A stretch of 64,000 nt of DNA from Gammaproteobacteria bacterium. GTDB taxonomy: Bacteria; Pseudomonadota; Gammaproteobacteria; UBA4575. A program made the translations under genes and the position numbers. Positions 1-64,000 of the stretch are shown piece by piece (position 1 is the first letter of the stretch; each line of letters begins with the position of its first letter). The notes below the pieces were generated by a model that saw only the letters and a program-made list of their open reading frames with translations, did not search any database and had not been told where the DNA came from. The DNA is taken from contig CBDCTA010000022.1 of NCBI GenBank assembly GCA_965221955.1, positions 160,001 through 224,000 of the forward strand. Direction: 5' to 3'.

Positions 1-906
1 GTTGATTTGCAGCAAAAAATTCCTGAATTACTTTCGTCAAGAGCACTGCATGCAGCATTTGCCTTTTTCACTGTAGGCATCTCACTCAAGTTAGCACTTT
101 TACCTCTGCATCTTTGGCTGCCTAATGCTTATGCCTACGCACCCTCTATGATCACGGTATTTTTGTCTGCGACCGCGACCAAAGTTTCTTTATATGTATT
201 ATTTAGATTTTTCTTTGGCTTGTTTTCAAACGAAATCACTTTTGAACATTTTCATTTAGATAAAATTCTAATCCCTTTATCAATACTTGCCATTCTCATT
301 GCATCATCGGTTGCAATTTTTCAAGACAACATAAAGAGAATGTTTGCCTATTCTAGTGTTGCGCAAATAGGTTACATGACGCTTGGCATTGGCTTAGCCA
401 CAAAAAGTGGCAGCATTGCGGGAATGCTACATATGTTTAACCACGCAATTATTAAAGGCGGGATTTTTCTAGCTATGGCCTGCATCGTGTTACGCACTAG
501 CTCCGTTCAATTAACTAACTTTGCTGGTTTAGGTAAACGCATGCCTTGGACGATGGCAGCCATATTATTATTGAGTCTTGGACTGATTGGTGTGCCTTTC
601 ACAGCTGGCTTTATTAGCAAGTGGTATCTATTAATCGCAGCTTTAGAACAAAACAATTGGTTTGTCGCTGCAGTCATTGTCGGTGGTTCATTGTTAGCGA
701 TCATTTATATCTGGAAAATCATCGAATATGCGTATTTAAGGACGCCAAGCAATGAAGCTGACAAAAATTCTACAGAACGTATAGAAGCACCACTACAAAT
801 GCTCATTCCACTTTGGTTATTGGTTGCAGCTAATTTTTATTTTGGCTTAAAAACCTCCTTTAGTTATGGTTTCGCCAGCACAGCTATTAATACTTTATTT
901 ATATAA
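1..906 (+). CDS. mrpD: Mrp/Mnh Na+/H+ antiporter subunit D family protein (5' truncated by window edge)
   Basis: Frame is open from base 1. Antiporter-like motifs LKLALLPLHLWLPNAY, KRMFAYSSVAQIGY, HAIIKGGIF, GVPFTAGFISKW. Confidence 0.85.
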   Translation, partial: VDLQQKIPELLSSRALHAAFAFFTVGISLKLALLPLHLWLPNAYAYAPSMITVFLSATATKVSLYVLFRFFFGLFSNEITFEHFHLDKILIPLSILAILIASSVAIFQDNIKRMFAYSSVAQIGYMTLGIGLATKSGSIAGMLHMFNHAIIKGGIFLAMACIVLRTSSVQLTNFAGLGKRMPWTMAAILLLSLGLIGVPFTAGFISKWYLLIAALEQNNWFVAAVIVGGSLLAIIYIWKIIEYAYLRTPSNEADKNSTERIEAPLQMLIPLWLLVAANFYFGLKTSFSYGFASTAINTLFI

Positions 907-920
907 ATACTAACTAATAG

Positions 921-2396
921 ATGAACCAATTTTTACAACATTTTGAATTTGCTGTTGTGATTCCATTGGTCGCAAGTTTGTTAATTCTGTTGTTTCGAAA
1001 TCATGAACAACTTCGAGAAGCTTCATCTTTATTAGTGGCTATAGGCTTATTTATTTTTACTGCACAATTTATAGGAACTGCACACTATGGTGTAACGCAT
1101 ACTTTATTTACCATCACTCCCGGGCTTTCTCTTGCATTCCACATTGAGCCCCTAGGTTTGATGTTTGCTTTACTCGCATCTGGTTTATGGATTGTTACCA
1201 CTATTTACTCAATCGGCTACATGCGAGGTAACAAAGAAAAAAATCAAACTCGGTTTTATTTGTTTTTCGCATTCTCTATTGCTGCTACCATGGGCATTGC
1301 TTTCGCAGCCAATTTGGCTACCTTATTTATTTTTTACGAAGCGCTAACGCTTTGTACTTTTCCTCTCGTCACGCATAAACAAAATGCGGATGCCCAATCA
1401 GGTGGGCGCACCTATTTAGGCATTTTACTTGGAACTTCCATCGTATTTTTCCTTACTGCAATTGTAATTACTTGGTTACAAGCAAACAGTTTAGATTTTA
1501 TCCCAGGCGGACTTCTACAAGGCAATATAGGAAAAACAGGTGCAGTAATTTTATTTACCCTATTTATGTTTGGCATTGGTAAGGCTGCACTAATGCCTTT
1601 TCATCGTTGGTTACCTGCTGCCATGGTGGCCCCTACTCCTGTAAGCGCGTTACTGCATGCAGTTGCAGTAGTAAAAGCAGGTGTATTCTCGGTATTAAAA
1701 ATTAGTGTATATATTTTTGGTATAGATTTATTAGCGGATCAAAATGCATCGCAGTGGATTTTATGGGTTGCCGTAGCAACTATGCTAATCGCATCCATAA
1801 TTGCTTTAAGCAAAGATAACTTTAAAGCACGACTTGCATACTCAACGATAAGTCAATTGTCTTACATTGTGATAGGCGCTACTTTAGCCAACCCAATCGC
1901 AGCATTGGGTGGCGCCATGCACATTGTTACGCATGCATTTGGAAAAATTACCTTATTCTTTTGCGCAGGCTCTGTGTATACCGCAACTAAGTGTACCCAA
2001 GTCAGTCAGCTAAATGGTTTGGGTAGAAAAATGCCTTTCACCTTTTCCGCTTATCTTATTGCAAGCATCAGCATCATCGGGTTGCCGCCATTAGTAGGTA
2101 GTTGGAGTAAATGGTTTTTAATTGAAGGCAGTTTAAGTGCAGAAAATTATATTGTATTGCTTGCGTTTGGTCTTAGCACACTACTTAACTGTGCTTACTT
2201 ATTACCTGTAGCGTTACGTGCATTCTTTAAAGCACCAAATGACGACATGAAAGACAAAATTGCTAGCTTCAAAGAGGCACCTTTTGCCTGCGTTGCACCT
2301 TTATTCTTTACCGCACTTGCTACTTTAGTGATGTTCTTTTATATACAACCCCTCTATGATTTTTTAGCACCGGTATTTATACAAAGCAATGGATAA
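921..2396 (+). CDS. Mrp antiporter subunit D/A-like membrane subunit (second paralog)
   Basis: GKAALMPFHRWLPAAMVAPTPVSALLH, RLAYSTISQLSY, HAFGKITLFF; ~14 TM segments; in operon. Confidence 0.85.
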   Translation: MNQFLQHFEFAVVIPLVASLLILLFRNHEQLREASSLLVAIGLFIFTAQFIGTAHYGVTHTLFTITPGLSLAFHIEPLGLMFALLASGLWIVTTIYSIGYMRGNKEKNQTRFYLFFAFSIAATMGIAFAANLATLFIFYEALTLCTFPLVTHKQNADAQSGGRTYLGILLGTSIVFFLTAIVITWLQANSLDFIPGGLLQGNIGKTGAVILFTLFMFGIGKAALMPFHRWLPAAMVAPTPVSALLHAVAVVKAGVFSVLKISVYIFGIDLLADQNASQWILWVAVATMLIASIIALSKDNFKARLAYSTISQLSYIVIGATLANPIAALGGAMHIVTHAFGKITLFFCAGSVYTATKCTQVSQLNGLGRKMPFTFSAYLIASISIIGLPPLVGSWSKWFLIEGSLSAENYIVLLAFGLSTLLNCAYLLPVALRAFFKAPNDDMKDKIASFKEAPFACVAPLFFTALATLVMFFYIQPLYDFLAPVFIQSNG

Positions 2397-2634
2397 CAAT
2401 AAAAAATACTGGCTAGACCAGCCCAAAAACATCAACAAGATTGTTTATGTTCTTTATGCAATTTGTGCGGCTTTGTTAGTCATAGAATTCTTTTACCATA
2501 AACATACTCATTTTAACTTTGAAAATTGGTTCGGTTTTTATGCTTGGTTTGGTTTTATTGCCTACATTAGCATTGTCATGAGTGCAAAATTTTTACGTAA
2601 GCTGATTAAACGCAAGGAAGATTATTATGACTAA
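2389..2634 (+). CDS. Small 2-TM membrane protein in the Mrp operon
   Basis: 81 aa with two hydrophobic stretches; overlaps both neighbours by 8 nt (translational coupling). Confidence 0.75.
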   Translation: MDNNKKYWLDQPKNINKIVYVLYAICAALLVIEFFYHKHTHFNFENWFGFYAWFGFIAYISIVMSAKFLRKLIKRKEDYYD

Positions 2635-4324
2635 TCTTCTTTTACATCCTGCGTTTATTTTAATCCTCGGAGGATTAATCCAAGTCGCCTTTCCCACACA
2701 ACTACGCAAAATATTTTTACTAGCACTCCCTGTGTTAGGTGTAACAGTATTGCTTAATTTAGATGCAGGCTTATACGGTAAGCTACAATTATTTAACTAT
2801 GAATTAACCCTGTTACGTTTAGACAAGCTAAGTTTTGTCTTTGCGCTCATCTTTCATATCGCGCTCTTTATTGTTGCCCTTTATGCATGGAAGGAAAAAG
2901 ATGTATTACAGCTTGCAAGTATGTTTGTGTATGCAGGGGCTGCAATTGGCGCAGTGTTAGCCGGTGACTTACTCACCTTATTTATTTTTTGGGAACTGAC
3001 TGCAGTCTCATCTGCACTACTAATTTGGGCGAATAAAACCAAAGGTGCGATGCGGGCAGGCCAACGCTACTTCATTATCCATGTTGCTTCAGGTTTGTTT
3101 TTATTAGCCGGAGCAATTCTCCATCATCACACTACGGGTTCATTGACATTTGATCACATCGGTATCGATACACTTTCAGGATGGTTGATCTTAATCGCTT
3201 TTGCGATCAAATGTGCTTTCCCTTTTCTACACAATTGGTTACAAGACTCTTACCCCGAAGCCAGTGTCGTCGGTACGGTTGCTTTATCCGTCTACACCAC
3301 AAAGCTTGCAATCTACGCTTTAGCGCGTGGATATGCGGGAACCGAAATGTTGATCTGGATTGGAGCCTTGATGACCGCATTCCCAATCTTTTTTGCAGTG
3401 ATTGAAAATGATTTACGCCGCGTACTTTCGTATAGCTTAAACAATCAACTCGGCTTCATGGTAGTCGGCATCGGCGTGGGCACAGAGATGGCTTTGAATG
3501 GAACTGCTGCACATGCATTTGCGCACATCTTGTATAAGGCGTTGTTATTCATGAGTATGGGTGCCGTGCTTTATCGTATCGGCACAACTAAAGCATCTGA
3601 ACTAGGCGGTTTATATAAATCCATGCCATGGACCGCAGGCTTTTGCATTATCGGTGCCATGTCCATCTCAGCTTTCCCATTACTAAGTGGCTTTGTCTCC
3701 AAAGCCATGATCCTCACTGCAGCTGCCGATGAAGGTCACTGGTTAATTTGGTTAGTGTTATTGTTTGCTTCAGCAGGTGTATTGGATCACTCAGGTATCA
3801 AAGTACCGTTCTTTAGCTTTTTCGCACACGATAGCGGTAAACGTTGTGCAGAAGCACCTACTAACATGTTGCTTGCAATGGGTATTGCAGCAGGTCTATG
3901 TATTGTTATTGGTGTTTACCCAAGTTTGTTATACAACCTACTTCCACACACAGTTGATTTTATTCCTTACACCGCTTCACATGTGATTACGCAACTACAA
4001 TTGCTATTGTTTTCAGCCTTAGCATTCACAGTGCTATATCGTAATAATTTATATCCGCCTGAAATCCGTGCGACTAATTTAGACTTTGACTGGTTCTACC
4101 GAAAACCGGGAGCTTATTTAGCAAGAGGTTTTGCTAACCTAATTGCGCATGGGGAAAAAGGCATCTTGTCTGGATTGAAAAAAATTCTATTTATTACTGG
4201 TAACCGATTGCATCGACATCATGGACCACAAGGTATTCTTTCTCGTACATGGCCTACGGGTAGCATGGTAATGTGGGTAGCCTTCTTATTAGGCGCTTAT
4301 TTGATTTTTTATTATATTTATTAG
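2627..4324 (+). CDS. Mrp Na+/H+ antiporter subunit D/A-like protein (third paralog)
   Basis: IKCAFPFLHNWLQDSYPEA, ENDLRRVLSYS, HAFAHILYKALLFM, FPLLSGFVSK. Confidence 0.85.
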   Translation: MTNLLLHPAFILILGGLIQVAFPTQLRKIFLLALPVLGVTVLLNLDAGLYGKLQLFNYELTLLRLDKLSFVFALIFHIALFIVALYAWKEKDVLQLASMFVYAGAAIGAVLAGDLLTLFIFWELTAVSSALLIWANKTKGAMRAGQRYFIIHVASGLFLLAGAILHHHTTGSLTFDHIGIDTLSGWLILIAFAIKCAFPFLHNWLQDSYPEASVVGTVALSVYTTKLAIYALARGYAGTEMLIWIGALMTAFPIFFAVIENDLRRVLSYSLNNQLGFMVVGIGVGTEMALNGTAAHAFAHILYKALLFMSMGAVLYRIGTTKASELGGLYKSMPWTAGFCIIGAMSISAFPLLSGFVSKAMILTAAADEGHWLIWLVLLFASAGVLDHSGIKVPFFSFFAHDSGKRCAEAPTNMLLAMGIAAGLCIVIGVYPSLLYNLLPHTVDFIPYTASHVITQLQLLLFSALAFTVLYRNNLYPPEIRATNLDFDWFYRKPGAYLARGFANLIAHGEKGILSGLKKILFITGNRLHRHHGPQGILSRTWPTGSMVMWVAFLLGAYLIFYYIY

Positions 4325-4773
4325 TGAAACGTTTTTTTCTCGTCTTCTTGTAATTCTATTTTTTCTTCATCTGCAGGTACCAAAGCAGGTCTGAGTTCAG
4401 GCGATGCATGGTGCAGAATCATATGCCAACTATCATTTTTTAGACGATAGATATTCGTGGCAATGATCTCTGATTGCAGTTCGCCGCCCATATAAATCGA
4501 CTCAATGACATGGTGAATTGCAAAATCCTTTTCTAGCAGTACTCTTTTTTGATTGATCTCAAATTTAATTCCATTTTCATGGCTAAATATTTGCTCCCAG
4601 CTTTCGCGCACGTTCAGCTGTCCTTCTAAACGTGTGCCACCAGGATGAATACAGGTAATATCTTGGTCTTTAGCCCAAACCGTCATCATCAGCTCTAAAT
4701 CAGCCTGTTGAAAAGCTGCATAAAATGCTTTTTCAGCTTCATCTGATGTAGAAAAGGTATTTTTTTCTTGCAT
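4321..4773 (-). CDS. SnoaL-like / NTF2-fold protein
   Basis: AEKAFYAAF...DLELMMTVW...CIHPGG...ATNIY...WHMILHHAS pattern. Start placed at MQEK (4773). Confidence 0.8.
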   Translation of the reverse strand: MQEKNTFSTSDEAEKAFYAAFQQADLELMMTVWAKDQDITCIHPGGTRLEGQLNVRESWEQIFSHENGIKFEINQKRVLLEKDFAIHHVIESIYMGGELQSEIIATNIYRLKNDSWHMILHHASPELRPALVPADEEKIELQEDEKKTFH

Positions 4774-4828
4774 AGTAGTAAGAAGATTGATTATTAATAG
4801 TTTCAATTAGCAAACCACATAAACCAAT

Positions 4829-5167
4829 ATGTCTCAAGAAAAAAAGTTAGCTTGTTTAGATGAAATCAGTGATCCAGGTAGCAAAGGTATCAGTCTTGAC
4901 CACAAAGATACAAAACTTGAGCTGTTCATCATCAAAAAAGATTCTCAAATCTCAGTCTATAAAAATTCGTGCCCACATACTCAAGGACCTCTCGATTGGA
5001 GCCCTGATCAATTTTTAAACCTCGAGAATGATTACATTATGTGTGCAAATCATGGGGCGTTATTCGAAATCAATTCTGGTTTATGCGTATATGGGCCGTG
5101 TAAAAAGCAAAGTCTTGAAGCATTACCCTTCACTATAAAGAACAATATTATTTATTTGCGCGTCTAG
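4829..5167 (+). CDS. Rieske [2Fe-2S] ferredoxin
   Basis: CPH...CANHGA Rieske ligands plus GPC motif. Confidence 0.9.
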   Translation: MSQEKKLACLDEISDPGSKGISLDHKDTKLELFIIKKDSQISVYKNSCPHTQGPLDWSPDQFLNLENDYIMCANHGALFEINSGLCVYGPCKKQSLEALPFTIKNNIIYLRV

Positions 5168-5184
5168 CTTAGTCACTACACTGA

Positions 5185-6093
5185 ATGCTATATCGATTTA
5201 ACCTTTTATTTCCTGTTTGGGCAATTTTGTTAAGCATCATTGCTTATTTTCTACCTACATATTTTATTCCCCTAAAACCCAGCATTATTTATTTACTCGC
5301 CATCGTTATGCTAGGCATGGGTATTACCTTAAATGTAGATGACTTTAAAAAAATACTTTCACTTAAGACCGTTGTGGTTGTAGGCCTGATTTTACAATTC
5401 AGCGTTATGCCTTTCAGCGCATGGTTAATCAGTTTAAGCCTGGGCCTCTCTCTTCCTTTGCTGACTGGAATGCTTCTTGTGGGAACTTGTCCCAGCGGTA
5501 CAGCCTCGAATGTGATTTGCTATTTGGCTAAAGGCAACGTTGCACTTTCTTTAGCATTAACCAGTTGCTCAACTTTATTAGCGGTCATTGCTACACCTTT
5601 GCTCACATGGCTATATCTAGGAGAAAGCGTGGAAGTGCCTGTGAGCAACATGATGATTACTATGCTAAAAGTGATCATCATCCCCGTTGCAGTTGGTGTA
5701 CTGATTAATCATTCCTTACGCACAAAAATTAATGCTGTACTGAAAATATTTCCGAGTATTTCAATACTTAGTATTTGCTTAATCATTGCGATTATCATCG
5801 CGAGCAATCAAAGTAAACTTCAAAATTTAGCCATCATTGTGATCACTGCCGTTGTGCTGCATAACCTAGTTGGACTCATTGCAGGCTATACACTGAGTAA
5901 ATTACTTGGCTATGATCATAAAATCTCAAAAACACTTGCTATTGAGGTGGGAATGCAAAATTCTGGTCTGGCAGTGGCATTAGCCAGCCAATATTTTCAA
6001 CCCATCGCTGCACTACCTGGTGCAGTTTTTTCAATCTGGCATAATCTATCCGGGTCGATCCTTGCTACAATGTGGTCAAAATCTAAACAATAA
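5185..6093 (+). CDS. Bile acid:sodium symporter family transporter (PanS-like)
   Basis: MLGMGITL, CPSGTASNV, IEVGMQNSGLA, SIWHNLSG motifs. Confidence 0.9.
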   Translation: MLYRFNLLFPVWAILLSIIAYFLPTYFIPLKPSIIYLLAIVMLGMGITLNVDDFKKILSLKTVVVVGLILQFSVMPFSAWLISLSLGLSLPLLTGMLLVGTCPSGTASNVICYLAKGNVALSLALTSCSTLLAVIATPLLTWLYLGESVEVPVSNMMITMLKVIIIPVAVGVLINHSLRTKINAVLKIFPSISILSICLIIAIIIASNQSKLQNLAIIVITAVVLHNLVGLIAGYTLSKLLGYDHKISKTLAIEVGMQNSGLAVALASQYFQPIAALPGAVFSIWHNLSGSILATMWSKSKQ

Positions 6094-6110
6094 GAAATAG
6101 GCTTGAAAAT

Positions 6111-6407
6111 ATGTCATTAAACACATCGATTTCTGTATTAAGTGCGCTCATTAGTTGGGCATTAGCGATCTTTTTAGGAATACAATTACTATCTGGCACC
6201 TTTGACGGACGTACATGTCAAACTTCGTGTGTGCAGACCGTGTTTTGGGTTTCTTTTGCAATCGCCTTGGTAGGCTTAGTTTTTAGTGTTGGAGGAATTT
6301 CTGTTGGCAAATCAAACTTACTCAAAACGCTTTCACTTTTAGCTTTAGTGGGTTTAGCAGGAATTTATATCACGACAATCTTGATTGGAAATTTTAATAT
6401 TCTTTAA
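6111..6407 (+). CDS. Hypothetical 3-TM membrane protein with a CxxxC loop
   Basis: 98-aa ORF with three hydrophobic helices and TCQTSC. Confidence 0.6.
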   Translation: MSLNTSISVLSALISWALAIFLGIQLLSGTFDGRTCQTSCVQTVFWVSFAIALVGLVFSVGGISVGKSNLLKTLSLLALVGLAGIYITTILIGNFNIL

Positions 6408-6517
6408 TGTAAAAAAGATTTAACACTTCGTAGTTAAATTTACATATAAAATTATAGATCTCTTTATTCTTACACATAAGTGTATATTCAATTTATTAAT
6501 TAAAACGGGAGTGACTG

Positions 6518-6850
6518 ATGGCTGCAAAATTCGAATTATATAAAGACAAAAAAGGCGAATTTAGATTTAGACTAAAATCCAGCAATGGCGAAAATATTCT
6601 TGCAAGCGAGGGATATAAAGCCAAGACTAGTGCAAAAAATGGCATTGAGTCTGTCAAAAAGAATGCTAAAGATGCAAAACGCTTTGAAGTTAAGAAATCA
6701 AAAAGCGGAAAGCATATGTTTAATTTAAAGGCAGGAAATTCTCAGGTCATTGGCACATCACAAATGTACAAAACTGAAGCAGCTTGCAATAACGGGGTTA
6801 AGAGTGTGAAAACCAACGCGCCTAAAGCGAAAGTAGAAGATCTTTGTTAA
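6518..6850 (+). CDS. yegP: YegP / UPF0339 (tandem DUF1508) protein
   Basis: Two repeats (FRFRLKSSNGENILASEGY...NGIESVK and FNLKAGNSQVIGTSQMY...NGVKSVK); GGGAG RBS. Confidence 0.9.
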   Translation: MAAKFELYKDKKGEFRFRLKSSNGENILASEGYKAKTSAKNGIESVKKNAKDAKRFEVKKSKSGKHMFNLKAGNSQVIGTSQMYKTEAACNNGVKSVKTNAPKAKVEDLC

Positions 6851-6886
6851 TAGTTCACATTTCTGAATAAGAGCTACAACTAGAAC

Positions 6887-6936
6887 AACTGTCATGGATG
6901 ACGGAAGTACTAGAAACGCAAGATTCAATTTCTAGC
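6887..6936 (+). repeat. CATGGATG double-hairpin REP-like unit, type 2
   Basis: ctgtc-ATGGAT-gacgg hairpin, then aagta, then ctagaaa...tttctag hairpin. Homologous to the reverse complement of the units at 8247-8344. Confidence 0.7.
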
Positions 6937-7004
6937 GAGTTGCAACAAATACAAAAATCAGTGGTTTGTTTGTGCAGGTTGGGAAGTTCAAATCAAGCAT
7001 TCAT

Positions 7005-7080
7005 ATGTCCGCTTTCGATCCAAAGTGTGAGCCCATGGATGGGCGAATAAGATGTGCAACAAGGATGTTGCATCAGATTC
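7005..7080. other. Palindromic 11-6-11 recombination-site-like sequence A, right arm interrupted by a REP-like unit
   Basis: ATGTCCGCTTT-CGATCC-AAAG[insert]CAGATTC. Confidence 0.55.
7025..7075 (+). repeat. CATGGATG double-hairpin REP-like unit, type 1
   Basis: gccc-ATGGAT-gggc and tgcaaca-AGGA-tgttgca hairpins; 38/51 identical to the reverse complement of 8378-8428. Confidence 0.75.
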
Positions 7081-7098
7081 AATATTCCTTTTAATAGA

Positions 7099-7126
7099 AT
7101 ATTCGCTAACAACCCAAAGCAGACAT
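7099..7126. other. Palindromic 11-6-11 recombination-site-like sequence B (uninterrupted)
   Basis: ATATTCGCTAA-CAACCC-AAAGCAGACAT, 28 nt upstream of the deiminase ATG. Confidence 0.55.
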
Positions 7127-7154
7127 TTAGACCCCTTCTGCTTCAACAATAATA

Positions 7155-8207
7155 ATGAAAAACATTGTTCTAATAATATTAGCCATTTTTACTCTAATTT
7201 ATAATAATTCAATGGCTAATGAATCAACTAAAGATCGTAATGCTCAAAAGGAATTGATCGTACTTTCAGCACCAATTACAGATGATCCTTATTACATGGA
7301 TGTGGCAGATACTATCTTAGATTTTCATATTCAGTATGTTCAACAAATTGTAAGCCATGACAATGTTTTGATCTTTGTGGATGAGGGGGCCTACGATCGA
7401 TATGTGGATGAGATTGGTGAAGATAAAGTTGTTATTGCACCAATGTCCGATATTTGGATGCGTGATTTTGGATTATCAAATGCAAATAACCCGGTCATGT
7501 TTCGATATACCGCAGAAGGTCAAGGGCGCGGTGAAAAAGGTCAGCGTGCTGCAGATGCTGTACAAAAACAATTAGCCATAATTCTCGAAGAGTCGGATAT
7601 TACATATCTTGAAACAGATTTATTGAATGATGGGGGTAATTTTGTTGATGATTATGCCGGTAACGTAGTAATCAGCAGAAAATTCCTGCGTGATAATAAG
7701 TTAAGCGAAGAGCAAGCGCGCGAAAAGCTGCGTGAATTAACAGATGTTAAGAATATTGCCTTCATCGAGTCTGATGAGCAAGGAGGGTTAGAGCATGCAG
7801 ATGGGGTGGTTGCCTTTGTAGATACCAATACACTCATTATTAATACTTACGAAGATGACCCTGAGTATGCAAAAGAGCTAAGAGCTGATCTTGAATTTGG
7901 TCTACCAGGTGTAATTATTCACGAAATTATTACACCATATGATGACAGTAAAATCTATGATCAACGTTTTGGGTCTGCTTGTGGGCTTTATACCAATACT
8001 TTAGTAACCCCGCATAGGGTCTATCTTCCTCAATTTGGAATTCCCGAAGATAAGATTGCTATCGATCAAGTACGCGCTGCAACGACACGTGAAGTAGTGC
8101 CAGTCTCATCATATCAAGTATGTTCAATGGGTGGAGGGGTGCGATGTATGTCTTGGCAACTACGTGGTGATAACGCAAATGCACTGCTAAAATATTTCGA
8201 AAAATAA
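7155..8207 (+). CDS. Secreted agmatine deiminase / Porphyromonas-type peptidylarginine deiminase family protein
   Basis: DIWMRD, DGGN, EHADG and GGGVRCMSWQ (Cys nucleophile) motifs; N-terminal signal-peptide-like sequence. Confidence 0.85.
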   Translation: MKNIVLIILAIFTLIYNNSMANESTKDRNAQKELIVLSAPITDDPYYMDVADTILDFHIQYVQQIVSHDNVLIFVDEGAYDRYVDEIGEDKVVIAPMSDIWMRDFGLSNANNPVMFRYTAEGQGRGEKGQRAADAVQKQLAIILEESDITYLETDLLNDGGNFVDDYAGNVVISRKFLRDNKLSEEQAREKLRELTDVKNIAFIESDEQGGLEHADGVVAFVDTNTLIINTYEDDPEYAKELRADLEFGLPGVIIHEIITPYDDSKIYDQRFGSACGLYTNTLVTPHRVYLPQFGIPEDKIAIDQVRAATTREVVPVSSYQVCSMGGGVRCMSWQLRGDNANALLKYFEK

Positions 8208-8229
8208 ATGTAGTTTGATTATTTCTTTA

Positions 8230-8354
8230 ATGTCTGCTACTGGCCGACAGAAATTTGCTCCTCGCCAATTGCTCCATGCATTGCTCTACCTCCTACATCC
8301 ATGTAGTCGTGCAATTTCTGCACTTCCACCCTCCATGGCGGTCGAAGCGGACGT
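8230..8354. other. Palindromic 11-6-11 recombination-site-like sequence C, interrupted by nested REP-like units
   Basis: ATGTCTGCTAC-TGGCCG-[insert]-GAAGCGGACGT, 22 nt after the deiminase stop. Confidence 0.55.
8247..8344 (-). repeat. Two nested type-2 REP-like units (inner unit 8263-8310)
   Basis: Outer cagaaatttgctcct[...]gcaatttctg-cacttcc-accctccatggcggtcg; inner cgccaattgctccatgcattgctc-tacctcc-tacatccatgta-gtcg has the same layout. Confidence 0.7.
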
Positions 8355-8377
8355 TTTAAGATCGATTATCTTTAACT

Positions 8378-8428
8378 TGTTACTTCGTCCCTGATGGACA
8401 TCATATTCGCACTTCCCTGTGCTCACAC
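8378..8428 (-). repeat. REP-like unit, type 1, overlapping the recG stop codon
   Basis: Minus strand gtgtgagcacagggaagtgcgaatatgatgtccatcagggacgaagtaaca aligns without gaps to 7025-7075. Confidence 0.7.
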
Positions 8429-10507
8429 CTGCCCAAATTCAATTGACTTTCCTAACCAACGTTGGATCACTGCATCAACATTATGTGGGTATTCTTCTAT
8501 GAGCTGTTTTGCTGTTTCTTGTACTAAAGGAATTAAATCTTGGTCACGCATAATATTGGCAATACGTAATTGCAGCATGCCGGTTTGACGTGTACCTAGT
8601 ACTTCACCAGGACCGCGTATTTCTAAATCGACTTGCGCAATCTTAAAACCATCGTTGGTGTTGCGCATAGTGTCGATGCGTGTTTTAGCATTTTCAGTTA
8701 ATGGTGGATTAAATACCAATACACAACTGCTTTCTTCTGTACCACGGCCTACACGTCCGCGTAATTGATGCAGTTGTGCTAAACCTAAACGTTCAGCATT
8801 TTCGATAATCATCAAACTGGCATTGGGCACATCGACACCTACTTCGATTACTGTGGTCGCAACCAATAAGTCAATTTTCTTAGCTGAAAAATTTTGCATC
8901 ACGGCATCTTTTTCTTTACCTTTCATGCGTCCATGCACTAAACCCACTTTTACGCCACGCAATAATTGGCTGAGTTCACGGTATACATCTTCTGCTGCCT
9001 GACACTGCAAGGCTTCAGATTCCTCTACCAAAGTACACACCCAATACGCTTGTTGGCCATTGCGACAGGCATTGGCTACACGATCTACCACTTCTTGGCG
9101 CCGCTCCATTGGAATTGCGATTGTACTAATGGGCTTTCTTCCTGGAGGCAATTCGTCAATAACAGAGTAATCTAAATCCGCATAGGCAGTCATTGCTAAG
9201 GTTCTTGGGATCGGCGTTGCAGTCATAATCAGTTGATGCGGATGATTTCCGTCCTGTATACCTTTTTCGCGCAACGCTAAACGTTGGTGCACGCCAAAGC
9301 GGTGTTGTTCATCGATAACCACTAAAGCTAAATTTTTAAATTCAACACCTTGTTGAAATAAAGCATGCGTACCTACGATGGCATTTGCAGTACCGGTAGC
9401 AATGAGTTCTTTCATTTCATTGGCTTTACTTGTAGTGAGTTTTCCTGACAGCCAAGCTAGCCGAATACCTAGCGGTTCCAACCAATGTGAAAAATTACGT
9501 AAATGTTGTTCAGCTAAAATTTCGGTAGGCGCCATCACTACGGCTTGATAGCCCGCTTCGATCACCTGCAAACATGCTGCAATTGCAATTAGAGTTTTTC
9601 CGCTGCCTACATCCCCTTGCACTAAACGCAGCATAGGGGAATCATTTGTTAAATCTGAAAATACAGTGTCGATTACACGTTGCTGAGCATTCGTCAGTTC
9701 AAATTCCAGCCCAGCTAAGAGTTTTTTATACAGTTGTTTGTTAGCCTGAATAGCAATGGCCGGCTGCTTTTGCATTTGCAGCCTAAGTTTAGACAAACTT
9801 AGTTGTTGCGCTAATAATTCTTCAAAAGACAAACGTCGTTGCATTGCATGTTTGCCTGAGGCAAGTGCTTCTACATCGGCTTCAGGTGGTGGACGATGTA
9901 CAAATTTCAGCGCTTCAATAATACAAACAGTTTGACCATCAATCAGTGGCGGCGTAGGCAATAAATCTAGTTGAGGTGCTTCATTTTGACCAATCCACTG
10001 CAAAGCTTGAGACGTGAGTCGCCGCAAACTAAGCTGATGTAATCCTTCAGTGGTGGCATAAATTGGAGTGAGATGATCTTCAACTTTAGCGGGTTCATCT
10101 TGGTGCAACAATTCATATTCAGGGTGCACCATTTCTGGGCCTTTAATTCCCTGCCTAATTTCACCAAAACATCTAATTTTACTGCCTCGAGAAAGGTTCT
10201 CTCGTTGTGCCTTGTTGAAATAAAAAAAACGCAGTAACACTCTGCCCGTGCCATCATCAACGCTCACTAGTAGCATACGTCGTTTACGAAACACCACTTC
10301 ACTGTGTTCAATATTACCGATCACTACACACTCTTCTCCTGCACGCAGTGCTGCAACGGGACGGATACGCGTTCGATCTTGGTAACGAATAGGCAGGTGG
10401 AAGAGTAGATCTTGCACTGTGTAGATCTGTATACGTTGCAAGCGCTCTGCAACTTTGGAACCTACACCTTTTAGTGCAGTAACCTCTGGAAAAGATTCTT
10501 TACTCAA
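8423..10507 (-). CDS. recG: ATP-dependent DNA helicase RecG
   Basis: RLVQGDVGSGKT, DEQHRFGV, MTATPIPRTL, QLHQLRGRVGRG. Confidence 0.98.
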   Translation of the reverse strand: MSKESFPEVTALKGVGSKVAERLQRIQIYTVQDLLFHLPIRYQDRTRIRPVAALRAGEECVVIGNIEHSEVVFRKRRMLLVSVDDGTGRVLLRFFYFNKAQRENLSRGSKIRCFGEIRQGIKGPEMVHPEYELLHQDEPAKVEDHLTPIYATTEGLHQLSLRRLTSQALQWIGQNEAPQLDLLPTPPLIDGQTVCIIEALKFVHRPPPEADVEALASGKHAMQRRLSFEELLAQQLSLSKLRLQMQKQPAIAIQANKQLYKKLLAGLEFELTNAQQRVIDTVFSDLTNDSPMLRLVQGDVGSGKTLIAIAACLQVIEAGYQAVVMAPTEILAEQHLRNFSHWLEPLGIRLAWLSGKLTTSKANEMKELIATGTANAIVGTHALFQQGVEFKNLALVVIDEQHRFGVHQRLALREKGIQDGNHPHQLIMTATPIPRTLAMTAYADLDYSVIDELPPGRKPISTIAIPMERRQEVVDRVANACRNGQQAYWVCTLVEESEALQCQAAEDVYRELSQLLRGVKVGLVHGRMKGKEKDAVMQNFSAKKIDLLVATTVIEVGVDVPNASLMIIENAERLGLAQLHQLRGRVGRGTEESSCVLVFNPPLTENAKTRIDTMRNTNDGFKIAQVDLEIRGPGEVLGTRQTGMLQLRIANIMRDQDLIPLVQETAKQLIEEYPHNVDAVIQRWLGKSIEFGQV

Positions 10508-10564
10508 GCGTTAGATTAGAATTATTTCAGGAATTAACAGAAAACGTTGATTAGTCTAATTATC

Positions 10565-10948
10565 TTATCCCAGTACCATTATGGCATCCATCTCCACCCC
10601 AACCTCTTTTGGCAATGAAGCAACACCGATTGCTGCGCGTGCTGGATAGGGTTCTGAAAAATATTCAGCCATAATTTCATTCACTAAAGGGAAATGACTA
10701 AGGTCAGTAAGAAATATATTTAGTTTTACAATATCACTTAAAGAACCTCCTGCAGCTTGAGCAACCGCTTGTAGGTTTTCAAACACACGACTGATCTGTG
10801 CGCGCATATCGCCTTCAATAACTTCCATAGTGGCAGGATCAAGAGGTATTTGTCCCGACAAATACACCGTGGAATCCACTTTCACCGCCTGTGAATAAGT
10901 GCCAATTGCTTGTGGTGCTTGATCAGTACTGATTATTTCCCTACTCAT
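10565..10948 (-). CDS. ridA: RidA/YjgF enamine-imine deaminase
   Basis: [34 protein letters not shown]; usual spoT-ridA-recG synteny. Confidence 0.92.
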
Positions 10949-10968
10949 TTATTATTCTCCTTATTTAT

Positions 10969-11095
10969 TTAGGAAGCATTGATTTATTTTAAGATGAGTC
11001 ACAAAAATATCGCAACAAACGATGTGTATTTTTTATACATTAGCGCAGTGAGATCATTTTTTAACGACGTATTAAAGTAACTCAAGAATTCCTAA
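10969..11095. repeat. 127-bp ERIC-like / MITE-like palindromic element
   Basis: Terminal inverted repeat ttaggaagcattgatttattttaa vs ttaggaattcttgagttactttaa (19/24); central atgtgtat...atacat stem. Confidence 0.6.
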
Positions 11096-11098
11096 TTG

Positions 11099-13270
11099 TT
11101 AGTTTCGTTTAACTTTATAAACCTGTGGAACATTTTTTATTGTGCGCATGATACGTGCCAGATGGACACGGTCTTTAACGGTAAGCAAAACTGTTAGCAT
11201 TGTTGTTGAACCGAATTTTTCATCAAAAACGATATTCTCTATATTCGAACTTTCTTCGGAAATAGTTGTAGCAACTAGCGCTAACACACCCGGCTCATTT
11301 GCAGTACGCACCGTAATCTCCGCTGTGAATTCATTATCGATATCGTTTGCCCAGTACACATTAATCCATTTATCACGACTTGTGGTTTTACGTTTAGTGT
11401 TCTTACACTTCGTGTGATGCACCACCAAACCTCTTCCTGCTGTCATAATGCCAATAATTGGATCTCCAGGAATGGGGTAACAACATTTACCAAAATCCAC
11501 AACCATCCCTTCTGTACCGCGGATGGCTAATGGGTGTTTATTCTCATTCTTACGTCGCCGTAACTTGATCCAACTACCGCGCAATGACTCGATGTGCTTA
11601 GCTACGAACGGTGCCATACGATCACCTAAACCAATCTCCGCAAACATTTGTTCTTCACTTTCTAATTGTAAATCTTTTAACAAATTCGCTTGTTCTCGTT
11701 GACTAATATCTTGCCAAGTTTTGTCATAGTTTCTTAATGCTCGATTTAACAAACGCTGACCTAACTCTGCTGCTTCACTCCTTTGAAGATGTTTAAGGAA
11801 GCTACGTATATTCGAACGCGCTTTTGCAGTCACAATAAAATTCAACCACGCTGGATTGGGTCGACCACTAGGAGAAGTAACAATTTCAACTGTTTGGCCA
11901 TTCTGCAATACGGTACCCAACGGCTCTATACGACGATTAATTTTTGCTGCCACACAATGGTTGCCAATATCAGTGTGTACCGCATAGGCAAAATCAATCG
12001 CAGTAGAGTTAATCGGTAATTCCATGATATCGCCAGCAGGTGTAAATACGTAGATTTCGTCTCGATACAAATCAACTTTGACACTTTCAAGAAATTCCAA
12101 AGAACTTCCCGATCGATTTTGCATTTCCGAAACCGTATTCAACCACTCCCGAGTACGTATGTGTGGTGCATTATGATCATCTCCAGCACCTTTATACATC
12201 CAATGTGCCGCAATACCTGACTGTGCAACTTGGTCCATTTCTTCCGAACGCACTTGAACTTCAATTGGCATGCCTTTTGGCCCAAACAAAATGGTGTGTA
12301 AAGATTGATAGGCATTCTTTTTAGGTATCGCGATGTAATCTTTAAACTTACCTGGAACGGGTTTATATAAATTATGAATCAATCCAATGACACGATAACA
12401 AGTGTCTACACTATCCACTATGATACGAAAAGCAAACACATCAAATACTTCAGAAAACTGCAGGTGCTTTTCTTGCATTTTGCGATAAATACTGTAGATA
12501 TTTTTTTCGCGCCCAATAATTCTGCTAGCGATATTCGCCTGCTCTAATCGTTCACAAATATTTTTTTCAACCTCTTGCAATAGCGCATCACGATTAATAT
12601 TGGTACGGCGAATCACATCTTTTAAAACTTTGTAACGAAAGGGCCATAAATATTTAAATGAAAGTTCTTCAAGCTCAACGCGTAAATCATGCATACCTAA
12701 ACGCAATGCAATTGGTGCATAAATATCTAAAGTCTCACGTGCAATGCGTTTGCGTTTTTTTTCAGGCATCACATCAATGGTGCGCATATTATGTAGACGA
12801 TCCGCTAGTTTGATAATGATCACACGTACGTCTTTAACCATCGCAAGCATCATTTTGCGAAAGTTTTCTGCCTGTGCTTCTTGGCGTGATTCAAATTCAA
12901 GATGTGTAAGCTTGCTGACCCCGTCAACCAATTCTGCTACGTCTTCGCCAAACTCTTGTTTAACATGTTCTTTAGCGGTTTCAGTATCTTCAATAACGTC
13001 ATGCAGAATCGCAGCTTGAATGGTTTGTGCATCCATATGCATTTCAGCTAGCACTTTTGCTACAGAGAGAGGGTGATAAATATAAGGCTCGCCCGTTAAG
13101 CGCGTTTGGCCTTCATGTGCATCTGCGCTAAACAGATAGGCGCGATAGATTCTTTTTACTTGGTCTGGATGTAAGTAGCTTTCTAGTAGCGCGCACAAGT
13201 CACTAATCAAAAATCGCGACGGCTGATTTTTGGAAGAAGTTGCGCTAGTTGACTCAGCGACAGAGGCCAT
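11099..13270 (-). CDS. spoT: Bifunctional (p)ppGpp synthetase/hydrolase SpoT
   Basis: Intact HD motif (AILHDVIED), KLADRLHNMRT, YQSLHT, TGS and ACT domains; follows rpoZ. Confidence 0.97.
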   Translation of the reverse strand: MASVAESTSATSSKNQPSRFLISDLCALLESYLHPDQVKRIYRAYLFSADAHEGQTRLTGEPYIYHPLSVAKVLAEMHMDAQTIQAAILHDVIEDTETAKEHVKQEFGEDVAELVDGVSKLTHLEFESRQEAQAENFRKMMLAMVKDVRVIIIKLADRLHNMRTIDVMPEKKRKRIARETLDIYAPIALRLGMHDLRVELEELSFKYLWPFRYKVLKDVIRRTNINRDALLQEVEKNICERLEQANIASRIIGREKNIYSIYRKMQEKHLQFSEVFDVFAFRIIVDSVDTCYRVIGLIHNLYKPVPGKFKDYIAIPKKNAYQSLHTILFGPKGMPIEVQVRSEEMDQVAQSGIAAHWMYKGAGDDHNAPHIRTREWLNTVSEMQNRSGSSLEFLESVKVDLYRDEIYVFTPAGDIMELPINSTAIDFAYAVHTDIGNHCVAAKINRRIEPLGTVLQNGQTVEIVTSPSGRPNPAWLNFIVTAKARSNIRSFLKHLQRSEAAELGQRLLNRALRNYDKTWQDISQREQANLLKDLQLESEEQMFAEIGLGDRMAPFVAKHIESLRGSWIKLRRRKNENKHPLAIRGTEGMVVDFGKCCYPIPGDPIIGIMTAGRGLVVHHTKCKNTKRKTTSRDKWINVYWANDIDNEFTAEITVRTANEPGVLALVATTISEESSNIENIVFDEKFGSTTMLTVLLTVKDRVHLARIMRTIKNVPQVYKVKRN

Positions 13271-13307
13271 GGTTGTTTGCCGCTGTTAGGTACGTCCTTA
13301 CCTGGGT

Positions 13308-13889
13308 TTATTGATCTCCATCCGTAGACGTGTCTGAGTTTGGCATGGGAATACCAAAGTCATTCGATGAGTCATTGGATGGTGTGTCCGTTGATGGAGT
13401 CTGTTCTACAGCGCCATCGTTAGAACTTGCAGCAAGCTCTCTTGCTAGCAAAGTTTCCATTGATGGGGGTTCCTCAGCTGCTGGTGTATCTGTTTGACCC
13501 GCATCAGGAGTAGCGGGTGCGCTACTAAATGGGCTAGAGAGTGGAGACTCAGCTGGTTGATCTGACTCTTGCTGACCTGCAACCTGACCTTCAGGGGCTG
13601 GTTGATTAAGCTCACGACTGATCTCTGCATGTAGTGCCGCAGCAAGATCGTCTTCATCAAATGGAAGTTCCTCTTCCACTGGTTCCGCTAAGGCTGCTTG
13701 CATCATTTCTTCATTGACTAAACCTAGTTCAATTTCACGTAATGCCACAACGGTTGGCTTGTCATTTTCCCACTCAACTAAAGGCTCGGTACCAAGCGAA
13801 AGTTGACGCGCACGTTTGCTGGCAAGTAATACCAACTTAAAGCGATTTTCTACATGATCGAGGCAATCTTCTACCGTTACGCGGGCCAT
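13308..13889 (-). CDS. rpoZ: RNA polymerase omega subunit with long acidic C-terminal extension
   Basis: [10 protein letters not shown]...[16 protein letters not shown]...[11 protein letters not shown]; lies between gmk and spoT. Confidence 0.95.
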
Positions 13890-13958
13890 GGGGGTACTCC
13901 TAAATATAAATAAATACTAGTTTAGCCGAGTGAGTGTAGCGAATTTGCTGTATAGCAT

Positions 13959-14582
13959 CTAGCGTTTCGACAATAAATCTGCTGTCAATGATCGTAGATT
14001 ATCCTCACTGATAGGCTGAAATGGCTTGCCGTCTACTACTAAAGAAGTAAGCTGCTGGAGGGCTTGATCAAAATCATCATTTAATACAATGTAATCGAAC
14101 TCATCATAATGACTGATTTCATTTTCAGCATCGCGCATGCGTCGCGCAATGATCTCCTCGCTATCTTGCCCGCGACCACGCAGACGATTCTCTAATTCTG
14201 CTTTTGAAGGCGGCAAAATAAAAATAGACTGTGTATCAACAATACGTTCTCGCACCTGCGCTGCACCTTGCCAATCAATTTCGAGTATAACCTTCAGCCC
14301 ATCAGAAAGTTGTCTCTCTACAGATTCCTGTGTAGTGCCATAATAATTATCAAACACTTTTGCATATTCAATGAATGCATCTTTTTTAATCATCCGCTTA
14401 AATTCATCAACATCTGTAAAAAAATAATCTTTGCCGTTTATTTCACCAAATCGTTGTTGCCTAGTGGTATGCGAGATTGAAACTACAACATCTGATACAG
14501 AATCAACGAGTGCTTTTACCAAACTCGTTTTACCGGCTCCTGACGGAGCACTTATAATAAAAAGACTTCCTTTATCAGACAT
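13959..14582 (-). CDS. gmk: Guanylate kinase
   Basis: IISAPSGAGKTS, SHTTR, YYGT, LEIDWQGA. Start placed at MSDKG (14582). Confidence 0.97.
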   Translation of the reverse strand: MSDKGSLFIISAPSGAGKTSLVKALVDSVSDVVVSISHTTRQQRFGEINGKDYFFTDVDEFKRMIKKDAFIEYAKVFDNYYGTTQESVERQLSDGLKVILEIDWQGAAQVRERIVDTQSIFILPPSKAELENRLRGRGQDSEEIIARRMRDAENEISHYDEFDYIVLNDDFDQALQQLTSLVVDGKPFQPISEDNLRSLTADLLSKR

Positions 14583-14681
14583 AAATACAGACTCTTGGGC
14601 CACTTATGATGAATAGTCTACTTTTACTCATACAACACCTAACCCAGTAGCACTAATGATAAAAAGATTTCCTTTGCTCAT
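14550..14681 (-). repeat. Three tandem diverged copies of a gmk 5' end (mini-ORFs 14628-14681 and 14575-14631, plus the real gmk start)
   Basis: ATGs at 14681, 14631 and 14582 encode MSKGNLFIISA, MSKSRLFIISGP and MSDKGSLFIISAP. Confidence 0.85.
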
Positions 14682-14701
14682 AGTTTGATCATACACAAAA
14701 G

Positions 14702-14729
14702 AAAAAGGCTCCGCATTGCGGAGCCTTTT
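14702..14729. terminator. Intrinsic terminator after the OmpA-family gene
   Basis: aaaaaggctccgca-t-tgcggagcctttt perfect stem with A/T tails. Confidence 0.85.
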
Positions 14730-14747
14730 AATAAGAAAAATTTTAAA

Positions 14748-15425
14748 TTAACTTTTTGTTAGTGGCACCAAAGCAATCTCGACTCTTCGATTTAAACTGC
14801 GCCCATTCACATCGTCATTGCTTGCAACTGGATAATTTTCACCATAGCCATAGGTTGCTAAACGAAGTGGTTGAATATCTCTACTTTGGAAATATTGTGA
14901 AACTGCATTCGCACGTTTTTCAGACAGTCTTTGATTATATTCTTCTGTACCTGTGCTATCCGTATGCCCCATTACCTCAACCAAGGTTTTATCAAATTCA
15001 TCAATGACTAACGTAACAGAATCTAATACTGCGAAAAAGTCGCCATTAATATCTGCACTATCTGTAGCAAAGGTTACATTACCAGGCATATTCAAAATAA
15101 TATTTTCACCATCACGCGTAACACTCACGCCAGTGCCTGCAAGTTTTTGTCTCAACTTTGCTTCTTGCACATCCATGTAATAACCAACTGCACCGCCCGC
15201 AAGTGCACCAACACCGGCGCCAATTAAAGCATGCTTGCGTCGTTCGCGGCTGTCGTCACCTGTTATCAAACCGACTACGGCCCCTGTAGCTGCACCCGCT
15301 CCTGCTCCAATAACGACTTTGCTGGTTTGCTTTTCGCCTGTATATGGATTAATAGTTGTACATGCTGAAAGCACTATAGAAATAAATACAAACCCCACAA
15401 TTTTTAACTTAGATAACATTTTCAT
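14748..15425 (-). CDS. OmpA-family lipoprotein (YiaD-like, glycine zipper plus OmpA_C)
   Basis: Lipobox LSAC, glycine zipper, GHTDSTG...NQRLSEKRA...NRRVEI. AAGGAGG RBS precedes MKML (15425). Confidence 0.92.
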   Translation of the reverse strand: MKMLSKLKIVGFVFISIVLSACTTINPYTGEKQTSKVVIGAGAGAATGAVVGLITGDDSRERRKHALIGAGVGALAGGAVGYYMDVQEAKLRQKLAGTGVSVTRDGENIILNMPGNVTFATDSADINGDFFAVLDSVTLVIDEFDKTLVEVMGHTDSTGTEEYNQRLSEKRANAVSQYFQSRDIQPLRLATYGYGENYPVASNDDVNGRSLNRRVEIALVPLTKS

Positions 15426-15805
15426 TGCCGCCTCCTTTTGCAAGCAATTATTTTTAAAATATTTCCCCATCAAGATCAGTCTATAGACTGACACTTAGTT
15501 AAATACTAAATTTTATGACATTAGGTCAATTCTGTAGTTCAGAAATTAATTTGTAATTATCGCGCAGTTGGTCGTTGAAATTGGCCACTTATGGATCCAT
15601 ACATCGGTGTATACATGCCATGTATCTAGTGCCGTTTTTCGACTATTTCACATAGCTGCAAATGAAGTCAAAATTGGCTAAGGAATTTAATTTAAAGAAG
15701 TTTTTTGAATATAGAGTGTCATTTTTACCTAAGACACTCGTATATATAAATATCCAATAAAACCATAATGATAAATATTTTGAACTTTCAAATAATCATT
15801 TAGAC

Positions 15806-16396
15806 ATGCAGCAAAATATAACAACAAAAATACGTGAGTATTTGCCAGAAATTAACGTTAATGAACTAAACTTTGATACTGATAAAAATGAACAAATACA
15901 TGCAAAACATTTAGATCATTTTACCGAGAACATTCAAAACTGGTCTCATGCCATATTAGAAAAAGCAAAACTTCCAACTACCGCTAATGAAGCCAACGCA
16001 TTAACCACTAAGTATAGTTTAGATACTAACGAAGGCTGTGCATTACGCATAGTGGTTGAATTAGATTCTTTGAACAAGTCTGTTGCTATTCAAGATGCAT
16101 CTACTGCAGCACTTGCGAGTATGAAATTATTAGAGGTGGTATGGCATAGCTCACTATTTAGAAACGCGGAAAGAAATAGTCGGAAAGAAGCAGCTAAAAG
16201 TGGCGCCACGGCTACACCTCGTGATTCTGCTGTTCAAGCCTCCAAAGGTGACAATATCAACTTATATCAAAACACTATTAATGATTTAAAAGACAAGTAT
16301 CCGCACTGCAACGTAAACGCCTTGCGACTGTTAGCCGCTACACGTTTAAACGTCAGCAAACAAGAACTTGATGATCTCAACATCACACCACAATAA
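15806..16396 (+). CDS. Hypothetical protein with C-terminal HTH-like domain; paralog of the next gene
   Basis: 196-aa ORF sharing N- and C-terminal blocks with 16433-17608. Confidence 0.7.
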   Translation: MQQNITTKIREYLPEINVNELNFDTDKNEQIHAKHLDHFTENIQNWSHAILEKAKLPTTANEANALTTKYSLDTNEGCALRIVVELDSLNKSVAIQDASTAALASMKLLEVVWHSSLFRNAERNSRKEAAKSGATATPRDSAVQASKGDNINLYQNTINDLKDKYPHCNVNALRLLAATRLNVSKQELDDLNITPQ

Positions 16397-16432
16397 ACCT
16401 GAACAAATACTTTCCCATAATCAATAATTAAA

Positions 16433-17608
16433 ATGAGCAATTCTACCCAAAACGACGATTTATTCAGTGCTTCACTAGAGTCGATAGTTACAAGTAAACG
16501 TGTTGATAAGTTTCAGCGTTTTAAAAATGACTTTAAACGTGAATGCGATGCTACTTTAAGTAATGCACAAGAATGGATTAAGGCAGAGCTACCTATCGTC
16601 ACGGATTATGTAGATCCCGCTCTGATTAAAGATGAGCTCAAACAAGCAAAGATCTCTGATCGACGTAAATATCTATTATCTGCTTTGCTGTTTGAAAGAA
16701 GCTTAAAAGATTCAATTGACAAAAATGATGCAACTGCAGCAGCTATCATGGCGATGCATATGGTAAACCATATGTGGCAAGCTAAAGTGGAACTACACGG
16801 ATTGCAACCTATGGATTCCGCCATAGCACCTGCGGCAAGTAACTCTGCGATTGATGACTATGATGATACACGTGAAAAAATTCTTACTAGCTTAATTAAG
16901 AAAGGTGAACAATTACAACGTGAATCGCAGATTCAAGAAAAAGCACCAGTACTTAAACCTGAAAAAACTGAAAAATCTCAGACGAACATAAAAGACAGTT
17001 CAGTCAAAAATAAAAAAGTAGATGCGTGGGCCGAAGAAGTAGAAAAAAATAAAAAAAGAAAGTTATCTGCACTTTCAAAAAACAAGAAAGGCAAAAAAAC
17101 ATCAAAGAAAAAATCTAATGGCATGCTATCACGTGTTAAAACAAAGCTACCTCTAAGAAGAAAAAACAAGTCACAAGAAGTACCGACTCAAGTACAAAAA
17201 AATATACATGATGAAGACTTATTAGATGACCCAAACAGATCATCTATCATGGTAAACCCTGGATTTTCTGAAAGTATTGATGATTCTATAATAAAAGCAC
17301 GCTCGGAAATATTCACGGAGGCAAACGAATCAGGAGTGAAAGTTCACAAAATTTTAAAAGCTCGTGAACACAAAAGACAGGAACCTGGCTCAAACACAAT
17401 TATCATGAAATTGGCCTCAAGTTCAACACAAAATCCAGGAGCAAAGTTATCAATTCCAGAACAATGTCAAGAAGCCATTAATGCGCTTACCGAGCAGTTC
17501 CCTGGCTATGACATGGTTGCTATCCGAAATATGGCCGCTGAAAAAGTAGGCGTATCCCCACAATATATCGAAAACTTAAATATTCTCCCAGAAAAGAAAA
17601 CGGGATAA
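16433..17608 (+). CDS. Hypothetical protein with Lys-rich disordered linker and C-terminal HTH-like domain
   Basis: 391-aa ORF, paralogous to the previous gene, followed by a hairpin. Confidence 0.75.
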   Translation: MSNSTQNDDLFSASLESIVTSKRVDKFQRFKNDFKRECDATLSNAQEWIKAELPIVTDYVDPALIKDELKQAKISDRRKYLLSALLFERSLKDSIDKNDATAAAIMAMHMVNHMWQAKVELHGLQPMDSAIAPAASNSAIDDYDDTREKILTSLIKKGEQLQRESQIQEKAPVLKPEKTEKSQTNIKDSSVKNKKVDAWAEEVEKNKKRKLSALSKNKKGKKTSKKKSNGMLSRVKTKLPLRRKNKSQEVPTQVQKNIHDEDLLDDPNRSSIMVNPGFSESIDDSIIKARSEIFTEANESGVKVHKILKAREHKRQEPGSNTIIMKLASSSTQNPGAKLSIPEQCQEAINALTEQFPGYDMVAIRNMAAEKVGVSPQYIENLNILPEKKTG

Positions 17609-17610
17609 GT

Positions 17611-17640
17611 AAAAAAACGCCTAGTGCGAATCTAGGCGTT
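17611..17640. terminator. Intrinsic terminator between convergent genes
   Basis: aaaaaaacgcctag-tgcgaat-ctaggcgtt; long U tail on the minus strand. Confidence 0.75.
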
Positions 17641-17675
17641 CTAGTACTTTTTAAATTTTGATTAAAAAATATTAA

Positions 17676-17924
17676 TTATTTTTTAATCATGCGATAGAGT
17701 AAAAGTAAAATGAGTGCACCAATTACTGCAATCACTAAACTAACTATATTAAAACCGGTTACAGTTCCAAATCCTAATAACGTACTGATATAACCGCCCA
17801 CAAAAGCACCGGCAATACCAAGCAGTATTGTTACGATAATTCCACCAGGATCCTTACCCGGCATAATCAATTTTGCTATAGCTCCTACGATTCCGCCCAA
17901 TATTACCCAAGTTAGAATGCCCAT
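17676..17924 (-). CDS. GlsB/YeaQ/YmgE (transglycosylase-associated) membrane protein
   Basis: MGILTWVILGGIVGAIAKLIMPGKDPGG...LGIAGAFVGG...AVIGALILL. Confidence 0.92.
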   Translation of the reverse strand: MGILTWVILGGIVGAIAKLIMPGKDPGGIIVTILLGIAGAFVGGYISTLLGFGTVTGFNIVSLVIAVIGALILLLLYRMIKK

Positions 17925-17969
17925 GGTTTCTCCTTAATTATTATTATTTTAAAAAAACTATATTAAAAA

Positions 17970-18348
17970 TTAATTAGTTGATTCAGCCGCATCGCCTGCA
18001 TGCTCTTTAACCTTTCTCTGCCGCATCGCCTGCATGCTCTTTTACTTTCTCAACAACTTCTTCGGTTGCTTCTTCAGCTTTTTCCATCATGGTTTCACCA
18101 CCTTCTTCAGCAACCTCTTCAATTGGTGGAAGTGAATCCCAATCAGGTAATGGCTCAAGCTTTGGCCCATCCACTGATTCAGCCGCATCACCCGCATGCT
18201 CTTTGGCCTCTTCGCCAGCGTGTTCTTTAGCTTCTTCACCAGCATGCTCAGCTGCTTCGTTAGCCTCATCACCTGCGTGTTCAGCATCGTCTTTACTGCA
18301 TCCAAACATTAAAGCAGCAACTAGTAGCATTAAAATTAATTTATACAT
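17970..18348 (-). CDS. Acidic lipoprotein with EHAG repeats (ORF stops at 18007; a 1-nt frameshift hides one more repeat ending at 17970)
   Basis: Lipobox LMFGC; five EHAG[DE] repeats in frame and a sixth just past the stop. Confidence 0.7.
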
Positions 18349-18403
18349 CTCGAACTCACTCCTATTGGTTTTATAATTTTTTGATTATTTATAATTATTG
18401 TAT

Positions 18404-18814
18404 TTAGTGTGTTACTTTTGGTGGCAGCTCTTTGGCATGCTCAATCCAAGCAGTAACTTCTTTTAGTGTAGGCACTCTCCTAACTAAATTCTTTTCTGCA
18501 TTAACCTCTTCCATTTTAGCGGTAAGGTTTCCAGGAACTCGATTACGCAATTCTTTAACCGTATCAACACCCGATACCTCTAGTAGCTCAGAATATTCTT
18601 CGCCCACACCTTTAATTCTAAACAAGTCACACATGTTTACCCATTTAAGAATTTGACTTTCACTGCAACCGGATTTTTCTGCACAATCTTTACGACCCGC
18701 TTTAGAACAAGCTGCTTCAAGTAAACCATCTGTATCCGTAATGCCTGCTTTAGCTAACATTTCCGCATACTTTGGGCCAATGCCTTCGACAGCTTCAATT
18801 TTATGATTTGCCAT
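18404..18814 (-). CDS. DUF4332 family helix-hairpin-helix protein
   Basis: EGIGPKYAEML, DLFRIKGVGEEYSELL, GVDTVKELRNR. Start placed at MANHK. Confidence 0.88.
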   Translation of the reverse strand: MANHKIEAVEGIGPKYAEMLAKAGITDTDGLLEAACSKAGRKDCAEKSGCSESQILKWVNMCDLFRIKGVGEEYSELLEVSGVDTVKELRNRVPGNLTAKMEEVNAEKNLVRRVPTLKEVTAWIEHAKELPPKVTH

Positions 18815-19024
18815 TTCAAAGAACTCCCAGCATATAGGCATGATTAGCACATACCTATAATTTTATTATGGTTATTATTATTTTATTAGAGCCACATTAA
18901 ATGTGCTCTTGTGGGTCATTATAGCAAGCAGAAACTGCTTTGGAATTGTAAATCTATGGTGCTTATTGCCTAAGGCAAAATACAAGAGGTTGATTTAACA
19001 GTAATTACAAAATGTAGATAATTG

Positions 19025-19750
19025 TTACTTATTATCAACGTCAGAAAGTTCATTTTTTACTTGCTCAAAACTTGTGTGCCGCACATCTGTACCTGCAACA
19101 GTGTAAATTACATACTCACAAATATTTTTAGCATGATCCCCAATGCGTTCTAATGAACGGGCACACCACATTACTCTTAATGCACGCTTAATCGCTCTAG
19201 GATCCTCCATCATATGCGTAATCAGCTGTCGTATTAGTGAATCGTATTCATCATTAATTTCGCGATCACCTTGAGCAATGGCTAAAGCATTTTCAGTATC
19301 CATACGTGCAAATGCATCCAGGCTATCGTGTAACATTTTTCGCACTTGTTCACCTAGGTGTTTAATTTCCATGAAGTACGTTGGTGTACGTTCAACAGTT
19401 GCGAGTTTTACTGCATGGCGACCAATTTTTTCTGCTTCATCACCAATTCTTTCTAAATCCGTTATGGTTTTAATCATAGTTACGACTAAACGCAAGTCAC
19501 TTGCTGCGGGTTGCCTTTTGGCAATTATTTGCGTGCATTCTTCATCAATCGCCACTTCCATAGAGTTAATTTTATAATCACTGGTTGCAACATCTTCTGC
19601 CAAACTACTATCGGATCGGGTCAAAGCAATCAATGCATTCTCGACTTGTTTTTCAACCAAGCCGCCCATGTTTAACACCTTGCTACGCAGTGATTCTAAA
19701 TCCTCATCAAATTGATGTGATATATGATGCCCAATTTCTTGATAAACCAT
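19025..19750 (-). CDS. phoU: Phosphate signalling protein PhoU
   Basis: HISHQFDEDL, RQPAASDLR, DLERIGDEA, LERIGDHAKNICE. Confidence 0.97.
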   Translation of the reverse strand: MVYQEIGHHISHQFDEDLESLRSKVLNMGGLVEKQVENALIALTRSDSSLAEDVATSDYKINSMEVAIDEECTQIIAKRQPAASDLRLVVTMIKTITDLERIGDEAEKIGRHAVKLATVERTPTYFMEIKHLGEQVRKMLHDSLDAFARMDTENALAIAQGDREINDEYDSLIRQLITHMMEDPRAIKRALRVMWCARSLERIGDHAKNICEYVIYTVAGTDVRHTSFEQVKNELSDVDNK

Positions 19751-19769
19751 GAATACCTCTCAGTAATAA

Positions 19770-20594
19770 TTAACCGTAACGGCCAGTAATGTAGTCTTCG
19801 GTTTTCTTTTCATTTGGATTGGTAAACAGTTGGTCTGTTGCGCCAAATTCAATTAACTCGCCTAAATATAAAAAAGCAGTGTAGTCTGAAACCCGTGCAG
19901 CTTGCTGCATATTATGGGTAACGATAACCACCGTATATTGCTCTTTAAGTTGAATAATCAATTCTTCAATTTTTAGTGTTGAAATAGGATCTAACGCAGA
20001 AGCCGGCTCATCCAACAAAATAACTTCTGGTTGAATCGCAATCGCTCTTGCAATCACTAAGCGTTGTTGCTGACCGCCAGAAAGCCCTAGTGCATTATCT
20101 TGCAAGCGATCTTTAACCTCTTCCCACAACGCTGCGCCTTTTAATGCCCACTCAACACGTTCATCTAATACTCTTTTCTTATTAACACCTTGCAGACGAA
20201 GACCATAGGCAACATTTTCATAAATAGTTTTAGGGAACGGGTTAGGTTTTTGAAACACCATGCCTACTTTACGTCGCAGTTCAGCGACGTTAACCGACTT
20301 AGTATTAATGTCTTCACCATGCAACAACATTTGGCCTTCAAGGCGCACAATATCGATTAGATCGTTCATACGATTCATGCAACGCAACAAAGTAGATTTT
20401 CCACAGCCACTAGGACCAATAAATGCAGTAACTCGTTTTTCAGGAATAACTAAATTGATGTCTTTAAGTGCTTGAGCAGCGCCATAATAAAGACCAAAAT
20501 CCTTGCATTCGAAACAAGTTTTTTCATTTTCCAATTGCAAGCTTTCTTTATTAAGAAGCACTTCATGTGATACGTGTGGGGCGGCCATGGTCAT
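19770..20594 (-). CDS. pstB: Phosphate ABC transporter ATPase
   Basis: [37 protein letters not shown]. Confidence 0.97.
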
Positions 20595-20631
20595 TTTCCT
20601 ATACTCCTAATCCTTATCTAATATATGGATT

Positions 20632-22308
20632 TTAGTGTTGTTCTAGGCTCCTATATTTTTCTCTCAAATGATTGCGAATATATATCGCAGATAAATTTAA
20701 AATTATGATGACCACAACCAATATTAGTGCAGTTGCATAAACCAATGGTCTCGCGGCCTCTACATTGGGGCTTTGAAAACCCACATCATAAATATGAAAA
20801 CCTAAATGCATAAACTTTCTTTCTAAATGCACAAAGGGTGCATTCATATCCAATGGCAACGAAGGTGCTAATTTTACTGCACCGACAAGCATTAATGGAG
20901 CTACCTCACCTGCCGCACGTGCAACCGCTAAAATCAGTCCCGTCATCATCGCAGGACTGGTCATCGGTAAAACGGTGCGCCATAACGTTTCTGCTTTGGT
21001 TGCGCCTAAAGCAAGTGATCCTTCTCTAACTGCCCTCGGAATACGTGAAAGACCTTCTTCTGTTGCAACAATCACCACGGGTACAGTAAGCAGAGCTAGT
21101 GTCAATGATGCCCAAAGTATTCCGCCAGACCCAAAGGTAGGTGCTGGCAATGCCTCTCTGAAAAATAGTTCGTCTATCGTGCCACCGACCACATAAACAA
21201 AAAACCCTAAACCAAATACGCCATAAACAATGGATGGCACGCCTGCCAAGTTATTTACAGAAATTCGTACTAAGCGCGTAACAAACCCTTGATGTGCGTA
21301 TTCTCGTAAATAAATCGCTGCAATCACACCAAATGGCGTAACGATTATGGACATCAGCAAAACCATCACTACTGTGCCAAAAATGGCTGGAAAGATTCCA
21401 CCCTCAGTATTGGCCTCACGCGGATCATCCGTAATAAAGCCCCAGAAGGTTTTAATATAAAACAATATTTTTTCACCCAAATTCATGGCATTGGGGCGAT
21501 ATGCTTTAACTACATTTGCGAGCTTGATCTCTTTTTCGCCACCCGTCATCTCGCGCAATACGATACTGTCTTGAGAAATTTCTACATAGAGATTATCCAA
21601 CTCTTCTTTTAAGACTTCATAATCTGCTGTGTATTTAATTTTTTCATCTTCAAGTTTTTTAAATGCATTAGGATCATCAACCTTATCTAATTCTAAGCCT
21701 CGTTTCTTTAAACGTATTTTTTCTAGTTTGAAATTAATCGCACCTATTTCATCTTTTTCAATATGTTCTATTCTTTTTCTAAGTTGAAAAACATTATCAA
21801 GACGTTGCTCTAGATCTTGCCACTTAATTTCATCATATAGGTTTAGAACTTTACCTTTTGATTTGATCTCTTTTAAAAAACCGTAAAAATTACCCCATTG
21901 TGTACGCTCTAAAACTAAAACATCTTTAGGGGTTTCAATATTTAATTCATTAGGCGCAACAGTGAGCATGAAATCAACACCTAATATTTCACGGTTGCCC
22001 ACCTTAATTAAACTACGCTCAATCTGTTCATCCTCAGAGCGCACTTTAATGCCTGACTCTATTATTCTCTGTCGAGCAACTACTTCTGTCTCAACTCTCT
22101 CACCAATTATCGTTGCATGCTGGGTTCCATTGTCGTATTCAATTTCATAAACCGTTTTTGGCCAAAAATGACCAAGACCACGTGATGCTATTAAAAGCAA
22201 TAAACCAAATACCATAATCATGCTGATTGCTACAGCACCCGCATTCAGCCACACCCACGGAGTACCCGATGACATAAATGTTTTAAAGTTATTGTTCTTA
22301 TTCTTCAT
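20632..22308 (-). CDS. pstA: Phosphate ABC transporter permease PstA (long form)
   Basis: PREANTEGGIFPAIFGT, NLAGVPSIVYG, ARAAGEVAPL. Confidence 0.95.
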   Translation of the reverse strand: MKNKNNNFKTFMSSGTPWVWLNAGAVAISMIMVFGLLLLIASRGLGHFWPKTVYEIEYDNGTQHATIIGERVETEVVARQRIIESGIKVRSEDEQIERSLIKVGNREILGVDFMLTVAPNELNIETPKDVLVLERTQWGNFYGFLKEIKSKGKVLNLYDEIKWQDLEQRLDNVFQLRKRIEHIEKDEIGAINFKLEKIRLKKRGLELDKVDDPNAFKKLEDEKIKYTADYEVLKEELDNLYVEISQDSIVLREMTGGEKEIKLANVVKAYRPNAMNLGEKILFYIKTFWGFITDDPREANTEGGIFPAIFGTVVMVLLMSIIVTPFGVIAAIYLREYAHQGFVTRLVRISVNNLAGVPSIVYGVFGLGFFVYVVGGTIDELFFREALPAPTFGSGGILWASLTLALLTVPVVIVATEEGLSRIPRAVREGSLALGATKAETLWRTVLPMTSPAMMTGLILAVARAAGEVAPLMLVGAVKLAPSLPLDMNAPFVHLERKFMHLGFHIYDVGFQSPNVEAARPLVYATALILVVVIIILNLSAIYIRNHLREKYRSLEQH

Positions 22309-22310
22309 AC

Positions 22311-24590
22311 TTATAACGTGCTGTATTTTTCGCGTAGCCGTTGACGTACGATTTCTGCGATAGTGTTAAAGAAAAACGTAAACAAAAATAAAACCAGTGC
22401 AGCAAGAAATAAGATCCTAAAGTGTGTGCTATCTACTTCCGACTCAGGCAGCTCAACCGCCACATTTGCGGATAGTGTGCGCATCCCTTCAAAGATACTA
22501 AAGTCCATCACTGGAGTATTACCTGTTGCCATGAGCACAATCATGGTTTCACCCACTGCACGACCTAAACCAATCATGGTGGCAGAAAATATACCTGGAC
22601 TTGCCGAAGGAAGTACGACTCGCACCAATGTTTGCCAGGGTGTTGCACCTAACGCCAAAGATCCCGAAGACAAATGTTTAGGCACACTAAAGATAGCGTC
22701 TTCCGCAATCGAAAAAATTGTCGGAATCACTGCAAAACCCATTGCAATTCCGATAATGATTGAATTTCTTTGATCATAACCAACCCCCATGCTGTCGGTT
22801 AACCATAATCGCATGTCGCCGTCAAATAACACGCGCTCCATCCATGGACTTATACCGAGTGCAATCCATCCACATATAAGAACGATTGGAACCAAAAGCG
22901 CGGCTTGCCATCCATCAGGTATACCATTTTTAATTTTTTCAGGTACATACCACCAAACCACACTTGCTAATAGAATACCTAAAGGTAACGCAAGCAAAGA
23001 TGCAAATACTCCAGGCAAATGTGCTTCAACAAAGGGTGCTAACCAAAGCCCTGCAAGAAAACCTAAAATTACAGTGGGCAGTGCTTCCATAATCTCGATG
23101 GAAGGCTTTACAACCCCACGCATTTTTGGTGCCATAAAATATGCAGTGAAGATTGCACCGCATATAGCCAAAGGCATTGCCACTAACATGGCATAAAAAG
23201 CCGCTTTGAATGTTCCGAAAGTTAAAGGTGTAAGACTAAACTTTGGTTCAAAGTCACTCGATGCTGAAGAAGATTGCCAAATATAATCTGGCTCAGGGTA
23301 ACTTTCGTACCACACTTTACCCCAGATAGAGCTTAAAGATGCTTCTGGATGTTCACTATCCAACTCCCAAACATGAAGCTTGCCGGTTTGGTCTTCAGAA
23401 ATGATTTTATTACTTCTTGGGGCAATACCAAGATGACGTAATGGTTGATCTACTATGTTTTCAGTAATGACATGTCGAGACGCTGTGGTATGAAAGATGG
23501 AAATATTTCCATCTTCATCTGTTACCACAAACCCTTTGCGTAATTGCTCTGCAGTAATACTAGAAATTTTTGCATCACCACTCTTAAATTGCCTAATTGG
23601 AGTTAGGCGATACGCACCAAATTCATCACGCACTAAAAATAGTTGGTGAATATTGCCGTGATCATCAGCAAGCAATAAAGATATCCCACCAATTAAAAAC
23701 TCTAGCACCGTGGGATTACTTTCTTCACCTAATACCAAAACATCTTCTATATGAATTGGCTCATCTTTTTTACGGATATCGTAATAAGCAATTGCACCTT
23801 TTTGATTTAGCAAATATAACCACTGTCGTTCAGGAGAAATAAGCGCTTTGATCGGTACATCCGGATAAGAAAGTTGTACTAGACTGGTAAGCTCTAAAGA
23901 AATTTCATCCTCATCTAAAAAAGAAGACTGCTTTTCAAAATTTATGAGCCTTGGGCCACTGTCTGTATGTGCGAATACTGTAATACCGTCTTCATTATCG
24001 CTTACCGCAATACTTGAAAGGGTTTGTGAACCAATTTCTAAATTTAACGGGTCTTTACCATAAGGATAGGTAATACTTGGAATAATTGTGCGCGTACCTT
24101 GACCGTAATTTGCTGAATATTGATGTCTAAAAATAAGCACCTTGCCATTACTCAGTCCCAAACCCACAACATTTCTTTCTTTATCGATGTGCCCCCAGCT
24201 ACTAATTTCTACTTGATCATCCTCAAGAAGATTGCTCGTCGCAATATTCTTACCACTATCAACATAGAAAAAACTTACAACACCCGCATCATCAAGTCGC
24301 ATCCCGATTTCTGCTTGTTCCTCAATGGAAAATAGTAATGTCTTTCGACCATCATTATTAGCAAGAGAAAAGCTTGCAACTTCATGTAAAGAAGCCCCTT
24401 TAAATAGTGGAAAGACTACCGCAAACAAAAATAAAAAAATTAAGATGATGGAGCCTATAACCGCAATCCCACCTGCGCCAACTAGATAACGAGCCAGCAC
24501 ATCTCGAATTGATCTTCGTCTCCATAAGACGTGATCAAATTCCAGTGGCTTTGGAACAGGAGGTTCTGAAACGCCTGATTCTTCTGACAT
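22311..24590 (-). CDS. pstC: Phosphate ABC transporter permease PstC (long form with periplasmic domain)
   Basis: GTFKAAFYAM, KPSIEIMEALPTVILG, GRAVGETMIVLMATGN. Confidence 0.93.
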   Translation of the reverse strand: MSEESGVSEPPVPKPLEFDHVLWRRRSIRDVLARYLVGAGGIAVIGSIILIFLFLFAVVFPLFKGASLHEVASFSLANNDGRKTLLFSIEEQAEIGMRLDDAGVVSFFYVDSGKNIATSNLLEDDQVEISSWGHIDKERNVVGLGLSNGKVLIFRHQYSANYGQGTRTIIPSITYPYGKDPLNLEIGSQTLSSIAVSDNEDGITVFAHTDSGPRLINFEKQSSFLDEDEISLELTSLVQLSYPDVPIKALISPERQWLYLLNQKGAIAYYDIRKKDEPIHIEDVLVLGEESNPTVLEFLIGGISLLLADDHGNIHQLFLVRDEFGAYRLTPIRQFKSGDAKISSITAEQLRKGFVVTDEDGNISIFHTTASRHVITENIVDQPLRHLGIAPRSNKIISEDQTGKLHVWELDSEHPEASLSSIWGKVWYESYPEPDYIWQSSSASSDFEPKFSLTPLTFGTFKAAFYAMLVAMPLAICGAIFTAYFMAPKMRGVVKPSIEIMEALPTVILGFLAGLWLAPFVEAHLPGVFASLLALPLGILLASVVWWYVPEKIKNGIPDGWQAALLVPIVLICGWIALGISPWMERVLFDGDMRLWLTDSMGVGYDQRNSIIIGIAMGFAVIPTIFSIAEDAIFSVPKHLSSGSLALGATPWQTLVRVVLPSASPGIFSATMIGLGRAVGETMIVLMATGNTPVMDFSIFEGMRTLSANVAVELPESEVDSTHFRILFLAALVLFLFTFFFNTIAEIVRQRLREKYSTL

Positions 24591-24636
24591 GCTTATAATT
24601 ATTCTTATTGAATACAGGAATGTATGAGTATACTCG

Positions 24637-24665
24637 AAAAAAAGGCCCTGTATTACAGGGCCTTT
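24637..24665 (-). terminator. Terminator/stabilising hairpin after pstS
   Basis: aaaggccctgta-t-tacagggccttt with a U tail on the minus strand. Confidence 0.75.
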
Positions 24666-24723
24666 CAGTTACTTGGCAAATGCCATTTAAACCTAATCTA
24701 AAAACTATAAAATGGTTATTTTT

Positions 24724-25734
24724 TTATTCTGCAGCACTAACCTTCATAGCACTTTTTTCTACATCAATAGAAGCCAATGCTTTGTCAGCAACTTTTGAAG
24801 GTAGAGGAATATACCCATCTTTAACAACTACTTTCTGACCTTGAGTGGATAACACCATTCTAATGAATTCGCTCTCAAGTGGAGAAAGTGGCTTACCTGG
24901 TGCTTTGTTTACATAAACGTATAAGAAACGTGCAAGGGGATAATCTCCAGTAATCGCATTATCTGGAGTCGCATCTACATGTGTAGAACCACCCTTGGAT
25001 AATGCAACCGCTTTCACGCCAGAGGTTTTGTAACCAATGCCTGAATAACCAATTCCATTTAAAGAAGAAGATACGGATTGCACTACAGAGGCTGAACCTG
25101 GTTGCTCATTCACATTAGATTTGTAGTCACCTTTGCAAAGTGCTTTTTTCTTAAAGTAACCGTAGGTACCTGATACTGAGTTGCGACCAAACAATTGAAT
25201 GTCTCGCTTCGCCCAATCACCTTCTAGACCAAGATCACCCCAGGTTGAAATATCTGATGCACCGCCACAAGTACGTGTACTTGAGAACACGGCATCTACT
25301 TGCTCAATACTCATGCCTTGAATTGGATTATCTTTATGAACGTAAACCGCTAAAGCATCAATCGCTACTGGAATTGCAGTAGGCTTATAGCCAAATTTTT
25401 TCTCAAACGATGCAAGTTCTTTATCTTTCATTTTGCGACTCATCGGACCAAGGTTCGATGTACCTTCAGTCAATGCAGGTGGCGCAGTTGATGAGCCCGC
25501 TGCTTGAATTTGGATATTAACGTTTGGGTAAAAACGTTTATATTCTTCTGCCCAAAGTGTCATTAAATTTGCCAAGGTATCCGAACCGACACTAGATAGA
25601 TTGCCCGATACGCCACTGGTAGCTGCATACTCACCTAGATCAGCATCTACACTTACTTCAGCTGAAACCGTTGCTGCCGAAGTAAAAAGCAATACTGTAG
25701 TAATCACGTAAAATTTCTTAATCAATGCGTACAT
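24724..25734 (-). CDS. pstS: Phosphate-binding protein PstS
   Basis: [42 protein letters not shown] before MYAL (25734). Confidence 0.95.
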
Positions 25735-25790
25735 TAAATAACTCCTGAATTTATGGATATTTCTAATTTTCGAAATCAAGCTTAGGATTC

Positions 25791-25834
25791 ATGTGTTACA
25801 AGCATATGCTATGAATATTACAGTTTTGTTAAAA
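25791..25834 (-). promoter_or_regulatory. Pho box array upstream of pstS
   Basis: 11-bp periodic units on the minus strand: ttttaacaaaa / ctgtaatattc / atagcatatgc / ttgtaacacat (cf. CTGTCATA consensus). Confidence 0.7.
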
Positions 25835-25851
25835 CATAACCCATTGTTTTT

Positions 25852-27168
25852 TCAATGATTATTTCCGTTTATGGTGATTCGATTTGCAGGAAAACTACAG
25901 ATAAACCGGCTGCCTCTACCCAACTCGCTCTCGATTTCAAGATTGCCTTCATGACGCCCCAGAATATGCTTTACGATTGATAAACCTAAACCAGTACCGC
26001 CTTTCTCGCGAGAACGCCCTGCATCCACACGGTAAAAGCGTTCAGTCAATCTTTCGATATGCTCTTTTGCAATACCTTGACCACGATCTTCAACGATCAG
26101 TTGTGCGGAACCATCGTCTATCAAATCCCAAGTAACCATAATACTTGCACCTGGATCAGTATGCTTCACCGCATTGTTGATTAAATTAGAAACTACACTA
26201 TGAATTTCTTGTAGATCACCTTTAATCATTGCTTTAGTTTTTATTTGTGTAGAAATATTATGGTTGGTAAACCAAGTTGAAAGCTTTGCGTCTTCAACCA
26301 CTTCAGAAATTAAAGACTCAATAGGAATTGCTTCTACGTCTTCCGCAACCGAGCCTGTTGATTCTAGGCGCGACAAAGTAAGCAAGTCTTCAACCAGTTG
26401 CTTCATACGATGCGCCTGTATTTCCGCAGCATGAATTGCGGTATTGCATTCATCGGGTAAACCTTGGTGCATCGAGAGCGATTCTAAGTAGCCTAAAATT
26501 ACTGTGAGAGGTGTACGCAATTCGTGTGAAGCGTTGGAAATAAAACTACGGCGCATTTCATAGATACGCGCGGATTGCGACATGTCCTGGCCAATTAAAA
26601 CCAACTTGCTTTCACCAAAAGGAATAATGCGAACACTCAGTTCAGGCTCATGTACTGAAGAGCCCCTAACTTCTAAAGGCTGATCAAATTTCCTTGCATT
26701 AAAGTAATCTGTAAAAGATGGATTGCGCACCAGTTGCGTAATCCGAGTATTTTTATCACCTTCAGGATCTATTTGTAATAAATCATGCGCGGCCTGATTG
26801 GCAGATAAAATTTCTCCATTGGCACCCATCACCACCACAGCATCGGGCAATGCAGAAATCATTTGCTTATATTGATTAATTAAATCCTGAAGCTCAGCTT
26901 TTTTAACCTGATGTGACTTTTGTAGATCGACAATATTAGAGACATGCTGATCCGCAATGCCTAAGTACTCTGGAGCATCATCGACCTTTGCCCCACCATC
27001 CAACCACTGTTTGAGTGTGACTAGCTGCCTAGCGGTCCACAATCCATAGACAACTAAACCAAGTATAAAAAAGAGTGGTAAGTGTCCTGTAAAAAAACCA
27101 ATCAGAACGCATGGTACAAAAACTAATAGAATTCTATTTAGTTCAGATAACCACGCGCTAATTGACAT
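25852..27168 (-). CDS. phoR: Phosphate sensor histidine kinase PhoR
   Basis: FISNASHELRTPLT, NLINNAVKH, ERFYRVDAGRSR, GGTGLGL; PAS domain. Confidence 0.95.
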   Translation of the reverse strand: MSISAWLSELNRILLVFVPCVLIGFFTGHLPLFFILGLVVYGLWTARQLVTLKQWLDGGAKVDDAPEYLGIADQHVSNIVDLQKSHQVKKAELQDLINQYKQMISALPDAVVVMGANGEILSANQAAHDLLQIDPEGDKNTRITQLVRNPSFTDYFNARKFDQPLEVRGSSVHEPELSVRIIPFGESKLVLIGQDMSQSARIYEMRRSFISNASHELRTPLTVILGYLESLSMHQGLPDECNTAIHAAEIQAHRMKQLVEDLLTLSRLESTGSVAEDVEAIPIESLISEVVEDAKLSTWFTNHNISTQIKTKAMIKGDLQEIHSVVSNLINNAVKHTDPGASIMVTWDLIDDGSAQLIVEDRGQGIAKEHIERLTERFYRVDAGRSREKGGTGLGLSIVKHILGRHEGNLEIESELGRGSRFICSFPANRITINGNNH

Positions 27169-27857
27169 TATTTCTTTTCGGAAAATCGATAACCGTAACC
27201 GCGTACGGTTTGAATCATGTGATCACAACTAAATGGCTTGAGTAGTTTTCTTAAACGCACAATATGGACATCCACGGTGCGCTCTTCAACATACATGTTA
27301 CGGCCCCACACATAATCTAACAACTGGTTACGAGAATAAACTCGATCTGGATGGGTCATAAAAAACTCTAGCAAACGAAACTCTGTAGGCCCCATATCAA
27401 GCGAGGTATCATTCACATAAGCACGGTGTGCGTTTAAATCTAATTTAATGGGCTCAATCTGTACTTCATTATCAATACTACCCGAACCTCTTCTCAACAC
27501 AGCACGTATTCGTGCTGTCAGTTCCTTAACCGAAAATGGTTTTGTTATGTAATCATCTGCGCCAGAATCAAGTCCGTCAATCTTATCGCGCTCTTCCACA
27601 CGTGCGGTTAACATAATTACTGGGATTTCTTGCATTGCATCTTTGCGTTTCCACCGACGTAACAACTCTAGCCCACTGGTATCTGGCAACATCCAATCAA
27701 GAAGAATTAAGTCAGGTAAGTTATTTGCAATTTGAAGTTCTGCTGAAGCACCATCTTCCGCTTCATCAATAGCATAACCTTCTTGCCCTAATGCAAAAGA
27801 CACCATTTCACGTATGGAATGCTCATCTTCTACCAATAAAATACGTTTACTGCTCAT
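27168..27857 (-). CDS. phoB: Response regulator PhoB
   Basis: ILLVEDE, LILLDWMLP, MGPTEFRLLEF, EERTVDVHI, TVRGYGY. Start placed at MSSK (27857). Confidence 0.96.
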   Translation of the reverse strand: MSSKRILLVEDEHSIREMVSFALGQEGYAIDEAEDGASAELQIANNLPDLILLDWMLPDTSGLELLRRWKRKDAMQEIPVIMLTARVEERDKIDGLDSGADDYITKPFSVKELTARIRAVLRRGSGSIDNEVQIEPIKLDLNAHRAYVNDTSLDMGPTEFRLLEFFMTHPDRVYSRNQLLDYVWGRNMYVEERTVDVHIVRLRKLLKPFSCDHMIQTVRGYGYRFSEKK

Positions 27858-28042
27858 ATTTTGAGCCTTAATGTAATTCTGCGACTGATGTACTTCTGCA
27901 ACATATTGATTTTGCATGATTGTAACCTGCAATGATAATGATGGCGCATTATTTTCTGCATTTGTTACAGAACTATTAATTACCTTTAAATCAATAGGAT
28001 GTGAAGGCCAGATTAATTTAGGTACAACTTCAAGCTTCAAAC

Positions 28043-28086
28043 GTGTAACAAAATTGTAATATTTTATTCATATTGGTTTCACAGAC
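28043..28086 (+). promoter_or_regulatory. Pho box array upstream of the phosphate porin
   Basis: gtgtaacaaaa / ttgtaatattt / tattcatattg / gtttcacagac at 11-bp period. Confidence 0.7.
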
Positions 28087-28144
28087 ATTGCGCAAGATTC
28101 TCAACCTGTAAATTAATAATTATCAAGTAACAGGGAGGCTCTTC

Positions 28145-29434
28145 GTGAGACTTAAACATTTCATGATTGCGGCAACAAGCGCAATCACATTATTCAGTTT
28201 TAGCACTGCAGCATTTGCAGGTGCAGTCACTTCTAAAGAAGAAATTGCTATTAGCACTACTGGTGGTGGTATCAAAATAAAATCCGATAACGGCAACTCG
28301 TTCCAATTGGGTGGCCGCATCATGTATGACATGGATTTTTTTGATGGATTATATAACTCAGGTTTTGCGCCTGGTGCAGACGAATTAGGTAATGATTCCT
28401 CAGAAGCCGAATTTCGTCGCACACGTCTAGAAATGAAAGGCTCTGTTGCTAAAACTTGGGGCTATAAGTTTGTTGTCGATGTTGATGAAGGTGAGGCCGA
28501 AATTGACACTGGTTACATAACTTATAAGGGCTTTAGTTTTGCAGATGTAGTGCTTGGACGTTTTAAAGCGCCTTTTGGGTTAGAAGAACTCACAAGTTCC
28601 AAGTGGATTTCAACCATAGAACGTTCTCCAACATCTGAAATTGGATTCTTAAACGGTAAACCTTCATTCCAATTAGGACTTAAAGGCCATACAGAGAACC
28701 TATTTTGGGGTACAAGCATCATTGATGAGGATAATGAAGATAGTGATGGCAAAGATTCATATAGCTTAGCGGGTCGCCTTGGTGGTCATTTTGCGGTTGG
28801 CGAAAATGGATTTGTTCACTTAGCAGGTTCATATGCGATGCGAGATTTTGGCGATGACGGCGAAAATCGATTCCGCACTCGTTTAGGTGTGCATACAACC
28901 GGTCGTGTAACAGCAGGGCGTTTTGGTGTTGATGATGCAGAGCAATATGGTTTAGAAGCTGCAGGCGTATTTGGCCCATTTTCTCTACAAGGCGAATACA
29001 GAATGGCTGAATTCGATGAGGGCGATGAATCAGCACCAGGTTCTGGTGTCAACAATAATGGGCGCACCGTTTCTGATGTAGACGTAGATGGTTATTATCT
29101 ACAAGCCAGTTATTTCTTAACTGGTGAGTCACGCGGTTACAAAGGTAAAGACGGAAAATTTGACAAAGTGAAACCTAAAGGTCCACGTGGAGCTTGGGAA
29201 CTTGTTGCTAAATACGAAGATGGTGAAGTCGATGCTGACGCAACACCTAGTGATGCAGAGTACGAATTACTTACACTTGGTGTGAATTGGTATGCAAACA
29301 ATAACCTCAAGTTTATGCTGAATTACCTCGATGCTGATACAGATAACTTTACCTCTATAAATGGGGATAGCTTAGATGTGGTAGGTGAAGAAGACGGCAA
29401 TGCTATTTCACTTCGCGCTCAATACGCATTCTAA
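28145..29434 (+). CDS. OprO/OprP-family phosphate-selective porin
   Basis: Signal peptide, FQLGGRIMYD, EFRRTRL, PFGLEELTSSK, SYFLTGESR, LGVNWY, C-terminal RAQYAF. Confidence 0.92.
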   Translation: MRLKHFMIAATSAITLFSFSTAAFAGAVTSKEEIAISTTGGGIKIKSDNGNSFQLGGRIMYDMDFFDGLYNSGFAPGADELGNDSSEAEFRRTRLEMKGSVAKTWGYKFVVDVDEGEAEIDTGYITYKGFSFADVVLGRFKAPFGLEELTSSKWISTIERSPTSEIGFLNGKPSFQLGLKGHTENLFWGTSIIDEDNEDSDGKDSYSLAGRLGGHFAVGENGFVHLAGSYAMRDFGDDGENRFRTRLGVHTTGRVTAGRFGVDDAEQYGLEAAGVFGPFSLQGEYRMAEFDEGDESAPGSGVNNNGRTVSDVDVDGYYLQASYFLTGESRGYKGKDGKFDKVKPKGPRGAWELVAKYEDGEVDADATPSDAEYELLTLGVNWYANNNLKFMLNYLDADTDNFTSINGDSLDVVGEEDGNAISLRAQYAF

Positions 29435-29461
29435 AAACTCTTAGTTACTCCTCTGAGTTTT

Positions 29462-29496
29462 AAAGGCCGTCTACTGAAAAGCAGATGGCCTTTTTT
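29462..29496 (+). terminator. Intrinsic terminator after the porin
   Basis: aaaggccgtct...agatggcctttttt. Confidence 0.75.
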
Positions 29497-29527
29497 ATGT
29501 TTCATTAATCTTTAAAAATATTTACTT

Positions 29528-30955
29528 ATGTATAACAAAAAATCAGTTTTATATTCTTTATTACTAAGTTTGAGTTTTTCACTAGTAATATCAAATGTTC
29601 AGGCTGAACCATTTTTAGACAGGATTTTGGTTTATCAACCTGATAGCAAATGCAAATCAACCGAAATCATAAGCATTCAGCAAAGCACTAAACGGTTGGT
29701 GTTGTCATGTAGTAGCGAAGGAATCGTAGAGCTCATATCAATTGAAGATCCATCTCTACCCATACCTTTAAATCAATTTAAAGTTTCGAGTGATGAAGAA
29801 ATAAGCGCGGTCACTTTTCACCCAACTGAAAACCTATTTGCAACAGCTGTAATCAATAATGATCCTTTTGCTGCAGGCAGTGTGCAAATACATAATGCAA
29901 GTACCGGCGAAATTACAAACACTTTTGCAGCTGGTGTTCATCCAGATGGAATAGCCTTTAGTCCAAATGGAAAATATTTAGTCGTCGCGAACGAAGGTGA
30001 AGCATATCACTACAACGGTAATGAATATGAATCACCTGAAGGTAGTGTCACATTTATTGAGTTTAGTAGCACAACTCACGCTAAAGCAACGCAATTAAAT
30101 CTATCTGATTATAGTGAAATTAAAGGCATGCTGAACAAAAGACATGCACGGAAATTTGAAAGAGTCGTAACAGGTGGAAACAATGACGACGAAATTAAGA
30201 TTTCTATTAAAGACAACACCCCCGCAAATACTGAGCCGGAATTCGTAACCTTTTCACCTGACAGCACCAAAGCTTATGTTTCTTTACAAGAAAATAATGG
30301 GGTTCTTGTAATTGATACCGCAAGCGCAAAAATTGAAAACGTATTTGGTTTAGGGACAACCACACATTTAGCTGATATTGACGACAATGCAAAAGTAAAG
30401 TTTAGTAAAAAAATAACTGCTCTACGCGAACCGGATGGTATTGATATCTCTCCTAATGGGAAATACTTGTTGACCGCTGACGAAGGCGATACGGTTCCTA
30501 AAGCTTCTAAAACTCTGGGCAAAAAACCTAAGGGTGGTGGACGTACATTAAGTGTATTTGATGCGTATAGCGGGAAACTTATTGCAGATACGGGAAATCA
30601 GCTTGACGAAATGGCGCATGCTGAAGGTTTGTACCCAGATGATCGCAGTGATAATAAAGGCTCTGAACCCGAAAATGTTATCAGTTTTGTAATCGAAAGC
30701 ATTCTCTATGCCGTGGTTGGTTTAGAACGTGCCAATGCACTTGCACTCGTGTCGCTTGAAAACCCTTTCCAACCAAAAGTCATAAACATTGAAGGAGTTG
30801 ACCCTAAGGCGGGTAAAGAAGGTCAGTACGCTCCTGAGGGATTAGCGCATTATGAATTTAATGGAAAACACTATATTTATAGCGCTAATGAAAAAAGTAG
30901 CACGATGACAGTAATGGAAATTAACTTAGACAAAGAGCATATAGCAGCTAACTAG
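29528..30955 (+). CDS. Secreted choice-of-anchor I family beta-propeller (alkaline-phosphatase-associated domain)
   Basis: Signal peptide; GVHPDG, VVANEGE, PEGSV, EPEFV, SLQENN, RSDNKGSEPE, VGLER, APEGL. Confidence 0.8.
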   Translation: MYNKKSVLYSLLLSLSFSLVISNVQAEPFLDRILVYQPDSKCKSTEIISIQQSTKRLVLSCSSEGIVELISIEDPSLPIPLNQFKVSSDEEISAVTFHPTENLFATAVINNDPFAAGSVQIHNASTGEITNTFAAGVHPDGIAFSPNGKYLVVANEGEAYHYNGNEYESPEGSVTFIEFSSTTHAKATQLNLSDYSEIKGMLNKRHARKFERVVTGGNNDDEIKISIKDNTPANTEPEFVTFSPDSTKAYVSLQENNGVLVIDTASAKIENVFGLGTTTHLADIDDNAKVKFSKKITALREPDGIDISPNGKYLLTADEGDTVPKASKTLGKKPKGGGRTLSVFDAYSGKLIADTGNQLDEMAHAEGLYPDDRSDNKGSEPENVISFVIESILYAVVGLERANALALVSLENPFQPKVINIEGVDPKAGKEGQYAPEGLAHYEFNGKHYIYSANEKSSTMTVMEINLDKEHIAAN

Positions 30956-30959
30956 ATCG

Positions 30960-31433
30960 CTATTGCAATTCAACTTGAAAAACTTGCTCTAATAATTTTT
31001 GGTTTTCAAAAAATATATAAAAACGATATTCGCCTGGCACCAACTCATAGTGCTGGGCGAACTCAAAAGCCATCGTATGTTGATAATCTAATTTAGATTC
31101 TTCCTGTAAAATTTCTATCTTATCAATATGCTCACCAGTGGAAGGATTAATCATGGTGGGAACATGATAAATAAGGTGCAAAGTAGGCTCACCGATGAAT
31201 CCTGCGCGAGATAACCAATAACGAACACCAAATTTTGCACCTAACTTAGCCTTAATATGAGTTGTCTTTTCTAATTCTCCACCGCTCGAAACTGTTTTAT
31301 CTCCTTCTTCATAGTTTTCAGCACCATGTGAGAAGATTCCATATTCAAAATCATAGATAGTTCTTTTTTCATTTGCAGTTACACTACAGGAAAGAAATAA
31401 CATCAGTATTACTATGTAGTTTATTTTTTTCAT
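30960..31433 (-). CDS. DUF3859-like secreted protein / lipoprotein
   Basis: FEYGIF...T.HIKAKLGAKFGVRY...ELVPGEYRF...LLEQVF pattern; hydrophobic leader ending LFLSC. Start is 31433 or 31460. Confidence 0.65.
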   Translation of the reverse strand: MKKINYIVILMLFLSCSVTANEKRTIYDFEYGIFSHGAENYEEGDKTVSSGGELEKTTHIKAKLGAKFGVRYWLSRAGFIGEPTLHLIYHVPTMINPSTGEHIDKIEILQEESKLDYQHTMAFEFAQHYELVPGEYRFYIFFENQKLLEQVFQVELQ

Positions 31434-31495
31434 ATAACTTGTTTTGGCTTTATTTATCATTAGTTATTACATGATACACTTTGTTAGCCGTAGTA

Positions 31496-31528
31496 CTTTA
31501 TTACAAAAATATTACATATTTGTTACAC
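31496..31528 (-). promoter_or_regulatory. Triple Pho-box-like array between the DUF3859-like gene and dgkA
   Basis: Minus strand gtgtaacaaat / atgtaatattt / ttgtaataaag; first two units nearly identical to the porin Pho box. Confidence 0.65.
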
Positions 31529-31534
31529 CTACGC

Positions 31535-31912
31535 ATGACATCCAATCATAACAAAGGCTTAACACGTATCTACTATGCATTTTTCTATTCTATGGCAGGC
31601 TTGGCGTCGGCATGGAAAAATGAAGCTGCATTTAGACAAGAATGTCTCGTAGCCATTATGCTCTTACCAATTTCATTTTGGCTTGGCCAAAATGCAACTC
31701 AAATTGGGCTATTAATTTTGTCCATCTTTATTGTGCTAATTGTAGAGTTATTAAATTCAGCCATAGAAACAACTATTGATCGAATTAGCGATGAACAACA
31801 TACGTTATCAAAGCAAGCTAAAGACATAGCTTCAGCGGCAGTATTTGTTAGCTTGCTATTATTCGTAGTAATTTGGGGTTTATTTATTTTATATCGTTTT
31901 AATCTTTTATAA
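31535..31912 (+). CDS. dgkA: Diacylglycerol kinase
   Basis: YSMAGL..AWKNEAAFRQE, VELLNSAIE..IDRIS, AKDIASAAV. Start placed at MTSN (31535). Confidence 0.95.
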   Translation: MTSNHNKGLTRIYYAFFYSMAGLASAWKNEAAFRQECLVAIMLLPISFWLGQNATQIGLLILSIFIVLIVELLNSAIETTIDRISDEQHTLSKQAKDIASAAVFVSLLLFVVIWGLFILYRFNLL

Positions 31913-32008
31913 ACGTCACCAATTAGATCTATCAGCTGACTAAAAGGTATGTTTATAGGCATTATTTCAAATATAATGGAGCCACCTGTAACGCTATTAA
32001 TATAAAAA

Positions 32009-34087
32009 ATGGATGAGCGTAATTTCAGCCTTGCTGAATACTACATCAACCGTGAGCTGAGCTTATTAAAGTTTAATTCACGCGTGCTCGAACAAGCTCG
32101 GGATAAATCCACACCTTTACTTGAAAGGCTGAAATTCTTATGTATCTCATGCACCAACTTAGATGAATTTTTTGAAATACGGGTTGGCGGAATTAAACAG
32201 CATATTGAGCTGAATATTGCTCACATTACTGCAGACCAACTCGGTCCTAGAGAATTACTCAAACAGATTCATACTGACGCCTCTACTTTAGTTGCTGAGC
32301 AATATCGTGTATTTAACGAAGAGATTCAGCCTGAACTTGAAGAACAAAATATACATTTCATTGCACGCGAGCAATGGAGCCATGAACAAGGTGCATGGTT
32401 GCGACAATATTTTATCGATGAGGTAGAACCTGTATTAAGCCCGCTTGGTTTAGACCCTGCGCACCCCTTTCCTCGAATTATTAATAAGGCACTTAATTTT
32501 ATTGTGCAACTTGAGGGTGAAGATGCGTTTGGGCGTCATGGACAACATGCCATCGTGCAAGCACCTAGATCATTACCACGTTTGATTCGTCTTCCGGATG
32601 AAATAACAGAACAAGATGGTGAAAGCTATGTGTTTTTGTCTTCAGTGCTGCACGCTTATGTAAATGAATTATTTGAAGGCCTTACTGTACGCGGTTGTTA
32701 TCAATTTAGACTCACTCGTAACAGTGATTTATTTTTAGATGATGAAGAAATTGATGACTTAATGCGCGCACTTGAAGGTGAGCTAGCCTCACGTCGATAT
32801 GGTGATTCTGTACGACTAGAAGTTGCCGATAATTGCCCCGAAGAACTAGTGTCGTATTTACTTCAACAATTTAAATTGTCTGCAGTAGATTTATATCGTG
32901 TAAATGGGCCCGTAAATTTAAATCGCTTAAGCCAAGCGTATGATCATGTTGATCGGCCCGATTTAAAATATCCGCCTTTTAGCGCCGGCCTACCTGAAAA
33001 CTTTAGTCACAACACAAATATTTTTAATTTGATTAAACAGGGTGATATTTTATTGCATCACCCCTATCAATCCTTTGCACCTGTAATTGATTTCGTACGT
33101 CAAGCAGCTGCAGATCCTAAAGTGCTTGCGATTAAACAAACACTTTATCGTACCGGGCCAAACTCACCGATTGTCGATCATTTAGTAGAAGCGGCAAAAG
33201 CAGGCAAAGAAGTGACAGTAGTAATTGAGTTGATGGCGCGCTTTGATGAGGCCGCGAATATTTCTCTTGCCAACCGATTACAAAAAGCCGGAGCACATGT
33301 AGTGTATGGCATTGTGGGCAAAAAAACCCATGGCAAAATGATTTTAATCGTACGCCGTGAAGAAAATCACCTATGCCGATATGCGCATTTCGGTACCGGC
33401 AACTATCATGAAAAAACTGCAAAACTATATACAGACTATGGGATGTTCACTTGCGACCCAGTGCTAACCTCAGATGCGCATGAAATATTTATGTCACTTA
33501 CAAGTTTCACTAAAGCACCAGTTTTAAAACAAACCTTGCAGGCGCCTTTCACTCTTTATAACACGTTCATTGAGCTTATCGAGCAAGAAATAGCATTTGC
33601 ACGCCAGAACAAGCCGGCACGTATTATTGCAAAAGTGAATGCATTAGTTGAGCCACAAATCATTAAAGCTCTATACCGTGCGTCTGCTGAGGGCGTAAAA
33701 ATACAACTTATCGTGCGTGGCACATGCTGTTTACGTCCAGGAATACTCGGTATCTCTGAAAATATTGAAGTACGCTCTATTGTTGGACGCTTTCTTGAAC
33801 ATACTCGTGTTTGCTATTTCCATAATGATGGGGATCCAAAAGTATTTTGTGCCAGTGCAGATTGGATGGATCGCAATTTTTTCAGGCGCGTAGAAGTAAG
33901 TTGGCCAATTAAAGACCCTTTAATTCGTAAACGCATCATCGAGGAACTAGAAATCTATTTAAGTGATAATCAACAAGCCTGGATCTTGCAAACAGACGGA
34001 AGTTATCAGCAGCCCATCACCTATGGACAAAACACGTGTAATGCACAGCAAACATTGCTAAATAAACATGCACGATCTAAATATTAG
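32009..34087 (+). CDS. ppk1: Polyphosphate kinase 1
   Basis: YINRELS, NLDEFFEIRV, LLHHPYQSF, KTHGK, GTGNYH, RFLEHTR, SADWMDRN. Confidence 0.97.
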   Translation: MDERNFSLAEYYINRELSLLKFNSRVLEQARDKSTPLLERLKFLCISCTNLDEFFEIRVGGIKQHIELNIAHITADQLGPRELLKQIHTDASTLVAEQYRVFNEEIQPELEEQNIHFIAREQWSHEQGAWLRQYFIDEVEPVLSPLGLDPAHPFPRIINKALNFIVQLEGEDAFGRHGQHAIVQAPRSLPRLIRLPDEITEQDGESYVFLSSVLHAYVNELFEGLTVRGCYQFRLTRNSDLFLDDEEIDDLMRALEGELASRRYGDSVRLEVADNCPEELVSYLLQQFKLSAVDLYRVNGPVNLNRLSQAYDHVDRPDLKYPPFSAGLPENFSHNTNIFNLIKQGDILLHHPYQSFAPVIDFVRQAAADPKVLAIKQTLYRTGPNSPIVDHLVEAAKAGKEVTVVIELMARFDEAANISLANRLQKAGAHVVYGIVGKKTHGKMILIVRREENHLCRYAHFGTGNYHEKTAKLYTDYGMFTCDPVLTSDAHEIFMSLTSFTKAPVLKQTLQAPFTLYNTFIELIEQEIAFARQNKPARIIAKVNALVEPQIIKALYRASAEGVKIQLIVRGTCCLRPGILGISENIEVRSIVGRFLEHTRVCYFHNDGDPKVFCASADWMDRNFFRRVEVSWPIKDPLIRKRIIEELEIYLSDNQQAWILQTDGSYQQPITYGQNTCNAQQTLLNKHARSKY

Positions 34088-34096
34088 TAATACCTT

Positions 34097-35627
34097 TTAA
34101 AAGTTAACTTTTACGCTTAAGACTTTAAGGTAATTTTGTTCTTGTTCCAGCTCTGCACCAGTAAGAGGATGGTTATCTAACCAGTTTTGATCAAACTGGA
34201 TTGCTAAAACTTCATCGTTATCGCGTATTTTTATTTCTGGAAGTTTTTTGGGTACACGGTCGCGGTGAATCAAAACTGCTATGCGTAATATCACAACCAT
34301 AAACATCGCCTGTTGTTGCCAACGTGAAGGCAGCTGATTAATCAGCTCGATGTTAATCTTGCGCCTGTGACTTCCTACTAAGCAGGCAAGTAATCGCTGC
34401 TCATTCCAAGAAAAACCCATCAGGTCACTATTTTCTAACAAGATAAGCACCGTGGCGATGGTACTTAGAGTGAGAGATATCTAAACCAATTTCATGCAAG
34501 TCTGCCGCCCAAATTAGAAATTGATAGGCAAGTTCATTATCAACTTTCCAGACTTTAGAAATTTTATCTAATAAATGCAGTGCAGTCGTTTTAATTTGTC
34601 CTGCATGATTAAAGTCAACATGGTAACGACGCATCAGTGAATACACTGTGCGGTCACGAGTGTCTTGATGATGGATTCTTCCGGCTAAATCAAACAACAA
34701 GCCTTCGCGCAAACCACCATCAGACGCTAACATTTTTTTGATTCCTAACTCTTCAAAGATTGCTTTCAATGCAACTAAGCCACCAGCAAAAACAGGTTTG
34801 CGCTCTTTGGCTAACGAGGCAAAATTTATATTATCTATATGCTCAGCAACTTGGAGTTTAGTAATCAATGTTTTGATACCCTTATAGGTAATCCCATTAT
34901 CACTTAATTCAAATTCACGCATCAATTCAGCAATAGTGCGTATCGTTCCTGCAGTGCCCACAACATATTTCCAGCCCAGCTCTTTTACATTTGCTTCAAT
35001 AGGTTGCATTTGGAGTTTTGCAGTAACGAGTGCTTTTTTAAATTTCTTTTTATCCAATTTCCCATCCGAAAAATATTTTTCACTCAGCATGACACAACCC
35101 ATTTGCACGCTTTCCATTAACAATGGTTCACCTTTCTCTCCCACAATCACTTCGGTACTTCCGCCGCCAATATCTACCACCAACCATTTTTCATCAGGGC
35201 CCGTAATAGCATGGATGGTGCCTTGATAAATTAAGCGTGCTTCCTCAACACCAGAGATAATTTGTATTGGGTGACCTAAGGCCTCTTCCCCACGTTGAAT
35301 GAACTCAGTACCATTTTTTGCAACGCGTAATGTATTCGTGCCCACTACACGTACCGAATCCGCATGCATTTCTTGTAAGCGCTGACCAAACTTTTGCAAA
35401 CACTCAATTCCACGTGCTTGTGATTCTTTTGAGAGTTTGCCAGAAGAATTTAGCCCTGCACCTAGACGCACCATTTCGCGCATACGGTCGATGATTTTGA
35501 GCTGCCCATGCTGATCTTGAGCCACTACCATATGAAAACTATTTGAACCGAGATCTACCGCAGCAATAACTGAAGAAGCTTTTGACGACAACTCGCCAGG
35601 ATAAGAAATGGGAGATGGGACTTCCAT
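34097..35627 (-). pseudogene. ppx: Exopolyphosphatase Ppx, split by a +1 frameshift near 34440 (probably a sequencing error)
   Basis: AAVDLGSNSFH, DIGGGSTE, LREGLL and LHEIG in 34428-35627; C-terminal ENSDLMGFS...HPLT..L..E in 34097-34450. Confidence 0.9.
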
Positions 35628-35690
35628 ATACGCAGTTTAGCGTACTAAATACTGTTGTCCGATAAAAGCGATTATTAAAGGTTTGATGAC

Positions 35691-36578
35691 TTATTTAGGC
35701 GGTAATAATGCACGTCCGCTACCATAATCCACTACAACACCTTTAGGAGTAATTTCTTCAACCAAGGGGCCATTATTTACAATACGATCACCCTCTTTAT
35801 ATTTATCCATATTAATTAATACAAACCGACGTATTGGATCCGTATCAAACACATGCACATTAACTTCATACTGATTCAAACTATTACGTGCACTCTCGGG
35901 CAAATCGCGTAAATTTGGCACACTACTTGATCTAGTTTGTAGATTAGGCGTTACAGACTCACCTTGGTCAATGAGTAGTTTTGGTTTTTCAGTAATTGGA
36001 ACTGCGTCATCAGCACTTAATTCAGTAGATGAAAACGAAACTTTACCTTTTTTAACGCTAGTGGAAGGTGCTGTCACAATATTTTGAGTTGCAGATGCCA
36101 TTGGCTTGGTATTCGTTTGCTTAGACTCATAAATTAATGGTCGATCCACTTCTGGACTTTGCGCACTGCCCACTTCCATCGCTAAAGGACGCGATTCTAT
36201 GGATTCTAGTGGTTGTATAGGCTCTGCTATTTCCGAATGAATTACCTGTTGATTGATATCTTTATTACTGGAGATTGAATTAGCTTGTTGAAATTGTTTT
36301 TGTGGAGACACAACATTGCTTGGTGAAACAATTTCTTGTGTGGCTATTTGCTTTTCAGCAGCGGCTATTTCAACTTCAGGTTCTCCATCACCAGTGATTG
36401 AACGAACAATTAAAAATATAATTAGAACATTCACTAATAAGCCTAGTCCTATCCATAACCAGATTCTCTTGGGATTATTTTTCTTAGACTTAACCGGATT
36501 AACAAATTTTAAATCCGGCTGTTTCTCGAGTTGACGCTCATGTTCGGCACGCGTCAAGGCATCAAGAATCATCGACAT
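35691..36578 (-). CDS. gspB: General secretion pathway protein B (GspB/ExeB)
   Basis: MSMILDALTRAEHER N-terminus, single TM, C-terminal VHVFDTDP..RFVLIN...EGD...EEITPKGVV. Confidence 0.85.
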   Translation of the reverse strand: MSMILDALTRAEHERQLEKQPDLKFVNPVKSKKNNPKRIWLWIGLGLLVNVLIIFLIVRSITGDGEPEVEIAAAEKQIATQEIVSPSNVVSPQKQFQQANSISSNKDINQQVIHSEIAEPIQPLESIESRPLAMEVGSAQSPEVDRPLIYESKQTNTKPMASATQNIVTAPSTSVKKGKVSFSSTELSADDAVPITEKPKLLIDQGESVTPNLQTRSSSVPNLRDLPESARNSLNQYEVNVHVFDTDPIRRFVLINMDKYKEGDRIVNNGPLVEEITPKGVVVDYGSGRALLPPK

Positions 36579-36596
36579 GTTTTCGTACCTATTGAA

Positions 36597-38324
36597 TTAA
36601 CTTGATTGCCGTAATAGCAAAGGTGTTGAGCGATCATTTACTGCTGAATTGATTTCAATCATTGTTTCGCGACCAGCAACACCATCTACATTGAGTCCAC
36701 GAACGCGTTGAAACTCCATCACTCGCCATTTTAGAGTGGGATCAAAAGATAAATTTTTCTTCTCATCTGTGGATATTGGCTTACCTTCAATACGGTCCAG
36801 TTGGTCTCGCAACCAAGCAACGTCTCTACCTATTAAACCTTCTTTCAAAACATTCGAGCCCGCAGGTGGTGGTCTCCAAAGTAACAAATAATTACCGTAC
36901 CAATATGGATCTACTGTATCTGTTGATGTAGTGGTTACTTTACCGCCAATATTTAAACTCACTTGATTGCCTTGCAACGCTAACACAACAATTTGCTTTC
37001 TTTTACCTACAGGATTAATCACTTCTATCACTGCAGGCCGGTTGTGCTGTCGAATTTCTTCCCAGCCCGCTTTACCAAAGATACAGCGTAAATTGGCAGC
37101 AGTAGCGCGCTCGCAAGCTGTGTCTCCTTTTAAATCCGCGTATGAAAGATCCCAATAACTAAACAAGGTAGCAAATGCCTTGCTATTATCAGCACGTACA
37201 TTTTCATCACTAATTAAGCTCGAAAAGCTAGCTTTATTTTGCTTTATGACTTCAGGCTTGGTTACTACTTGTGTTTCAGGTAATGCTACCGTTTCAGGTT
37301 CTAGAATAAGCGGCCTACTTTCAACGATAGCCTGAGAAGCTAAAGATTCTCTAACCACTTCATTTTCAGATTGCTTAACAACAATCTCGGTGTTGGTATT
37401 TGCATAACTTTCAGGTGAAGTACGTGGTAAAAAACCCCAAATCGACAACAACAATGCTGCTGCCCCGGCTGCAATTGCACCTCCTGCCACCCATTGCATA
37501 GGTTGAAATCGCTCAGCAGGTTGCAACACTTCACCTGCCGCTTTGCGTACCAGTCTCTTATCAATACGATGCACATTTTCTCCGTAAGCACCCATCATTG
37601 AGCGTTCACAAATATTATTTATTAAACGAGGCACGCCATCTGAAAGTTGGTGCACCACATTAACTGCACCACTAGTAAATAACTCACCTCTGAAACCTAC
37701 AATTTGTAAACGGTGCCTTATATAAGCTGCGGTTTCTTCTTTTGATAAAGGTGTTAAATGAAAACGCGCTGTAATTCTTTGTGTAAGTTGGCGTAACTCG
37801 GGTCGTGCCAATATCGCTTGTAGCTCAGGTTGACCGATTAAAATAATTTGTAAAAGTTTTTGCGTAGCAACTTCTAAATTGGTTAATAAACGAATTTGTT
37901 CCAGTACTTCTGCACGTAAATTTTGTGCTTCATCAATCACTAAAACGGTTCGCTTTCCCTGCGCGTGTTGTTTCAATAAATATAAATTTAAACGATCGAC
38001 TAAATACTTAAGACTGGTCGTTGATCTACGGTATGGAATATTGAGTTCATCGCAGATGGAAGCGATTAATTCGCGTGAACTTTGACGCGGGTTTAAAATC
38101 AGCGCTACGTTCACATGATCTGGCATTTGTTCCAGCACGCTGCGACACAACATGGTTTTACCGGTACCGACTTCACCAGTTAACAGAATAAACCCACCTG
38201 CTTCATCCGCCCCATATAACAAATGTGCTAAACCATCTCGATGCCGTGGCGTTAAATATAAAAAACGCGTATCCGGAGTGATCTGGAAGGGCTTATCTGA
38301 GATGCCAAAGAATTCTAAATACAT
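36597..38324 (-). CDS. exeA: ExeA/GspA AAA ATPase with peptidoglycan-binding domain
   Basis: MYLEFFG...PFQITPD, LTGEVGTGKT, IDEAQ, GQPEL, GVPRLIN; C-terminal FQ..GL.VDGVAG. Confidence 0.92.
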   Translation of the reverse strand: MYLEFFGISDKPFQITPDTRFLYLTPRHRDGLAHLLYGADEAGGFILLTGEVGTGKTMLCRSVLEQMPDHVNVALILNPRQSSRELIASICDELNIPYRRSTTSLKYLVDRLNLYLLKQHAQGKRTVLVIDEAQNLRAEVLEQIRLLTNLEVATQKLLQIILIGQPELQAILARPELRQLTQRITARFHLTPLSKEETAAYIRHRLQIVGFRGELFTSGAVNVVHQLSDGVPRLINNICERSMMGAYGENVHRIDKRLVRKAAGEVLQPAERFQPMQWVAGGAIAAGAAALLLSIWGFLPRTSPESYANTNTEIVVKQSENEVVRESLASQAIVESRPLILEPETVALPETQVVTKPEVIKQNKASFSSLISDENVRADNSKAFATLFSYWDLSYADLKGDTACERATAANLRCIFGKAGWEEIRQHNRPAVIEVINPVGKRKQIVVLALQGNQVSLNIGGKVTTTSTDTVDPYWYGNYLLLWRPPPAGSNVLKEGLIGRDVAWLRDQLDRIEGKPISTDEKKNLSFDPTLKWRVMEFQRVRGLNVDGVAGRETMIEINSAVNDRSTPLLLRQSS

Positions 38325-38505
38325 GTTCGATAGCTCATGCTGAATAACCGTTCATCTAGCATTTATAGAAAAACTCATTTTGCCAAAAATGCCAATCCTT
38401 AGCCGCATTAATATACGGGTTATAGAACAAATAAATACCATGTATAAACTGGTGTAATATTTAACTAGGTTTTATCGACATCACTTTAATGCTTCAATAT
38501 TGAAG

Positions 38506-38664
38506 ATGAGCGAATCTGCCAAATTACCTCCTAAACCCAAGCCTCCTGATCCCTATGAGTGCTGTGAACGCGGCTGTGACCCTTGTGTGTATGACTATTA
38601 TGCAAAGGCATTGAAACGCTGGGAGCAGCGCGTAGCCGAACTGCAGGAAAAGAAGGATGAATGA
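38506..38664 (+). CDS. Small oxidoreductase-like domain protein (52 aa, absent from the ORF track)
   Basis: MSESAKLPPKPKPPDPYECCERGCDPCVYDYYAKALKRWEQ... matches the P..P...ECC..GC.PCV.D.Y signature. Confidence 0.85.
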   Translation: MSESAKLPPKPKPPDPYECCERGCDPCVYDYYAKALKRWEQRVAELQEKKDE

Positions 38665-38955
38665 TGGTTAAATATTAGTCAGAATCTATGGAGAGCTTTC
38701 GTCATTGATAATTAATTTTTCTCGCAGGGAAAACAGCTTCTAATAGCAAATAATTCCTTAGTTATATACTATTACCCTCATAATAAAAAAGAATAACAAT
38801 TTTACTAAAACTAAATTCGTTAACTGCAGCTCTTCTAAATATTCCAAAAAACCAATATGCATCTAAAGCCAAGTTTGAATTTGGCTAGGAGCTTTGTCGG
38901 TAAGTGAAAAATGCAGTTTAACGCATTTGGTATGTCTACAGAGGAACTAACCGCT

Positions 38956-40512
38956 ATGAAGATTGGTGTACCAAACGAAATTCATGAAAATGAATGTCGT
39001 GTCGCAATGACACCTGATACTGCTGCACGTCTCCAAAAATTAGGATACGAATGTGCAATTGAAGCTGGTGCAGGTGCAAGTGCAAACTTTACGGATCAAG
39101 CTTACAAAGATGCAGGTGTCGAAGTTGTTTCAGATACCAAGCAACTTTGGGCCAATTCAGACATTATTTTAAAAGTACGTGCTCCTGAGCAAAACGATGC
39201 ACTCGGGGTACATGAAGCTGATTTATTAAAAGACGGCGCTACACTAGCAAGCTTTATATGGCCTGCACAAAACGAAAACTTGCTGGATCAACTTAAAGCA
39301 CGTAACGCAACCGTGTTAGCAATGGATTCCGTACCACGTATTTCTCGAGCACAAAAACTCGATGCACTTTCTTCTATGGCAAATATCGCGGGTTACCGTG
39401 CTGTCATCGAAGCTTCAAATCATTTTGGTAGATTCTTCACCGGTCAAGTCACTGCTGCCGGTAAAGTTCCACCTGCAAAAGTCATGGTGATTGGAGCAGG
39501 TGTTGCAGGACTTGCAGCCATCGGTACAGCAAACGGTCTTGGTGCAATTGTACGCGCATTTGATACTCGTCCAGAAGTAAAAGAACAAGTTGAAAGTATG
39601 GGTGCACAGTTTTTAGAACTTGATTTCGAAGAAGACGAAGAAGGCGGCACTGCAGGTGGTTATGCCAAAGTGATGAGTAAAGAATTTATCGATGCAGAAA
39701 TGGCTTTGTTCCGCGAACAAGCAAAAGAAGTCGATATCATTATCACCACGGCTTTAATACCTGGAAAACCTGCACCAAAACTTATCTTGGCCGACATGGT
39801 GGAATCCATGAAGGAAGGTAGTGTGATTGTTGATTTGGCTGCCGAACAAGGAGGAAACTGTGAACTCACTGTTCCAGGTGAAGTAGCAGTGAAGCACGGC
39901 GTGACATTAATTGGTTATATGGATTTACCAAGCCGCTTGCCTACTCAGTCCAGTCAACTGTATGGTTCAAACTTATGTCATTTATTAAATGACATGACAC
40001 CTGAAAAAGATGGCAATTTAGTCGTCGATATGGAAGACGATGTCGTTCGTGGCACTACTGTAGTTAACAAAGGTGAAATTACCTGGCCACCACCTCCAAT
40101 TGCTGTATCTGCTGCACCTGCAAAACCAGCAGCCGCTGCACCCATTGTGCAAGAAGAAAAGAAAAGCAGTGGAATGGGCTTTGCAATAACGCTGCTCGTT
40201 GCAGCGGGACTGTTATGGTGGATTGGTCAATCAGCACCTGCCGAGTTTATGCAGCATTTCACCGTGTTTGTACTGTCATGCTTCATCGGTTACTGGGTAG
40301 TTTGGAACGTAACTCCCGCGTTACATACACCTCTAATGAGTGTCACCAATGCAATCAGTAGTGTGATTATTGTGGGCGCTTTATTGCAAATAGGTAGCAG
40401 TGTGGGATTAATCGTTGGACTCGCTACATTTTCAGTCTTCATAGCATCGATCAACATTGGCGGCGGATTTACAGTCACGCAGCGCATGTTGCAGATGTTT
40501 CGTAAAGATTAA
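38956..40512 (+). CDS. pntA: NAD(P) transhydrogenase subunit alpha
   Basis: MKIGVPNE...[47 protein letters not shown] before 38956. Confidence 0.97.
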
Positions 40513-40524
40513 GGGAGTAGAACA

Positions 40525-41922
40525 ATGATAATGAATCCACAAATGTTAGGTGCAGCGTACTTAGCTGCCGGTGCTCTCTTTATTCTTAGCTTAAATGGCT
40601 TAAGTAACCAGGAATCTGCACGTAGAGGAAACTTGTGCGGCATTCTTGGAATGATCATTGCCGTAGGTGCAACCATTTTAAGTGGTGAAGTTGGCAACTT
40701 TAAAATGCTTTTCCCAGCAATGATTCTTGGCGGAATTCTTGGCGCCGTCGTTGCTATGAAAGTTGAAATGACTTCCATGCCAGAACTGGTTGCAGGTTTT
40801 CATAGCTTAGTGGGTCTTGCTGCAGTGTTAGTAGGCTTCTCAAGTTATATGGATCCTAATTCACATTTTGAAGGCGCTGAAAAAATCATTCATGAAGTTG
40901 AAGTGTATTTAGGAGTCTTTATTGGTGTGATTACCTTTACCGGCTCCATCATCGCGTTTGGAAAACTTAAAGGCATTATCAGTGGTAAACCTTTAATGTT
41001 ACCTGGACGTCATCTACTTAACTTAATCATGTTAGGCGGTTGTCTTTTCCTTGGTTATCTATTTCTTCAAGCCACTTCTCATGATGCAGGACTCACACCA
41101 TTAATCATCATGACTGTAATTGCCGGAGTTATCGGCATACATTTAGTTATGGCCATTGGTGGTGCGGATATGCCAGTAGTGGTTTCAATGTTAAATAGTT
41201 ATTCTGGTTGGGCTGCGGCTGCAACTGGTTTCATGTTAGGCAACACTGCACTCATCGTTGTCGGCTCTCTAGTGGGTTCTAGTGGTGCAATTTTGAGTTA
41301 CATCATGTGTCGTGCCATGAATCGTAAGTTCTTAAATGTAATTCTAGGTGGATTTGGTACCGGCGGCGGTGCCACTGTTGCTGCTGATGAAGGCGGTGAA
41401 GTGACATCTACTTCTGCTGCAGAACTTGCCGAAGAACTTAAAAATGCAAGCGAAGTCATCATCGTTCCAGGATATGGAATGGCGGTTGCTCAAGCACAGG
41501 GAACTGTTAGCGAGATCACTAAGAAGTTACGTGATAAAGGCGTGAATGTTCGTTTCGGTATTCACCCAGTAGCAGGTCGCTTACCTGGTCATATGAATGT
41601 ACTTCTTGCAGAAGCTAAAGTGCCTTACGACATTGTGTTAGAAATGGATGAACTTAACGATGACTTTCCTGACACTGATGTATCACTCATCATCGGTGCA
41701 AATGATATCGTGAACCCATCTGCACAAACGGATCCAAACAGTCCTATTGCAGGTATGCCGGTACTAGAAGTTTGGAAAGCCAAAACCTGTGTGGTACTCA
41801 AACGCAGTATGGCCTCAGGTTATGCAGGTGTAGACAATCCATTATTCTTAAAAGACAACACTGATATGTTATTTGGTGATGCGAAAGACAGTATGGATGA
41901 AGTGCTTAAGCATCTGGACTGA
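40525..41922 (+). CDS. pntB: NAD(P) transhydrogenase subunit beta
   Basis: [51 protein letters not shown]. Confidence 0.97.
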
Positions 41923-41951
41923 TTATTCAGTTTTAGTCGAACTATTAAATC

Positions 41952-41982
41952 AAAAAAGCCGGCTCGTGAGCCGGCTTTTTTT
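41952..41982. terminator. Bidirectional terminator pntB/ispB
   Basis: aaaaaagccggctc-gt-gagccggcttttttt. Confidence 0.88.
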
Positions 41983-42059
41983 ATCTCTTCATTTTTTTTA
42001 TTTTATTTCATCAGATACTTATTCAGAAAAATATAATTGAAAATTTGCGAATAATCTTT

Positions 42060-43028
42060 TTATGCGCTACGAGCAATAGCAAAGTTTGTCAACTCAGCTA
42101 ACGCATCTCTATATCGGTTACTTGGTAATTTTTCAATTTGTTGTTTCGCGTTTTGCGCTTGCTGATTCGCTGAAGCTTCAGTGTATGCAACTGCATCCGT
42201 TGCTTCGATGACTTGCATGATTTCTTGCAAGTGCTGCTTGCCACCATTAATGATGGCATTTCGAACCATCTCAGCTGTTGAGCCATTACTATTTTTTAAC
42301 GCATGTATTAACGGTAATGTTGGTTTACCTTCTGCTAAATCATCACCGATGTTTTTACCCATTTCTTCTGATGATGCTTGGTAATCAAGCAAATCATCTT
42401 TGAGTTGAAAAGCGGTACCAATGTGCATGCCATAGTTTGCGCAAGCTTGTTCGATTTCTTTACTTTGTCTTGCCAAAATCGCACCTAGTTGGCAAGCCGC
42501 TTCAAATAGTTTGGCTGTTTTAGATTGGATGACCATCATATAACGCTCTTCTGTTGTCTCAGGGTCATTGCAGTTTAATAACTGCATCACCTCACCTTCC
42601 GCAATCGTATTCGATGCACGTGCAAGAATTTCCATCACACGCATTTCTCCTACATCAACCATCATTTCAAATGAACGAGAAAATACAAAGTCTCCCACTA
42701 AAACGGTTGTCTCGTTTCCCCAAATAGAATTTGCAGTTTCATTGCCACGACGCATACTGGATTCATCTACAACATCATCATGTAAAAGTGTTGCGGTATG
42801 AATAAACTCAATGATCGCTGCGACTAAATAATGTTTATCACCTTCGTAACCACAAGCCTTAGCACACAAAATCGCTAACATGGGACGCAAACGTTTACCC
42901 CCACTATTTATAATGTAATTTGCCATCTCATTAATCAACGCAACATCCGAATGTAAATACTGGCGAATAGCTGCATTGACCCCTTGCATATCCTCTTCAA
43001 CGAGGGCTTGAACACTTTTAAAATCCAT
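42060..43028 (-). CDS. ispB: Octaprenyl diphosphate synthase
   Basis: GGKRLRP, HTATLLHDDVVD, FQLKDD, GDDLAEGKPTLP; divergent from rplU. Confidence 0.95.
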   Translation of the reverse strand: MDFKSVQALVEEDMQGVNAAIRQYLHSDVALINEMANYIINSGGKRLRPMLAILCAKACGYEGDKHYLVAAIIEFIHTATLLHDDVVDESSMRRGNETANSIWGNETTVLVGDFVFSRSFEMMVDVGEMRVMEILARASNTIAEGEVMQLLNCNDPETTEERYMMVIQSKTAKLFEAACQLGAILARQSKEIEQACANYGMHIGTAFQLKDDLLDYQASSEEMGKNIGDDLAEGKPTLPLIHALKNSNGSTAEMVRNAIINGGKQHLQEIMQVIEATDAVAYTEASANQQAQNAKQQIEKLPSNRYRDALAELTNFAIARSA

Positions 43029-43128
43029 ATTGGCTAGGTTAGGCTTAGTTTTATGTACTCGGAATAGTTATTTAGACTGTTTTTTTAGGTATATCATTAC
43101 TATACATGTGAATTCGAGGCATATTTGA

Positions 43129-43163
43129 TTGACCCATCAGAGGTGTATCGCTAGAATTGCGCC
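43129..43163 (+). promoter_or_regulatory. Sigma70 promoter of rplU-rpmA with GC-rich discriminator
   Basis: TTGACC-N17-TAGAAT-tgcgcc. Confidence 0.75.
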
Positions 43164-43196
43164 TCTTTTTTAGACCCCATTACGGAGAAAACCAAG

Positions 43197-43508
43197 GTGT
43201 ACGCAATTATCGCCACTGGCGGCAAACAATACCGTGTCCAGGAAGGAGACCATATCAGGGTTGAAAAACTTGCGGGTGATCCTGGCGAGAAAGTTGAATT
43301 TAATCAAGTACTTTTACTATCAGATGGCGAAGATGTAACCATTGGAGCACCTTACGTTGAAGGTAGCAAAGTAATGGGTGAAGTTGAAGAACAAGCGCGT
43401 GCTAAGAAAATTGAAATCATCAAATTCAAACGTCGCAAGCATCACATGAAGCGTATGGGGCATCGTCAATTTTTTACTCAAGTAAAGATAACCGGAATTT
43501 CTAAGTAG
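43197..43508 (+). CDS. rplU: 50S ribosomal protein L21
   Basis: YAIIATGGKQYRV...KFKRRKH...GHRQ; GTG start. Confidence 0.98.
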   Translation: MYAIIATGGKQYRVQEGDHIRVEKLAGDPGEKVEFNQVLLLSDGEDVTIGAPYVEGSKVMGEVEEQARAKKIEIIKFKRRKHHMKRMGHRQFFTQVKITGISK

Positions 43509-43537
43509 AATCGATATTTGTAATTAAAGGATAGGTT

Positions 43538-43798
43538 ATGGCACATAAAAAAGCAGGTGGTAGTACTCGTAACGGTCGCGATTCAGAGTCTAAACGACTT
43601 GGTGTAAAACGTTATGGTGGTGAAGAAGTCCTTGCAGGAAATATTATTGTTCGCCAACGAGGCACACAGTTTCACCCCGGTGTAAATGTAGGCTGCGGTA
43701 AAGACCATACCTTATATGCTAAAGCAGATGGTAAAGTAGTTTTTGAAACTAAAGGCCCGAAAAACCGAAAATATGTTCGCATTGAAGCGGTGCAATAA
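43538..43798 (+). CDS. rpmA: 50S ribosomal protein L27
   Basis: [24 protein letters not shown]. Confidence 0.99.
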
Positions 43799-43821
43799 AT
43801 ACTTATTACATTATTTAAGTT

Positions 43822-43850
43822 AAAGCCCCGCATCGTCGGGGCTTTTTTTT
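43822..43850 (+). terminator. Intrinsic terminator after rpmA
   Basis: aaagccccg-catcgt-cggggctttttttt. Confidence 0.88.
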
Positions 43851-43874
43851 GCTCCGATTTACTAACTGTTCTTA

Positions 43875-46157
<2,283 letters not shown>

Positions 46158-46171
46158 AAACTTAAAGGAAT

Positions 46172-46432
46172 TTACATTGCTTTAATACGGGCATTCAATC
46201 GACTCTTATGACGTGCAGCTTTATTCGCATGAATAAGTTTTTTGCTGACTGAGGAATCGATCACAGGAACCGCTGCTTTATAAGCTTGCGTTGCGGCATC
46301 CTTATCACCCGCATCAATCAACTTCACTACAGCCTTAATTTTAGTTCTCAAGTGAGAACGCTGTCCTGCATTGTGTAAGCGGTTTTTAATCGCCTGGCGG
46401 GCACGTTTTTTTGCTGATTGAATATTGGCCAA
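46172..46432 (-). CDS. rpsT: 30S ribosomal protein S20
   Basis: [12 protein letters not shown]...[13 protein letters not shown]; TTG start. Confidence 0.98.
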
Positions 46433-46488
46433 AGTAAATCCTAATTCTTATATATATTTGAGATATAGTTGTTCCGTTCGGGTCGCGT

Positions 46489-46517
46489 ACTATGGTAGTA
46501 AGATAAAAAAATGTCAA
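46489..46517 (-). promoter_or_regulatory. Sigma70 promoter of rpsT
   Basis: Minus strand TTGACA-N17-CATAGT followed by GC-rich acgcgaccc. Confidence 0.7.
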
Positions 46518-46538
46518 CCCCAGTAAATCTAGCCTAGG

Positions 46539-46577
46539 GCCTTATTTACCCCCTAATTTAGCCTTATTTACCCCCTA
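46539..46577 (+). repeat. Tandem 17-bp direct repeat upstream of murJ
   Basis: gccttatttacccccta at 46539 and 46561 (22-bp period). Confidence 0.8.
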
Positions 46578-46589
46578 TAATTACCCCCA

Positions 46590-48152
46590 ATGGCAGAACA
46601 TCGCGCTCTTTTCAAGTCTACCGCCGTCATCAGTGCGATGACCTTTATCTCCCGGATTTTTGGCTATATCCGCGATGCTGTAATTTTCATCTTCTTGGGT
46701 GCTACGGGGAGTACGGATGCCTTTTTTGTAGCATTTCGTATCCCAAATTTTTTACGTAGATTATTTGCTGAAGGGGCATTTTCACAGGCCTTCGTGCCAG
46801 TATTGTCTGAATATAAAGAAAAGCACTCTCAGCAAGAGCTCAAAAGTCTAGTTAACCACGTTTCAGGTGTTCTAAGTCTAATCTTATTGCTCATTACAAT
46901 ATTGGGTGTTTTAACCGCACCACTACTTATATATATATTTGCCCCTGGATTTGCAGATGAGCCTCAACGCTTTGACTTGGCAGGCCAAATGCTACGCATT
47001 ACTTTTCCATATATATTATTTATATCTTTAACTGCATTATCTGCAGGGATTTTAAATACATTTAATCAATTTGCAGTCCCGGCATTTACCCCAACTTTCC
47101 TAAACCTTTCCTTAATTGCAGTTACTTTATGGTTAGCGCCAAGATTTGATCAACCAGTTATCGCGCTGGCGTGGGGAGTATTCATCGCTGGTGTAGCTCA
47201 GTTATTGTTTCAAATTCCATTTTTATATCGTTTGGGCTTACTGCCTAAATTTTCATTACACGGTGCATCAGATGGAGTTAAAAAAATTGGGCGACTCATG
47301 CTACCCGCCATATTTGGCTCATCCGTTGTTCAAATCAATATCATTATTAATACGATGATTGCATCATTCTTAATCGCAGGAAGTATTAGTTGGTTATATA
47401 TATCCGATCGTTTTGTGGAACTCCCTTTAGCCATTTTTGGCGTAGCTACCGCAACTGTAATTTTGCCGCGCCTTTCCAGACAGTATGTGAATCAATCTGC
47501 AGAAGATTTTAATCAAACACTCGAATGGGCACTGAAACTTTCGATCTTTATTGCTTTACCAAGTGCAGTGGGATTAATTTTATTGGCGAAACCAATTTTA
47601 ACCTCTCTTATTCAGTACCGTGAGTTCACTTCACACGATACCAACATGGCTTCTCTTAGTTTAATGACTTATGCATTAGGTTTACCCGCATTCATATTAA
47701 TAAAGGTACTAGCACCTGGGTTTTATTCTCGTCAGGACACGAAAACCCCTGTTAAAATTGGAATCATTGCGATGTTCTGTAACATTGTTCTAAACCTAGC
47801 TTTTTTATGGGTTTGGATAAAATATAATTTACCCGGACCTCATGCGGCCCTCGCGCTGGCCACTTCAATTTCAGCTTATATCAATGCACTCTTATTATTC
47901 AGAATACTGAAAAATTCTGTGGCCGTCTCATTTCAAACTCATTGGTTTAGATATCTAGCTAAAATTACCGGAGCCTCACTAGTGATGCTATTAATACTCT
48001 TGCAGGTATTACCTGAGGCTTCCCAATGGTTTGCTTGGAGTGGTATTTGGCGCATCACTGCCCTTTTGGGCTTTATGCTACTAGGGTCATTGCTGTATAT
48101 TGGCGCGCTGACCTTATTTGGCATTCGTAAAAAAGATTTTATACTTCAATAA
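46590..48152 (+). CDS. murJ: Lipid II flippase MurJ
   Basis: SRIFGYIRD, DAFFVAFRIPNFLRRLFAEGAFSQAFVP, FYSRQDTKTP. Confidence 0.97.
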   Translation: MAEHRALFKSTAVISAMTFISRIFGYIRDAVIFIFLGATGSTDAFFVAFRIPNFLRRLFAEGAFSQAFVPVLSEYKEKHSQQELKSLVNHVSGVLSLILLLITILGVLTAPLLIYIFAPGFADEPQRFDLAGQMLRITFPYILFISLTALSAGILNTFNQFAVPAFTPTFLNLSLIAVTLWLAPRFDQPVIALAWGVFIAGVAQLLFQIPFLYRLGLLPKFSLHGASDGVKKIGRLMLPAIFGSSVVQINIIINTMIASFLIAGSISWLYISDRFVELPLAIFGVATATVILPRLSRQYVNQSAEDFNQTLEWALKLSIFIALPSAVGLILLAKPILTSLIQYREFTSHDTNMASLSLMTYALGLPAFILIKVLAPGFYSRQDTKTPVKIGIIAMFCNIVLNLAFLWVWIKYNLPGPHAALALATSISAYINALLLFRILKNSVAVSFQTHWFRYLAKITGASLVMLLILLQVLPEASQWFAWSGIWRITALLGFMLLGSLLYIGALTLFGIRKKDFILQ

Positions 48153-48165
48153 CAAGCCTATAAAC

Positions 48166-49098
48166 ATGCAGCTTATACGTCATCTATCGAACTATAAAAA
48201 AGACGCTCGAGGCTGCATCGCTACGATCGGCAATTTTGATGGCGTACACCTAGGTCATCAAAAAGTAATTAATAAACTCATTCATGAAAGCAAAACCCTG
48301 GGGTTGCCTTCTATGGTAATTGCTTTTGAACCATCTGCTAAAGAGTTTTTTCTCAAAGAAAATGCACCGCCGCGTTTAACTAATTTTCGTGAAAAATTTT
48401 CACTAATTAGAGAGCTAGGTATTGATAAATTTGTCTGCCTTAAATTTAATCGTGAGCTTGCCAGCATGTCGGCTGAAGATTTTATAAAGAAAATATTAGT
48501 TGACTCATTGGGTATAAAATATTTAACCGTTGGCGATAACTTTCGTTTTGGCAAAGACCGCAAAGGTAACTTTGCATTATTACAAGAATACGCAAATAGT
48601 CTTAGCTACGAAGTGAATGATACTGAAAGTATTATGAGTGGCGATAAGCGTATAAGTAGTACCATGGTTAGAGAATTCTTACATTCTGGCGATTTAGAGT
48701 CTGCTGCATCACTGTTAGGTCGCGATTACTCAATGTCTGGGTGCGTAGTCCATGGTGACAAGAAAGGCCGTACTATTGGCTTCCCAACTGCTAACGTTCC
48801 TATTAAACGTAAAAAATCTGCAGTCAATGGTGTATTTGCTGTAGATGTATTAGTAGAAAACGATGAGCTCGTTCAAGGAGTAGCAAATATTGGGCACCGC
48901 CCTACCGTCAGTGGTACACGTACACAGTTAGAGGTGCACTTATTTCAGTTTTCTAAGGAAATTTATGGAAAACACATCACTGTGATGTTTCAAAAAAAAC
49001 TTCGGGACGAAAAGAAATTTAATTCATTTGAAGACTTAAAACAACAAATCCAGCTTGACTCACAATCTGCGCAAAGATTTTTTGGTATTGCTGCATAA
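48166..49098 (+). CDS. ribF: Riboflavin kinase / FAD synthetase
   Basis: [35 protein letters not shown]. Start placed at MQLIR (48166). Confidence 0.97.
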
Positions 49099-49106
49099 AT
49101 ATTTCC

Positions 49107-51938
49107 ATGGCTGATTATAAAGACACATTAAATCTACCCAAAACTTCATTTGCGATGAAAGCTAATCTCGCTCAACGTGAACCAGAAATGTTGAAAAAAT
49201 GGGGAAACGAAAATATTTACCAGCAAATTCGTGAAGCTCGCAATGGTGCACCAAGATTTATTTTGCATGATGGCCCTCCTTACGCGAACGGTGAGATTCA
49301 TATCGGCCATGCGGTAAACAAAATTCTTAAAGACATCATCATAAAAAGTAAAACACTTTCAGGATTTGATGTTCCTTATATCCCTGGATGGGACTGTCAT
49401 GGCTTACCTATTGAACATCAAGTAGAAAAGAAAATTGGTAAAGCGGGTACTAAAAAAACACATAAAGAGTTTCGTGATGCGTGCCGTGTATATGCTGAAA
49501 AACAAATAGACAAACAACGAACTGATTTTAAACGCTTAGGTATATTTGGCGATTGGGATAATCCTTACCGAACAATGGACTTTAGCTTTGAAGCCGACAT
49601 TGTCAGGGCAATTGGAAAAATTTATTCCAAAGGCCATATCGTAAGAGGTTATAAACCAGTTTATTGGAGTGTAGTCGGTGCTTCTGCCTTAGCTGAAGCT
49701 GAAGTGGAGTATAAAGATAAAACTTCTTTTGCGATCGATGTACAATTTAATTTTGATGATGAAGATGCTGTAGCAAAAAAAGTCAGTGGCATTGAAGGAG
49801 AAGGCGTAATTGCTGTTGCAATCTGGACTACTACGCCATGGACCTTGCCTTCAAATCAAGCCGTTTCATTACATCCTGAGTTAGATTATGTATTTGTAGA
49901 ATGCGAGCACGAAAATACTAAACTACGGTTGTTATTCGCCGAAGCTTTGTATGAATCATGCTTGCAAAGATACGCAATAGAGAACTATAAAATAGTTGGT
50001 AAATGTAAAGGTAAAGATCTAGAAAAACTACAGCTTCAACATCCTTTTTATAACAAAAAGGTACCCATAATTCTTGGCGAACATGTTACGACAGAGACCG
50101 GCACAGGTGCTGTACATACTGCCCCTGACCATGGCATTGATGATTTCAATGTTGGAAAAAAATATAACATCGGCACTTTAAATTTAGTAGACGATAATGG
50201 AATATTCAAAGAAGAAACAGAAATCTTTGCTGGAGAGCATGTTTACAAAGTAGATGAAAAAGTCATTGAGGCTTTAACCTACCAGAACAAGCTACTTCAT
50301 CAAGAAAAGTTCCAACACAGCTTTCCCCATTGCTGGCGCACGAAAACACCTCTTATATACAGAGCCACACCGCAGTGGTTTATCAGCATGAGTGCTAAAA
50401 ATTTATTGCATGAGGTTAACGATCAAGTTTCAAAAGTAAAGTGGATACCCGAATGGGGACAAGCACGCATAGAAGGTATGTTAGCAAGTAGTCCTGATTG
50501 GTGTATTTCTCGACAACGCACCTGGGGTGTACCAATCACATTTTTTATTGATAAAAACACCGAGCAACTACATCCAAAAACTGCAGTGTTGATCGAACAA
50601 ATAGCCCAAAAAATTGAACAAAAAGGCATGGATGCTTGGTATGAACTCGATGTAAAAGAAATTCTTGGTGACGAAGCAGATCAATATAAAAAAGTCACGG
50701 ACACATTAGATGTATGGTTTGATTCTGGGGTAACCCATTTTGCAGTCGCACAAAAGCGATTGGATGTGGATCTTGAAAGTGGCAAGATGGTCGACCTTTA
50801 TTTAGAGGGATCCGACCAGCATCGCGGGTGGTTTCAATCGTCACTAAAAACCGCTGTGGCTATGTATGGTCATGCTCCTTATCAAGAAGTACTCACGCAT
50901 GGTTTTACTGTGGATGCTGATGGCAAAAAAATGTCGAAGTCTTTAGGGAATGTTGTTGCCCCACAAAAGATATGTAATTCACTAGGTGCAGATGTATTAC
51001 GTCTTTGGGTCGCAGCAACTGACTATAGTGGCGAACTTAATGTATCAGACGAAATTCTTAAGCGCACATCAGATGCTTATCGACGTATAAGAAACACTCT
51101 GCGCTACCTATTATCTAATCTCGATGGCTTTAATCCTGATAGCGATGAAATTCCAGCCAATGAAATGGTAGCATTAGATTATTGGATTGTATGGAAAACA
51201 AATTCATTGCAAAACTTAATTAAACAGCATTACGAAAACTATCAATTTCATAACATATACCATCTTATTCATAATTTTTGTGTTTTAGAACTGGGTAGCG
51301 ATTACTTAGATATCATTAAAGATCGCCAATACACTTCTAAATCTAATAGTCATGCGCGCAAATCTGCTCAGACTGCTATGTTTCATATTGCAGAAGCATT
51401 AGTCCGTTGGATCACACCTATTTTAAGTTTCACTGCTAACGAAGCTTGGGAACACATACCCGGCGATCGCAATAAAACGATATTTACACAATTGTGGTAT
51501 GACTTAAATGAGTTTGAGACATCTGGTGATATTACTGATACAGATTGGGAAGGTATTCTTGAAACAAAAGAAAAAATTAGTAAGGAATTAGAAGGATTAA
51601 GAAACCAAAAAGAAATTGGTTCTTCACTTGATGCTGAGGTGATAGTTTGGAATGCGCCTAATTATTTAGAAAAAATCAAAAACGATGAATTGCGATTTAT
51701 ATTTATCACCTCTTATGCTGATTTAGCGACCCAAGACATTTCTAACACTGCAAAAAAGATGAAAAACGGTGATGGCATTGAATATTTTGTAGAAGTAAAA
51801 AAATCACAGCATCAAAAATGTGTGAGATGTTGGCATCATCGTGAAGAGGTGGGCACAGTTTCTCAACACCCAGAATTATGTAGCCGTTGTGTTAGCAATC
51901 TGCCTGATGGGCTGGGAGAATCTCGCAATTATGCTTAA
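49107..51938 (+). CDS. ileS: Isoleucine--tRNA ligase
   Basis: [27 protein letters not shown]-terminal CxxC...CxxC. Confidence 0.98.
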
Positions 51939-52434
51939 ATGGTTATGGCTCACAGCACTCGTGGTTTTACTAGATCAGATTAGCAAACAAGCCGCGATAA
52001 ATTTACTCGCTTTACATGATCCTCAAACTTTTTTACCTTTTTTTAACTTCACCTTAACCTACAATAAAGGTGCTGCGTTTAGTTTTTTAAGTACAGCGGG
52101 AGGTTGGCAGCGTTGGTTTTTCACTTTATTAGCAATTGGGATAAGTATTTTCATTTTTCTTTGGCTAAAAAAATTATCTGCTAAAGAAAAACTACTCGCT
52201 GTCAGCTTGTCATTAATTTTGGGAGGTGCAATAGGTAATGTAATTGATCGCAGCCTTTATGGATATGTGATCGATTTTATAGACTGGTTTTATCCTGCTA
52301 CTGAATGTTTACCTTTTTTCTTTTCGATTAATCAAACAAGCTGTCATTGGCCGACTTTCAACTTAGCTGATTCGGCTATTTTTCTTGGCGCAGTATTAAT
52401 GATCACTCAAGCCATATTTAGCAAGGAAAGCTAA
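51931..52434 (+). CDS. lspA: Lipoprotein signal peptidase
   Basis: [40 protein letters not shown]. Start placed at MLKW (51931). Confidence 0.96.
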
Positions 52435-52439
52435 GCTTT

Positions 52440-53378
52440 ATGGAAGTATTGCTCGCCAATCCTCGTGGCTTTTGTGCTGGTGTCGACCGTGCAATTGAGA
52501 TTGTAGAGCGTGCGTTACAAATGTTTGGCGCACCCATCTATGTGAGACATGAAGTTGTACACAACAAATTTGTAGTAGATAACTTAAAAGAAAAAGGTGC
52601 TATTTTTGTAGACGAATTACGCGAAGTGCCAGACGGTTCTACCGTTATTTTTAGTGCACATGGTGTATCAAAAGCTGTACAGAATGAAGCTAAAAATAGA
52701 GATGTAAAAGTGTTTGATGCAACTTGCCCTTTAGTGACTAAAGTGCATTTAGAAGTCGCTCGTTATAGCAAATATGGTTTGGATACCATATTAATCGGTC
52801 ACAAAGGACATCCAGAAGTTGCAGGCACCATGGGGCAATATGATGATTCAAATGGTGGAAAAATCCATTTAGTTGAAAATGTTCAAGATGTTGAGTATTT
52901 AAAAGTCTCTGACACCAATAAAACTGCATTTGTTACGCAAACTACTTTATCTGTCGATGACACTAGTGATGTAATTGATGCACTACGAGATCGCTTCCCG
53001 AATATTATTGGTCCAAAAAAAGATGATATATGTTATGCCACACAAAACCGGCAAGATGCGGTTAAAAAATTAGTAGCAAACTGCGATCTTTTATTAGTGA
53101 TAGGTTCAAATTCCAGCTCAAACTCTAATCGCTTACGAGAAATCGCAGATAAAAATGGCATCGAAGCTCATCTTATCGATGGCCCTGAATATATTCAAAA
53201 TGACTGGCTAGAAAATAAAAATAAAGTGGGTGTCACAGCAGGTGCATCCGCCCCCGAAGTTTTAGTACAACGCGTAATTCAGTTTTTAAAGGAAAAAAAC
53301 AAAGCAATAATTACTGAAGACATTGGGAAAACTGAAAACGTTGTTTTCCCACTACCAAAAATTTTTAGAAAACATTGA
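52440..53378 (+). CDS. ispH: 4-hydroxy-3-methylbut-2-enyl diphosphate reductase
   Basis: [34 protein letters not shown]. Confidence 0.98.
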
Positions 53379-53385
53379 TTAATAT

Positions 53386-53814
53386 CTACCAGCACTCTGC
53401 TTCACCTAAACCATTACCATTTTCAGCGCCTTTTTGTTGTGCTTGATTAATGGTTAAATTCCCACAACGATCATTTGCTTGGGCTGTTCCAACAGCTGGT
53501 GTTGCACGAAGTGTAAAAGTTTGAAATGGTGCGGCTACAGTAGCAATAGATATTTGGTAAAAATTTTCTGGACTCGTAGTGGCAATTCCTGAGTTGGCTA
53601 TCGTTCCACTATAACGACCAAACTGAGTGTAGTGCCTTTCCATTTTTGCTGCAGCATCCATTAATGCAGCTTTAGCATCTGCTCGTCGAGTTTTTTGCAT
53701 TTGCTCTTGGTAGGAGGGATAAGCGATAGAGGTAATTATTGCAACAATTACAACGACAATCATTAATTCAATTAACGTAATTCCGCGTATTTTTTGTAAT
53801 GTAGGTTGCTTCAT
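53386..53814 (-). CDS. pilE: Type IV minor pilin, PilE-like
   Basis: G/ITLIELMIVV prepilin site, AYPSY...RRADAK, C-terminal disulfide C...CW. Confidence 0.88.
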   Translation of the reverse strand: MKQPTLQKIRGITLIELMIVVVIVAIITSIAYPSYQEQMQKTRRADAKAALMDAAAKMERHYTQFGRYSGTIANSGIATTSPENFYQISIATVAAPFQTFTLRATPAVGTAQANDRCGNLTINQAQQKGAENGNGLGEAECW

Positions 53815-53920
53815 ATGTGTATTGCTTACTATTAAATTATTGTTTAATAGGTTATAGCATTATAAGATTTCAAAAAGCGATTAAATACACAAATTTAGTG
53901 ATTAACGGAAATAATTTAGC

Positions 53921-54322
53921 TCACCATTTAGCAGCAGGCACTTTTACTCCTTGTGAATTATAGGTTAAGTTCCCATCACTATTTTGAGCAGTTCCTGCTG
54001 TTGCTGTTAGAACTACACACTGAGAAATTCCTCCGCCGCATGCAGCCGCGGAAACTGTGTAAAATCCTTCATCAGAATTTGTATCAGTAAGACCTAGTCC
54101 TGCTGGTTCTGCTCCTGTCAAGTTTGTCGTGTATGACCCATAGTTTGTAAAAAATCTTTCTTGAGCATTCATCACCTCCATCAACATGGCTTGTCCATCA
54201 GATCTTCTGGTTTTGATCATCTGATCACGGTATGAAGGGTACGCAATACTCGCTAAAACTCCTACGATCGCTACAACAATCATTAATTCGATTAACGTAA
54301 TACCTTTTTGTTTATTGTGCAT
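53921..54322 (-). CDS. pilE: Type IV minor pilin, PilE-like (second paralog)
   Basis: G/ITLIELMIVVAIVGVLASIAYPSY...RRSDGQ. Confidence 0.88.
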   Translation of the reverse strand: MHNKQKGITLIELMIVVAIVGVLASIAYPSYRDQMIKTRRSDGQAMLMEVMNAQERFFTNYGSYTTNLTGAEPAGLGLTDTNSDEGFYTVSAAACGGGISQCVVLTATAGTAQNSDGNLTYNSQGVKVPAAKW

Positions 54323-54346
54323 GAACTTTTCCTAATTAATGCAAAA

Positions 54347-54703
54347 TTAATTTAACTTGACACTGCCTTTAGGCACGATCCATATTTCAGTAATTGTTTC
54401 ATCATTATTTGAAGTCATGAATGTGATATTAGACCCTTTGCTTAAATTGTTTATCGAACCAAACTCATTCTTTTTCGAATGGACTTTTACATTTTGACCT
54501 AAATAATATTTAGTTGCGTTAATCATTATCGTATTCTTTGATCGATCTAATTCTTGTACAACGCCTTGGTTTCGCGCGACTTGATATTTTCCTAAAGTTA
54601 CTGCCTTAATCGCAAGATCATGCTCATTGGTCTCACTCCATGCAATACTCCCTAAGATAAAACTTAGAAAAAAAACAATCAAAATTTTAGCTGTGACTTT
54701 CAT
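54347..54703 (-). CDS. Small exported protein in the PilY2 position
   Basis: Signal peptide; lies between pilY1 and pilE as PilY2 does in Pseudomonas; beta-rich. Assignment is mainly positional. Confidence 0.55.
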   Translation of the reverse strand: MKVTAKILIVFFLSFILGSIAWSETNEHDLAIKAVTLGKYQVARNQGVVQELDRSKNTIMINATKYYLGQNVKVHSKKNEFGSINNLSKGSNITFMTSNNDETITEIWIVPKGSVKLN

Positions 54704-54721
54704 AATGTTCCTTTCATGAAT

Positions 54722-57700
54722 CTATTGTACAATTAACTCACGCCACGAGTTTCTGCCGGTAGTTGCAGTAGCCTCTGTATTAGTTCCGATACTTCGTACA
54801 GTTTTATCACTTTGTTGCGTTACACGATATTTACCAATAAATGCAGCATCGGTTGGTGTCGTGTCATCAAATCGTATCCCCGCAACAATGTATGCATCTC
54901 CAGCTGTGTCGTTAATATTGTCGTCTAAATCAAATGTACCGTCTGCATTGATATCAAATATAAAATCAGATCCAGAGCCGCCCGTTAATGGATTAAATGC
55001 TAATTCAAATCCACCAGCTCCTGTGTTACACGGGTTAGAGCTTTTAGGAATGATCGTATTTACGAATAGGAAGTCCCCACGTAACTGAAGATTACGCACG
55101 GCACGCTCTCCAGGATATTCAACTCCTGAGGATAATCCAGCAGCTGGCATGTCAAGATCAATATACCAACCCATCACTTTGTTATTTGTACTGCCAGTGT
55201 CTTTCCAATTAATTGCATTATTGGTCAAGGATCGAACCGTGAAGCCGTGCTCTTTGCTGGTGTGATTTGTAAAAATTTGTTCAACTAGTTGATTATCAGA
55301 ATCAACCATTAGCACTTCATTGCCCGTGCCGTTATCCCAGATACCGTAAATAGATTGAATATCGGTGCTAGTTGAATCATCTGAAGTCATCCAACTTCCT
55401 GTCGCAACAATTACGATGTATCCACCTTCATCTTTGTTTTTAACTACAATCGGTCGATTAATAATAGGTTGAACGGCTGTTCTTGGATAACTTGTGCCAT
55501 AACGCGCTTTAAAAAGAACATCGCGATTCGACGAATCATCCCATTGACTTGGGTTGGTGCTGCTTACATCAACTCGATATAAGTTGCCTTGTAAATCGCC
55601 CGCATACAGTTGATCCACAGTTCCATCTCCATCTATGTCGATGCCTCGAACCCCGCCAATTCCATTTGGTGTGGTGCCATCACTGCTCTCTGCTTTTCCA
55701 TAACCTGTGCTAATTTTTATATAGTCTGATCCTGACGTCCAAACGCCATCTTGACCAGCTTCTAAAAAGGCCATATAAATAGCAGCATCACCATCTGTAC
55801 TGGTACTGTTAAAGCCATTACCAAAAATAGCTACCCAATCTTTTTCACCATCACTATTTATATCGGCATTACTCATCGCCAATAATGGCGCACTAAAACT
55901 ATAACCTAAGTCACTATTACCAATAATACCGTCATCTGCTTCTGTGAACTCCCACATTACATTTTGTGCAGCATTTGTCTCTGTTGTAAATGCAGAAGGG
56001 TCTGTGATATTTAAAGCATAGTAGCCCTTACCACCCGCACCCAATCCACCAACTAAAACAGTATTCCATGAGGCATCAGTGCTACCTGATTTTTTCATAA
56101 ATACATCATTGATACTTGGAGTGAGATCAACATAAAAACGGTGATCGTAATCAGGATCAGTTAATTCAGATAATTCATCAAATAGAATATTTGGGACATA
56201 CGCAAACAGCTCTTCACCATCTGTAGCCTTAAATGCATGTAACATTCCATCATTTGCGCCTACGTACACTACCGAGGTTCGATTAGCATTATCACTTTTA
56301 AAAGTTGTATATAGATCATCCACATTAGAAGGAAACTCTCCAGGAAAGGCGCCTGAAATGCGCCCAGTAAATGAGGGTTGTCCTACATAGACGGGGGTTG
56401 AATGAACAATATCACCCAATTTTCCAGCAAATAACGGTCGAATGCGGAACTCACCATCATCAAAAGTTGGCCCTTCATCAACAGAGTGACCTCTAAGATA
56501 ATTTAAACGCTCGTCACCCACGTCTGAAACATTTGCAGGAACAGGCTGATCTAGTGCATACATTTGTGTACTGGTATTATTGCGAGGTCCTGTAATCTTG
56601 CTCGAACCAGCCCATTTAAATGCAACACCTTGACTTGAAGCACCATTATCATCATAGGTGATAATGACACGGCTATCGCTACTAGCACCTGTTTTATTAT
56701 CTAACTCTTCTGCAGCATTCCATTCAAAAATAGGATCGCCGTTTGTATCCACATTTAATGTTCCATTAAAATTAATTCGTTGCGCTACCAAAGAACCTGT
56801 GTTGTCTTGTGTATTAAAAAATGCACGGAATACAACAGAATCAGCTTCAATGGTTTGACTATTGAAAGCTACAGAAGATGCAGCACCTTCACCCGTACCT
56901 ATTTCATCAAAGATCTCTTCCAATGTATTCGCAAGGACTTCAGGATTATTCGCACTGGTAAAACTTCCACGACCGTTGTAGGCAGCATGTCGTAGATCAT
57001 CGATCTTTTCAGGATCTCCATCATCTGGGTCTGGCCAATATGACTTGTTCACAACGGTAGGATCCGAAGGCATAGTACTTAGCGTGCCCTCCACACCAAA
57101 ACCAACCGAGTAGGTAGCCATATGCTGGTGCATGGTGTCTTCTAACGTCAGTGTCGTAGCAGTGTCAGGATAGCGTGACACATCTTTGTTTGTTGTAGGC
57201 ACATCATTTGCTAAAGAGCTATGTAAATCATTCTCATAATATTCCATAGCAATGTCTGCTAATGTATCTGAATAATCATCAGCAAATGCACCATTATCAA
57301 AATTTGTATCATCATCGCCGTCTTCATCACTAACACCAGGATCGGAACCATTGTAAAAACCATCCGTCATTAAAATTGCAAAATTTTGTTGACAAGTACC
57401 GTTTGGCGCTGCCTCGATAGGACAACCTGAACTACCTGGTGTGGAATCACTTGTTGACCCAAAAATATCACCGTCTTCGCACTCAAAGTAACGCCCAACT
57501 TGTTCAAAGTTCTCTCTTAGAGGTGTTCCACCGCTAGGGCGTGTTGAAAAAATATTATCTAGTAATGACTTCTTGTTTCCACTACCTGGCGATAAATTCA
57601 TTGAGCTTACTTGTGTTGCAACACTATTATTATCATGCAGCGTGGCGTAACCAATGCGCGCTAACGTTGTCTCATCGATTACATTACTTAAAGCTGCTTT

Positions 57701-58657
57701 CGCAACAAGATCACGCTTACGATAATACTGAAACCAGTTAGCAAAGTTTTGCATTTCTTCAGCATAACTGCAGGTTACGGTTCCGTTTCCATTATCAATA
57801 CTACAGTCGCTGCGGCCGGTTTCGTTTGTGCTATTATAAATAGATCGCGTAAAGGTAGCTGGACAACTTGCACCTGTAGTACACCCTCCCGTTCTAATTT
57901 CAATTAACTGGTGAGAGTCATTGTCATCCACATCACCATCAGTATCGGTATCGGTCCAGGTGTAGTAACGAGCCGGGTAGTAGTCGGTGTTATTAAACAC
58001 AAAAACAATGCCCATAGCTTCATCAGACCATCCTGGCAATCCTGCCGCGGTGCACTCTGTAGAAACACAAGATGCAGAATACGTATGTGTTGTTGTTAAG
58101 TCTAAGCCGCCTTGAGCAGCGTCATATGGGTTATAAAGTGCGTTCGTCGCTGATGCATCTGCGTAAGTAGTGCCAGAATTATCAACACCCGCCCAGGGTT
58201 TATATGTAGTCTCAGGGTTATAGTAAACTTTATTGTAATCCACATTCCTAGCACGCCACACACCCAAATAAGGGGCAGCAACACCTTGTGCATTTAAAAA
58301 ATCCTCAGATGGCATAACAAAGAAACTGGCATTTGAAGCAGGAGGTGTAGCCCCTGTTGTTACACCATTATCAGGATGTGCATAATAATAAACAAAATTA
58401 CCTCCAGTTGTACCTCCATTAGGTAAATGCATCCTTCCTTCTCTTTCAGGCGTCATTAAACCCCAGTCCATACTACCTGAATCATCATTAAGTACTATTA
58501 TATTGGGCTCTACACCTGTTGAAACTTCCAATACCGTGTTCGAAAGATCGAGTGGCCCGGTATATCCTACGTTACTAACCATTACCAAGGTTGATACAAC
58601 TGTGAAATACAATATTCGTATATAAAGCTGCTTAAACTTGTTTGTTTGAATACTCAT
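54722..58657 (-). CDS. pilY1: Type IV pilus tip adhesin PilY1 (vWA plus PilC beta-propeller)
   Basis: PNI...DDSGSM MIDAS, NFANWFQYYR, LGDIVHSTP, VGANDGMLHAF, ELFAYVP, Ca loop DIDGDGTVD, C-terminal GRNSWREL. Confidence 0.93.
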   Translation of the reverse strand: MSIQTNKFKQLYIRILYFTVVSTLVMVSNVGYTGPLDLSNTVLEVSTGVEPNIIVLNDDSGSMDWGLMTPEREGRMHLPNGGTTGGNFVYYYAHPDNGVTTGATPPASNASFFVMPSEDFLNAQGVAAPYLGVWRARNVDYNKVYYNPETTYKPWAGVDNSGTTYADASATNALYNPYDAAQGGLDLTTTHTYSASCVSTECTAAGLPGWSDEAMGIVFVFNNTDYYPARYYTWTDTDTDGDVDDNDSHQLIEIRTGGCTTGASCPATFTRSIYNSTNETGRSDCSIDNGNGTVTCSYAEEMQNFANWFQYYRKRDLVAKAALSNVIDETTLARIGYATLHDNNSVATQVSSMNLSPGSGNKKSLLDNIFSTRPSGGTPLRENFEQVGRYFECEDGDIFGSTSDSTPGSSGCPIEAAPNGTCQQNFAILMTDGFYNGSDPGVSDEDGDDDTNFDNGAFADDYSDTLADIAMEYYENDLHSSLANDVPTTNKDVSRYPDTATTLTLEDTMHQHMATYSVGFGVEGTLSTMPSDPTVVNKSYWPDPDDGDPEKIDDLRHAAYNGRGSFTSANNPEVLANTLEEIFDEIGTGEGAASSVAFNSQTIEADSVVFRAFFNTQDNTGSLVAQRINFNGTLNVDTNGDPIFEWNAAEELDNKTGASSDSRVIITYDDNGASSQGVAFKWAGSSKITGPRNNTSTQMYALDQPVPANVSDVGDERLNYLRGHSVDEGPTFDDGEFRIRPLFAGKLGDIVHSTPVYVGQPSFTGRISGAFPGEFPSNVDDLYTTFKSDNANRTSVVYVGANDGMLHAFKATDGEELFAYVPNILFDELSELTDPDYDHRFYVDLTPSINDVFMKKSGSTDASWNTVLVGGLGAGGKGYYALNITDPSAFTTETNAAQNVMWEFTEADDGIIGNSDLGYSFSAPLLAMSNADINSDGEKDWVAIFGNGFNSTSTDGDAAIYMAFLEAGQDGVWTSGSDYIKISTGYGKAESSDGTTPNGIGGVRGIDIDGDGTVDQLYAGDLQGNLYRVDVSSTNPSQWDDSSNRDVLFKARYGTSYPRTAVQPIINRPIVVKNKDEGGYIVIVATGSWMTSDDSTSTDIQSIYGIWDNGTGNEVLMVDSDNQLVEQIFTNHTSKEHGFTVRSLTNNAINWKDTGSTNNKVMGWYIDLDMPAAGLSSGVEYPGERAVRNLQLRGDFLFVNTIIPKSSNPCNTGAGGFELAFNPLTGGSGSDFIFDINADGTFDLDDNINDTAGDAYIVAGIRFDDTTPTDAAFIGKYRVTQQSDKTVRSIGTNTEATATTGRNSWRELIVQ

Positions 58658-58693
58658 TGATCCTACTCCGAATTCCTTTTCTTCATATAATCT

Positions 58694-59251
58694 CTACAAA
58701 CGCTTTCCATATGTAGATTGTAAAATTACGACGGCATTGTCATTACTTCCTGTGCCTCTCGCTGTGACACGAAACATTTCTGTTTGTCCAGCACCTGTAC
58801 CTGCGCCATAATTATCTAAATTTAAATTGTCAACTTCTTCAACATTTGAAGCATAGTATTCAATAATATATCTTGGTGATTGATTAACTTTGTAAGTGTT
58901 ATCAAAAGTACTATGTGATATTACTTCGTTATCATTTCCTGAATCCGTTCCATTCCAATCAACCACATTCCAAATTTTTTCTATCGAATCATCATATAGA
59001 CCATCTGTACCATCCGTATCAAAATTACCTACTGTGATAACATTGTTTTCAATAAAACGCTCGCCAACTAATAACGCTGCTTCTGCTGCTTCAAATGCAA
59101 CATGCTTATCTTTTGAGTTACCTGACATTTTTTCTTCAAATGTCGACATTCGCATGCCCGTTAAACCAATTAAGGTGAGAACGATCAACATCAGCATGCC
59201 TATTACAAGCACAACACCTTTTTGTCTCTTTTGTAAATTGATTATCTGCAT
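58694..59251 (-). CDS. pilX: Type IV minor pilin PilX
   Basis: QKG/VVLVIGML (no E5), AFEAAEAAL, FRVTARG...VILQSTY. Confidence 0.9.
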   Translation of the reverse strand: MQIINLQKRQKGVVLVIGMLMLIVLTLIGLTGMRMSTFEEKMSGNSKDKHVAFEAAEAALLVGERFIENNVITVGNFDTDGTDGLYDDSIEKIWNVVDWNGTDSGNDNEVISHSTFDNTYKVNQSPRYIIEYYASNVEEVDNLNLDNYGAGTGAGQTEMFRVTARGTGSNDNAVVILQSTYGKRL

Positions 59252-59266
59252 AAGATTTATTCCGAA

Positions 59267-60412
59267 TTAATTTAGGCCACGATTTCGTACTTTAATCGTT
59301 GAGTTAAAAACATTTCTTAATCGTCGATCGCCGTCATGAGTAATAGTTGTACTCGTATCTGCAATAGCAGTACCAGCCACATTGTAGGAATTGGTATCAT
59401 TTATTTTGTTTATTTGATCCGGCGAATGTGACAAAAACCCTACCCTTACAGAAACTACATCATTCCATGTAGTAACATTATTTGCAGTAAAATAGCGCTC
59501 GGGTTGCGTGTCACTATCCGTGTCTTCACCGTATAAAATTTGCATATTTTCAATACCGTCTAGTAGCTCCTCAGATGCAAATGCAATACTTGTTCCTGCG
59601 GTATCAACCTCTGAGATCGTACGTCTATACAATGATCGACTATTTCCTGATGCACTCACACCAATGTAATATCCAACAGCTTTGAAATTTAACCAACTGT
59701 GAACCAGGTCCATATGTATGTGGTTCTAACCGCAGTCGAATCATCTGAGCAATCACCAATTCCCCCCTAACGCAACGTTGAGCAATTTCCTGGTGATACT
59801 GCATGTACCAGTATTGTGTACAACAGTTACGTTAGAGGAATTTACGTTTGAAACTTGGAATATTGCAGCAGCAGTTCCATCACAAATCAACGCTATATCA
59901 CCATCATCTAAAGTGTGTAGGTCATTTAATTTAAACTGTGCAGATACTGGATTATGTTGAGTGACTTTATAAATCTCGTCGTCCCCACGTAAAATAACAA
60001 TGGCATCTGTGCCTGCTACACGATCACCAGGACTTGTACCTACAGCTGGAAAGCCTGATGGGAAACACACTTATGCCGCCTTCATATCCTATTAAAGCGA
60101 ACGATCCGAAAAAAGTCATAAATAAGATCTCAGTACCTTGATTTAATTGAATTAGCGATGTTCGCCCGTAAGGCGACACGGCATAAATCCAGCCATTCGA
60201 ATATCTTGCCGTAGATATTCCATTGCAAAGCGTGCACTTTCTTGAAGTCGAGATAGATTTTCAGATAAGTTGTAGGTTTCTTTCGTAGTTAAATAAACTT
60301 TTGTAATTCCAGTAGTCAAAAGCAAACCAAGTACTAATGCCACCATTAGCTCGATTATAGTTAAACCTTTATTTTTCTTTTTTGTTGAAAATGTTTTATT
60401 TTTTAAGCTCAT
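59267..60412 (-). pseudogene. pilW: Type IV minor pilin PilW, broken into three ORF pieces by frameshifts (probable read errors)
   Basis: G/LTIIELMVAL...LQESARFAM...DIRMAGF; middle GTDAIVI; C-terminal ELLDGIENMQILYGED...VVSVRV...STIKVRN. Confidence 0.85.
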
Positions 60413-60900
60413 AATTCTGTGCTCACCTGAAAAGTTCTTTGCACCCCATCTCGATCATTCCAGCGCACACTTACGGTATGGATAGTTCCATTGCGTGTAA
60501 CAGCACCGTCACCTCCAGGTAGTAGCCCAGAAATTGATAAAGTAGTAGAACAAGTATTAATTGCATCCCAATTACCTAAAGAACATTTCCATTCATTAAT
60601 GTCGTATGCAGCTAACTCTGCAGTGGTGCATGCACCAGACTGACACTCCGTGGTTCCTGAAGGAGCTGTTCCTAGAGCTGTTACGTATGAACCGCCTTGA
60701 GCTGCACCAAGATTGGCGCGCATTTTATCGACCATGTCATAAGCTAAGAAAGAAGCTTGTGTACGTAAGTATGCACTATGGTTATTTTTCATACTTAAGG
60801 TTTGCAAAGCTGCTAAACCCACTAAACCAATAGATAACACAACAACTGCAATAAGCACTTCGATTAAAGTTGTACCAATTTGCGTTTTTAAATTATGCAT
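60409..60900 (-). CDS. pilV: Type IV minor pilin PilV
   Basis: G/TTLIEVLIAVVVLSIGLVGLAALQ...RTQASFLAYDMVDKMRAN. Confidence 0.92.
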   Translation of the reverse strand: MHNLKTQIGTTLIEVLIAVVVLSIGLVGLAALQTLSMKNNHSAYLRTQASFLAYDMVDKMRANLGAAQGGSYVTALGTAPSGTTECQSGACTTAELAAYDINEWKCSLGNWDAINTCSTTLSISGLLPGGDGAVTRNGTIHTVSVRWNDRDGVQRTFQVSTEL

Positions 60901-60919
60901 AAGGAGCTACTTACTAACT

Positions 60920-61510
60920 TTAAGCTGGTGTACATGAAGTAATATTATTTCCTGCATCGTCTTCAGGAACTTTGTCATTATTTGTATCTTTTGCGACACG
61001 CGCTCGACCAGAGGTAATTACAAACACAGCACGTGATTTTGTAGTGTCAGCACTTTTACACAGGACAAAATGATCCTGTGCCGCATCAGGGTCCGCATTT
61101 GCAATACCACCAGTAGGTAAATATGAAATAAAATTAGCGAATCGATTGTTGCCTCGTAGAGTAATGTTAGCGTCTAAGGCTTCGTGAATTTTTAATAGTT
61201 GTTCCCCCGCATCATAGTTGCCATCAGCAGGTGCATCATCAACAAATACTAACCAACCGTCTTCATAACCGCTCGCACCACAATTAACCCCATCATCACT
61301 CATGCATACAGTAACTCTTTTACCGGTTTTCACAGATTCACTTCGAGCATATTGAAGTGTTGAGATAAGCTCATTAATTTTTGTTGATAACTGGTTTTGC
61401 TCTATAGTATTTGAAAAACTCGGCAAACCCATAGTCAACATAACTGATATTAAGGCAACAGCAATCATAAGTTCAAAAATTGTGAAACCACGATGTAGTT
61501 TTGTTTTCAT
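60920..61510 (-). CDS. FimT/FimU (GspH-family) minor pilin
   Basis: RG/FTIFELMIA, LQYARSESVK...VTVC, GWLVFVD. Start placed at MKTK (61510). Confidence 0.9.
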   Translation of the reverse strand: MKTKLHRGFTIFELMIAVALISVMLTMGLPSFSNTIEQNQLSTKINELISTLQYARSESVKTGKRVTVCMSDDGVNCGASGYEDGWLVFVDDAPADGNYDAGEQLLKIHEALDANITLRGNNRFANFISYLPTGGIANADPDAAQDHFVLCKSADTTKSRAVFVITSGRARVAKDTNNDKVPEDDAGNNITSCTPA

Positions 61511-61934
61511 AATCCTAAAATCTAATCTTTGAAAGAGAGGGAGCACCTCTCTCGTCCAACAATGCAAATTACTTTACATTGATATGCAAGGATTTTTCAC
61601 GAGTGCGTTGTAACTCGCTTGGATTCTCTGATGAGCGGAAGTGCTTGATTTTAAAATGTGAAATAGGTTTATTGCCTGCAAAATAGCGCAACAATTTTTA
61701 CCGATGAGTGGTAAATATGATAAATTTTGTTTACAATCTTCTTAAAAATATTTCAGTGTAATTTTATGCTGATTACAATCCCTGCAAAAATTTGATTGCG
61801 CATACAAACTATTTATTTTCATTAGAATTTAAATCAAACGCATAAAAAAAACAGATAAATAGAGCGGAGGCTCAAATACCGATCGAGCTGTAAATATACT
61901 AGTAAATAGAGATTCCTTGAATGTGCTATTCCAG

Positions 61935-62417
61935 CTACCACTTTGAAGCTGGTGTTTTCACATTACGTGAATTATAGGTGAGATTGCCATCACTTGTTTG
62001 ACCTGCCTGTGCGGTTGCAGTCAAGTAATACACAATCTAGATATGGGTGTAGGCGCATCACACACTGCTGCTGTTATTAAATAAAATCCTTTTTCAGAAG
62101 GCACCGTTCCATCTCCATTAGGAGTCAGGATAGTTTAAGCCTACCGTCTCCGCCAGCTACTAGATTGTCTATAGTATAAGCTACTATTTCTAGCAGTAGA
62201 ACTTCTGTTGCTCGTTCATGCATAATCTCTAACAACATTCTTTGTCCGTCCGAACGACGGTTTTCAAGCTATTTGAGACTCATAGTTTGGGTACGCAAGT
62301 ACGACAAGAATAGATAATGCTGCAATCAGTACCATCATTAATTCGATGAGGGTGATACCTGAGTTTTGTTTCAGACAATTTGACTTAAAACTATTGAAAA
62401 ACTTAAGTTGTATTCAT
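61935..62417 (-). pseudogene. PilE-like pilin of a second cluster, heavily frameshifted
   Basis: Minus strand SG/ITLIELMMVL...LAYPNY...RRSDGQRMLLEIM...KTPASKW-stop, read across frames; similar to 53921-54322. Confidence 0.75.
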
Positions 62418-62425
62418 GGAATAAG

Positions 62426-64000
62426 TTACTGTCGTAATTCTTTCCATGAATGTCTACCTAGCAATGCGCCATAACCCACCACCACCATTTAAGTCTGGAT
62501 TAACAAGTATTCTATCCACATACTCCGTATGCTGAGAGTTGCGTGATACGCGATAGTCGCCAATAAAAGTGCTAGAATCACTTGGAATCCCACTCTTGAA
62601 ATTGTGTTCCAGCAATAGTACTCGATAAGCCTGTACAGTACTGATTAATATATTATCGTTCAGCATCAAATAACACCATCTATATTAATATCGAAAATTA
62701 TGACTTCGATGTCTACGCCACCATCTCAATGCGATTTACACTTAAACCAAATCCACCCGCAGAGTGGTTCACAACTTGTGCCATCTTGTGGAATCACAGT
62801 ATTAAAAAATAATTGATTATTACGTAGTTGTAAAGTTACGTATTGGTCGCTCACCTGGAAATTGTATGCCACTAGTTCCACTTGGTGGCGGCACATCGAA
62901 AGTCAATGTACCAACCGCGCACATCAGGATCCGAATCCGATGGATTATCGTATATAGTTAACATGGATTTGATCGAAACCGTGCGCACAACTCAATATCA
63001 TTACCATTCACAGCTAGTCTACATGGAAGTTAGTAAAGTTTTGCTCAATCAAGTTCTGTAGTCAAATTAGAATGCTACATTTAGTGCTATTGTTTGAAGT
63101 ATTGCCCGCTGGGTTATCCCAAAGACCATAAATAGACTGAATTGCATGTGCTTGTTGCATCTTCTTTTGTGAAAGTAGCTTCCAGTCCCGACTATTACTA
63201 TATAATCCACCATGCTGGGTTGGCTACATTACTGTGGGACGTGTTGTGATCGGTTGCGAAATCTCGTTTCCTAATGAATCTTCATAGGTTGCGGTAAATA
63301 ATATTCTTTCTATAGTCCAACCCGATGGGTTAGAGCTAGATAGATTGATAATATAAACATTACCTTTGCGGTCCCCAGCGTAGGCACGATCTGCCGTACC
63401 ATCACCATTTGTATCTATTGCCGTAATTCCTCCAATACCATTTGGTGAACCATCGGCTAATGGGCCTTCACCGGTATCAAGTTTGATGTAATCACTACCT
63501 AAACTCCAACCGTTATAGCCATTATCCAAAAACAAAATATAGATCACTGCATTTCCTGTTGCACTGCTATTGCTATCAGCTACAGTATTGTTAAAGCCAT
63601 TACCAAATATGGCGACCCAATCTTTATTTCCTGACGAGGGCGCATTGCTCATGGCGATTACAGGGCGACTGTATGAAAAGCCTAAATCCGCATCATTACT
63701 ATCGGTAAATTCCCACATCACATCTTGTTCATCAAAGATATTCGGTTCAGTAATATCCAGGGCAAAATAACCTTGTCCGCCAGCACCTAAACCATTCACC
63801 AGTACCGTGCGCCACTCTTGTGATCCACCCCTCACAGGATCAATAAACACATCATTAACACTTGGTGTTAAATCAACGAAAAACTCATGTGTGTAATTTG
63901 GGTTGGTGTAATTACCTACTTTATCGAGTAACACATCTGGAATATACGCAAAACGCTCATCTCCTGGGTCAGCAGAAGCGGTGTCATTTACATAGAATGA
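62426..64000 (-). pseudogene. pilY1: Second PilY1 paralog (C-terminal part, continues beyond window), frameshifted
   Basis: ERFAYIP, FFVDLTPSVNDVF, GLGAGGQGYFALDIT, WVAIFGNGFN, DTNGDGTADRAYAGD; ends GRHSWKELRQ-stop at 62426. Confidence 0.85.

Follow-up and report, generated by a model that had tools for sequence, protein, structure and literature searches.

The DNA analysed is a 64,000-nt stretch (the window) of a marine Gammaproteobacteria bacterium (UBA4575), GCA_965221955.1, contig CBDCTA010000022.1:160,001-224,000. Between two conserved genes, a yegP-like gene and recG, the window carries a single gene for a deiminase-like protein, accompanied on both sides by 28-nt imperfect palindromes of two subtypes, termed P1 and P2, and by the small dispersed repeats E1 and E2. 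The features of this slot, in window positions, are as follows.

6518..6850, + strand: yegP-like gene (DUF1508; Pfam PF07411, E 5e-45), which flanks the slot on the left and is conserved
6880..7004, + strand: leader before the first site, 3′ end GCAGGTTGGGAAGTTCAAATCA, also present in the relative G010
7005..7025, + strand: site A, the initial 21 nt of a P2-type site, right arm absent
7026..7098, + strand: E1, a dispersed repeat of 73 nt, rich in hairpins and inserted within or ahead of P2 (from repeat copies and junctions)
7099..7126, + strand: site B, a complete 28-nt P2-type site (ATATTCGCTAACAACCCAAAGCAGACAT), 5′ boundary of the module
7155..8207, + strand: cargo gene for a 350-aa PAD_porph-family deiminase-like protein with a hydrophobic N-terminal leader (Pfam PF04371, E 3e-29)
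8230..8246, + strand: left part of site C, which is of P1 type (positions 1-17) and bounds the module on its 3′ side
8247..8339, + strand: E2, a hairpin-rich dispersed repeat of ~93 nt in the center of site C, flanks GGCCG/GGTCG (from copies and junctions)
8340..8354, + strand: right part of site C (GGTCGAAGCGGACGT)
8355..8430, − strand: diverged inverted E1 copy capping the right end (inverted repeat, 72% complementary)
8423..10507, − strand: recG, conserved right flank of the slot (Pfam RecG_wedge, DEAD, Helicase_C)

The first-pass annotation of this locus had described three related sites around the deiminase ORF, and the description was partly confirmed. Site B is complete and lies where it had been placed, 28 nt upstream of the ATG at 7155. 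Site C, reported to start 22 nt past the deiminase stop codon and to contain an insertion, does so, with halves at 8230-8246 and 8340-8354 separated by a 93-nt insert (8247-8339). Site A, however, is only partial; the 'CAGA' that had been read as its right arm is part of the 73-nt repeat at 7026-7098, which reaches B. The 6-bp spacers had been called variable, which is wrong, as only two types of central 10 nt occur, each of them conserved. The repeat insertions suspected in A and C correspond to E1 and E2, both of which are dispersed. The inverted E1 copy at about 8355-8430 was absent from the earlier list of sites; it overlaps the recG stop codon (8423-8425), and a repeat finder places the arms of the inverted repeat at 7025-7085 and 8368-8428 (72% complementary). 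No Rfam family matched within 6400-8700 at E values up to 1.

The deiminase scores far below the cut-off of the agmatine deiminase equivalog model (46.9 versus 381.8 bits). The gene is not syntenically conserved; among 36 relatives, the only ortholog found (71% identity) is that of G010, which sits elsewhere, in a different context and without sites. The yegP-like gene is present in 9 of the 15 genus genomes searched, the genome under study (G000) included.

Sequence, spread, and polarity of the P sites

The sites form a family built on a conserved 28-nt imperfect palindrome (arms ATGWCYGCT and AGCRGACAT, 9-10-9), in which the central 10 nt define two fixed subtypes, P1 (ATTGGCCGAA) and P2 (AACGACCCAA). 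Genomes were searched with the pattern of the first-pass annotation (ATGTCYGCTNN-N6-NNAGCRGACRT, up to 2 mismatches), and the reversed pattern served as control. The whole genome yielded 144 forward and 142 reverse matches versus 0 and 0 for the reversed pattern. Within the 64-kb window alone the pattern is not significant, since only site B matches (with 2 mismatches), as did 9 of 100 shuffles. The pattern was found in all 14 genus relatives (1 to 198 copies each) and in 26 of 36 family genomes; outside these, 14 of 400 other genomes of the phylum carry sites. A 22-nt core plus arm recurs exactly in more than 116 stretches of alpha-, beta-, and gammaproteobacterial records that range from 38 to 65% G+C. 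Enterobacterial and Xanthomonas plasmid records have one site place per record, and in the Klebsiella variicola and Xanthomonas plasmid records inspected the site is unannotated, with no module visible. A 32-nt P2 query gave no match in E. coli complete genomes. Among viral contigs, the 22-mer occurs in only 16 stretches, at least 10 of which have the match about 500 nt or less from the end of the fetched stretch, as expected of a repeat that breaks assemblies. No published description of the P sites was found in the article texts and abstracts searched.

Both subtypes are polar with respect to genes. A same-strand ORF start lies downstream of P2 in 61 of 84 intergenic copies (median gap, 28 nt), and P1 comes after a same-strand stop in 67 of 80 (median gap, 11 nt). 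Site pairs no more than 130 nt apart (n = 31) are mostly P1 then P2 in co-orientation (27 pairs), whereas among those 131 to 2,500 nt apart (n = 93) 57 are co-oriented with P2 first and P1 second, and 5 are oppositely oriented. A P2 just upstream of an ORF and a P1 just downstream would form the bracket of each module. Fifty-six ORFs, with a median length of 120 aa, are bounded by sites at both ends, and the expectation of the first-pass annotation that the motif borders accessory genes holds genome-wide, where it flanks small accessory ORFs and arrays. Some modules are solitary and set among housekeeping genes, like the deiminase between yegP and recG; others run head to tail in arrays, in which neighbors are joined via a conserved 31- to 55-nt spacer holding GGTTGGAATCAAT, a motif related to the leader end GCAGGTTGGGAAGTTCAAATCA. 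Eleven arrays hold 112 of the 173 sites; eight are fully co-oriented (two with 23/23 sites), and three have one opposite site each. Isolated P2-ORF-P1 modules are common, while isolated ORF-less P1-spacer-P2 doublets are rare, doublets being found almost exclusively between the ORFs of arrays.

A 9-10-9 palindrome with individually conserved arms, placed (as P2) at a fixed distance upstream of ORFs, could also be the operator through which a dimeric regulator or silencer controls horizontally acquired genes, and would then take no part in moving DNA. We consider this very improbable: P1 comes after stop codons, the breakpoints of presence/absence differences and of duplicated modules coincide with sites, and a simple promoter scan picked no promoter beside P2. 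A related candidate, the spacer as promoter (TTGGAA, 17 nt, and nAAAAT overlapping the P2 start) with P1 as terminator, was rejected on consensus scans. The scan of L004 returned 10 promoter-like sites versus 13.9 expected, with a single junction match; promoter and terminator scans of the 64-kb window placed none at the sites, and P1 is not followed by a T-run.

The small elements are closely associated with the sites. E1 has 9 genomic copies covering at least 60% and 13 places altogether, and E2 has 7 copies covering at least 60% and 11 places altogether. Among the E1 copies inspected at their junctions, seven, the window copy included, are preceded by a partial site ending in ...CCAAAG, and an eighth, in contig C17, follows a partial P1-type site. 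The block of A, E1, and B is a recurrent 122-nt unit, and elsewhere in the genome inverted E1 copies come after terminal P1 sites. Insertion has a single polarity, E1 into P2(+) and P1(−) and E2 into P1(+) and P2(−). Because each element enters with one polarity, P1 appears to be the inverted counterpart of P2, and therefore every module would lie between inversely oriented sites; taken with the P2-ORF-P1 order, the insertion polarity implies that orientation alternates along arrays. E1 and E2 would have targeted P sites when they entered A and C, and these insertions may have crippled the yegP-recG copy of the deiminase module.

Gene gain, loss, and exchange occur exactly at the P sites

Genes have been gained, lost, and swapped exactly at P sites, and one and the same module can be found in contexts that are unrelated. 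The M23-peptidase module at C5:756-1534 matches a module of contig C26 (85.6% over 780 nt) with unrelated flanks, and the similarity spans P2 position 8 to P1 position 27. A 358-nt P1-to-P1 unit is common to C11 and C5. Two pairs of allelic contigs, C14/C23 and C10/C29, have flanks that are 98.7 to 99.7% identical and cassette sets that differ, with identity stopping at P sites. C14 has 1,059 bp between two P1 sites where its C23 counterpart has one hybrid P1; in the sole readable hybrid site the exchange point falls between site positions 4 and 10. A hairpin-telomere (flip-flop) origin of a flipped P1 (C14:5857 versus C23:12285) was rejected, as perfect-palindrome centers are not among the common variants.

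The yegP-recG slot itself differs among relatives. In G010 it consists of yegP, one site, and recG with no gene between, which is the arrangement that the first-pass annotation had envisaged, and the leader with its end motif is likewise found ahead of that single site. G006, G009, G002, and G003 carry other genes in the slot, and that of G003 has a 54% homolog within a P module elsewhere in G000. Public sequencing data comprised 9 runs from 5 studies, with no RNA run among those listed, and the contigs of 4 runs were compared; of these assembled contigs, in which rare forms are not visible, none bridged the cassette, and neither an excision joint nor a circle joint was found.

We favor, at a probability of roughly 0.55, the interpretation that the deiminase is one of a family of small gene modules bounded by P2 and P1, the sites being recombined by an enzyme that acts in trans. 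P sites would be double-stranded recognition and crossover sites, and a sequence-specific recombinase or transposase would act on them in trans. The reading given in the first-pass annotation survives as far as the single-gene cassette hugged by recombination-like sites is concerned; its link to an integrase clade is not supported, its reconstruction of site A was wrong, and the tyrosine recombinase and 11-6-11 core sites that it proposed are putative.

Alternatively, the sites could be REP/BIME-type selfish or structural repeats without an enzyme of their own, and genes could have been swapped by homologous recombination after transfer from kin, with the 28- to 100-nt repeats or conserved flanks acting as portable homology. 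The exchange point of the hybrid site also fits homologous recombination between repeats and is not located to a core boundary, and flank-mediated replacement could yield allelic contigs whose flanks are 99% identical. The palindromes are extragenic, high in copy number, and found as doublets, profile searches detected no dedicated enzyme, and small elements target the sites; REPs are known insertion sequence targets. However, the duplicated unit ends exactly at sites, ORF-less doublets are rare while P2-ORF-P1 modules are common, and strict 5′/3′ polarity with two fixed subtypes is not required by homology alone. Exact conservation across classes and from 38 to 65% G+C points to sequence-specific recognition, RAYT features are lacking, and neither stable single-site hairpins nor pairing covariation of the arms is seen in this genome. 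We regard the REP/BIME explanation as rather unlikely.

Recognition of the sites and candidate enzymes

The sequences of the sites argue for recognition by a protein rather than for a hairpin. Their arms keep separate consensus sequences, and in 37 of the 70 unique P2 copies an A at position 4 faces an A at position 25. The arms show no significant pairing covariation in this genome, and single sites fold at −0.6 to −3.3 kcal/mol (z about −1), no better than shuffles. In the loci of other taxa, P2 positions 6 and 23 covary (Fisher p 0.0015), which leaves some room for a hairpin role.

The P1-spacer-P2 composite (87 to 111 nt) folds at −13.5 kcal/mol (z −3.4). Together with the co-oriented arrays of small, mostly unknown ORFs, each followed by an imperfect-hairpin joint of ~100 nt, this would allow the composite to be taken for an unusual attC in integron cassette arrays without integrase (CALIN), a notion that is already largely refuted and hardly credible. 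The fold of the composite is a trivial consequence of the palindromic arms that P1 and P2 share, and an attC-like long hairpin pairing P1 with P2 was rejected, as contingency tables for 4/25 and 6/23 show no association. AAC/GTT boxes are absent from the outer ends of the composite, and modules that stand alone carry P2 and P1 without any composite. The best integron integrase score in this genome is 83 bits against a TIGR02249 cut-off of 265, the best matches being XerD and XerC. Of 36 family genomes, only 3 yielded IntI, and one of these 3 has a single P site. The closed genomes G001, G010, G014, and G019, which have 62 to 182 sites, yielded none; the arrays beside the true intI of G015 and G028 contain no P sites.

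This genome has no match for IntI, Y1_Tnp, IS110, rve, DDE_Tnp_1, or Transposase_31, in a 29-contig assembly from which IS copies can be missing. One of the 14 genus genomes and 6 of the 36 family genomes have Y1_Tnp; six Y1 loci were inspected, and P sites flank none of them. When 1,866 ORFs from the 8-kb neighborhoods of 80 foreign loci were clustered, no recombinase recurred; the top cluster is ABC_sub_bind, at 16 of the 80 loci. The co-occurrence with one integrase clade that had been anticipated was not seen, as none accompanies the sites.

XerC and XerD are present in this genome, canonical and equivalog-scoring, and in the closed G010, with 107 sites, the only tyrosine recombinases are XerD, XerC, and one phage-type integrase. 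P1 and P2 might serve the host XerC/XerD as atypical dif-like sites, a role that has been proposed for the pdif modules of Acinetobacter: the 28-nt length permits an 11-6-11 geometry, the sites around each module are inverted and alternate in arrays, and an array adjoins xerD in G000, G010, and G014. However, the dif-like site at C4:59807, which we take to be the genome's canonical dif (XerD arm 11/11 against the E. coli consensus), shares only 5/11 and 4/11 positions with the P arms in a manual count, and its inner arm motif is missing from the P arms. The first-pass description of the sites as neither attC nor dif is upheld by this comparison and by the missing boxes. XerCD is nearly universal, unlike the P sites, whose distribution in the phylum is scattered (14 of 400 other genomes). 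The xerD adjacency represents one syntenic event among close kin and is absent in G001 and G019; the xerD-adjacent array as a 'platform' was rejected on the same two genomes. Use of the sites by XerC/XerD thus seems quite improbable. We infer that the enzyme is neither an integron integrase nor a RAYT, and it is probably not XerCD.

Relation to known systems

In the pdif/dif modules of Acinetobacter plasmids, 28-nt sites in inverted orientation enclose accessory-gene modules and are linked to XerC/XerD. The P sites resemble these in length, in the small accessory modules between inversely oriented sites that alternate in arrays, in being targeted by small elements, and in the shuffling of modules among contexts. 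Unlike pdif sites, they do not resemble the host dif, are chromosomal with more than 100 per genome, and extend over several proteobacterial classes; adjacent P modules, moreover, share no site and are separated by the conserved 31- to 55-nt spacer.

The attC site of integrons is an imperfect hairpin of about 57 to 141 nt that has a RYYYAAC box at one end and a GTTRRRY box at the other. P arrays share with integrons and CALIN the co-oriented short ORFs of mostly unknown function, the hairpin joints of ~100 nt, strain-variable cassette content, and arrays without an adjacent integrase. They differ in that the joints are conserved in sequence and not only in structure, that lone modules have sites at both ends, that IntI and conserved AAC/GTT boxes are lacking, and that the true integrons of relatives are without P sites.

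With REP/BIME repeats and REPINs, a group in which the Neisseria dRS3/NIME repeats and 'minimal mobile elements' also offer a comparison, the P sites have in common that they are short, imperfect palindromes lying outside genes, with tens to hundreds of copies that are often arranged in doublets, that they are targets of other small elements, and that they adjoin variable genes. Unlike REPs and REPINs, single P sites do not form stable stem-loops, no RAYT is found, and the recurring unit is an ORF-containing module rather than a doublet.

Transposase-less REPs do exist, which favors the REP/BIME explanation: according to the text and Table 1 of Di Nocera et al. 2013 (PMC3733652), CGTC-tagged REPs, mainly of alphaproteobacteria, are without transposase and have an external CGTC/TGTC tag, an 8- to 9-bp stem starting with AT, a loop of 4 to 5 nt (Table 1), and a 3-nt tail. 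Compared with that text and table, the P sites are similar in their 9-nt arm starting with AT and in that no transposase was found; they differ in having TGTC inside the arm instead of as an external tag and 10 nt between the arms instead of a 4- to 5-nt loop. BLAST with a P site gave no Sinorhizobium or Agrobacterium plasmid matches.

More tentatively, and as a possibility that we would not yet back at even odds, P1 and P2 could be the crossover sites of a gene-cassette system, not previously described, that is independent of integron integrases and spans alpha-, beta-, and gammaproteobacteria. The two subtypes would be the promoter- and terminator-proximal variants of one asymmetric 28-nt site, and a recombinase or transposase acting in trans, possibly a host protein new to recombination, would mobilize E1 and E2 in addition to inserting, deleting, and shuffling modules at numerous landing pads on the chromosome. 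If the sites are true recombination joints, they would provide a second general route besides integrons for stockpiling and exchanging single genes, with dozens of chromosomal slots instead of one platform and sequence-conserved sites common to distant proteobacteria. This would account for part of the small 'islets' that vary among strains and lie between the housekeeping genes of uncultured marine and soil bacteria, and it would supply a sequence tag for locating such accessory genes and, in the 28-mer, a bait for the enzyme. Should the sites serve as portable homology and nothing more, they would still clearly exemplify the organization of accessory-gene turnover by repeats.

Two further observations concern the small elements. 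An E1-type element also abuts recG in G014, and in run X1 the contig depth at E2 is 53.7, compared with 3.6 in most other bins.

The site family in the genome

Small modules of accessory genes are delimited by a conserved, polar 28-nt site that comes in two variants. The first-pass annotation had drawn a palindromic pattern from sites around a deiminase-like gene and expected it to be enriched at the boundaries of accessory ORFs. A scan of the assembly (2.69 Mb, 29 contigs) at up to 2 mismatches, with the reversed pattern as a control, bore this out: the pattern gave 144 forward matches and 142 in reverse, the control gave 0, and the pattern was found at the borders of small accessory ORFs and arrays. 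The window by itself shows no significant enrichment of the pattern: site B is the sole match, and 9 of 100 shuffles matched equally well. A centre-anchored search identified 173 genomic sites, 83 of subtype P1 and 90 of subtype P2, with the centres ATTGGCCGAA and AACGACCCAA, respectively; P1 forms a near-perfect palindrome of 28 nt.

Both subtypes are oriented relative to genes. A same-strand stop precedes 67 of the 80 intergenic P1 copies (median gap, 11 nt; 5 face the opposite way), and a same-strand start lies downstream of 61 of the 84 intergenic P2 copies (median gap, 28 nt; 12 opposite). Neighbouring sites no more than 130 nt apart are co-oriented in 27 of 31 pairs, P1 then P2, with start-to-start distances of 73 (12 pairs), 83 (8), 82 (2), 72 (2), 59 (2), and 71 nt (1). 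Among 93 pairs that are 131 to 2,500 nt apart, 57 are co-oriented with P2 then P1, 25 are of the same type, and 5 are in opposite orientation. Eleven arrays of at least 4 sites take in 112 sites, while pairs and triples account for 45 and singletons for 16. Eight of these arrays are wholly co-oriented (23/23 sites in two of them), and the other three contain one opposite site apiece. A total of 56 ORFs are bounded by sites on either side (median, 120 aa; range, 62 to 388 aa). The Pfam scan of the array on contig C5 took in 10 ORFs, 8 of them cassette ORFs and two outside the array; 5 of the 8 had no Pfam family above threshold, and the rest encode an M23 peptidase, a Rieske protein, and a Macro-domain protein. 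The spacer between P1 and the next P2 is quantised at 31, 45, or 55 nt (e.g., L197:704-748). A conserved GGTTGGAATCAAT-like motif is present in these spacers, before the first site of lone modules and of the empty slot in the relative G010, and at 6975-7004 of the window.

The deiminase module and the yegP-recG slot

The deiminase-like gene of the window constitutes one P2-ORF-P1 module at a hotspot, and its end sites have both been struck by small site-targeting elements, E1 and E2. The slot is organized as follows.

Features of the yegP-recG slot (window coordinates)
6518-6850, + strand: yegP-like DUF1508 gene, left neighbour of the slot
7005-7025: site A, limited to the initial 21 nt of a site, then a 73-nt element reaching site B
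7099-7126: site B, a complete 28-nt site, 28 nt 5' of the ATG
7155-8207, + strand: deiminase-like ORF, 350 aa, PAD_porph family, sole ORF between the yegP-like gene and recG
8230-8246 and 8340-8354: site C, split into positions 1-17 and GGTCGAAGCGGACGT by a 93-nt insert, beginning 22 nt past the stop
about 8355-8430: inverted, diverged copy of E1, overlapping the recG stop codon
8423-10507, - strand: recG, right neighbour of the slot

Three related sites had been proposed around the deiminase; B is complete and C is present but split, whereas A is incomplete, with 21 nt only. The 350-aa protein scores 46.9 bits for the agmatine deiminase equivalog, far under the cut-off of 381.8. The last codon and stop of recG lie within the inverted E1 copy (8423-8430), a junction also found in G014 and absent in G010. 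A 98-aa ORF at 6111-6407, with no Pfam or NCBIfam family, is kept upstream of yegP in relatives. The yegP-deiminase-recG arrangement was recovered piecewise in metagenome contigs of two studies.

The yegP gene is present in 9 of the 15 genus genomes searched (this genome counted), and the yegP-recG slot is a hotspot. In G010 the same leader, ending GCAGGTTGGGAAATTCAAAGTTA, precedes a lone P2-like site, with the end of recG 22 nt beyond it, an empty site of the kind that the first-pass annotation had envisaged, with a single site and no gene. In G006 the slot holds a 161-aa ORF between a P2-like site and a P1, in G009 a 290-aa ORF and then a P1-P2 doublet, in G002 different cassettes, and in G014 two different ORFs, with the inverted 73-nt element abutting recG. 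G003 has a 182-aa ORF there, and its 54% homolog in our genome sits in a different P module. The deiminase is not syntenically conserved; the sole ortholog found among 36 relatives (G010, 71% identity) is at another place, without sites. G012 has a deiminase fragment carrying stop codons, and the other 14 matching places, in 13 genomes, are paralogs (22 to 32% identical).

Inserted elements and module exchange

E1 (73 nt; window copy, 7026-7098) and E2 (about 93 nt; 8247-8339) have 9 and 7 copies, respectively, with at least 60% coverage in this genome. Both are hairpin-rich and insert specifically at P sites, and no transposase was found for either. Seven of the nine E1 copies show the first 21 nt of P2, E1, and a full P2. 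The partial and full sites within one copy are closer to each other than to those of other copies, and are identical at C29:132256/132350. P1 sites show the same E1 structure on the opposite strand. E2 comes after ...GG(C/T)CG at the site centre and stops before the same pentamer, with a single polarity, in P1(+) and P2(-). Five nucleotides of the site centre are repeated on either side of E2, and E1 goes with a 21-nt site duplication. The insertion polarities indicate that, for both elements, P1 corresponds to P2 in inverted orientation, and we infer that every module lies between inversely oriented sites, with orientation alternating along arrays. The pdif modules have the same layout.

The moving unit is P2-ORF-P1, and copies of one module turn up in unrelated contexts. 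An isolated module on C26 aligns with the M23-peptidase module at C5:756-1534 (85.6% over 780 nt) from P2 position 8 to P1 position 27, with unrelated flanks on both sides, and a 358-nt P1-to-P1 unit is common to C11 and C5. Near-identical alleles, and likewise different species, also vary in module content, and the breaks fall at the sites. The flanks of C14 and C23 are 99.0 to 99.5% identical, and the interval bounded by a 114-aa ORF and the RDD-family gene adjoining xerD holds 5 to 6 cassettes in C14 and about 17 in C23. The flanks of C10 and C29:132-136 kb are 98.7 to 99.7% identical, and their cassette sets differ. Identity ends at a P site in all aligned allelic junctions. The 1,059 bp between two C14 P1 sites corresponds to a single hybrid P1 in C23, with the exchange within site positions 4 to 10, and one P1 is flipped between these alleles. 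The pairs C14:1-16000/C23 and C10/C29:123675-138671 resemble two strains from a single population that were assembled in parallel, and the 4.3% contamination (CheckM-type) is in keeping with strain heterogeneity. Further near-duplicate pairs, without P sites, are C1/C25, C12/C13, C19/C3, C24/C6, and C8/C18.

The main rival explanation is that ordinary homologous recombination at repeats suffices, which we consider less likely. We favour P sites as putative double-stranded recognition and crossover sites of a trans-acting enzyme, because each arm has a consensus of its own and pairing covariation is absent, a lone site makes a poor hairpin, site sequence is kept across classes, and the polarity of E1 and E2 is strict.

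Comparison with known systems and distribution

The sites are neither attC nor dif, as the first reading had held: AAC/GTT boxes are absent from the site ends, and the P arms are unlike the dif-like site of this genome (C4:59807, - strand), which we matched with the E. coli dif consensus and take to be canonical. An integron reading was rejected on those ends, on the absence of IntI from this genome, and on the absence of P sites from the arrays beside the true intI of G015 and G028. Three of the 36 family genomes have IntI, and one of these three has a single P site; the closed genomes G001, G010, G014, and G019, with 62 to 182 sites, have none. The classical integrons of G015 (C29:1-20000, L171) and G028 (C9:388000-407999, L172) consist of intI and a divergent small-ORF array, and adjoin one and the same conserved gene block.

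A REP/RAYT reading was likewise rejected. This genome has no Y1 transposase, P sites flank none of the 6 Y1 loci (1 of 14 genus and 6 of 36 family genomes have the transposase), and single sites fold no better than shuffles. A Xer reading is probably incorrect, given the dissimilar dif-like site; XerC and XerD of this genome are canonical. A small P-site cluster (C4:63577-65790) lies 4 to 6 kb from that site. The genome also encodes one large serine recombinase and one phage-type integrase, with no match to IS110, rve, DDE_Tnp_1, or Transposase_31, and the tyrosine recombinases of G010 are XerD, XerC, and one phage-type integrase only. The literature searches found no published description of P sites; the closest work they gave concerns CGTC-tagged REPs (Di Nocera et al. 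2013, PMC3733652).

The site family is patchy, not universal. At no more than 2 mismatches, the pattern occurs in 14 of 14 genus relatives (1 to 198 copies), in 26 of 36 family genomes, and in one genome outside the family (41 copies). The exact 22-nt centre plus arm occurs in more than 116 stretches of named records, in DNA of 38 to 65% G+C. Holders among the matches listed include Pseudolabrys and other Xanthobacteraceae, Hyphomicrobiales, Maricaulaceae, Kiloniella, Sphingomonas, Lysobacter, Frateuria, Noviluteimonas, Woeseiaceae, a Coxiellaceae MAG, betaproteobacteria, and one Udaeobacter MAG, and the sites in the matches listed from other taxa are clustered and co-oriented. In an even phylum sample, exact arms were found in 14 of 400 other genomes, compared to 1 of 400 for the control. 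The suggestion that one integrase clade accompanies the sites found no support. No recombinase recurs near them in 80 foreign loci. The commonest ORF family beside sites in the beta- and alphaproteobacterial loci L077, L058, and L063 is ABC_sub_bind (PF04392), partly as fragments. Single unannotated copies of the site occur on plasmids of Klebsiella variicola, Pantoea, Xanthomonas, and Polaromonas.

Follow-up and report, generated by a model that had tools for sequence, protein, structure and literature searches.

Tandem copies of the gmk start upstream of guanylate kinase as a probable natural termination-reinitiation relay

Short upstream open reading frames (ORFs) that deliver ribosomes to a downstream gene are suspected to be common in bacteria, and their origin is rarely clear. 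Coupling by termination and reinitiation where stop and start codons overlap (ATGA, TGATG) has been reported by Huber et al. (2019, PMC6728339), and a review (PMC12548453) puts forward the proposal of a short upstream ORF that serves solely to "deliver" the ribosome. The same review describes, after Supply et al. (1997), MIRUs (mycobacterial interspersed repetitive units), which are short tandem units of variable copy number at gene starts; a MIRU holds an ORF that is coupled through a -4 overlap to the gene, whose expression therefore survives the insertion. In leaderless bicistronic designs, a fore-cistron taken from the 5' end of a gene and combined with an SD (Shine-Dalgarno) sequence plus a TAATG overlap raised expression 1.27- to 15.4-fold and stabilized it, and output required both the SD and the fore-cistron's AUG (PMC10367133). 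Translating a small upstream ORF likewise sets downstream translation in the accounts given of iraD (PMC5574718) and of leaderless short ORFs of mycobacteria (PMC4633059). In the literature searched, we found no description of mini-ORFs derived from a gene's own start.

We analyzed such an arrangement upstream of gmk in a gammaproteobacterial genome (GCA_965221955.1). The window is a stretch of 64,000 nt (contig CBDCTA010000022.1, positions 160,001 to 224,000), and the coordinates below are counted from its first base. The features of the locus are as follows.

14748..15494, minus strand: upstream gene, an OmpA-family lipoprotein with a glycine zipper (Pfam OmpA, E 7.4e-18; Gly-zipper_Omp, E 1.3e-13)
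14703..14729, minus strand: intrinsic terminator hairpin of the OmpA-like gene (12 pairs, 7 of them G-C, loop of 3), followed by a T run
14688..14700, minus strand: conserved box TTTTGTGTATGAT, containing the -10-like hexamer TATGAT (14693..14688)
14632..14681, minus strand: start module 1, 50 nt; mini-ORF 1 is 14681..14628, 17 codons plus TGA
14583..14631, minus strand: start module 2, 49 nt; mini-ORF 2 is 14631..14575, 18 codons plus TGA
13959..14582, minus strand: gmk, guanylate kinase, 207 aa (PF00625, E 1.3e-56), comprising the third and functional start module and the rest of the gene
13308..13889, minus strand: rpoZ, 193 aa, with its own AGGAG SD (Pfam RNA_pol_Rpb6, E 2.5e-19)
11099..13270, minus strand: spoT/relA-family (p)ppGpp synthetase-hydrolase gene, the next co-directional gene (Pfam HD_4, RelA_SpoT, TGS, ACT_4)

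The gene order after gmk is rpoZ, spoT, a RidA-family gene, and recG. The OmpA-family gene, whose true start likely lies inside the ORF given above, is the usual neighbor 5' of gmk in most genomes of the family, and its terminator hairpin is kept in relatives with compensatory variants. The ATGs at 14681, 14631, and 14582 head three head-to-tail modules at a spacing of 50 and 49 nt. Their products are MSKGNLFIISATGLGVV and MSKSRLFIISGPRVCIYV, each closed by a stop, and MSDKGSLFIISAPSGAGKT, which continues as Gmk. Each module holds the gmk start and the first 11 to 12 codons, and the peptides share the pattern M-S-(D)-K-G/S-x-L-F-I-I-S-A/G. In an alignment of the three copies, mean column identity was 69% and 25 columns were invariant. 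Similarity stops at the S-A(-P) codons just 5' of the P-loop, where a short junction follows. The first stop (TGA) overlaps the second ATG at 14631 as ATGA, and the second TGA, which lies within ATGTCTGA, starts 5 nt downstream of the A in the gmk ATG at 14582; both are stop-start overlaps of the type seen in coupled ORF pairs. The third module leads into an intact enzyme with a full-length guanylate kinase family match (residues 7 to 182) and the P-loop SAPSGAGKT. In these respects the sequence confirmed the description given by the initial annotation, including the ATG positions and spacings, the mini-ORFs, the overlaps, and the place of TATGAT.

The array resembles coupled ORF pairs, as characterized in PMC6728339 and PMC12548453, in that its ORFs are co-directional, have a 4-nt (or 8-nt) stop-start overlap, and show a weak or absent SD before the downstream start. 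Unlike the usual coupled pairs, the gmk upstream ORFs copy the start of the downstream gene itself, are chained two or three deep, and vary in number by species. Variable numbers of short tandem ORF units overlapping a gene start are also the hallmark of MIRUs as the review presents them (PMC12548453). However, MIRUs are one dispersed, apparently mobile family, whereas the modules described here are gene specific (gmk-like or, as shown below, nadD-like). The genome held no second copy of the 171-nt stretch (next best match, E 0.75), and 19- to 20-mers of the junction matched elsewhere in the genome only at chance level, with 4 mismatches, so that neither module nor junction is a dispersed repeat. 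A further parallel is the leaderless bicistronic design, in which a fore-cistron of about 20 codons from the gene's 5' end carries an SD in its 3' part and a stop overlapping the target ATG (PMC10367133). The design reported there is engineered, with one fore-cistron and a strong consensus SD; the gmk array is natural and self-templated, has up to three fore-cistrons and weak SD-like motifs, and has a putative relay role. The upstream ORFs of iraD and of mycobacteria, as presented in PMC5574718 and PMC4633059, are unrelated in sequence to their genes, whereas the gmk mini-ORFs derive from the gmk start. Some upstream ORFs are described as targets of regulators such as CsrA; no regulator is evident at gmk.

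The array is not an assembly artifact, since all three modules are crossed by contigs that come from two separate studies. A Logan contig from run X1 spans 14502 to 15000 with 0 differences, and one from run X2, a different study, spans 14300 to 14919 with 1 difference, at 14588; such contigs are blind to copy-number polymorphism within a population. The initial annotation had rightly argued against both an artifact and a simple recent duplication, and had proposed that reads should cross all three copies, as these contigs do. The copies have diverged too far for Tandem Repeats Finder to report a 50-nt period. The single difference in the X2 contig is a C-to-T change on the plus strand, which replaces Cys by Tyr near the end of mini-ORF 2 without affecting its frame or its stop.

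To characterize the distribution of start modules, we compared gmk loci across the family. The gene was found in 53 of 56 genomes, and the upstream region was read in 51; gmk loci L135 and L136 (genus g5), which gave no match to the motif regular expression, were left out. Eleven of the 51 genomes have more than one module (range, 2 to 4), and the other 40 have one. Within the genus, 8 of 15 genomes are multi-module and 7 are single-module. Three modules are present in the genome studied here and in G011, G003, and G010, and two in G014, G007, G013, and G001. Outside the genus, one multi-module genome was found in each of three genera, with four modules in G022, three in G015, and two in G021. 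Meanwhile, 78 gmk loci of other families of Gammaproteobacteria were compared, and not one had an upstream copy of the gene's own 5' end; two borderline matches among these controls were rejected as chance matches inside upstream genes. One locus in the set drawn mostly from other families (L029) is a relative, identical to L002 over the 357 nt compared. A metagenome scan with the conserved box as pattern returned at least 117 loci, and none of the matches listed had the gmk P-loop downstream. On a tree of 19 genomes built from 1.3 kb of gmk-rpoZ DNA (L018, with only 138 nt at hand, was left out), module number changes at least 9 times and the single or multiple state at least 5 times. Even close relatives differ: G010 has three modules and its sisters G004 and G005 have one.

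In the array, TATGAT sits 6 nt ahead of the first ATG and immediately behind the strong terminator. By eye, the hexamer (TATCAT in G007) ends 6 to 8 nt 5' of the first ATG in 14 of the 15 genus genomes, whatever their module number. A -10 element would have this spacing if transcription began at the AUG. TATGAT has no recognizable -35 partner, and a sigma-70 consensus scan placed none of its 6 sites (5.3 expected) there; for these reasons, a leaderless mRNA is something that we infer. TATGAT is a plausible candidate promoter of a leaderless or near-leaderless transcript. The scan did report a promoter-like site at 14740 to 14768 on the minus strand (GTGCCA, 17 nt, TAAAAT), at the end of the OmpA-like gene just 5' of the terminator hairpin, which is within the chance expectation of the scan. 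In a genome of genus g7 (G046, locus L130), a box TTGAAT lies 7 nt before the single gmk ATG, and leaders in its congeners are roughly 25 to 35 nt by eye; a near-leaderless arrangement may have arisen there too.

Within the genus, pairing with the anti-SD follows a pattern that separates the first start from the internal ones. The 16S 3' end is canonical. In the genome studied here, the first ATG scored +0.6 kcal/mol, the second -5.8 kcal/mol, with an SD-like TTAGGTG before it, and the gmk ATG -2.4 kcal/mol. The first start thus has no SD, as would a leaderless mRNA. The same held across the genus for single- and multi-module genomes alike (+0.6 kcal/mol in 13 of 15 genomes, +0.9 in G007, and +0.1 in G001). 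Internal starts in the genus ranged from -2.2 to -7.1 kcal/mol, and two middle starts in other genera were weaker (-0.7 in G022 and +0.2 in G015). The initial annotation had seen no clear SD before gmk; the junction in fact holds a weak SD-like AAGAG, which accounts for the score of -2.4 kcal/mol. Internal motifs of this kind count against a strict relay, as they could permit independent initiation at gmk.

We consider it probable, with moderate confidence, that tandem duplications of the gmk start module have been kept as a relay by termination and reinitiation and amount to a "bicistronic design" that arose in nature. A module of about 50 nt, comprising a few bases 5' of the start, the ATG, and the first 11 to 12 codons up to the P-loop, would have been duplicated in tandem. 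Module number would then rise and fall by unequal crossing-over between the repeats, and extra modules would be retained as mini-ORFs of 17 to 18 codons. Ribosomes would enter at the first ATG, SD-less and 6 nt after TATGAT, on an mRNA whose leader is probably absent or very short. Mini-ORF 1 would be translated, with termination at the UGA that overlaps AUG 2. Reinitiation at AUG 2 would be aided by the SD-like purine motif in the junction, and the same step would be repeated at the gmk AUG. With the main entry 100 nt upstream, Gmk synthesis would depend on the relay, and because of this dependence, selection would preserve the starts, the reading frame, and the overlaps of stop and start, and the peptides themselves would be of little consequence.

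The first alternative to this relay is that the upstream modules are tolerated scars: neutral slippage duplications that are dispensable, translated or not, while gmk is initiated independently, at the weak SD-like motif that the last junction provides. The conservation of the modules bears directly on this possibility. The ATG is kept in 18 of 18 upstream modules, compared with 8.9 expected if the start had drifted like the neighboring 24-nt block. Stops in these modules number 2 in frame versus 29 and 26 in the other two frames. Because the modules are related by descent, these counts describe a pattern rather than independent trials. The terminal stop sits at +1 from the next start (ATGA or GTGA) in 13 of 18 modules and at +5 in 3 of 18, and these positions stay constant despite module lengths of 46, 47, 48, 49, 50, 53, and 59 nt. 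The only module with a length divisible by three is module 1 of G015, which has an early stop; therefore, no module reads through as a fusion into the next. Modules that have diverged from gmk can remain intact, as in unit 1 of G003 (10/24 nt) and unit 1 of G022 (13/24 nt). Meanwhile, premature stops occur at codon 3 in module 1 of G007 and at codon 12 in module 1 of G015. Since both species evidently still make Gmk, a relay would not be indispensable everywhere.

A second gene in the same genome has an equivalent arrangement. For each ORF with 100 codons or more, we looked upstream for a further copy of the ORF's first 36 nt, and the only matches were gmk, nadD, and one low-complexity repeat. 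Two 50-nt modules lie upstream of nadD (locus L143; contig C6, minus strand, about 22290 to 22500), and both are nadD-like rather than gmk-like. The nearer one encodes MLGIFGGSFDPDLAKFI, an intact 17-codon mini-ORF whose TGA lies in an ATGA overlap. The farther one is identical to nadD at 30 of 36 nt, and its GTG is out of frame, so that the frame is lost. Ten of the 14 genus genomes have a 50-nt nadD module in which a start codon, GTG or ATG, follows a strong SD, the frame stays open for 17 to 18 codons, and the stop overlaps the ATG of the real gene. Of the remaining loci, two have a 61-nt mini-ORF whose end falls 10 to 16 nt short of that ATG, and two lack a mini-ORF; L172 and L174, which gave no match to the motif regular expression, were left out of the counts.

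The nadD units allow kept and drifting properties to be told apart. Among the ten 50-nt units, there were 0 stops in frame versus 21 and 11 in the other frames, and the units hold exactly 50 nt even at background identity to nadD (16 to 17 of 30). In five phylogenetically separate pairs, pN/pS was 0.58 for the nadD mini-ORFs versus 0.09 for the real gene; the peptide is thus nearly free to change while the frame is kept. The real nadD start is an SD-less ATG where a mini-ORF exists and a GTG behind a good SD where it is absent.

Taken against these patterns, tolerated scars appear unlikely. The notion is consistent with the two premature stops, with the 7 of 15 genus species that do well with one module, with the SD complementarity of internal starts, and with the frequent change in copy number. 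It does not account for the retention of all 18 ATGs or the frame bias of stops at gmk, for a nadD unit that keeps its length, start, open frame, and overlapping stop after its similarity to nadD has fallen to background, or for the shift of the real nadD start, confined to genomes with the mini-ORF, from an SD-preceded GTG to an ATG that lacks an SD. The comparison at gmk and nadD, where starts, frames, and stop-start overlaps are kept, favors the translationally coupled relay that the initial annotation had offered as one of two readings; a leaderless first start and control of the gmk-rpoZ-spoT operon, which belonged to the same reading, are putative.

A second alternative is adaptive: module number could be selected to set or modulate the output of Gmk (and NadD). 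Each step may pass on a fixed fraction of ribosomes or add an entry point, and the array may respond to conditions that affect leaderless initiation or reinitiation. Copy number does agree between the two genes in two genomes, with four modules at both gmk (L012) and nadD (L162) in G022, a complete genome of a sister genus, and three at both in the genome studied here. In G022, the four nadD units are near identical and 51 nt long, and each has a full SD and start of its own and closes with a TAG located 12 nt upstream of the GTG that follows. The choice of fore-cistron is also reported to tune output widely in engineered designs (PMC10367133). However, copy numbers at gmk and nadD are otherwise uncorrelated (1 and 2 in G002; 2 and 1 in G014), no regulatory codon runs were seen in the mini-ORFs, and neither a terminator nor an antiterminator lies between them and gmk. 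We regard selection on module number as quite improbable.

Several arrays record how module number may change. The middle module of G011 is a hybrid of the 5' part of the G011 gmk and the junction of module 1, which is the product expected if unequal crossing-over took place between neighboring modules. In G022, gmk modules 2 to 4 are almost identical and therefore point to duplication in place. The junction of G015 is a copy of the region 5' of the first module (14/20 nt), as a plain tandem duplication predicts; support for a native upstream origin was found only there and, weakly, in G001 (10/20). An origin of the junction from P-loop codons was considered and not confirmed. By eye, the junctions look homologous across species and genera, a likeness that was measured in G015 only.

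Modules may also be exchanged with the gene itself. The upstream module of G013 (MNKRNLLIVSV) is closer to the single gmk 5' ends of sister species than is the G013 gmk (MTNKGKLF...). Specifically, it matches G006 at 22 of 27 nt, compared with at most 19 of 27 for the G013 gmk, and by eye its first 15 nt are identical to G008 at 14 positions. On the simplest reading, an array of two modules would have collapsed in the sister species, with the upstream one retained as the enzyme N terminus. N-terminus replacement by unequal crossing-over seems to have taken place in sister species of G013 and G010. More speculatively, self-duplication of start modules could be a general, recurrent prokaryotic route to natural bicistronic designs, in which module number would heritably set how strongly essential genes that are SD-less or leaderless are translated and upstream modules would be a reservoir for N-terminus replacement by unequal crossing-over. 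We hold this generalization to be possible and rather doubtful.

The other reading in the initial annotation was that the copies are scars, left either by site-specific integration into gmk or by foreign gmk 5' ends captured one after another, with the prior start displaced each time. Gene-end duplication at integration sites is known, as for SXT in prfC and e14 in icd, and divergence confined to synonymous sites would fit alleles that diverged as working genes. The initial annotation had remarked that many differences are synonymous. Over 8 aligned codons, this stood for copy 1 of the genome studied here (2 synonymous versus 1 nonsynonymous difference from gmk) and not for copy 2 (4.5 versus 3.5). 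Upstream modules compared with gmk of the same genome had a pS of 0.51 and a pN of 0.13 over 8 codons (17 modules, L003 unit 1 being left out), and modules with no more than 5 differences summed to 22 synonymous and 6 nonsynonymous changes. The extreme cases were module 2 of G003 (5 and 0) and nadD unit 1 of G002 (7 and 0). The excess of synonymous changes stems partly from purifying selection on the real copy. These two units exceed what would be expected of a freely drifting copy, and constraint on young modules or exchange between lineages is possible. The excess in young modules hints at a constraint on the peptide or another origin, which the relay model does not explain. Gene conversion alone was considered as its cause and rejected by reasoning.

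Nevertheless, integration or capture of this kind is very improbable. No element lies between the copies in the 51 genomes examined, the copies are contiguous in all 11 multi-module genomes, and no integrase or other mobile gene is present at 8.4 to 18.9 kb of the window. The apparent homology of the junctions argues against independent illegitimate joints, the near-identical units of G022 and G011 show duplication in place, and nadD, an unrelated gene, has the same layout. The confinement of the junction to the array, its native upstream copy in G015, and the hybrid in G011, which fits unequal crossing-over, weigh in the same direction. Of what the initial annotation had proposed to look for in gmk upstream regions across strains, a varying copy number (1 to 4) was found and inserted islands were not. 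An attenuator-type leader (trpL, pheL, or ermCL type) was rejected, as there is no terminator between the mini-ORFs and gmk, folding of the relay region against shuffles gave a z of -1.29, with no significant fold that coupling would need to open, and a permissive Rfam search returned no family, with sub-threshold matches that fell nearly all on the upstream terminator hairpin.

The gmk case offers one simple origin for ribosome-delivering upstream ORFs, namely, a tandem copy of the gene's own start. The comparative series, with 1 to 4 modules, 51 related genomes, and two essential genes, separates what is kept (start, frame, and stop position) from what drifts (the peptide). The locus contributes a bacterial family that is well sampled, a genome in which two genes are affected, and evidence that modules are gained and lost and that N termini are replaced. 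Its layout mirrors the bicistronic design and supplies natural variants of it. Such arrays also call for caution in annotation, as they make start-codon calls ambiguous, and homologous N termini in sister species may descend from different modules.

The surrounding genes have some features of their own. Two adjacent ORFs on the plus strand, 15806 to 16396 (196 aa) and 16433 to 17608 (391 aa), had no Pfam match at E 0.01, and the longer one is Lys rich in its middle. A small, lipoprotein-like ORF on the minus strand (18007 to 18348), without a significant Pfam family, carries repeated KEHAGEEA/KEHAGDAAE motifs. RpoZ (193 aa; 13308 to 13889, minus strand) matches the omega-subunit family at residues 8 to 58 only, and the remainder of the protein forms an extended acidic tail in which Pro, Ser, and Thr abound.
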